Part shown: positions 1-64,000 of the stretch, one piece after another
How positions within the stretch are numbered: the first letter of the stretch is position 1
Layout: each line of letters opens with the position of its first letter
NCBI GenBank assembly: GCA_965153355.1
Contig: OZ231126.1
Coordinates: 40,734,001 to 40,798,000, forward strand
DNA length: 64,000 bases
Direction: 5' to 3'
Source of the DNA: Flaccisagitta enflata
Lineage: Eukaryota
The notes under the pieces: model-generated
Told to the model about the DNA's origin: nothing
What the model saw: only the letters and a program-made list of their open reading frames with translations
The model's database searches: none
Program-made: the position numbers and the translations under genes

Positions 1-487
1 GCATTTTGTGCAAATGTAGTGAGACCAGAGACTGCCAAAATATACAAAAAGTAACAAGTCATCAAGGACTTGTACATGGTCAGCGGTACCCAATTCCCTA
101 CTTGGAATGATTAGTTTGAGAAGTGGAGTGAGAGCAGGGCAGGGGCCCCAAAGGGACGATGACCTGTAGGACACAGGGGTGAATTTCCTCACATCCGTAC
201 GCCTTGGGAGGTTAGATGTTTGGCTTGTGAGTGAAAATTTGAATCAAAAGAGGTCCGCATACAAGCCTGGGAGTGCTGACTTAGGATCTAAGAGGGGTGA
301 TTTTTGACTAAAAATGGCTGATTTGAGGCCTTAGAAGATTAACTTTATATCTGAGAAAGCCAATTTTGGACCTTAGAGAGATGATTTTAGGTTGTAACCC
401 CTGTGTCCCATAGGACATTGGCCCTTTGGGACCACTGCCAAAAAAGGGGACAGATGGACCAATGGACAAATGCTCTTTCTCTCTGTT

Positions 488-638
<151 letters not shown>

Positions 639-1169
639 CTTTGCACCCTTTCTCGCCTTCATTTGCACACATTTTTCCACTGTAGAATCACGCAGCGCAA
701 ACACTTCTGACAAGAAAAACAAGAAATGAATTGTCGATGATCGTTCTGATTTTCTGCCAAGGATATTTGTATCCATTTCTCGAAATTTTCATTGAAAAAA
801 AAAAATCATTTTGCGAGCTCATTTATCATTTGTTTTGTTAAGTAATTTCACCTTCATTTCCCAGGTCTTGGTCTGATACTTTATTTTTCCAAACTTTAAT
901 CTTGAACTGTGTTTAAAGATGCAGGGAGGAGAGGGGACTATTGTTCATCCGACGATGAAGAGGCAGTGCAGCCTCAGGAAAAAAAGCCACAATTGGAGGA
1001 GCAAACCGGCAAGGTAAAGAATGATCCTGCCCCAGTTCCACAGTGGGAATACCTGTATCACGGAGTACCAGAGTGATGGAGGCGACGTTATTCTCAAATC
1101 CACCCTGCAAATTGCCCATCTGGAACTGACTGAACCCGACGTTGACGACCTAGTGGGGGCTAGGGACAG

Positions 1170-6302
<5,133 letters not shown>

Positions 6303-6700
6303 TTAGTTACAAATATGGGATTTTTTATGATCACTTATGCATAATCCCCAACGCATTCATGATTTTGGTCCGTCAGTCTATAACGCTCATTTACTATCGT
6401 AAACGCTTATTTGCCTGCGCCACATCCCTTAACGTGTCCTATTTGATGGTTGGGTAATAATGTAATTGGTCTAATTGTAATCCCTGACATCTCTTTTGTG
6501 ACTCAAAACGCGTACTGATATTCGCTATCCAGGCGCCTCAATCCTTATTTCGTTATTCGCGGATTTGTTATCACTTCTTTTGTAGTTTTTTTCTCTCAAC
6601 GATCAGTGTTGCGCCTCGTCTTCTCAAATTCATTGTCATTTTTCATTTTTCTTTTGATTTTTCATCTGAAAATAAATAAAAAGGGTAAATTGATACAATA

Positions 6701-9700
6701 TCACAGATTCTTTATTTCCATATTTAAATCGTGCAATGACAAACTTTCTATATGTACAAGAAACTCGTCAAATCTCCCCCCAGACTTTATATAATAGCTC
6801 TTGGTCTGGGCATTAAAGAGACTTAGTTTATTCACTGAGTAAATAATGCCCTTGTTTGCTAGGAATTCCAATTTACAGTTGATAGACACATTCTGAACAG
6901 TGTACCACAGACAGCATGGTCTTTGATAAAAGACGCGAGATTGCACAAGATCTTTCAAATAGTCAGATTCGTGATTGGGACACACTCCCAAATCCTTGAA
7001 ATGACGCTTTTTAAAAAGCCAAAAGTTTTTTGGCAGCTGAGTTGATGTCCAATCTCATTCTTAAATTAAGTATCAAGTATTACAATTGGCCAGGGCTTAC
7101 TTGTGGTCACTATACGCTTAAATGAGTTCAAAGCCATAGATAGAGCCATCTGTATTGGTCCGTAAAAATTCTGTCAAAAACCACGTTTTGAATTGAAGCT
7201 AAAAGTTTAGCATTTTAGCGATGCCAGTGGCAACTAGACTCATATGAATCGCTCTCAGATTGTGCGTTGGATACAAAATGAAAAAGCCTCTTTTGATCAT
7301 TGATCTTAGTTCCATGTGAGAGCAAATGCAATGTTTGCAGTTCTTGTACTTCGACTTCATCCATGATATAGCTTCTTTTGAACCGGGAAGAGTTTAATCC
7401 ATAACAACCGATTGCGTTGTTTATGCAACTTTTGCTAAAACTGACAAATCCCTTTTGATCCTTGTGCTTTTGCAGAGCAGAGAAAAATGGTTCTCTTAAC
7501 TTTGAGAACGGGTTCTTTCCACAAACTTGATATTCAAAGATGGAATCAATTGAAATTACTTCAAAATCGGGCATTGATTCATTTGTCAATAGTTCTCTAA
7601 ATAAGATGGTAGAGACTATTTTCTGTGACACTTCTTAGATCCGTTCAGTCTCTCCCTCTGAGTTTTTGTAGAAAAAAAGGGGTATGTATTCCCAAATTGG
7701 TCCGAGACTTTGGGCCACATTTGGCCGAACATTTTACAAACCCGTTCAAATCTCCCTCTGAAATAGCTTTGACAATCTTCTGCTCGGTCAACTTTCCATA
7801 CTTTGTCAAGGGAAACCGCCCCATTGTCAATTGTTCTACAAATGTAGCAAACTGTATCCCGCTACATTCTTCCCTCAAGGGAATGCCAAAATGGGAGAAA
7901 AAATGTTCTGTATTTGTCAGCCAGAAATACAGAAGGTCGCATTCGTATATGCTCACGACTTTTTTGCCTGTTTTCTCGTACATTAACTGAACTTTTCGCT
8001 CAGTTTCATTGTGTACGTCGTCATAACTCATGTTTTGTTTCATTGGATGAGCGGAGCTTCTCTGTTCATTTGTTTTTAGACGCCAAAGGCGTGGCCTTAA
8101 ACTTTCTCCTGGGTGTTTTTCATCCCTAGGTGCATCGTTGGTCCTGCAGACATCACAGGCCATTTTGTGCTCATCACTGACATTACTAGAATGACATTCT
8201 GTATTATGCGAGTGCATAAAACATCCACAGTATTCAATAAAGACATCAGCGCTCCCGACGTCCATCACCACACAAAAAGAAACCAAACTTTTTTACATTC
8301 TTTTTAAGCACAGAGCGCGTTTTATAGACTCCTGAGGAGCCGCAGCTCACTCCTCAATAGCGTTAATCACCATGTTACTGAACGTTTTCCCTCTCCTACT
8401 TCGCTTGGCTACAAAGTATGTGCCTTCTTTTGCATATTCTCTCGGCAAGCCCGTTAGTAAAAACCTTTGAGAATCTGACATGTATATTGATGAGTAGTAC
8501 TTTTCCATGTCAATGGCGATGGCACTTTTCAAAGTGCCATCAATGTCAATCGCTGTTTTCTTCGCATTTAACAGTCCGCATGATATATAATTGGTATCCA
8601 CTTCATTGTAAAATGCTTCAGATGGGGAATAGAACATGTTCTTCTGAATTTCTGTTAGACAATTGCCAGAAAGAACTCGACCTACCCTGGTAGCGCTCTC
8701 GTAACCAACTATGTTCAGATTTAAATCATTTTTAAAATTTTGAACACAATTTTCAAAGAGTTGAAACTGATTGATTTCGGCTACCTTATCAGAGAAGCAG
8801 GGAGCGAAGTTATTTAACATTATAAATTTCACTGGGTATTTCTTAACATTTACTGTCTTCAACATATTTTTCTCAAATCTTGTGCTTATGTCCTCTGATT
8901 TGTGGACACAGCTTAACTGTGAAAGCAGCTCGCACATGAAAGAACTTGGCAATCTACAATCTGTAGTGCCAACCGAGACATAATAGTCGTACGTTCCCAG
9001 ATAGTTTAAACGTCCATTTTGATTGCTTTCAATTTGGTCAACTTTATTGTGTCAATATTGTTCTTGTCTCAACTGGCGTACTATTTAACATTGATTCAAG
9101 CTCTCTTAGGAACATCACATTACTTCCCATACGCTCTCCAAGAACATGAACACTGCACAGTGCTCCAAATTTTATGACATAATTTACACCCTCTTTAAGG
9201 GTAGCAAATTCCTTTTTTGTTGTGAGGCTGTCATTGTTTTTCAACTTTGTTTTCATCACAACTGAGACGGGTCCCGACCTTGTCCCATTTACCAAAATGT
9301 GACCATACTTTAAATCTCGAGTAATTGGGGCATTTTTCAATTCCTCTATATCCTCCACACATTTCTCCAAAGAATATTTAAAATGTACCAACTTTTCTCC
9401 ACCAAATCTTTTTTTTTCACAATCTTTCTTAACGCGATGTTCCATCAAATTAGTTTTGGTGGCAAAGCACCGTCCACAGTGCACACACTGGTATTTTTTC
9501 ATGTATGCATCCAAATCTGTGATAATGTTTACATGATTATTGTTTTTTTGTCAAAAAATATACTACAATCTTTGTAATTACCATTGAGACAAATTTTATT
9601 TAAAAAGTTTTTTTCATGTTTTCAGTTTTTTCTATTGAATCATACATGATTTTTTTCATTCCAACTTCTTTTTCATGTATCAAGACAATGTTTGACTCCA

Positions 9701-10482
9701 AATAACGCTCTAACAATGGCAAATATTCTTCTGGCAGTCCTTTATCTGCCTTCCATTCAGTATATGGGTGACCCTCATTTTTTTTAGCCACCAACCATTT
9801 CTTAAACCCATTTTCCAATTTCATGGCAATTCTTTTTTGAGGAGTGCCCATCTTTTTTTTGTCTCACATTTCTTTTTTCAATCTTACGTCCTTTCACTGT
9901 GTACACACAACTTAGAATCAGCCATACACATTTATTTTGTTGGCAGTTTTCCTCACTTTTACATTTGTTTTTGCTAATTCCCCAATCAATGTACCAATGA
10001 TCATTGCCAAATATTCTTCCACTCTCCATTGTGATGTGAAACACAAGAGTCATAGGACAGACAAGTCCATCATCGTAGTTTTTCTCCAATTCTATCACAG
10101 ATATCTCTAAAGAGGCTAAGAGATTGTATTGTCTTAGTATGACATCGAAAAAGTGTGTAAAGGTTTGTTGATTATGGATCAAAAAACTAACCGGCAAAGC
10201 CTGGTTATTGCTCCTCGAGGCCCAGATAAAATTCTGAGTCTGATTTACCAAAGAGATTATGGCTATTGATGGGCTGAAATTCACTCTCCACGCTTTTCTT
10301 TTTTTTATGAAATGCTCATGAAATATGCCCTTTAAGTACCGAAACAAAAATGGGCAAAAATCAAGGGTTGCAGGCCAGAAGTTAAGTATCGTTGGATCTG
10401 GCCTTTGAGATGATAGTCTAAATGATACTTCTGAGCATATCATATTAGATGAGAGAGTTACTTGATTCCTCACATTTCCCAA
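6701..10482 (-). pseudogene. Protein-primed family-B DNA polymerase (Polinton/Maverick type), multiply frameshifted
   Basis: Collinear fragments 10482-9802, 9851-9600, 9514-9044 (zinc finger YQCVHCGRCFATKTNLMEH), 8952-8347 (motif A-like IAIDMEKYYSSIYM), 8286-7645 (endonuclease-like insert IEYCGCFMHSH...VVSIYECD), 7631-7215 (motif B-like KSCINNAIGCYG), motif C-like LRTNTDGSIY (NTDG at 7156-7145), 6991-6701 (CKLEFLANKGIIYSVNK). Confidence 0.85.
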
Positions 10483-11035
10483 TGGTCCCTTGCTAAATCG
10501 AATAACTCTGGGGAGAAATCATTTATAGCTACAGAGCTATTCGAGTCACTGTGGATTACAGAGTTGATTTGGTCGTTTGTTAATGCACTCATTTTTAGCG
10601 TTTTGGCGCACTGTGCATTTTTTTTTCAGAAACAAACGTCAAACGGCGAAAACGATCTTAGAGAAAACGAATGGCGATGCCAAAGTCTCCTTTCCAACTG
10701 GAGTCAATAAAGTTCATCATGGTGAGAATTTTTACTTTTTTTCATTCATGTCATATATGATAATAAAACAGTGAATTCACTTCAATTAAAAACTTCAAAT
10801 TCCAATGTGGTAGGGTTATATTTTTAATCCATTTTACATTTAGAAAAAGCACATTTATATACAGTTATACTAATCTGTTATATAAACAATTGGTCCAGAA
10901 TGGTCATTCCATTTGAATAGTTTTCCCAATGCCATCTTTCCATCTCATAGATATCCCTCAACCTGCCGCATTTCTCTTCGATGCTCGCACAATAAGCCTT
11001 TATTGTCCTTATTCCTGAAAAATGACCAACGATTA

Positions 11036-11284
11036 TCATTTTCTGCTTAGTTTCCGTTGGGCCTCTACCACAAGAGCATCTAGTCCGCACCGGCTTTTTC
11101 CGCGCTTCCCACGGCCAATAACGACTTCTTTCCGCTTCCGCCTTCGCGAACGACGAGAACGTTTGGACTTCTTAGATCGACTGCGACTTCGACGTTTATG
11201 CCCACGGCGACGCTTTTTTCTCATTCCTCTTAAATGGTTAGCACGTAAAAATCTCCCGCGCTTATCTCTCCTAGCCTTCGCCAT
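11036..11284 (-). CDS. Small Arg/Lys-rich protamine-like protein, putative virion core/DNA-condensing protein
   Basis: MAKARRDKRGRFLRANHLRGMRKKRRRGHKRRSRSRSKKSKRSRRSRRRKRKEVVIGRG..., mixed codons rather than a microsatellite; lies between capsid and polymerase on the same strand. Confidence 0.65.
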   Translation of the reverse strand: MAKARRDKRGRFLRANHLRGMRKKRRRGHKRRSRSRSKKSKRSRRSRRRKRKEVVIGRGKRGKSRCGLDALVVEAQRKLSRK

Positions 11285-11338
11285 ATGTTTGCTTTTGTGA
11301 TGCTTTTCCAACTTAGGGTAAACAAAATCGTAAATAAT

Positions 11339-13997
11339 TTAAAAACATATATAAGATGTCATACAGCAACAAGTGTGTACTAGATAGTAAAGACAATACA
11401 ATTCCAAATTTCGAGGCGCGCATGTCACTACTGCTCGCTCAAATGAAGCAATCTGGATAACCACGTTGCTACTCAAGGCCGAAGAAAAGCGCAAGCGAAA
11501 ATCGAGAGCCTGTATGTATTGAGAGGGGTAGGGCGAGGTGGGGCAGGGCAGGAGCAATAAAACCTTTGACAACAATTAAATCAGTTGGTCCACTATTCAC
11601 TCAACTATATCATTAACATGTACCGCGGTAGTGGTGAGGTTCAATCCATCTGGATCATCCATCAACTTTGATGGCGTTTGTTTGAACGAAATGACGAATA
11701 GAAATAAATCTTTGTTGAAACTGGTCATCAATAAAGCATTATAATCAGATTAGACACAGCCGGATACACAACTACCCCAGTCGCGTATGGGTGGGCAGGG
11801 GCCATATCCAAGGTCCCTTCATCATTTGGGTAGGAGCAGTGAGGCCAAAACCTGGAAAAACTAAAAATGTAAGATGTGACGACAGATCGACATATGGACC
11901 GGCTAAACGACCAACGGACGGATTGACCAACAAAGCGGTGGTGAGTCAGCACGCGACTGGGCGTTAACAACTCATAACTTTATACCGCTTTCGAGAGATG
12001 CTCTTTGATGCATTGGGAAAATTTTGCAGCATTTGCTTGTAGAGATAATCCACCGCATATGAGTTTTCATCGGTCAAATCCATATTCGACAAAATCTCAT
12101 TTTGAGGCATGCCAACTCCATTTTTGAATACTTGCAAATCAGCCAGACCCTCATGGGTGTACCAAAACCTATATCAATTTTCCAAATTACTCATGGTTGT
12201 ACCAAAATCTATATCAATTTTCAAAATTACTCATTCTCACCAAATTTACCTATTTTTGTAGTTGCCAAGAAACTCAGCTTCCTTCTGGAACATGACAATC
12301 AATATCTCAGGCAGTTTGGCAAATTGACAGGCGTTGCTTAGAGAGTAGAGCTGTAAAGGGCAAGTCAGTGGCAGTGCAGTATATCTAAAAATCTGTCTCT
12401 CTCTCTCTCTCTCTCTCTCCGTCTGCCTTCGTCTATCTCCGTCTGCCTCCGTCTGTCTCTGTCTATCTATATGCCTATCTCTTTATCTTTCTCTTTCCCC
12501 AACCCAAACATGCACCAACTCTCCCACTCACACTTACACTACTCCCACTTTGGAGGGTAAAGTGCCTTATTTTGTCAATTGGAATTACACGCTCCAATTT
12601 TTCACTGTTCACGAGCTAATACCAACTGTTGCGAACGTTTGTCTCCAACTTGTAATAAGTTAGGCTCACCTTGGCGTTCTCAAGGAACATTTCATACTCG
12701 CTGGTATCAGATTCTTCTTTTATGAAGATTTTGGATGAAGGAAACATTTCCATGGATACCTCAACCACTCTTTTTTGTGGAATTAAAAAAGGGAGACTGA
12801 AGTAGCGCGAGAGAAAGGACAAGGGCACATGGAAAGAATGTCCACTAGACTTGCCACATTTCTTGAGAAGTAACGCCCTCTCGTAAAGCCCTATTTAAAT
12901 AACAAAACAGATCATAATTTGTACCATGCCTCATCACTGAATACCTTACACTTATCTCTTTGTCTTTACTTATTCATACCTTTGTTCCAATTTTTCTTTT
13001 TCAAGCTAAAGGCTTTCATTTGGGCAGCGGTACGCTTTGTGCCACTTGCTATTATAGCATCATAATCCAAAACACCACACTGACCATTGCCGGCTCCTAT
13101 TTAGAAATACCTCATATAGCAAATCTATGGCAATATCAAATCTTCCTCAATAACAATTCTTTTAATTATTGTAACCCTCAATAGCGTACCTGGAATTTGG
13201 TAAAAAAGGCAGAAACAGCGGGAACAATCACATACACAGATTTTGTCCTGCGTGCTGTCTGACGATGCTGTTACCAATAAAAAAATCATTGATTTTTAAA
13301 TTTTAACATTATTTCAAGCACTATCACACAATACCCAATACCCAATACCCAATAAACAATGCCCAATACCCAATACCCAATACCCAATACCCATTGCCCA
13401 ATACCCAGTACCCATTGCCCAAATAGCCTACTACCTATTGCCCAATACCCTTTACCCAATACCCAATACCCAATATCCAATACCCAATACCCAATACCCA
13501 ATACACAATACCAACAATTAACAATTTAATGTCTAATACCCAATACTCACATGCATTCCCCTCAGTGTCCTCTCTAAAACCAGCTCCAAACAGATGTATT
13601 TCCCTCCACTCTGGTGTGTAGTCCAGCATCAAACGCAAAAAGAGGAGATGCGCAGAATATCGCTCATTTTCAAACGCTTCCTCCCCCGCCACCAATACTT
13701 TAACCGTCTCTAAAATCAATATCGCCAAAAAGTTGACACAGGAAATCTGATCTGTCTCCGCATATTCCCCTCCATCTTTTTTCAATTTCAATGAAAATAT
13801 CAACTCCGATTCAGGCCCATAAAGTTCAGAGGGCAGAGTTGGGGGCAACTGAAAGTTCATTTTTTTGCGTTTTTCAAGCTATTTGAGGGGGCAATTTCAA
13901 CTCGGTGAGATCCAACAATTCCAGCGTAATTTGGGGGAAGCAATGATATCTTGCAGATATTTGGAACGCTTATCTCACTGTCAACCAACATTTCCAT
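11339..13997 (-). pseudogene. Spliced Polinton/Maverick-type double-jelly-roll major capsid protein, ~515 aa, one frameshift and one premature stop
   Basis: Exons 13997-13551, 13267-13190, 13096-12980, 12890-12538, 12350-12250, 12168-11986, 11720-11624, 11509-11339, all GT-AG and phase-compatible. Ordered MCP-like segments: LLPPNYAGIVGSHRVEIAPSNSL, LKKDGGEYAETDQISCVNFL, LMLDYTPEWREIHLFGAGFREDTEG, NKGLYERALL, KLPEILIVMFQKEAEFLGNYKNRF, FNKDLFLFVISF, LDFRLRFSSALSSNVVIQI. Frameshift in A-run near 13861-13866; in-frame TAG at 12618-12616. Confidence 0.88.
13330..13546. repeat. 7-bp tandem repeat (TACCCAA)n in capsid intron 1
   Basis: Degenerate array seen directly between donor 13550 and acceptor 13268. 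Confidence 0.9.
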
Positions 13998-14162
13998 GAT
14001 TCCGTTGTGTATTTTGATAAGGCCTGAAATGTTAAAAAATACAATAATGGGTATGTTAACCGATTTAATACCATTTACATTGCAACAACCATCACAGCAA
14101 ATTTTACATAAATTGCAAATGGGGTACTGTAAGTCTACACAACCATCTTTTCATGCATTTAT

Positions 14163-14732
14163 TCATTCTTTTTTGAATGAATAGAGATTGTTGTTTAATT
14201 TGTATGTGCCAGATTCCACCCGCCTACGAAGGACCGCTCCTAGACGTCGTTGCAGATATTTGGTCGGCTGAAGCGAAAAGTTCCTCAGCAAGAACTCTTG
14301 GATGAACGAACGTCCCACTCCAATCTCGTGTCCCGCCAAAATGGCCTGGTCGACAAACCCCTCAAATTGATGCGCGGTAACGACGTCCCTCTTGGATCGA
14401 TCTTCCTCCAAAGCGCTGTTACTCAATCGGGTCCCGGTCAGGCGCTCCTGAAGACGGCTACATGGCGCGCGAATGCTTTGCAACTGTGCATCCATCATAT
14501 CCAGCCTCTCCTCCACCAACGCACTGGACACCTTCGCGCATCCTCCTGCTACGCCTTCAACATCTTCGTCGTTGCTCTCAATTGGAGTTTCATTGTTGCT
14601 CTGATCATCTCTATCGTTACTCCCATCGTCTTCGTCGTAGCTCGACAAATCCTCGTCCATCAAATTCTTGGTTTTTTCATCGCCGTCTCCAACGCTAATC
14701 ATCTTTTCTCCCTGGACGTTTTCCTCCATCAT
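14163..14732 (-). CDS. 189-aa protein: acidic N-terminus, possible coiled coil, C-terminal linker-histone H1/H5 (H15)-like winged helix
   Basis: Intact ATG ORF; FEGFVDQAILAGHEIGVGRSFIQEFLLRNF...LGAVLRRRVESGTYKLNNNLYSF follows the helix spacing of the H15 globular domain (AI..., GxSR.aI..yi, aLk..V.sG, SF). Confidence 0.65.
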   Translation of the reverse strand: MMEENVQGEKMISVGDGDEKTKNLMDEDLSSYDEDDGSNDRDDQSNNETPIESNDEDVEGVAGGCAKVSSALVEERLDMMDAQLQSIRAPCSRLQERLTGTRLSNSALEEDRSKRDVVTAHQFEGFVDQAILAGHEIGVGRSFIQEFLLRNFSLQPTKYLQRRLGAVLRRRVESGTYKLNNNLYSFKKE

Positions 14733-15093
14733 AAGGTCAGTTTTTCACTTTTTTTTTTGATTTTCTAATGTGTCAATCAAATTATAAATTGTGAGGTACA
14801 TCAATCATTTTTAGGTGCGACAAACCGCCTCTATAACTGGCTCTGTCCGTCGGTCGGTAGGTTGGTCGGTCACGCAATCTTATTACAATTTTTATATAAT
14901 CCCAACATTTACTACCACATACAAAACCACGCTTTCAGTCCATTTTCCAATGAGTATAGCCTTGCTCCGCATCCCTTTAGTCCATCCCAAATTCTTCAAA
15001 ATATTGTTTCAACAATTCCCTCTTACCTTCTTTCTTCATTTTGCCGCTTTTTTTCTTTCTTTTTTTTTCCTCTCTTATCTTTCTACTGACAGC

Positions 15094-15402
15094 TTACATT
15101 CTATCAAATGGCTTGTTTTTGGCGTAGCAGTCTCCCCATGTCGCTTCACCGCATTCCCCCTTGCAATTTTTGCTCAGGGTTGCCAGTTCCAACCGAATGA
15201 CTTCTTGACGATCCGTTGCTTCTTCCGCATGCCCATTTTTTCCATTGTCATTCTTGACCTTTTTTACGCCAACGTTGACCTTCTTCTGCTTTCTGCCATT
15301 GAGCCTGATCTTTGATGGACTGCCCTTTTCCATACTTGCTTCACCGACCTTTGTCCACGGCCCATAGATCATCAAATTGCAACTTTCAAAGCAGTTGGTC
15401 AA
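15094..15402 (-). CDS. Hypothetical Lys-rich protein, possibly a spliced or decayed viral gene
   Basis: Non-repetitive ORF co-oriented with the viral genes; its stop falls in a GTAAG donor-like site near 15097; no recognised motif. Confidence 0.3.
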   Translation of the reverse strand: MTNCFESCNLMIYGPWTKVGEASMEKGSPSKIRLNGRKQKKVNVGVKKVKNDNGKNGHAEEATDRQEVIRLELATLSKNCKGECGEATWGDCYAKNKPFDRM

Positions 15403-15781
15403 AATTCAACATCTTTTGGACCAAAATCTGGCGTTTTCTAGTCATTATATATGTTATTACAAGTAATTCAGCAAAAAAATTGATACGAATTTGTACCTCA
15501 AACAAAAGTTATTGACATTTTTTCAGAAAATAAAAAATGGAAAAAAGTCTCTCTTCCTTCCATTCTTTTCCAAATGTCCCCTTAAAACTTTGCAGCACAT
15601 CTCATTTTAATTTACTGACATCAACAATACAAGAAGTTTTGTCTGTCCGTTCATCCATTTGCCCATCTGTCCATGCGTCCGTAAATGCGTCCGTCCATGT
15701 GTCCGTCCATACGTCCTTCCCTCGGTCCATCCATTTGTTTGAATTTTCAGAACCCATGAGTCCAAAAGTGCGAAAAGACGT

Positions 15782-15860
<79 letters not shown>

Positions 15861-15863
<3 letters not shown>

Positions 15864-16188
15864 GGTGGCAGAAACAGGGGCACACTTGGCACATTGTGCC
15901 TCGGAACTATAGCGCAAAAGTCGGACTTATAGATTTGATAATGGTAAAAAATTGGGGAAAAGAAGAAAAAAGTAGGCGGAAAATGGAAAAATCAGAAGGA
16001 TAAATAGGGTATTAGTTTTGATCACTTTTACTTTTGTTGTGGGAACTCTTACTTTCCATGAATTGAAAAAGAAAATGCAGAAAACTAGTGGTGTTATGCA
16101 ATATTTTCATAATAATAGTTGATCTTTGAAAGTCGGACTTATAGTGCTGCGAAAACTTGTGCCTTGGACCTATAGAATTTTCTGCCAC

Positions 16189-16192
<4 letters not shown>
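15861..16192. mobile_element. MITE inserted in a (TG)n tract
   Basis: 14-bp TIR CAGGGTGGCAGAAA (15861-15874 / 16179-16192); (TG)n on both sides. Confidence 0.75.
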
Positions 16193-16287
<95 letters not shown>

Positions 16288-16879
16288 TGTAACCCTGCGT
16301 GGATAACTTGTTAGTCTCTCTAGCTCTACGTAAATTTATCTTGTTCCATTCTTATTTCTTTATTTCTTTTTCTCTGCCGTTATCCTGCTTTCTCTCACTC
16401 CAATTCCCAATCAAGCAAAGCAGGGCAACGGGTACCGCAAACCAAATATTACCCTTGGGTGACCTGTTTAACCTTCCATCCCTTTTTGGGCAGCAGCCCC
16501 AAAGGGGTCGATGACCTATGCTTTAACACATATCGGAATTTTCTCCTCCTCCTCCTTCTCCTTCTTCTCCTTTGTACCCCCCCCCCCCCTCCTCTCAGCC
16601 TCCAGACCCATATCTCAGCCTCAAGGCCCATATCCCAGCCTCATGCCCAAATCCAAGCCTCGAGGCCCAAATCCCAGTCTTGAGGCCCAAATCCCACTCT
16701 TAAGGCCCAAATCCCAACCCCAAGGCCCGTATTCCAGTCTCTAGGGATTTGGGCCTCAAGACTAGAAGGATTTGGGCCTCAGGCTAGGATATGGGCCTCC
16801 AGGCTGTGCTCAGCTTGGAGGAGTTTTGAGGGGAGAAAGGAGTGCGGAGGAAAGAAGGAGCACGGAGAAAATTCCACAT

Positions 16880-16911
<32 letters not shown>

Positions 16912-17587
16912 GCTTGCCCCCATGAACAGAGGAATCAGATCCCCATCCAGACTGAGAAACGCATTTTGATTGAGGTGCTTTCACATCGGTATGAGAAATT
17001 TAAAATAGTCGCAAAAAAGCGTTAGATGGTCAGCGGTACCCGTTGCTATGTGGTATATGTGGGTGAGGTGGTTGGGGCAGCGGCCCCAAAGGGCTGACCT
17101 ATTAGTAAGTTTCTGGGATTTAGGTTGGGATTTGGGCCTCAAGGCTGGGATTTGGGCATCCAGGCTGGAATATTGGCCTTTAGGCTGGGGGTTTAACTCA
17201 AGGCTGGGTTTTGGGCCTCAAGGCTGGAATTTTGGCCTATAGGCTGGAATTTGAGCCTCAAGCCTGGAGTTTGGGCCTCAAGGCTGGGATCTGGGCCTCA
17301 AAGCTAAGTTTTGGGCTTCAAGGCAAGGTTTTGGGCCCCAAGGCTAGGATTTGAGCCTCAAGGTTGGGTTTTGGGCCCCAAGGCTAGGATTTGGGCCTCA
17401 AGGCTGGGATTTGAGCCTCAAGGCTGGGATTTGAGCCTCAAGGCTGGGATTTGGACCTTGAGGCTAGGATTTAGGCCTCAAGGCTGGGATTTGGGTCTCA
17501 AGGCCAGGGTTTGGGCCATGAGGCAGGGGGGGGTACGGACGGAGGAGGAGGAGAAATTTCTGCATATGTGAAAGCATAGGTCATCGG

Positions 17588-17653
17588 CCCCTTCAGGGGC
17601 GCTGCTAAAGATGCAAACAAACAAACCCACACGCAAGCATAGCAACACACACA

Positions 17654-17704
<51 letters not shown>

Positions 17705-19105
17705 ACGCACACACACACATGCACCCAAACACGCACACTCAAACTCAGGCTTCAATTTCTATTTACATTTGTTTTTCTTAGGAAAAAACTAATTTGTATA
17801 CCAATGTTAGTCGAAATCTGTGGGGCAGGATCTCAGATCTAGTAGATTTTCAACTGAGAAGTAAAATCCATCGTTTTGGGCTTCAACGTGGAGTAATAAC
17901 TAAAATTATCTGAAGGTTTTGTAATTGGACGCATCAATTGTTTGCTGTAAATGAATTCTTAAGCATCAAATTGGTACTACAGGTGTTACCGTAAATTTTA
18001 AATTCGTATAGAAAATGAAAAAATGAAAAAATGAAGAACATCCGACTCGAGAAAATTACCATATCAATGATCGGATGTTCTTGAAAATACGAATTTCTTT
18101 TACGTAAAGCCGTAATAAAATTTACGCCGGAGAAAATGTTTTTTTCAAAAGTTGTACATTTCTCATTTTTGGAAGATCAAATTGGTAAAAACCGCACTTC
18201 TTATGAATCGATTTGGACAAAATTTGACATGTACACTGTTGGGTGAGTCCCCCAACTACAGTAAAAATTTTATGGAGCTGCGTCAAAAGGAAGATAGATT
18301 TTTAGGGTACCAAAGTACACTACTCACATTTTTAGTTATCGATTATCAACTGACAGTGGACAAGATTTTTTTTGATAAGGGCATAAGACATCAATATGAA
18401 AGCTTGCAAAAAATGTTATTTGTAATTAACAAGTATATGAATGGATATTTTCTGTGGAATTGATATGAATAATAACACTTTGGCGGTAATATTCAATCAA
18501 TGAAGATGTTTGAAATATTTTCTTAGTTGAATTTCAATGTTTGCTAGAATTTCTTCTCACTTTTGGTATGTCACCGTGGTTAAAACGTCGCCAAGTGGCT
18601 GTGTTTCTGGCAATGACTGATGAGGGGGTAGTGTAGGAGCCAATGGATTTGTTACTGGGTCAAAAATATCAATTTTGAAGCACCATGAGGGTGTCAAGGA
18701 GCTTGAATGAAAAGCGGTATATTTCGGTTCTTCATGTCTTATACACAGATGGTTCAAATACACTCTCACTGAAGCGCGCACTGAAACTGAGGCATAAAAG
18801 CTTTTTACTTTAAAACAAGGCCAACACCTATAGGTCCCGCGCGAGACTTACATTTCGAATGACTTAGAATGACTTAAAATGACTTAATATACTCTTCAAT
18901 GACCTAAAATAATTCAAATGAATGAAATGGATAAAAAAAAACTGTGACGGAGAGACCGACCGACAGACCGACCAACAGACGGACAAAGCAGGGTGTAGAA
19001 TTGCGTGCACGCAACCCCTTCGGGGCCGCTGCCCAAAAAGTGCAAACAAACAAACCCACACGCAGACGCACGCACCACATAACGCACACAAACACACACA
19101 CACAC

Positions 19106-19153
<48 letters not shown>

Positions 19154-20450
19154 ACCCGAACACGCACACTCAAACTCAGGCTTCAATTTTTATTTACATT
19201 TGTTTTTCTTAGGAAAAAACTAATTTGTATACCAATGTTAGTCAAAATCTGTGGGGCAGGATCTCAGATCTAGTAGATTTTCAACTGAGAAGTAAAATCC
19301 ATCGTTTTGGGCTTCAACGTGGAGTAATAACTAAGTATCTGAAGGTTTTGTAATTGGAGGCATCAATTGTTTGCTGTAAATGAATTCTTAAGCAACAAAT
19401 TGGTACTACAAGTGTTACCGTAAATTTTAAATTCGTATAGAAAATGAAAAAATGAAAAAATGAAGAACATCCGACTCGAGCAAAATACCATATCAATGAT
19501 CGGATGTTCTTGAAAATACGAATTTCTTTTACGTAAAGCCGTAATAAAATTTACGCCGGAGAAAATGTTTTTTCCAAAAGTTGTATATTTCTCATTTTTG
19601 AAAGATCAAATTGGTAAAAACCCCACTTCTTATGAATCGATTTGGATAAAATTTGACATGCACACTGTTGGGTGAGTCCTTCAACTACAGTAAAAATTTC
19701 ATGGAGCTGCGTCAAAAGGAAGATTGATTTTTAGGGTACCAAAGTACACTACTCACATTTTTTAGTTATTGATTATCAACTGACAGTGGACAAGTTTTTT
19801 TTTGATAGGGGCATAAGACATCAATATGAAAGCTTGCAAAAACTGCTATTTGTAATTAACAAGTATATGAACGGATATTTTCTGTGGAATTGATATGAAT
19901 AATAACACTTTGGCGGTAATATTCAATCAATGAAGATGTTTGAAATATTTTCTTAGTTGAATTTCGATGTTTACTAGAATTTCCTCTCACTTTTGGTATG
20001 TCACCGTGGTTCAAACGTCGCCAAATGGCTGTGTTTCTGGCAATGACTGATGAGGGGGTAGTGTAGGAGCCAATGGATTTGTTACTGGGTCAAAAATATC
20101 AATTTTGAAGCACCATGAGGGTGTCAAGGAGCTTGAATGAAAAGCGGTATATTTCGGTTCTTCATGTCTTATACACAGATGGTTCAAATACACTCTCACT
20201 GAAGCGCGCACTGAAACTGAGGCATAAAAGCTATTTACTTTAAAACAAGGCCAACACCTATAGGTCCCGCGCGAGACTTACATTTCGAATGACTTAGAAT
20301 GACTTAAAATGACTTAATATACTCTTCAATGACCTAAAATAATTCAAATGAATGAAATGGATAAAAAAAAACTGTGACGACCGAGACAGACCAACCGACA
20401 GACTGACCAACAGACGGACAAAGCGGGGTGTAGAATTGCGTGCACGCAAC
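17588..20450. repeat. Tandem duplication, two ~1.43-kb units
   Basis: ~17588-19015 and ~19016-20450 are collinear with scattered substitutions (duplicated ORFs 18557-18781 / 20011-20211). Confidence 0.92.
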
Positions 20451-23400
20451 TAAAAAAGAATATCTTTTATAACATTTTCATCCATTCAATTGCAGCATTT
20501 CTCATGGGGCTACATTCAATATGGGCAAGAGCTTGAAAAGGGAAATGGTTGATATAAAGGCGGTGGTTATGGCGCGTACAGAGACCATATTGTGACAATG
20601 ACAGGCGCGCACGCAAACTGTTATTGCCTTACACTCGAGGCCCATGCGCCCCCCCCCCCAACTATGGCTGGTTACGCTCTCGCCGGCCGCATCGTCATTG
20701 CAGAGAGATGGAGGAGGGATCTTTTTTTCTAATCATGGAATGAATGTGGTGGGGGGGGGTGGGGAAATGAAGGGGGGCTGCAAGGGAAAGGAGGCAGATA
20801 GGCACTGAAGGACTTTAAGGATAGTTAGGTGGGGCGAGAGCAAAGACAAACAAGGCCAATCAGGCCAATCGGTGCGCTGTGTGGATTTTCGAATGTTAGC
20901 GTGACGGACCAACCGACCAACATACAGACTTGACCAGTTATAGAGGTGCGTTGGCGCACCTAAAAACGGCTAGTTGCGTTGGATTTTTTCCCTTTCCATT
21001 TATTTATGGTCCCTCGCTGTGGGAGTTGTTGGTATTGGTGGTTATTTGCCAGTCCACAAGGAAAAGGCTTATTTCATCTGCTTTATGTTGAAGGACGCGA
21101 TGCTGTTAACTGGATTTTTTTTCCGCCGGTTGTAATCGTGGGTTCCTCGTTGAGGGCGGGGAGGGGTGTGGCATCGGAAGTGTGGGCGGTTGTGTGTGTT
21201 CGTCAGTCTCTCGTGGGGGGTCATAAGCTGTCTTAACTTTCGGTTTAGTCGTCAATTTGAGCTTGTTATATCGAAAATTATCAATCGCCTTTGCCTTTTT
21301 TTATGTTAGTCATTATCTACAAAGAAATTAATGGCCAAAAATTGTTCTTTTGTCTTTTTATTGGAAATTCGAGCAGCAGCAGAAGCAGGGAAGCGGCAGA
21401 CTATTTGAAACAAGCTGCGGTTTCTTGATTCTTGAGGAATTTTTGATAATAGTACACATTTAAAACTCAAAAGCGATTGATGTTTTAGGTAAGATTCGGG
21501 ATTCGCCGGGCCAAGGAAATACCCTCATAAGATGACATATTAAGTATCCTTTCTCAATTTCTTTTTTGAGAAAAGTGTCTCTAGGTGGTCAGGGACATCA
21601 GTAAGCACTCTGGTAACAACCTACTTTCTTCAGTGTCGACATATCATTAGGATCTAGGACCCAAAAAAGGGCTGATTTCACCAATTTCTATATGTCCTAT
21701 TTAGGTCCCACTGACTATCTCTACTGTAAAATATGAGAAAAAACATAACATGATATGAAGAAATGGGATATTTTCATTGGTCCTGATTATGGTTTTGAAG
21801 ACTTAAAATCTTTCGTTGACAGGTCCTTGTTTATAATAGAAAAAATACAATTTTTGAAATTTTTTAAAAGTACTATTTTTGTCCATTTTTAGGAAAAATT
21901 CCAATCATTGATAAAAAAACATCATCTTTCCTTTATTTTTTCAGCTTTTTATTTTTTGCCCGTTTAGTGAAGACATATAAGAGTGTTCATGCCAAATTTC
22001 GTGACTTTGCCATGTCTCAATCGAGAAATATGAAATTTTCAATCTGCTATAAGAAATGTGTTCACACCCTGTCACGCTTATGTCACGCTGTGATTCCTTG
22101 TATTGAGACCCGTCGTAAGAAACTAAGGAAGTTTGCACTGGGAACGGTCTTAAAGAGCATCAAATTCTGCGTCTAACCCTAAAATTTCAAATCCATGAGT
22201 CAATAAATTTTCGATTTATGAGTATTTTTATGATTCCATGTCTTTAGGTGTGAACACATTTCTTATAGCTACCTCAAGTTTTTTGACAGTCACGCATTGT
22301 TGGAGGCTTTGGGCTGTGAAAAAAGAACAGGAGGTAAAAACAACCAATAGGATGGGCATTGGGAACACTTAATTCATCACTTTATACTAAATTTTCAAAA
22401 ATTTCCTGATTGAATTTTGAATTATTGCCGTAAAATGCTGTAAAAATGCTCTAAAAACAGCATTTTTTCAGTATTTCTCTTTGATACACTGCAGCATTGA
22501 TTGATCCGTACTCAAAATTAGTGTAACTGGTCTAGGGACACTATATTGAAAAGAATTGTTTTTTTAAATGTTGAAAATTAGTGTTGGTATATGCTGTAAA
22601 ATGATGTAAAACAGCAAAATTATAGGAATTTTTGATGTTTTTCTCAGATTCCGCCACAGTCGCTTTAAGATTTTGAGAAATGAAGTAAGTAGGCCTCAGA
22701 TATATTCATATAACAATTTCATCTAATTGCATTAACGTTATATATGGTCACAATAACATTGCGGACGGGTGGGCAGGGGCGGCCAACACCCGTTCACACC
22801 CAACGCCCCACCCAACCCCCTTTCCAACACAGACACCTGCTCAAAAAGGTTCTAAAACGCTCATTTTCCCGCTTTTTGACTCGGGCCACGTACGGACGGA
22901 CAGTCAAATGGACAGACCAACTGACAGACTAACCAACAGACGGACCGACCAATAGACAGACCAACCAATGGACGGACCAACCAACCAACGGACTGAGCGT
23001 AGGGTTGACGGACAAAGCCTCTTATAGAGTTGCTTGTCCGCGACTAAAAACAATAAAAAATAACTACCGGGAAAAACCGGTTGATCAGCCAGAATTGAGT
23101 AAATGTATGATGCAATTACTCTGAAACCACAAAGGCAAATCAGTTGGGGAAGATTACTGAACATTTGCTTATATAAAAAGAATAGGCCCCATAATTTTAA
23201 AGAAACAGCCTTCCAAGTAACATTTAAGTTCAAGTCGATTTGGAAAAGTGGCGCGATTTTGCGCAGAATCCTCGTCTAATGTCAAGTCATTTCCTTTTGA
23301 ATAGAGATATTTAGGGTAAAAAATTGCGGTTCTTATGATTTTCTTGTCAAAAATGGATTAAAAACTCGTTAATTTGGCACCATAAAACGTGTTTTAGCTG

Positions 23401-24611
23401 TGCTCAATCGACAGATATACTTGAAACACCAAGGACATTGAGTAAAGCGGAAAAAGTCAATCGTCCAAGTTACTCTATTTGGCATGAATACCTGATCGTG
23501 GAAAACTAGGCTGAATACACGGCCAAAACCAGCCGCGGACGGGTGGGCAGGGGCGAGAATGCGCTTTTTCAACTTGAGCGTGACGAACGGACAGACTGAC
23601 GGACGGACGGACGGACAAAGCTTTTTATAGAGTCGCTTGTCCGCGACTAAAAAGCATCTACAGCCTTTTGGGCTAAAATATCCATCTTTGGCTTTATGTT
23701 CTGAATTGCGAGCGGTTTTCGCATTACCGCTCCTGCCAAATCGTCTGTGACTGGATTGCCGTGTATTCGGCTTTGTTTTCACTCAAGCTTAGTAGAATAA
23801 TGCTTCGAGTGAGATGACAAACAACAGTAGAGTGAAAGTTGGACGCTTGTAAATTTGATATGAGGGAAATGATTATCCAGACGTTTTCATACAACATAGA
23901 GAAGCTTCAAATTTGTATTTCAAAATATGGGAAATCTTCACCAACGATTTGAACCCCATTGCTCGCGCAGAAATCTGACATCATCCTTGTCATTTCCACC
24001 AATGAGGGCGTGTTTCTAGAGGAGATGTAAAACGCCTTTCTTCCCCTGAAACGCGATCACAGCCTAAACACATATTCAAGAATTTCAACTGTCCCACGAG
24101 GGAGTGAGCGAAGTGAGTGAGCAAGTGAAGCGAGCGTAGCGAAGCGAGTGTAGCAAAGCGAGTGTAGCAAAGCGAGCGTAGGGAGTGAGTGGAGTGAGCC
24201 GTAGGAGTGAATGGATGAAGCGAGTGACCAAGTAGCCTATTCAAAATGCGATCGTTTCTGACTTGTAACTCTCCCTGATTTAAAAACCAGATCTTACGCA
24301 GAGATCTTATATCATCCTTCGAACCTCATCTTACAGAGCCTCTAATACCCTACAAGAGTACTATATACAGCCTCATATTTTCGCTTGGCTAGCGAGAAAA
24401 AAGGTTAAACTAAGAGTGATAAGCCCGTAATACTCTTTTGCCAAAATTTGAATCTTAGTTTCGTTTTACACAAAAATGGCTTTTGAAAATATGAGTATTG
24501 ATTCTATTGAAGGTGTTTCGCTGCATTAACAGGACAACTTTTCCATGTGAATGTAAAACACCCCTGCCTTTTGGCCATGGGTATTACTGAAAAAGAAGGC
24601 TGGATACACGG

Positions 24612-25130
24612 AAGGAGAAGAAGAAGAAGAAGACAAAGAAGAAGAAGAAGAAGAAAAAGAAGAAGAAGAAGAAGAAGAAGAAGAAGACAAAGAAGAAGAA
24701 GAAGACAAAGAAGAAGAAGAAGACAAAGAAGAAGAGGATGAGAAGGAAGAAGATGGAGGAGATAACAGAGATAAAAGAGAACAAGACAAAGAGGAAGAAG
24801 AAGAAGAAGAAGAAGAAGAAGAAGGAGGAGGAGAAGAAGAAGGAGACGAGGAAGAAGAAGAGAAAGAAGAAGAAGAAGAAGAAGAAGAAGAAGAAGAAGA
24901 AGAAGAAGAAGAGGAAGGAGAAGAAGGAGAAGATACCATGAAAGAATTGCAATTATTGTTGTTATTAAAATCTAGTCAAATTGGTCATTTAAAAAGCTAG
25001 AGTGAAAAAAGAAAGAGAGAAAGAAAGAAAGAAAAAAAGAAAGATAGAAAGAAAGGAAGACAGAAAGAAAGGAAGAAAGGAAGAAAGGAAGAAAGGAAGA
25101 AAGGAAATAAGGAAGAAAGAAAGACAGATA
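24612..25130. repeat. (GAA)n and (GAAA/GGAA)n purine tracts
   Basis: Seen directly. Confidence 0.95.
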
Positions 25131-26957
25131 AAAAGAATGAATGAATGAATAAAGGATATCTATGAAATTTCTTTCTTTAATTCAACTTCAGCGACTTTTC
25201 TGTTGAAGAGACATATGGCACAGTCCTAATAACTATCTTTACATCTGGTAGTTTTCACACCAATGCAGACAAGTATAGAACCTTCAAATACATATGGATG
25301 TAAACGTATACGTATATAGATATATTTTGATAATGTCAGATTTATGTAAGAGTTTTCAGATAGATACATATTCGATTCAAAATTCTTATATCTGGTCTTT
25401 AAAGTCGCTGTGTAAATAACTGTTTAGTCTATATGTAAAACATTGATATTTTGAACTTTTTGGGTTTTCGCATTGATTCTTATCAAAACTACGCATTCCC
25501 AATGATCAATATAGTGTGAACACATCTACACCTGAGTATTTGCACCAATTTAGACCTTAACTGGTCGATCTTACTTCATCAAATGGTTAAATTTTGAAAA
25601 AAAAGGAAAATTTCAAACAATGTCATTATAACCTAATTTGCATAAAGATTTGACCCTGCTAACAAATTTCAATTGTGAATTCATATTCAGTAATGTATAA
25701 CCTACACAATGACGTATAGATATGTTGAATTTTTCTCATTTCAAAAATGGCTTATTTTACTCATGCTCTGCCTGCGAAAGCGCGAATCTTGCCAAGAAGA
25801 AAAAGATAGATGAGGAAAGGTTAAATGCCGGCGAAAGTTGAATTGAGAGGGTGAATAACAAGGCCAACACCTATAAGTCGCGTGCGAGACTTACAGGCAA
25901 AGAATGACTTAGAATGACTTAGAATGACTTTCAATGACTTAGACTGACCTAAAATGACCAAAATTGTCTTAAAATGACTAAAAAACCTAATTACCAAAAA
26001 TGACTTAAAATAACTTAAAATGACTTAAAATGACTTAAAGTGACTTAGAATGACTCAAAATGACTTAGAATAACTATAAATGACTTAAAGTGACTTAAAA
26101 TGACCTAAGAATTGACGTTATAGTAAAAAAAAGTAAAGTGTGACGGACGGACCGACGGACCGACGGACGGACGGACGGACGGACAAAGCGGGTTGTAGAG
26201 TCGCGTGCACGCGACTAAAAAGTAGGGTGGCACAGATGAGGTCATGGGTCAAATGCATGATTGTAATGAAATTTCCGGACAAACCACACACAACCGGAAA
26301 TATGCTGTAGATGATCACTTGTGCTTCCAAATTTGGAACTTAAGTATATTCATGCTATCAGTTTAAGTTTATCCTAAACTAAAATGTGAGTTCACAATTT
26401 GAGACTCAAAGATTTCATCAGTTCGAGCTTTGCTATGGGCCGAAATTGAATTGGAATGTTTTTCCCCACTTTCGGTCTTTGTTTAGACACACTAATGCGT
26501 TTTTTCTCTTCACGGCTGTAACTTTCTACTCTCGACTTTCCAGGTTTCCAAATTGCGAGTTTCTTTGATACTCAGGTAGCGTTCGTGTTAAAGAATATTT
26601 AAGAAATGTTCACGTAACTTGCTGATGCATTTGTGCGACAGCTGAAAATTTCTAGAGGAGTAACGATAGATAACCAGTAACAAGGAAAAAGCAAGTGTTA
26701 GGCCGGTGTTAGGGGGTTACCAGTTGAGTAATCAATAAAGGATAAAGAAATGATCAGAGTTAATCGCAGGAATGAGAAATTCTAACATCAAATGTGAAGG
26801 GATCCTTTAAATCGTTAAAACTTTACCTTCTCCCGGTCGCTCTTTCGTCCGCACCTAAATTTGCCTCGGAACTTATGAGATTCTGATGGTTTTCGCCTTC
26901 CCACTGTACTGTTTTGTCGATTTGCAACAAGCTGTTTTCATTTACAGGCCAAACTTG

Positions 26958-27263
<306 letters not shown>

Positions 27264-28208
27264 AATCAGCAAAAGCTAAAACAACCAAAATCAAACAAAA
27301 GACAAAAGAGAAAAAAATGGTTAAGAGGAAAAAATCATTCCGCCGAAAAAAAAGTTCTAATTTTGGAGAGAAAAAAAAAAGCCCTTTTTTATCCCCTTTC
27401 AATTTTCTTGAATTCCTTAATCTTGAACATGAAACGCTCAACCAAACTGACAGCTGTTGCGCGCGTGAGCTATTTTGTCAAAAAAATTTTTTGCTTTATT
27501 TCTTAAAATCCAAATGATCACGAAACTGTTTTTGCAAACTAGCTCAACGGCAAAACTAGCGAGTGAACTGAAAGCTGATGATGATGTGACTAAAGCGTAT
27601 CTAGCTACGTTCCTACTCAAAACAAGCTTGTTAATCACAGGATGTGAGGATTTGTGCCTGGAAGGTCAGCATTTGCATTTGGATCTGAATGAGGCAACTG
27701 TTGCTCATGCGTAATTTTGTAATGAATCTAGATCATTTCTTATTGTCTTCTGCTCCCAAAATTGCCATGATTTTGTCATGTTACCTTTGTCTATATTTTG
27801 CGCAGATAAAAAAGATGCAAGTGAGACAATAAGTAAACCCCCAAGTGAGCTAGCGAATTAATCAGCGAGGAACATTTTCAGACTGGGACAGGAGCAGGAG
27901 CAGGGCAGGGGCAGTAACGAATAAGGCCATCACCTATAAGTCGCGTGCAAGACTTACAGAATGACTTAAAATGACTTAGGGAAATAAAATTGATAAAAAA
28001 AAAGAAAAAGTGTGACGGACCGACAGACAGACCAACCGACCAACCAACCAATGGACGGAAGGACGGACAAAGCCGGATGTAGAGTCGCGTGCACGCGTCT
28101 AAAACACACGAGTCTCAACCGTCTTTAAGGGCGCTGCTAGAGTGGATCTACTCATTCCCTCGACCGTGAAATGAAAAGTGAGAGAATGAGAGCAAGAAAG
28201 AGTATGAC

Positions 28209-37546
<9,338 letters not shown>

Positions 37547-37550
<4 letters not shown>

Positions 37551-38300
37551 TCGCCCAAGGGCAATATATGGTCAGCGATACCCTTTGCCCTGCTTTGAGT
37601 GATTGTGAGTTGGAGTGAGGGGAAGCAGGGCAGCGGCCCCGAAGGGGACGAAGTCCTGTAGAACACAGGGGGACTTTCGTTTGTCCTGCGTTACCTAGAT
37701 GAGATGCTACATAGAGGGTTGACTGAAGGCCTTCAAGAGCTGAAATTGAGGTCAAAGAAGGCTGATGTAAGGCCTGAGAATGCCAATTGGAAGGTTGAGA
37801 GGACTAACTTGAGGCCTAATTTGAGGCATGAGAGGACAGGTTTGAGGCATGGGAATTTCGATTTGAGGCCCGCGAGGCCTAGTTTGAGGTCTGAAAGGCC
37901 AGGTTTGAGGCCTGAGACTTTAAATTTGAGGCCTGAGAGGCCGGATATGAGGCCTGAGAGGCTGGATTTGAGGCCTGGGAGGCTGGATTTGAGGCCTGGG
38001 AGGCTGGATTTGAGGCCTGAGAGGCTGGATTTGAGGCCTGAGAGGCTGTATTAGAGGCCTGAGAGGCTGGATTAGAGGCCTGAGAGGCTGGATTTGAGGC
38101 CTGAGAGGCTGGATTTGAGGCCTGAGAGGCTGGATTTGAAGCCTGAGAGGCTGGATTTGAGGCCTGAGAGGCCAAATTTTAGGCCTAAGGGGCCTGATAA
38201 GGGGGGACGCATGAACGAACGGACAAACGAACGAACGAACGAACGAAAGTCCCCCTGTGTTCTACAGGACTTCGTCCCCTTCGGGGCCGCTGCCCAAAAA
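37547..38300 (-). mobile_element. Helentron/DINE-1-like non-autonomous element, family A (clearest copy)
   Basis: Perfect 54-bp inverted repeat (37628-37681 / 38242-38295), one arm terminal next to an A/T run, the other ~80 bp subterminal; internal 21-bp array and (GAAC)n. Related copies near 54-445, 16405-16760, 17020-17610, 29778-30316, 34442-34980, 47507-48250, 50080-51146. Confidence 0.7.
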
Positions 38301-38529
38301 GGACAGACACAAGGAAAAGTAACTACGTGAACATAAGTCAGAGGCACAGCAAGAGACTATAGATCAGAGCAATACGAAAGACACAGTCAGGATGAGTCCA
38401 AAACACAGGATAGAAATGCGAGCCTGCCATCTTAGATAGACGTAGTGAAAGACACGGAAACAGAACCATAACAATCAGAGACAGAGATAAAGACAGCGAC
38501 AGAGATAGTCCCAAGAACATGGAATAACA

Positions 38530-39190
38530 ATGGTAAAATGCGAGCACACAACCTCAGCATCACAATTCACAAGCAGAGATAGAGGCCTAGACATCGACAG
38601 AAACCAGAAGGTGCCTAAAACATAGATTGAAAATGGGAGCAAGCAATCTCGCTATCACAAACAGAGATAAAAACCAAGACATCGACAGAAACCGAGACAC
38701 TGACAGAGACAGTGCCCAAAACTTGGAATGAATTAGCGAGCACACAACCTCCCCATCACAAACAAAGACGGAGACCAATACAATGACAGAAACTAAGACA
38801 GTGACAGAGACAGTGCCCAAAACGTGGATTGAAAATGCGAGCACACATCCTCGCCATCACAAACAGAGACAGAGACTAAGACAGAAACAGAGATAGTGAC
38901 AAAAACGTAGAGTGAAAATGCAAGTATTCAACTGCGCCATTACAAACAAAGACAAAGACCAAGACAACGACAGAGACAGTGTCAAAAACATAGAATGAAA
39001 ATATAAGCACGCAACCTCGCTATCACAAACAGAGACAGAAACCAAGACAGAAACAGAGACAGTGCCAAAAACATAGAATGAAAATGCATGCAATCTCGCC
39101 ATCACAAACAGAGATAGAAACCAAGACAGTGAGAGAGTCAGTGCCAAAAACATAGAAAAAAAAATGCGAGCACGCAACCTCGCCATCACT
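38530..39190. repeat. Degenerate minisatellite, ~80-100-bp unit
   Basis: Recurrent CTCGCCATCACAAACAGAGAC...CAGTGCCAAAAACATAGAATGAAAATGCGAGCA, about 7-8 copies. Confidence 0.85.
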
Positions 39191-40371
39191 CCCATGAGTC
39201 ACGTTTAACAACAGTTTCGTCTCTTTCCTGGTCTTGGAGGAAAGTTTCGCAAGAACATTTGTAAGAACTATGGTTTATTCAAACAAGGCGATGAGATGTC
39301 CAATAAATGCGTCCTCTTTTAACATGAGATAATATAAAAGAGATGTAGAAATCAAGAGACCATCCTCAAAATCGCGTCGAGAAATTTTCGCGCTACAGAC
39401 AGACATACCTAAGGACCTTCAGACCAATGTATTTACGGACATCCCCTTATAGAGATGCGAGTACGTATTTAAGTACTGAAGAAAAACTGAGATATTGTCG
39501 ATGCTGACAATAACGACCACGCTGGCAGCCCCGACTGTGCATGACCTATCGCTTAAAGGGACATGAGCGACTCTGATTATGGGCGATGAAACAAGTGGCT
39601 TAGAAAGAGCTAACATGTTCAAAATGAGGCAATGGCTGATAGTGACTATCCTAGGCTTATTCGAAAAGATTTGGTCGGTGTAAGGATTGCTGTTTTATGC
39701 TAGGATTGCAATTCTAAATATCAATTCAATTTCACATGAAAATACATGTAGCACATAGACAAATATTGGCAAACGACGAAAGAAAAAGATCACATAAGAC
39801 GGCCAATTTTCGAAGGAAAATTAAGTGTTTCACCGTACTTTTTGCATCTTTATCAGAACAACAATGAAGCTAGAATGCTTTTAGTAAACAAATTGTCTCT
39901 TAAGACAATTGGCGTATACCTTTATACAATATTCTGACCTAGAAAGTAATTTGAACTATGCGATTCTAGTGAAAACAAGCAGTAAAATGACCATTTTCAG
40001 CAAATTTCTGCTTACAATTTTTTTCATTTCCTGTGGTCTTACTTCTAAGAAAGCCAAACACAGGGAAATTTTGTATTTTGAAAAACATAGTTCTCTCTGC
40101 AATCGATTTGGGAAGAGAACTATGTTCTTTGTTTTTTAATTTTTTAATTTTCTATGCAAATTTAGAATCTAAACCCTCTCAGTGACCAAAAATGGAAAAA
40201 AAAGATTTTTTCAAATAGTTTTGTTTAGAAACATTGGCTCAACTTTGTCCTTTTTGCTAAATGAATGTAAAATTTTTCATTTGAATATTATGTCTGAGCT
40301 ATCTGAATCACTTTTATTCACCTATTTTTCCATTTCCATTCATTCATGATTCGTTCGTTTGTGTGTGTGTA

Positions 40372-40589
<218 letters not shown>

Positions 40590-41202
40590 TGCCTTCAGAA
40601 TGAAAAAAAAAACAGCATCTGCCTTTCAATGATACATGTCGCTCTCTCTGTCTCATCTTGGGCACTTTCTCTTTTCGCTATCTTTGTCTCTTTTGACTCT
40701 AAACCGTGACGGGATAAACGCGATCAGACAAGCAAACTGAGGATATCTCTTGAAACAAAGAGCAAGGAAACACAAAAAAACAAAACTAGAACAAAAACAG
40801 GAAAAAGAACTTAAAACGTCGTTCCAAACGCCCTCAGGTGGAAAGAATAAGGATGCGTTGAGAGAGAGAGAGAGAGAGATTGGCAGACATACACAGAGAC
40901 AGGTAAATAGACTGAACTGCAAGACATAATGACTCACCACTTAGATCCAGTGTATGGGTTGAGCGTAAGTTTCCATATCTATATCTACAGCGCGCAATAA
41001 TTCATGATAGACCGCTGCCCTCAAAAACAAAGAGTATTAATAGTGAAAAATAGATGAATTTCCGTCATAACCTTGTTTGTTTTGATTCTTTATTGTCAAC
41101 AAAGAATAACAGAATGTCGAACCATGATGATTTATGAGACTGCAATGGAGGAGCGCGAGCGTGATGCTTCCAGATGAAGGGAGATGATGATAGTGATGAA
41201 AC

Positions 41203-41267
<65 letters not shown>

Positions 41268-41391
41268 GTAATGATGATAATGATGATGATAATGATGATG
41301 ATGTCGATTGACATCATTACTTTATTGATTTGCTTTGTTCAGGGGTGTAAGAATTTGTGGCATCAGAATCATTTCCCCCTAGTCTTTGATG

Positions 41392-41475
<84 letters not shown>

Positions 41476-41477
41476 AC

Positions 41478-41591
<114 letters not shown>

Positions 41592-41899
41592 TGTTGTTGT
41601 CTTGTTGTTGTTTTGTCGTTGTCGTTGTCGTTGTCGTTGTTGTTGTTCTTGTTGTCGTTGTCGTTGTTGTTGTTGTCATTGTCATTGTCGTTGTCATTGT
41701 CGTTGTTTTTTTTTTGTTGACTTCATTGTCATTATTTCTATAAATAGGGTTGAAGTTGTTTTGGTCGTCCCTACTCTTGTTCTTGATATTTTTGTTGTTC
41801 TTGCCTACTGTCAATAATTCTTGGGATTTGGGTCAAATCCTACCTGAGCCCATGGATCAAATACCCAGATTGCATCTAGAGATAGTTTAGGGAAGGAGA

Positions 41900-42013
<114 letters not shown>

Positions 42014-42208
42014 CAGACCAAAAGACAGGGATGAAAATAGACAGTAAGACCTTAAGTCAGAGAAAAAGACAGAAAATTGAAAACAAAGACAGAAAACAAA
42101 ACAAAAAAACAAAAAAAAAACAGAAAAAAATAAAAAACAGAAAAACAGAAAGAAAGAACGAAGGAAAAATAGGAAATAATGAAAGAAAGAAAGATAGAAA
42201 GAAAGAAA

Positions 42209-42286
<78 letters not shown>

Positions 42287-42290
42287 AGGA

Positions 42291-42326
<36 letters not shown>

Positions 42327-43678
42327 ATGAAAGAAAAAAAGAAAGAAATACAAAGAGCGTATTTGCCACATTTTCCCATATTTCTCTATGTGAGAATAGT
42401 GAGGAATTTTGTTCCGCTTGTCGTACCGATCGACAGCCAGCCAGCCAGACAGACAGACAGACAGAAAGACAGTCAGACAGAGCGGCAGACAGACAGAAAG
42501 AAACCTAGATGGACAGATGGAAGAACTGGCAGAAAGTGGACGGAAGGAGAGGTCGACAACGACGGAGCAATGAGACAAGGGATCATTATCCGAGTGGATT
42601 GCAGAATTGCAGGTCTCTTTGGAGCCACCTCTTCTTCCGCTTCCTCATCTTGCTCCTTCTCTTCCTTATCTTTTCTGCCTCCTTTGTGTCGCAGCCACGC
42701 GTGAGGAATGGACTTCAATGACACCCCCCCCCCCAAAAAAAAGGGTTGGTATAGATTGTCGTTCACGAGAGAGGGAGCGGTATGAGGTGATGCTCACAGG
42801 AGAGGCAGAGAGAGGTCTAAAATGACACCTACCGGAGACGGCGCGGTTAAAAAGTGATGCCAAATGGGAAGGCAGTGGAATAGAGTGACGCCTATGTTAC
42901 AGGAAAGGAAGCGGCATAAAGTTACGCCCACAGAGGAAGGAGTGGTGACTCACCACTGGTGAGTGCGACGCATAAAGGGGAGAAGGTGGTCAAGAGCTCG
43001 GCGTTCGCAAGCTTTTATTTCAATTGACACTTACTAGTAACGGTATGGTAAAACTTGACAGTCACGCGTGTGGAAGATGTGGAAGGGAAAGTGGGTAGCG
43101 GCCTATGTGCGCCTGACGCAGAGGGTGACGGGTTTCGGTATCAAGTGATGGTCTCAGGAAAGGGGTGAGTGGCGACTACTGAGCTACACTCATAGGGTCA
43201 TCAATTGGCGGCAATTTGGAGTAAAATTTGTAGATGCAGTTTTGTGATGCCCCTAAGAGTTAGTGGTATACCATGATGTCCTTTCGCCAGAGACGAGGGC
43301 TGGGGCGAAGAAGGTAAGAATTAAGTTCCGCTTATTGAAAGTTAATATCCCATCTAGTGAAAAAAAAGGCTTTCAACTGGTCAAGAAAAGGGTTTAAGAA
43401 AAATTACAATATTGAGTTTTAAAAGTTTAAAAAGTTCCTGTTTCTTGATATAACTATACATCGTAAAGCTTTAAATAACGTTAAAAGTTGGCTTTTACTA
43501 AAAGTTTTAGTCATGTTTTTTTGGTCCGTTCAACCATCCATAACGCTGTCCGTCACTCGTCATATTTGCAGATCACGGCAAATTTTGTATCACTGCCCTT
43601 GCGAAAATGCAGTCCCCCCTTCGTTGCCCCCATCAACCCAAGCGCGAATAAACAACAACGACAACGACAACGACGACG

Positions 43679-43781
<103 letters not shown>

Positions 43782-43785
43782 CGAG

Positions 43786-44022
<237 letters not shown>

Positions 44023-44166
44023 CCTGAGCATCAGTTTCACATACGCAAGTGCGCGAAAGTGAGACAGCATCTGGCATTTGACCGCAGCGACAATGTCAAT
44101 ATGAGAATCGATTTGAATCTGAGTACAGCATCATGCTGAGTATGAGTGAGATAAAAACAAACCGGG

Positions 44167-44514
<348 letters not shown>

Positions 44515-44787
44515 ACAAACACTGATTATCGGCAAAAAGATGAGGAGGAAATATCGATTTTCGAAAGTCAATGCGGACTACTTGTGCAAGAGAAGTAACC
44601 AAATAATTCCTCAAAAATCACCAACACAAGAGCGAAAAGGTAAGTCGAACGTAAGCAAGCTCAACACTGTCACAGGGCGACTGTCGCCGCCGGTTGGGCT
44701 AGGGCAATAACACATCTGACCGCACATAGACACCAAAGAATGACTTAAACCCCCATCTTTGTCTCTCTCTCTGTCTCTATCTCTGAC

Positions 44788-44880
<93 letters not shown>

Positions 44881-45645
44881 CTTAATATCAAGGATTCTTA
44901 GGAATTGTAACAAGGCCGTATACACGGCTACCGAAGTCGCATGCGGGTGGGTAGAAGCAGTGATGAAAAAGGTTATTCGAGCAATTGGGCAGGAGCAGTA
45001 ACGCAAAAAAACGCCGGTAAACGCTGAAAAAAGCTAACGCGAACCGACTGACCAACTGACCGGCGGATCGACCGACTGACATAGCGGGTCATAGAGTCGC
45101 GTAGCACGCGACTAAAAATGGGAGATCTTACGGGAATGAGATGAGAAAATGGAAAAATGTAAGAGAGGGGATTTGAGAAAACTGTACTACATGGTTAAGC
45201 TGCCTTATAGCTTTCTATGATAATATAGATTTAGTATGAACATAGCAGTCTTTGGTGGTGTGAACATGCCTCATAATTTAATACGCCTTGATATCATGGT
45301 TCCACCGTATTTTTATAGGTGACTTAACCTGAATCTCTTCCTCTAACTTGGAAACGCGTAGGTGATATAAAAAGGTATCCATCAGAACCTCTATAATGAA
45401 AGATATATGATGATCATAACTATTTTCCTGGAAAAGTATGTCGAGAGAGTTACCTTAGGCTGATAAGAAATGCTGCAAGGAATGATGATGATGGATGAAT
45501 AATGTGATGCCTCCTTCGGGAGGGTATCGGCTTGGGTAGAAAAGTAAACAGAGGTAACAGAAAAAGAAACAAGGAGAGATAAAAAGAAAGAGATGGAAAA
45601 GGAAAGGAAAAGAAAGAAAAAAAGAAAGAAAGAAAGAAAGAAAGA

Positions 45646-45777
<132 letters not shown>

Positions 45778-45781
45778 ATGA

Positions 45782-45813
<32 letters not shown>

Positions 45814-47020
45814 CAGAAAGAATGAAAGAAAGAAAGAAAGAAAGAAAGAAAGAGAAAGAGAGAGAAAGAGTATGAAAGAAAGAACAAATGAACGAATGAA
45901 AAGGAAGTCGCTTGTAGAATCTCCATCAAAAACGAGAACGACTGAACGAAAGAAAGGGAAGTCGCTTGTAGAATCTCTATCAAAAACGAGAGCATTGATG
46001 GAAATGTCAAATGATTGTCACAGAGTTATTGAGAATGCCATTGCGACCAGAACTGCTTGGATGGAGCGATTAAGCAATTCCATTTAAAGCAAGACTACAT
46101 TATCTTTTTTTTAAATCGCTCAGTCGTGTGCTCACAACTCTAGAAACCGTCCATCCAACGTTCACTCATTGGTTGGACAGTCAGTCCGTCTGTCCTCCAT
46201 ACCTATCAATTTAGCCGCTGCTCTAGCCAAAGTGCCTTACTGGCCTCCGACTTCACGGCTGTTTCCCAATACACGCGCACGAGTCTAGGATAGCCGTGTA
46301 TTTGGGTTTGAAACAAGGTGGTGAGTGTGAATCTTTGTGAAAGTGATTGAGGTTGTTGTGAAAGAGTGTAGGAGGCGAGTCGAGGTCAATGGTTCAAATG
46401 CTGAACCATCATGGGATTGAGTCTATAAATTTCAGCTTGAGTTGAGAGCGTGTTCTTCGTGCTCTATAACGATGATTCCAAAACACATGGTATAATTATT
46501 GGCTTTTCCAGTTGCATTGGGACGCAAGGGTCTTGGAATCTATTGCATATGGCAGTAAAAACAAGATTTTCTGAGAAGTGGTCTTGAAACGTAGTATGAA
46601 GTATGAAGTGGACAAGTTGGTTTTTATAGGACAAGAAAAAAAGTGGATCAACCGGTGTCTAGATATATGTTTTAGCAATTTTTTGACCACCACAGCTTGA
46701 AAGGACATCAAATTTACTGCATTAGGCAGTGTGAAGTCGAATGTTGAAGCAACGTCCTGACACCACAGTGTGGAAAGATAGAAAAACATCAAATGATCTG
46801 CATCACGCAGTATGAACGCATTTGTTTGAGGCAAGGTCATGAAACGCCGCAGTTCGGATTCTAAATTTGGTGTGGATGAGGGAAAAAGCCTTAAAAACGT
46901 CAAGGAAAAATCTGGAACGATTAAGGCTCAGTGCGAGGGCTTTGATTCTATGTGGAACTCTGAAAATACAGTGAAAATACAGTGAAAATTGCGATCTGGC
47001 TTGAAAGCTGTGAAATTATT

Positions 47021-47113
<93 letters not shown>

Positions 47114-47256
47114 AAGTGGATTATTTGAATCAAAACCTCATCATCACCAAAAGAAAAAAAATGAATGAAATTCTGAAATGCCCTTAGGATTAGGTCAATC
47201 CTCGGCTATCAGTCTTAAGTTACCAAGACAGTTTGTTCTTGTGCAAGTATATGTAT

Positions 47257-47305
<49 letters not shown>

Positions 47306-47885
47306 CTCTCTTTCCGTCTCTCTTTCCGTCTCTCCGTCTCTCCATATTTTGAGTCTCTATCAGAAGAACCCCCCAGGCTGGGACCGGATCAAGGTCTCCT
47401 AGGGTCAAAGGTTAGAAAGGAGAGATGGAAGTGGGAGGAGGCAAAAGAGGCAAAAGAGGAGGAAGGGGAAGAAGAAGGGGAAGAAGAGAAAGAAGGGCAG
47501 GAGGAACTAGTCATCCAAGGATCGCACATGGTCAGCGGTACCCGATGCCCTGCTTGGAGTGGTTACCTGCAGAGGTGGAGTGAGAGCAGGGCAGCGGCCC
47601 CAAAGGGGGGTGAATTTCCGGACGTCCTGAGAAGGCACATTTGAGGTCTTTGGGGCTACTTTCTTTGTTATTCAATGAGAACATTGAATTTTTTTCCATT
47701 TCATTGTCAATTTTCCATGATATTCAATAGGGATTTGCCATATTTTTTATTCAATGGGAATTTCATATTTTTTTCATTTCTTTATCAATTTTCCATGTTA
47801 TTCAATGGGAATTTTGCATTTCTTAAATTTTCCATGCTATCCAATGGGAACATGAGGCTCAGAAGCTTTGGCGGGGGGGGGGGGA

Positions 47886-48190
47886 CAGACGGACGGACGG
47901 ACGGACGGACGGACCGATGGACGGACGGATGGATGGACGGACGGACGGATGGACGGACGGACGGACGGATGGACGGACGGACGGACGGACGGACGGATGG
48001 ACGGACGGACGGACGGACGGACGGACGGACGGACGGACGGATGGACGGACGGACGGACGGACGGACGGACGGACGGATGGACGGACGGACGGACGGACGG
48101 ACGGACGGACGGACGGATGGACGGACGGATGGACGGACGGACGGACAGATGGACAGACAGATGGACGGATGGACAGACGGACGGATGGAT
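47886..48190. repeat. (GGAC)n expansion inside a family A element
   Basis: Seen directly. Confidence 0.95.
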
Positions 48191-49163
48191 AGATGGAAAT
48201 TCACCCCTGTGTCCTACAGGACATCGCCCCTTTGGGGCCGCCGCCCAAAAAGGAGGAAGATGAGGGGAAAACGGAGGTGATGGAGGAGAAAAAGGCGGAG
48301 AAGACGGCGTGACAAACTTGCATAACCTTTTTAAATCGGAGACTGTTAAGGGAGGAAATGGATAGAAGGAGGAAAGAAGAGGAAGATATAAAAAATGACA
48401 AGTTGCTCGTGTAAGACATAGTCTGTGTTACCCATTGTCAATTGGTGTAATTTTTTATGGGTATAGTGAGAATGGATCATTATTAGCATTTAGCATTTTT
48501 TGAAAAAGACAACCCCCTCGAGGGGCCTTCCTCAAAAAAAAAAAAATGATTTGTTTGCTGCCCCATAATGAAGTCGAACTTAAGGCCTGTCATATAGTCT
48601 TTGTGAAGACATAGATTTGGTCTCAAGGGTGATTTTCATGTTCACGAATGACTCATGATGAGTCTAAGAAGGTCGAATGTATTGGGTCAATAGCAATAAG
48701 AACGCTATCATCAAAAGAAAAAAGAACGAATCAAAGCCGGATATTTACACAGCTTCCCAAGTTGTGCACGGATGGGCGGGGCCGAGATGAAATAGCCATA
48801 TCAAGCATTGGGCAAGGGCAGTGATGCAAAGATTTCTCATAAACGCCCCATAAAGCAAGGTATTACACTCGGACTAACTGACTAACGGACCAACCAACAG
48901 ATCAACCGAAATGACGGATTGTAGAGTCGCGTACACGCGCCTGAAAAATACTCACAAAATATGGGGCAATATGAATAAAAAAAGAGATCAGAAAGTGAAT
49001 ATCGGTAGCCAAGAGAGAACGACAGGAAGCATGTGCAGTAGATTTTCTTTGCGGTATAACACATGAAAAATCGATAATGGTAAAAGATAAGTATGGTATT
49101 TTCTACATAAAGCACGTGCAACTTTCTCCGCACAGAATACTATTGGATAAAACTAAATTGAAT

Positions 49164-49759
49164 TACTATCTAGGCGGAAAAAATCTTTCGTCTCCTAACA
49201 AAAACATTGTTATTGGCGTAGAAATGAATACAAATCAATTACAAATCCATCAATAATTAGTGTGAGCTCCCTTTGACTGAATCAGAGCAGCCATTTAATT
49301 TGGAAGCAATTTGTAGAGCTGTTCGAGATACTCAGGACCGAAGGCTTTCCAGATCTTTCTCAGGAATTTTTTTATCTATTCTTTTGTTACATTTGGACTC
49401 ACAGCATCCAAAAGAATCATCAAATCATAGAAAAATCAGTGACTTAAATAAAGCCCTTCAAATTTTCAAGCAGGTGACGCAAATCGCATCTGTCTAGCTC
49501 AAGGCGTTTAGAAGTAATCATAAAAAGAGTGAAATTATATCATAAGAAGATTGTGTCAAACTGGCATAAGTGAAACTGAAGTATTTCAATCAAAGTTGAA
49601 TAGCTTTTGAATGCATAGAGCTAGAAGGATGCGGTTTGCGTCAATCTCTTGAAAATTTGAAGGGCTTTATTTTTCTCACCAATTTTTTGATAATTGGTTG
49701 ATTTTAACCTGAGATATGCATGTAAATGTACCGAAAGATTTTTTTCCGCCTAGATAGTA
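49164..49759. mobile_element. TA-flanked MITE with terminal and internal inverted repeats
   Basis: TACTATCTAGGCGGAAAAAATCTTTCG (49164-49190) mirrored at 49732-49759 with one indel; internal pair AAATAAAGCCCTTCAAATTTTCAAG (~49447-49470 / 49648-49672). Confidence 0.8.
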
Positions 49760-51891
49760 CCTGCGGCGGCGTGAAGCGCTGATTTATATTGTTAACAAAC
49801 ACCGGTCGGCATATGTTATGTTACTTAACTTCAAATCCACAGTTCCAGAAAACAGTGCCCCTGATCCCACCACCAAATCACCTCTCTATAACCAGCAATT
49901 TACAATGAAGAAACTGCAAAACGTAGTTTGAGCCTGCGACTGCATTTGGTTACATTTGATTTGCATATTCGCATCATTTCGATATCGATGTACTGCTATT
50001 TTGAAGTTAATGACACTTTGTAAAAAAAAGTTTCGAAGTGGTGCTATGACGCCGTTACATACTCACCAACAAAAGTAGTCGCAAAAGCGGTACCCGTGCC
50101 CTGCCTTAGTAGGTTCTGCTTAAAGTTGAGGGGGAGAAGAGCAGCAGCCTATGCTTGCACACAGGGAAGTTTTCTCCTTCTCCTTCTCCTCCTTCTCCTC
50201 CTTACACCCCCCTACTCAAATCCTAGCCTCAAGGCCCCAATCCCAGTCTCGAGGCCCATATCTCAGTCTCGAGGCCCAAATCCCAGTCTCAAGACTAAAA
50301 TCCTACCCTTGAGGCTGGGATTAAGGCCTCATGGGTGGGATTTGGGCCTGAAGAATGGGATTTGAGCCTTGAGGATTGGATTTGAGCCTCGAAGCTTGGA
50401 TTTAGACCTTGAGACTGGGATCTGAGCCTCGAGGCTGGGATTTTGGCCTTGTGGGTGGAATTTGCGCCTTGAGAATGGGATTTCAGCCTAAAGACTTGGA
50501 TTTAGACCTTGAGACTGGGATTTTGGCCTCGAGACGGGGATTTGGGCTTGTAGGCTAGGATTTGAGTGGGGGGGACAGACGTAGGAGAAGAACAAGTCAT
50601 CCAAGGATCGCACATGGTCAGCGGTACCCGATGCCCTGCTTGGAGTGATTAGCTGAAGAAGTGGAGTGAGAGCAGGGCAGCGGCCCCAAAGGGCCGATGT
50701 CCTGTAGGACACAGGGGTGAACCGTTACGTCTGTCTGACATATTATTCAATGAGAATTTGAGGTCTGAGAGGCTGGATTTGAGGCCCAAGAGGCTGGATT
50801 TGAGGCCCAAGAGGCTGGATTTGAGGCCCAAGAGGCTGGATTTGAGGCTAGAGAGGCTGGATTTGAGGCCTGAGAGGCTGTATTTGAGGCCTGAGAGGCT
50901 CGATTTGAGGCCTGAGAGGCTGGATTTGAGGCCTTGTGGGTGGAATTTGCGCCTTGAGAATGGGATTTGAGCCTAAAGACTTGGATTTAGACCTTGAGAC
51001 TGGGATTTTGGCCTCGAGACGGGGATTTGGGCTTGTAGGCTAGGATTTGAGTGGGGGGGGACAGACGTAGGAGAAGAAAAAGAAGGAGAAAATTCCCCTG
51101 TGTTAAAGCATACGTCATCGACCCCTTCGGGGCCGCTGCCCGAAAATGACGGATAAATTGTATTCTTGGAATTTAGGAAAACAAATCAGTAATCTTTTGA
51201 TCCAGAGAAGCTAAAAGGACATAGAAGACGCATCCATAACGCCTCAGAGCATTATTTTTTTAGCATCGGTCCCAAAGGGGACAAAGACCTGTAAAACAGG
51301 GTGACTTCCACCCATTTGTTTGGTTGTCCGTTCATTCACCTGTCCAACCCCACTCCCCTCCTCTCTGGCCTTGAATCAGGCTTCTCAGGCCTGAAATCAG
51401 CTCTCCCAGGCTTAAAAACATCTAATTCCCCTTTCAGGCCTGAAAGCAGTGCTCTCAAGCCTCAACTCACCCCTCTTAAAATATGAATTAGCCCTCTCCA
51501 GCCTTGAATCAGCCATCAGCCTTGTCATACCCTAAATCAGCCCTCTAAGGATTCAAAATAGTTTGTGTCTCCTACCTTTAGCCGCATGCTAGGCAAATCA
51601 ATAGGCCACTTTTTGGTCAGTTGGTCCGTTGGTCCGTCGCTCCATCACATTTGATTCAGCGCTTTCTTTTTTGCGTTGCTCACTAACAGACAAGTAAGAA
51701 ATCATGAATGTGTACGTATATCTTTACATGCTGCAAAACTGCAACAGTCCATCCATTTTTTTATTTGATAGATGACGAATTCCTAAGAATTATGTCTTTT
51801 TGAGTGCTTGATGATTCGTCTTTTGTCAACTGGCTGGTCGTTTGTCTAAAGTTTTTTTACCCTTTTTCCCATCTTCAATCTCCTGAACATT

Positions 51892-51968
<77 letters not shown>

Positions 51969-53010
51969 AAGGTAGACAGATAGGCAGTGAGACGAAAAGC
52001 TAAAGGGAAACGGACAGATCAGAAATGATAAGATAAAGTTGGAAGAAAAGGGGAAGAGTTTGGGAAGGTTAAATGATCAAATGGGGGCCATGTTTACCTC
52101 CAATGAGTTCTGCCCTGTTTATGCCAAGTCTCAGAGCAAAGAGTGCATACACAAAAACTTCAGAAAGTGTCATTGATTGAGTTGCTTGCAATTCTTGGAC
52201 AATGGGTGCTTAGTATGCATGGTGCACACAAGCACTTTCTGGTGTCATTAAGTTGCTCTGTTTATACAATCTCTGAAAAAAAGTCTAAACAGTGTCAATT
52301 TTTTGCTTGCTCTGTTGGTTTTATGCCGAATCTTTGAACAATGAGGCAATTGCCCACTAGACATCATTTCTATTGTCACTTAGATTCTTGCTCTATGCTT
52401 TGATACTCAACAAGCTTCTTCTTCAACCATTTGGCTGACTTGTTCACTTACATACATAGTACATTCATATTCCAACGCTTGGCTTGAAAAAAAAAGAAAA
52501 AAACATTGCCAAAAATGAATACGGCACAAGGGCAGAACCCCAGATATGCACATGATGAGCACATGATGAATTGAGAAGAGCTTAAAGGCTACTGCAACCT
52601 AAATAGCGCAAGATAACTTAAGACAGTTTTCAAAAATACAGCGGCGAAATAAGATGGCGAAGGAGGTTGTACACGCATAATTTTTCTACTCTAGGAACAC
52701 TCCAGAGACAGCACCACACCCACCAGCCCAAGGCTTAATGTTACAGATGTTGGCTTAATGTACTTTTAACGACGTTATCATTCAAATGGTATGGCAAAAC
52801 ATTGTCTAGGTGATACGATCATCTTTCCCATGACGATTAGTAGATTGACCTCTTTTGACCATGACTAAGATTTGAGTCAATAGTACTGGTGAAATTCTAG
52901 AATAAGAATCTAACTGGGTAACAGTCACGTTCCTCATGCAATATCAACCCACATTGTAACAAAATCGCTTCATCACATGATCAGATAATTTCATAAAAAA
53001 ATTAGTAGAG

Positions 53011-53101
<91 letters not shown>

Positions 53102-53108
53102 ATTAATT

Positions 53109-53212
<104 letters not shown>

Positions 53213-53351
53213 AATGTTGTTGATATTTTGGTTTGTGATGTTGCTGCAAAAGCTTTTGTTGTTGTGTTGATTTTGATGGAGGAAAACAACCTTTTGCAGG
53301 AAAAGCTAATTTTTCTCCTGAGAGGCAAGTGTGAATTTGAGAAAAAGAACA

Positions 53352-53432
<81 letters not shown>

Positions 53433-53599
53433 GTTTCACTCTCTCTCTTTTCTCTGTCTCTGTCTCTGTCTCTGTTATTTACTCTCTCACTTTTCCTCTT
53501 CTTTCTCACACACTCACTCACTCACTCACTCACTCCTTGGCTGCCTTTGGCGGGTTTCTTTCGACTTCATCTCCTTTGGGAGATGGATGATTTAACATG

Positions 53600-53853
53600 T
53601 TGAAAACGGATGATGATGACGACGGTTTTTCACTTACACAACCCAAATGTGCTTTGAAAACGAATGATGATGACGACGGTTTTTCACTTACACAACCCAA
53701 ATGTGCTTTGAAAACGGATGATGATGACAACGGTTTTTCGCATACACAACCAAAATGTGCTTTGAAAACGAATGATGATGACGACGGTTTTTCACTTACA
53801 CATCCCAAATGTGCTTTAAAAACGAATGATGATAGATGGTTTTCACTTACACA
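53600..53853. repeat. 54-bp minisatellite, ~4.7 copies
   Basis: Unit TGAAAACGRATGATGATGACGACGGTTTTTCACTTACACAACCCAAATGTGCTT; a partial echo near 54122-54153. Confidence 0.93.
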
Positions 53854-54371
53854 AGCTACGTTTCTAGTCCCGGACACGCAACTTTGCTCTTTGCTGTGTC
53901 GGTCGGTCTATTGCATCGGTCCATCGGTCGATTCTGAAATAAAGCCTTTTCTTGTTTTTGATTAGTTATAGGTTATAGGTTAAACGGTAGCTTTGTAGTA
54001 CTGTAGTACTGCCGCTTCCCACCAGTCCACAACTTTTTCACTGTCTTGGGCTTGTTGTCCAAGAATTCACTAACTCAAGGAGTCAAGGGTTCAGTATGGT
54101 TCAACATGGCTAAAGTGCGTCAAAAACATGACGACAGTTTTTCACTTGCACAAGTTGTTTACGCATTCAAGGGTTCGCTTGCACGAGCGTGACATGAGTG
54201 CATCAACATAAATTTGAGCGCTTGAAATACAGAAGAAAGCTGATGAAAATGACAAACGTTTACATTCATGTTTTTAGATGCGTCCTCGCATCTCTATAAG
54301 AGGGTCTGTCCCTAAGTAGGTCTGTCTGTCTGAGTGAAATAGGAAAATTTCAAAACGCGATATTCAAGGTT

Positions 54372-54896
54372 TTCTCTTCATTTCTCTTCATGTATCTTCT
54401 TGTCTCTTATATTTCTTTTGTCTCTTTCATCTCTTTTGTCTCTTTTGTCTCTTTTGTCTCCTATATGTCTCTTATGTCTCCTATATGTCTCCTATATCTC
54501 TTATTTTTTTTCTCTTATGTATCTTAGGTCTCTTTTGTCTCCTTTGTCTCTTATGTCTCTTATGTGTCTTATGTCTCTACATCTCCTTTGTCTCCTATAT
54601 GTCTCCTATATGTCTCTTATGTCTCCTTTATGTCTCATATGTCTCTTATGTCTCTTATATCTCTTATATCTCTTATATCTCTTATATCTCTTATGTCTCT
54701 TATCTCTTATATCTCTCAAGTCTCTTATGTCTCTTATGTCTCTTATGTCTCTTATGTCTCTTATGTCTCTTATGTCTCTTATGTCTCTTGTGTTTCTTAT
54801 GTCTCTTATGTCTCTTCATGTCTCTAAATGTCTCCTCATGTTTCCTCATGTCTCTCCATATCTCTCCATGTCTTCCAAGTCGCTTCATGTCTCTTT
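54372..54896. repeat. 9-bp tandem repeat (ATGTCTCTT)n followed by a G-rich tract
   Basis: Seen directly; G-rich tract at ~54900-55060. Confidence 0.92.
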
Positions 54897-55346
54897 GTGA
54901 GGATGAGGCGTGGGGTGTAGGGGAGGCGTTGGTGGGGGAGGGGTGGGTAGGCGTGGGGGGGAGGGGTGGGGAGGCGTGGGGGGGAGGGGTGGGGGGGCGT
55001 GCGGGAAGGCGTGGGGAGGTGTGGGGGGGGGGGGAGAGGTGGAGAGGCGTGGGGGGAGAGAGATGAATCAGTTTATATTTATTATCTATATATCTTAATG
55101 ATTTCTATGACGCACTGAAAATTAAACCGGAAGAACTTACCCAGAGGACATAATTACCATTTCCATCACTGATTTTGCTCCAGTCAATATCTCTATCATT
55201 TTTTTCCAACCTTGACATGTTAAGTTATTAAGAATCTCCATTCTGTAATCGCCATATGAGATAAATGCATAATGATTAAGAGAAATTTGATGATAAAGTG
55301 CCAAAAAAGTGAAGAAATTATTTACAATCATCTCATTTATACTTAG

Positions 55347-55483
55347 ACAGAATTACAAATTTGCATAGAAAATGAAAATATCAACAAAATAAGAACATAG
55401 CGCGCTCAGTACATGATTTAGGAAGCGCGCTATGTTCTTATTTTGTTGATATTTTGATTTTTTATGCAAATTTGTAATTCTGT
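55347..55483. repeat. 60-bp-arm palindrome with 17-bp spacer
   Basis: 55347-55406 and 55424-55483 are near-perfect reverse complements. Confidence 0.9.
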
Positions 55484-56020
55484 GTAGGTCATGGTAGAAT
55501 TACAAATTGAATTTTTCTATGTTTTTTGCCTATTTTTCAACGATAAAATGAGAAGTTTAGAGGTCAAAACTGGCATATGAAAGTTTATCCATGCAAAATG
55601 TATCGATTCACAACTTTATTGAAAACACTGAAGAAAACAATTTCCGCCGATTTCATTTTATAAAACTCAGGATTCATTGGGCATGGGTAGCAAATTCTAT
55701 GCTAATTTTCAGTGCGACGTATGATTATATCTTACGTCTAAAGAGGACGCATCTATTGGACATCTCTTGGCCTTGTTTACTTACAAGCACATGCGCAAAA
55801 AAAATCTGCTAAATTCCACGTCAACGCACCGTGCAAAAGCAGCAATTCAATGAGGCGGAATCAGAAATCAATTGATCGTTAAGGAATTGAGTAGAGTACC
55901 GATCGTGACCGCGTCATTCCCGACACAGTAATCGTAACCGTTTCATTCCTCGCCAAGACGTGTGATCATGATCGTGTCATTGATGGCTTAGTGATTTTGA
56001 AGGTGTCATTCGTGTCACAA

Positions 56021-56135
<115 letters not shown>

Positions 56136-57810
56136 AACAAACAAACAAACAAACAAACAAACTCACACACATGCACAATGTGCATTGCACTGCATTGCAC
56201 TTAACATACACTGGCAACAAACTCTAGTGAGGAATAGGAACACAAATCCGCCATGGAAATAGCCGATGAAACTGTTTTCTGGTTTCACAAACACTGAGAT
56301 TGTGCAATTCCCTGAATGGCGTGGAAAGAAAATTAATGGTCAGTAAGAAATGGAAAGTAGTATTCAGCCAGTGGACAAACTGGTGAAGAGTAACCCAATC
56401 ACCCTACTCACTCATTTGGAATAGGGCTCTACTCTGCACATTCCACTTGCATTTTTTGGGCAGCGGCCCAAAGGTGCCTTCCTTGCAGTACACAGTAGTG
56501 ACTTTATGTATATACGACACGGTGCAAGATCGCGTGAAATTTGGTAGTCACCAAGGAAAAAAAAACAAAATGTCATAAAATATTTTTTTTCTTCATGGTA
56601 GCATAGTATATCACTTTCTGATTACAAAACAAAAAGAATTAATGCAAAATCTATTTTAGTTAGCTAAATATTAATAATTTAATATTTAATAATGATTTTC
56701 ATAATATAATAAGATTTTTTCATATTTTTCAAGTATATTCAATAAGAAAATACTTCAAAATATTGTTAGCATATCTAATTTATATAAGATATCCAATTTT
56801 TATAAAATTCTTAATTAATTTGCTTAATTATAAGTAAAAAAAAAACAATAAAAAGCCATTTTTTTCTAATTTTTTTCATCATGTCATAATTTGATTGTTA
56901 TAATCTGGATGTTAGCTTGCAATTACACATTCAGCAGTTGTCTATAACTTCAATCATGCATACTTTGTATGCATATTCATTCATTCATTCATTCATTCAT
57001 TCATTCACTCATTCATTCATTCATTCTTTCATTTATAAATTTGATTTGATTTGATGAGATAAGATTTCAATTCAGTCATGAATAATAACTATTTTTTAAT
57101 CTGCTTTTCTCATCAATAGCAATCCTTAATTCTGAACCAAATAGAGGGCTGAGCAACCAACCGACCGACCCATCAGTCTTAAACATGGAAGGGCAGGGGC
57201 GTGGATTGAACAAATGCACATGCTGGACATCTGCACAGGACAAAAACGAGGACAGAAACACAACCAACACGGAATTGCTTGGAATGAGCAGAAGCAGTTA
57301 TTCTGGTGGACAGGGGCAGTTTTGTGGGTGGTTGGGGGCTGTTATGTAGGTGGGCACAAAAATTGGTGCATCCTTCTATTCAATCAACATACCCTCTCAA
57401 TGAGAAAGGCTCTTTTAGAGTCGCTCCCGACCAATGAATATACCCTCTGATCAGTGGCTTAGCAAGTGACTAAAACGCATTCATGAATGAATAAGGCTAA
57501 GTAGGCCAATAGGTGCGACGGTGGATCATCAAACGAATGCGTTACTAACTGACCAACCGACCAACTAACCAACCAATTAACCAACCAACTGACCAACCAA
57601 CCAACCAACCGACCAACTGAACCACAGACACAGCCAGTTATAGAGGTGCTTTGTCGCACTTAGAAAACAAGTAACGCGGGGTCTCAATATTGTCCCGGAC
57701 GGGTGGGCAGGGTCATCCAGCCCCCAGCCTTACCCCAAACCCAACTCCTAACCCCCACTCCAACACAAACACACACACACAATAACAACTGCACCATCAT
57801 AAATGCGCGT

Positions 57811-57812
57811 TT

Positions 57813-57852
<40 letters not shown>

Positions 57853-58137
57853 GTTTCTTTCCATCTTTCTTTCTTTCTCGTTTCTTTCCATCTTTCTTTT
57901 TTTTTTCTTTCTTTTGTTCTTTTTTTCTTTCTTTCTTTCTCCTTTCTTTCTCTCTTTCTTTCTTTCAATCTTTTTCTTTCTTTCTCGTTTCTTTTTTTCT
58001 CATTTCTTTCTTTCTCGTTTCTTTCTTTCTCGTTTCTTTCTTTCTCGTTTCTTTCTTTCTCGTTTCTTTCTTTCTTGTTACTTTCTTTCTCGTTTCTTTC
58101 TTTCTCATTTCTTTTTTCTTTTTTTTCTTTCTGTCCT

Positions 58138-58204
<67 letters not shown>

Positions 58205-58378
58205 CTCTTCCCATTGTTTCTTTTGTGCTTTCTTGCTTTTTTCTTTCTTTTTTTCCTGCCTCTTTCTGTCTTTCTTTTTTCTTAGTTTTTTTTTTCTTTT
58301 TTCCTCTCTATCTCTTTCTTTCTTTCTCTCTATCTCTTTCTTTCTTCCTCTCTATCTCTTTCCTTCTTCCTCTCTATC

Positions 58379-58422
<44 letters not shown>

Positions 58423-58530
58423 TTGCTTTCTTTCTTTCTTTTCTTTCTTTCTTTCTCTCTTTCTTTCTTTCTTTCTTTCTTTTTTTTTCCTTTTTCGTTT
58501 CTTTTTTTCTTCCTTTTTTGTTTCTTTTTT
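57811..58530. repeat. (TTTC)n-rich pyrimidine tract
   Basis: Seen directly; complementary (GAAA)n/(GCAA)n tracts at 42180-42345 and 45600-45880. Confidence 0.95.
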
Positions 58531-60523
58531 CATTTCACTCTTTTGGATGTCACTCTTCATGTCCGTCTATCTTCCCCCCCTTCTGGAGACCTGAAGCCCC
58601 ATTAAAGCCTAATGAGGCCTGAAATCTTGTTCTAGAGCCTGAAACTAGCCCAAAATAAGCCAAAAATCGGCCCTAAAAGCCTGGAAAGTGCCCTTCCAAG
58701 CCAAAAATTGCTGAATTCATTAAAGACTGAAATCAGTCTTCACTTGCTCTATCCTGAGAGCAGCCCTCACATGCATGAAGCCCCAATCTAGACCGTCCAA
58801 CTCTAAAATCTAGTCTTTAGAACCTGAAATCAACCCTCTTAGGCTCTTGGGCTCTGTAAAGCCACCCCCCCCTCCTGCATTTGTTCCCCGGATGTATGAA
58901 AAGTCACCCCTAATCTCAGCCCACAATCTTGTGACAGGAATTCAGGAACTGTGAATCATATATAATCCTTGATTGATTTGGAGTTTGTACCAGCATATCA
59001 GCCCCCTAAGATCCAATCAGGGCTGTAAAGAGAAATAACGCCCCTCCCCCCCATTGACTATTCTGGTCAAACCTGCCCCCCTTATATTGTTCTTTTACTG
59101 CATAGAAATTCGCTTCAATGATTTTTTGCTTGTCTTTTTTTTCTTTTTTTTTCTCACACATTAGGGGGCCCTTAAGCCCCCTTAGGGTCTGGGCCCCTAT
59201 CTTAGATGGGGGTGATCCCCCTCTGTATGACCCTGGATCTGATTGAGCCACCTGGCCATACATGGGGACCCTCACAGCCTTGATTTGAGCTCATCAGTAC
59301 TTAGATCAAGTGTCAAGGAGAAATTCACAATTTTGTCATTCCGACATGCCTCATTGAGAATCAAGAATTTGCATAAAAAATGAAAAACTGCAAAAAAGAA
59401 AAACATAAGCACCTGGCAAAATCCAATATCTAGGTGCTCATGTTTTTGGAAATGCAAAATTGTTCTTGGTTTTCCGTATTCTTGATTCTCAAATTCCAAA
59501 ATGTTTTTTTCCAAAACCCTTGATTGCCACACATCTCAACAAAAAAATTGTAAAAACGCATGTTAAAATGGTCGCAGGGGGATGAAATTTGAACTGCAAG
59601 TGGATGACACATCCGGTTAACTTGTCCTAAAATCTTGTGCCGCTGCGCCATCAGGAAGTGCGCCAAATCATAGCAGATTCAATTTTTGCCAAAATTTTTC
59701 ATTTTTCATTATATTTTGGCTATTTCTATATTTATTTTTATTTTGGCATTAAGATTTTAAAGATAAGGGTGACAATTTTTTTCACACAAACCTTATGATA
59801 GCCTGAGTGGATTTCATCCAAAAACAGGACTTGAAACCACAATATGTGTTGTCAACAGCGTAAATAAGTCATGATGTCTGGATCATTACAGCGTTTTTTT
59901 GAGATTTTCTTATTTTTCTTTAAGAGAGATCACTTCAGTTAGGACTCTTAGGAGCCCACAAGAGTGTCATCTGCCTGGGAAATGACAATATGATGTCTAT
60001 TTTGCCAGCAGAACATATTTTTGGTCAAAAATGAGAGTTTTTGATGCAAAATTATATGCAAAAATCACGTGACTAGCTAATTCACTTTTATCTTTCTCCG
60101 TGTCATACATAAGTGTCATGTATTCCGTTGGCGTTATTATGGCGTTATCGTCCCAAAAAGGGGAACGACGTATCAAAACTCCTAGTATGCAGCAGTTTCA
60201 AAACGTCCAAAAAACCATTTATGCATACAACAACGTCCTTTTGTGGTTGTAATCTGGGTAATGTGAAATTGGTGTTGAGGGCCTGACAGGGTGGCATAAA
60301 ATTATTAGCTCTGGACTAGTGGACCTATGATAGCATAAAAGCCCTGGTTAGCAATTCACAGAGCACAAGAATCCCTAAGGGTAACTTCACCCCAGCCCTT
60401 TACACAAAATCACACTAAGGTAGTAATCTCAGGTAATCTCTTGTAACTTCAGGTAACCTATATTTGTAACTATCTCTGAAGTTATAAATCCCTAATAAAC
60501 AGCCCTTACAAATAATTCAGCAG

Positions 60524-61914
60524 TGTTAGAACAATAAACAACCCAAGTTTATTACAGGAACAGGAATTATCAGACAGTATTTACACAATGAAGTTTTAAG
60601 GTATATGATCACACAGTTAAAATAACCTCCCTCTCAAGTTTCCTACTAATTTAGAGTATTTTATATATTTTAATATCTTAGCATCTATTTTAGAGTATAG
60701 TATATATATTACCCACTTTATACAAAATCACATCACTTAACTTAAGACTCTTGCTAATGTCACACCTCTAAGGAGATGGAATACACTGGTCACACCTCTA
60801 CTGAGATGGAAGTCTCACCTCTACTGAGGTGGAATTACACAAATCTCACCTCTACTGAGATGGAATTACACAAGTCTCACCTCTACTGAGATGGAATTAC
60901 ACAAGTCTCGTCTTGGCAGACGGATAAAAGGAGATGAATGGCGTGATTGAGAGATGAGATTCAATACTTAAGTTAGTAATATGCAAATGCTAAATTGTAA
61001 CTAAGTTATTTATGAGTAATTTATGAGTAATTGATAAGTTATTAACGAGTTATTTCTAAGTCATTAACAAGTTATTACTAAGTTATCTTTAAGTTATTTA
61101 TATAAAGGTATTTATTAGGAAATCTTTATCTTGATTGACCAATATATGATCTTGAATGACAAGGATCTCTACCTTTTAATTGTTGAGAGACAGGAAGAGA
61201 TATCTTCACTTGGAAGTCCAAAATTGGAATGAATCTCATGCTCTGGGCGCGCTCCTTTTATACCCCTCCAAGGGCCCATCGCGCGCCGATTTGGCTTGTT
61301 TCTAGAGCCAGCGTATTTTTGGTTCAAATTCGTAGCCAGCGCGTAACCATTTCCTTTTAATTTGTATGTTACATCGCGATCGCCCGCCTTGATTCCCATG
61401 CGCGGCTCTAGAATGGAGCCGCATTTTGGCTCTACGACGGAGCAGCGGGTTTTGGCTCGATTCTAGAGCCGTTTCCTTTTATTTCTTTGTTACAAAATCA
61501 AGTTGGGGGCCTAGGCTCTACTCTAGAGCCAGATACTCCTGTATCCATACTACAAATGACCCGGTGCATAGCCCACAGCCCAAACTACACACTTCCCTTC
61601 ATTTCTGAGTACGGATTTGAGTTCAGCACCCCATTTTACCCCCATTTTTCCCATTTTTCATGTGATCAATTCCCTTGTACAATGATTCAATGAATACAGT
61701 ATTACGAAATACTGTAGATGAGGGTAAATAACAAGATACATAACAGTAAATGAATGATAAACCAATGTCTGTTTAAGAGCTAATGAATTTCAAGTAATTG
61801 AATACTTAATTGCTAACTGAAAAGATACATACCATACTAAACCTATACCCGTTGATACACCATTCAATGACACTATTATGACAAAAATGCTCCTGGTATA
61901 CCTTTTTTACAACA
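60524..61914 (-). mobile_element. Possible solo LTR with internal 31-bp tandem repeat
   Basis: TGTT...AACA termini; on the - strand TATAAAAG near 61262-61255 and AATAAA near 60553-60548; repeat TCTCACCTCTACTGAGATGGAATTACACAAG at ~60760-60910. No TSD found. Confidence 0.4.
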
Positions 61915-62009
61915 CTGGGGTTTCAAAACGCAGGCATAGTTGCCGTTTTGAAACCGCGTTTTTTTGGAGTATCAAAACTGAATGAAAAGGGCTTTTGAAA
62001 ACATGACTA

Positions 62010-62628
62010 CACAGTGGGCCTTAATTAGATATGGGTTCAAAAAAATCCTCAGCAGTAGTGACTTGTATAAATAGGTAAAATTTATAGTGAAGAATTGATA
62101 TTGACCCTTAAAAAAAAATTTCCCTTGAAAGTTTTCGCAAAAATCACTAAAATATATCCATTTTCTTATATATTTATACATAGATCTCAATGATCCATCA
62201 ATTTTGAAATTCTGATTCCAGTTCCATATTCCTGGTAAAATTTCCAATCATTTGATAGGTCACACTATATGATTTCATGTAAAAATAAAATTTTCGTATT
62301 TTAGGCCACCGTTGCATTTTTGTAACGGTGACATAGAAAATGAAAATTTTATTTTTACATGAAAGTATATAGTGTGACCTATCAAACAATTGGAAATTTT
62401 ACCAGGAATATGAATCTTGAATCAGAATTTCAAAATTGATAGATCATTGAGATCTATCCAGAAATATATAAGAAAATGGACACATTTTAGTGATTTTTGC
62501 GAAAACTTTCAAGGGAAATTTTTTTCTTAGGGGTCAATATCGATTTGTCACTATAAAATGTACCTATTTATACCAGTCACTACTGCTGAGGATTTTTTTG
62601 GACCCATATCCAATTAAGGCCCACTGTG
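62010..62628. mobile_element. Foldback MITE, ~290-bp TIRs, CACAGTG termini, 4-bp TSD (ACTA), Chapaev-like
   Basis: 62010-~62296 mirrors ~62342-62628; ACTA flanks both ends. Nested in a larger element with inverted GGCATAGTTGCCGTTT (~61933 / ~63789-63804). Confidence 0.85.
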
Positions 62629-64000
62629 ACTAAAATAACATTTCTTTCTCACTTCTAGCCATTTTTTTTCTTTTTAAACTGAAGAAATGAGCTTTTTCAA
62701 ACAGTGGCAGTGACATTGGTAGTAAGATTATGAAATTTGAAATCGCCGTTCCCATAAGCAATTTTTTTGCAGTTATGAAACTGTAAAAAAGTTGCTTGTA
62801 AAAACGTTTCATAAATTCTGTTTTTTGCAGTTTCAAAACCTCAATTTTTTGCAGTTTCAAAACTTTGAAAAATAAGCTTTTTGTAACGTCCTTCAAAGTA
62901 GTAAAACATTACACATAAGCAAATTTACATAAAATACAAGTGACATGGAGTCACAATTCAACAACAATAGGACGGCAAGCCCATTTTTAGTCGCGTGCTA
63001 CACGACTCTACACCCTGCTTTGTCCATATGTATGAAAGCATAAGTCATCAACCCCTTTGGGGCCGCTGGCCAAAAGGATGTCTTCCAGATTTAGTTTTAT
63101 GGAAAACCACGAGTGGCGCTCGTATCCATTTATTTCAGTTTGGGTAATGTTAGGGAAATTGTTCCACCTAGCATACTACGCGAATAAAGAAAAAGCCGCA
63201 CTTTTGACAATTTATCATATTAAATTTCAAAATAATTAAACAAAATCTTAGACCATTTTGAACATCTTAAAGAGATCTTTCATTTGGCTCCAATCTGGTA
63301 TTTCTAGCTTTATTCGTTTAGAAATGGCATAAAAAAGAGTGAAAACATTGCCATTTTCAGTTTTGCAATCCTATTGAAAAAAAAAGAGTATTTTTGAAAA
63401 CAAGAGGTTCACTTTGGCAAGCTCTATCTCCTAAATGGTTTGAGATACAGACCTGGGGTTAATCTAGACTGAAATAAAATTCAAAAGTCTTTAAAATCAG
63501 TTGAACAAAACAATTTTGAATTAATTTTTTGTGTCTCTTCCGCTCAGCTACAAAAGGGTGCGGCTTTTTTTTTATTTTGCGTAGTATAACCATTTTTCAA
63601 TTTCTAAACACATTTTTTCTTAGTTTCAATACTTCAATTTTTTGCTTTTTTAAAACGGTAAAAAAGCCGATAAGATTACAAAGATATGTAGATTTTTTCT
63701 CTTGCTGGCTATAACTTTAGCTCTGTTTTCAAGCGTTTTGAAACGCAAAAATCTCATGGTTTTAAAACTTTAGAATTGCAAAGTTTTGAAACGGCAACTA
63801 TGCCACAAAATTCGTTTCAAAAGTTGCGCATACTTGTGGTATTGAAACGACAATATTAGATCGTTTTAAAACTGTATAAGAACGCTCGTTTCAAAACGGC
63901 TTTTTTAAGCATTTTTGTGACAAAAATTCATAATTTTTGTAACAAAAATCCACTTTTTTGCATTTTTGAAACGATTTTTGGCGGTTTGATACGTTATAAA

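Follow-up and report, generated by a model that had tools for sequence, protein, structure and literature searches.

An acidic protein ending in an H1/H5-type winged helix, encoded within a multi-copy element from a marine eukaryote

The subject of this study is a single open reading frame (ORF) within a 64,000-nucleotide stretch of DNA, which is called the window hereafter. The window as a whole looks eukaryote-like and is rich in micro- and minisatellites. The frame encodes 189 residues without interruption, and a first-pass annotation of this DNA was right in placing an intact ORF exactly there; its features and those of its neighbours are collected in Table 1. The encoded protein is acidic (pI 4.68, net charge -13), and its charge is distributed very unevenly. 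Residues 1-68 contain 22 Asp/Glu and only 5 Arg/Lys, in agreement with the D/E-rich N-terminus described earlier, residues 69-115 are neutral, and the last 74 residues carry a net charge of +4 with a pI of 9.86. Within the acidic part, the stretch KNLMDEDLSSYDEDD is invariant or almost so in an alignment of 20 close sequences. The stop codon follows three residues past the end of the C-terminal domain.

Table 1. Coordinates of the H15-like ORF, of the parts of its product and of neighbouring features in the window
Feature	Position	Strand	Remarks
H15-like ORF, complete	14163..14732	minus	ATG ATG ... TGA, 189 aa, no interruption
Acidic N-part, residues 1-68	14529..14732	minus	predicted disordered, AF2 pLDDT 36-50, net -17
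KNLMDEDLSSYDEDD, residues 22-36 of the acidic N-part	14625-14669	minus	local conservation
Single long helix, residues 70-113	14394..14525	minus	AF2 model and coiled-coil profile hits
Aberrant stretch, residues 88-103	14424..14471	minus	contains Pro; departs from 19 other close sequences
H1/H5-type winged helix, residues 116-186	14175..14387	minus	basic, pI 9.9
TATAA	14782..14786	minus	50 nt upstream of ATG; consensus match only
AATAAA	14158..14163	minus	overlaps last base of stop codon; consensus match only
Short very-high-copy repeat	14808..14871		lies immediately before the gene; recurs at 31427-31490 and 36069-36132
Different short repeat	11759-11852		assemblies break here and at 14808-14871
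Downstream gene, first coding block	13551..13997	minus	capsid-like by weak leads only
GTGAGT, possible splice donor	13545..13550	minus	where copies cease protein-like reading
7-bp minisatellite, 26 copies	13329..13512		directly after GTGAGT; also in other copies
Arg/Ser/Lys-rich frame, 91 aa	11036..11311	minus	candidate gene; opposite strand open too
Pseudogene of 1297-aa protein	6704..10592	minus	8 tblastn pieces, changing frames

Of the 152 candidates that a word-indexed search returned, 12 are relatives at E ≤ 0.001, with lengths of 164-195 aa and 44-91% identity to the window protein; all 12 lack both a name and a precomputed Pfam domain; the closest, P0001, shares 91% identity. Furthermore, an exhaustive profile search over 1.84 billion representatives yielded 45 clusters at E ≤ 0.001, of which 24 reach E ≤ 1e-10 and 4 even E ≤ 1e-30, with lengths of 103-304 aa in all but three of these hits. 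Because of these 12 close relatives and 45 clusters, the ORF is more than a chance reading frame. Small single-frame ORFs located on many contigs keep the same architecture down to about 20% identity, and names are absent from all members checked in the 17 clusters that were looked up. Judged by these searches, the family is real, conserved and unnamed.

An alignment of 48 sequences combines the window protein with 7 of its 12 close relatives and with 40 other hits from the profile search, leaving aside the close relatives P0007 and P0010 and the fragments P0042, P0052 and P0055 (48-60 aa). The N-terminal parts vary in length and are unalignable; a helical middle part comes next, and the conserved core comprises the last 72-90 residues up to the C-terminus (71-82 in all but one member). 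The C-terminal domain is thus the best conserved part of the family, and at most some 10 residues follow it in 47 of the 48 members. Of the 48 members, 46 have a net negative N-terminal part, all have a net positive winged helix (median pI 9.5), and 42 are net negative over the whole protein (median pI 5.0). An acidic part and a winged helix of opposite charge are a trait of the whole family. The acidic character in place of a Lys-rich one, pointed out earlier for this protein alone, is therefore family-wide.

The fold of the C-terminal domain was predicted with AlphaFold2 (AF2) from a 13-sequence alignment. The model is confident over residues 120-186 (block pLDDT 91-96) and comprises three helices (residues 120-133, 141-152 and 158-174) and a hairpin formed by strands 177-180 and 183-186; the order of elements, helix-strand-helix-helix-hairpin, is that of winged helices. 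When the model was compared with the PDB using Foldseek, ranks 1-7 were all taken by globular domains of H1.0, H1.4, H5 or Hho1p, with TM-scores on the target of 0.65-0.77, rmsd of 1.8-2.8 and identities of 12-19%. The E-values of these seven are modest (0.015-0.045), and of the 500 matches counted in the PDB none reaches E ≤ 0.001, the best being 0.015. Other winged helices, from MORF/KAT6A, MCM, Rpc34 and forkhead proteins, come close behind H1 in this ranking. Among viral predicted structures, the best match is a clandestinovirus protein labelled 'bifunctional linker histone H1/H5' (E = 5.7e-4, rmsd 1.2 over 67 columns, 24% identity), and an H1/H5-family protein of pithovirus LCPAC102 appears at rank 10 with 12% identity.

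At the sequence level, the relationship is carried by the family. The window protein alone does not match the linker-histone domain H15 (PF00538) in Pfam even at E ≤ 10, P0001 scored individually gives no PF00538 match either, and a first profile of 13 sequences found coiled coils alone in the PDB and no H1. When the 48 aligned members were each scanned alone, 33 matched PF00538 at E ≤ 10, the runner-up family being a coiled-coil DUF with 5 of 48. At E ≤ 1e-4, PF00538 is the sole family and is matched by 7 of the 48 members, with a best E-value of 1.2e-7. Ten members were moreover scored individually: PF00538 is found in eight, and two of them, P0015 (23.8 bits) and P0021 (25.2 bits), exceed its gathering score of 22.4 bits; both belong to the family according to the profile search, at E = 3.7e-26 and 4.4e-18 respectively. 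Finally, the first match of the 48-sequence profile in the PDB is the globular domain of H1.0 (E = 0.0044), and 13 of its first 15 PDB rows are H1.0 or H5 chains. The H15 assignment is established for the family, and for the window protein it follows through clear homology. The H15-like C-terminus proposed in the first-pass annotation hence stands on the relatives and the structure; the part that failed is a match of the window protein itself to PF00538. From the alignments and the model together, we assign the C-terminal domain to the H1/H5-type winged helices, as a homologue of the linker-histone globular domain in a subfamily mostly missed by present Pfam thresholds.

Between the acidic part and the winged helix, a reading of the alignment shows hydrophobic residues at the fourth and seventh places of four successive heptads in the close relatives (residues ~74-104). 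Dimeric and trimeric coiled coils are found among the PDB profile hits, in agreement with this heptad pattern. We infer that the protein could oligomerise through this helix of about 45 residues, by leucine-zipper-like heptads. A prediction of the homodimer, with residues 62-190 of P0001 entered as two copies, returned a score of 0.02 with the verdict 'no answer', which is evidence in neither direction.

The gene is not a solitary one. Parts of an 8.1-kb stretch of the window are present in 20 of the 24 runs listed, which come from 10 studies and comprise marine metagenomes and 'organism A'. In the organism-A run (1,182 million letters), single contigs reach a word depth of about 5,900-7,200, and up to 9 different contigs cover one and the same place, which indicates that the element is multi-copy there. 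At the two short repeats of Table 1 (11759-11852 and 14808-14871), depth is higher by a factor of about one hundred. An independent metagenome contig of 2330 nt bridges positions 12433-14732, that is, the downstream gene and the H15-like gene, and the read-through tail of P0007 matches the intergenic sequence of the window up to the start of the next gene. In the protein collection, the H15-like protein, the large protein and the downstream protein have similar numbers of variants at ≥ 90% identity (41, 42 and 44, respectively), and some members of the three clusters have longest contigs of equal length, 17148 in all three and 11726 and 11805 in two. The P0060 cluster, which represents a second lineage, shares no longest contigs of equal size with the other gene clusters. 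These data indicate linkage of the gene to the element for copies that are about 89% identical or closer, and place it in a multi-copy element, about 9 kb in size, of a marine eukaryote. The earlier view that the gene belongs to an element and is not a lone host gene is thus borne out, within that range of identity, by the multi-copy contigs and the shared neighbours.

The same cannot be said of the label 'virus-associated' and of the suggestion that a host H1 had been captured, both made in the first-pass annotation. No relative was found on 2.9 million viral contigs in pattern scans with A1, with the 1297-aa protein A3 and with the distant subgroups A7 and A8, and the capsid likeness of the neighbouring gene, discussed below, is a weak lead; nor did scans of JGI metagenome contigs with A1 and P0062 return a relative. 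As for the capture, no donor can be inferred, since identity to H1 domains is just 12-19% for the seven best PDB matches and 24% for the best viral one.

Three further frames lie on the minus strand, in the same orientation as the H15-like ORF. The downstream gene begins with an ATG at 13997, 166 nt past the stop codon of the H15-like ORF. Its intact copies elsewhere (P0056-58 and P0113-118) hold about 150 protein-like residues that are 94-100% alike; in the window copy, an A-run near 13862-13885 contains a frameshift. Simple truncation by the minisatellite was dropped as the sole reading of this gene, since a GTGAGT stands exactly at the break; the minisatellite may lie in an intron, which is as possible as truncation. 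The first-pass annotation took this gene for a capsid gene, a claim that could not be confirmed: there is no Pfam match, the AF2 model is unusable (mean pLDDT 29.7), and the ESM-Atlas recognition value of 2059 is below the 2300 mark of the tool. Among its ESM-Atlas neighbours (scores 0.95-0.96) are clusters part-labelled Capsid_N (12%), DJR-like_dom (10%) and Sputnik_MCP (15%). PF21738 is described as matched by an adomavirus hexon (PMC13696692). A capsid function of the downstream gene is a lead and not a finding.

The Arg-rich frame lies between the two larger genes; it has no Pfam match, and its exact sequence is absent from the protein collection. Further on, the 1297-aa protein is a pseudogene in the window and is intact elsewhere, in P0059 (93% identity) and P0060 (63%). 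Searches of Pfam and the PDB, with the single sequence and with a profile, returned nothing but a weak C2H2 finger, and Pfam scans of P0059 and P0060, and of P0058 from the downstream gene, likewise brought out nothing beyond this finger. In the Atlas, the likeness of the 1297-aa protein is to DNA_pol_B_2 clusters (score 0.92), which is a lead only. Some stretches of it resemble, by eye, polymerase motifs A, B and C. As for the features that mark a virus-like element of the Maverick/Polinton/adintovirus type, besides a double jelly-roll major capsid protein, the 12 larger frames of 6701-14150 in this decayed copy have no Pfam match to a retrovirus-type integrase, a packaging ATPase or a maturation protease, and self-BLAST revealed no terminal inverted repeats flanking 6-15 kb; in the 19-40 kb part of the window, no candidate ORF for an integrase, ATPase or protease is visible. 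Small contigs (depth ~3-5) from two metatranscriptome runs cover parts of the 1297-aa gene, and no such contig covers 13608-14558; as the RNA library may contain DNA, these contigs show neither expression nor silence.

The window copy of the H15-like gene itself bears a mark of damage. It differs from P0001 at 18 positions, of which 13 fall within residues 88-103, and the last 86 residues are identical; the variant at residues 88-103 is found in the window alone among the 20 close sequences. The other two frames across this stretch contain pieces of family sequence, so that compensating frameshifts are the likely cause. With both neighbouring genes broken and an aberrant stretch in the helix, this copy is probably decaying, although its winged helix shows no difference from that of copies that look intact.

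What such a protein may do was considered in the light of its three modules. The reading that we favour, tentatively and as something a little short of probable, is that the element encodes a non-condensing DNA or chromatin binder for use on its own chromatin or DNA. The winged helix would bind DNA or the nucleosome with little sequence specificity, and oligomerisation through the helix would provide the avidity that a single globular domain lacks. Since the acidic part takes the place of a Lys-rich condensing tail, DNA or H1-type sites could be occupied without compaction, and the same acidic part could draw in or neutralise partners of basic charge, for instance histones or proteins of the element. 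The element might in this way keep its own chromatin accessible, or escort its own DNA, with the H15-like protein. The roles of chromatin mimic, chaperone or antagonist that had been suggested before are plausible inferences.

An element-encoded transcription activator fits the architecture about as well as these roles. The acidic part would then be an activation domain, with aromatic and hydrophobic residues embedded in it, the helix a dimerising zipper, and the winged helix a module recognising a sequence or CpG, as in KAT6A/B and forkhead-type factors. Indeed, an acidic part, a zipper-like helix and a DNA-binding domain in this order make up the classic layout of an activator, KNLMDEDLSSYDEDD is invariant or nearly so in the 20 close sequences, and ranks 8, 24, 26 and 30 of the PDB comparison go to MORF, KAT6A, FoxP2 and FOXO4, whose winged helices bind DNA or are seen bound to it. 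However, PF00538 is the only signal at the sequence level, and helix 3, as read from the alignment, keeps its basic character throughout the family and not particular base-reading residues. We regard an activator as unlikely, while giving it serious weight.

A further proposal describes an 'anti-linker histone' of a small mobile or virus-like DNA element in a marine animal or protist, that is, an oligomeric, acidic-tailed H1-type winged helix that either replaces H1 or chaperones the Arg-rich condenser. We consider it quite doubtful in this form. If it were true, the element would control the state of its own chromatin and evade silencing that depends on H1, and virus-encoded linker-histone mimicry would extend from giant viruses to small integrating elements.

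The Arg-rich frame, whose product might act with the H15-like protein according to the first-pass annotation, also invites a reading as two-part packaging, in which the H15-like protein would be the chaperone or assembly partner of an Arg-rich condenser; its acidic part would hold the condenser and its winged helix would deliver the latter to DNA. Acidic chaperones of basic DNA-condensing proteins are well known, and a frame of 91 Arg-, Lys- and Ser-rich residues is open between the two larger genes in the same orientation. But no relative of this frame is recorded, as judged by its exact sequence in the protein collection, its low-complexity Arg-rich stretch is open on the opposite strand too, and the neighbouring frames, including the poorly modelled downstream protein, have no capsid or packaging match in Pfam, which makes a packaging partner improbable. 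Least probable of all is that repeated DNA merely carries a host chromatin gene or fragment without a role in the element, or that the family is cellular overall: H15 domains are ordinary cellular domains, scans of viral contig collections found no relatives and linkage is seen only for copies at ≥ ~89% identity, but many close copies have the same neighbours beside them, many contigs carry small single-frame ORFs that keep the architecture to ~20% identity, and TATAA and AATAAA frame the ORF tightly.

Thus the observation from which this work started is partly confirmed, and its interpretation is partly supported. H1-like genes have been reported for a few giant viruses (PMC11500106, PMC9145170), and remote 'Histoid' histone-like genes for some adomaviruses and a tailtomavirus (bioRxiv 10.1101/2024.03.25.586562). 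In the parts of the literature consulted, no H15-type protein is reported in a transposon or in a small integrating or endogenous viral element, and articles on Maverick/polinton elements and adintoviruses, within the same scope, report no H1-like gene. The novelty therefore concerns the architecture (acidic part, coiled-coil-like helix and terminal H15 domain) and the carrier, an element of about 9 kb that is present in many copies and occurs widely across marine samples; the mechanism is a proposed one. If competition with H1 or escort of DNA proves true, the protein would offer a small natural tool and a case in which to study how mobile DNA manipulates linker-histone-dependent silencing, and if it is a mere DNA-binding accessory protein, it would still represent a new, well-defined H15 subfamily.

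Comparison with linker histones shows both kinship and departure. The C-terminal domain resembles the H1/H5 globular domain as a homologous winged helix, in the order of its elements, in its nearest folds and in its basic surface. In H1/H5 this domain is central, within a tripartite layout of short N-terminal tail, globular domain and long Lys-rich C-terminal tail; here that layout is absent, and the domain stands at the extreme C-terminus, after a long helix, and ends 3 residues before the stop codon. The strongly basic character of linker histones is absent as well, as seen from the pI of 4.68 and the 42 of 48 members that are net negative. Having no Lys-rich tail and being acidic (pI 4.7), the window protein is not a linker histone. 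An HMM alignment to H1.0 indicates that helix 3 retains its basic residues and that an Arg is kept in the turn leading into helix 2. On a tentative mapping of the chain index to H1.0 residue numbers, the window protein has basic residues where H1.0 has R47, K69, K73 and R74, three further mapped positions are non-basic, the columns of K40, R42 and K52 holding H135, E136 and E146, and R94 is located beyond the aligned stretch.

Two other systems recall the architecture. Plant Smh/TRB proteins consist of a Myb domain, an H1/H5 domain and a coiled coil; they share the H15 domain and the coiled coil with the family described here, whereas Myb is absent from it and the order of domains differs. LINE-1 ORF1p has a disordered N-terminal part, a coiled coil and a nucleic-acid-binding C-terminal part, and binds RNA through an RRM. 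It is an oligomerising first-gene product that coats nucleic acid, and the likeness lies in the possible way of working only, the sequences being unrelated.

The residues K40, R42, K52 and R94 of H1.0 are described as those needed for compaction (Toner et al. 2024, PMC11500106). The precedent for a non-compacting binder is the acidic H1-like protein of Medusavirus, and the precedent against it is tail-less dBigH1. In the Drosophila embryonic linker histone dBigH1, an acidic N-terminal (ED) domain precedes the winged helix and alters the effect of the protein on chromatin (PMC7192587); the order of these two parts resembles that seen here. Unlike our protein, dBigH1 is a cellular histone that keeps its basic C-terminal tail, and the account given there describes it without a coiled coil (PMC7192587). 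Without that tail dBigH1 does not bind polytene chromosomes, the tail being required (PMC7192587), so that a tail-less domain may bind chromatin poorly. The clandestinovirus H1-WWE protein and the pithovirus LCPAC102 protein are likewise H1-like domains fused to non-histone parts, and a chromatin role has been doubted for such fusions (PMC9145170). Their partners, a WWE domain and a long unrelated protein respectively, are other than those of the present family, both are encoded in Nucleocytoviricota genomes, and their identity to the window protein is 24% and 12%.

The Medusavirus medusae protein MM-H1 is an acidic (pI 5) H1-like protein that does not compact nucleosome arrays (PMC11500106), and it is thought to act on host chromatin (PMC11500106, PMC9145170). 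Both MM-H1 and the window protein place an H1-like winged helix in an acidic protein; MM-H1 lacks most of the canonical compaction residues, and the window protein may do so too if the tentative mapping of K40, R42 and K52 holds. In MM-H1 the winged-helix domain occurs twice and a coiled coil is absent from its description, whereas a single domain is present here; MM-H1 belongs to a giant virus and is close in sequence to host H1, whereas the present family is carried by a small multi-copy element. Absence of compaction has been shown for MM-H1 (PMC11500106), and it is such a behaviour that we propose for the element-borne protein.

Within the acidic tail of the H15-like protein, the 189-residue product carrying a C-terminal H1/H5-type winged helix, KNLMDEDLSSYDEDD shows little or no variation across 20 close sequences, and the rest of the tail is variable. 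Aromatic residues are also embedded in the acidic runs of more distant members of the family. KNLMDEDLSSYDEDD may serve as a short binding motif.

Where the protein-like part of the gene downstream ends, a 7-bp minisatellite is found in every copy seen; this gene is capsid-like by weak leads only. Together with the GTGAGT that it follows, this repeat possibly marks an intron, in which case the downstream gene could have several exons instead of being truncated. Further along the element, the strand opposite the Arg/Lys/Ser-rich frame is likewise open.

Coordinates of features in the window
Feature	Position	Strand	Remarks
1297-aa gene	6704-10592	-	pseudogene in window; intact relatives P0059 (93% identical) and P0060 (63%)
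Arg/Lys/Ser-rich open frame, 91 aa	11036-11311	-	between the two larger genes
Short repeat, first kind	11759-11852		further copies 2908-2998, 28950-29043, 33614-33706
7-bp minisatellite, 26 copies	13329-13512		directly after GTGAGT
GTGAGT	13545-13550		at end of downstream gene's protein-like part
KNLMDEDLSSYDEDD	14625-14669	-	residues 22-36 of H15-like protein, in acidic tail
Short repeat, second kind	14808-14871		differs from first; further copies 31427-31490, 36069-36132
Poly-Q/N/T-coding tracts	26.8-27.5 kb and 43.5-44.7 kb		
Tandem duplication	about 29000-32300 and 33670-36940		period ~4.64-4.66 kb

Both short repeats reach roughly 100 times the depth of the surrounding element in the sequencing runs compared, and contigs from all runs end at them (11759-11852 and 14808-14871). 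Both resemble SINE-like or satellite units that have inserted within the element and beside it. For the protein clusters of the element, the longest contigs carrying its genes cluster at ~9.1-9.7 kb (9150, 9166, 9386, 9406, 9407, 9493, 9496, 9518, 9540 and 9676), which may correspond to the assembled element unit between flanking high-copy repeats.

The simple-repeat load is extreme across the whole window, with long (GT)n, (CT)n and (GAA)n-type tracts, and GC content varies from 0.31 to 0.48. The tandem duplication is based on identical ORFs (29474-29998 and 34138-34662; 29005-29421 and 33669-34085).

Intact copies of the 1297-aa protein family are numerous outside the window, with 42 variants at an identity of at least 90%. 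The protein contains a Cys/His-rich insert, and searches of Pfam and the PDB returned no match save one weak C2H2 finger. Stretches resembling polymerase motifs A, B and C were noted by eye. The language-model neighbour search of the ESM Atlas pointed to DNA_pol_B_2, as a lead only.
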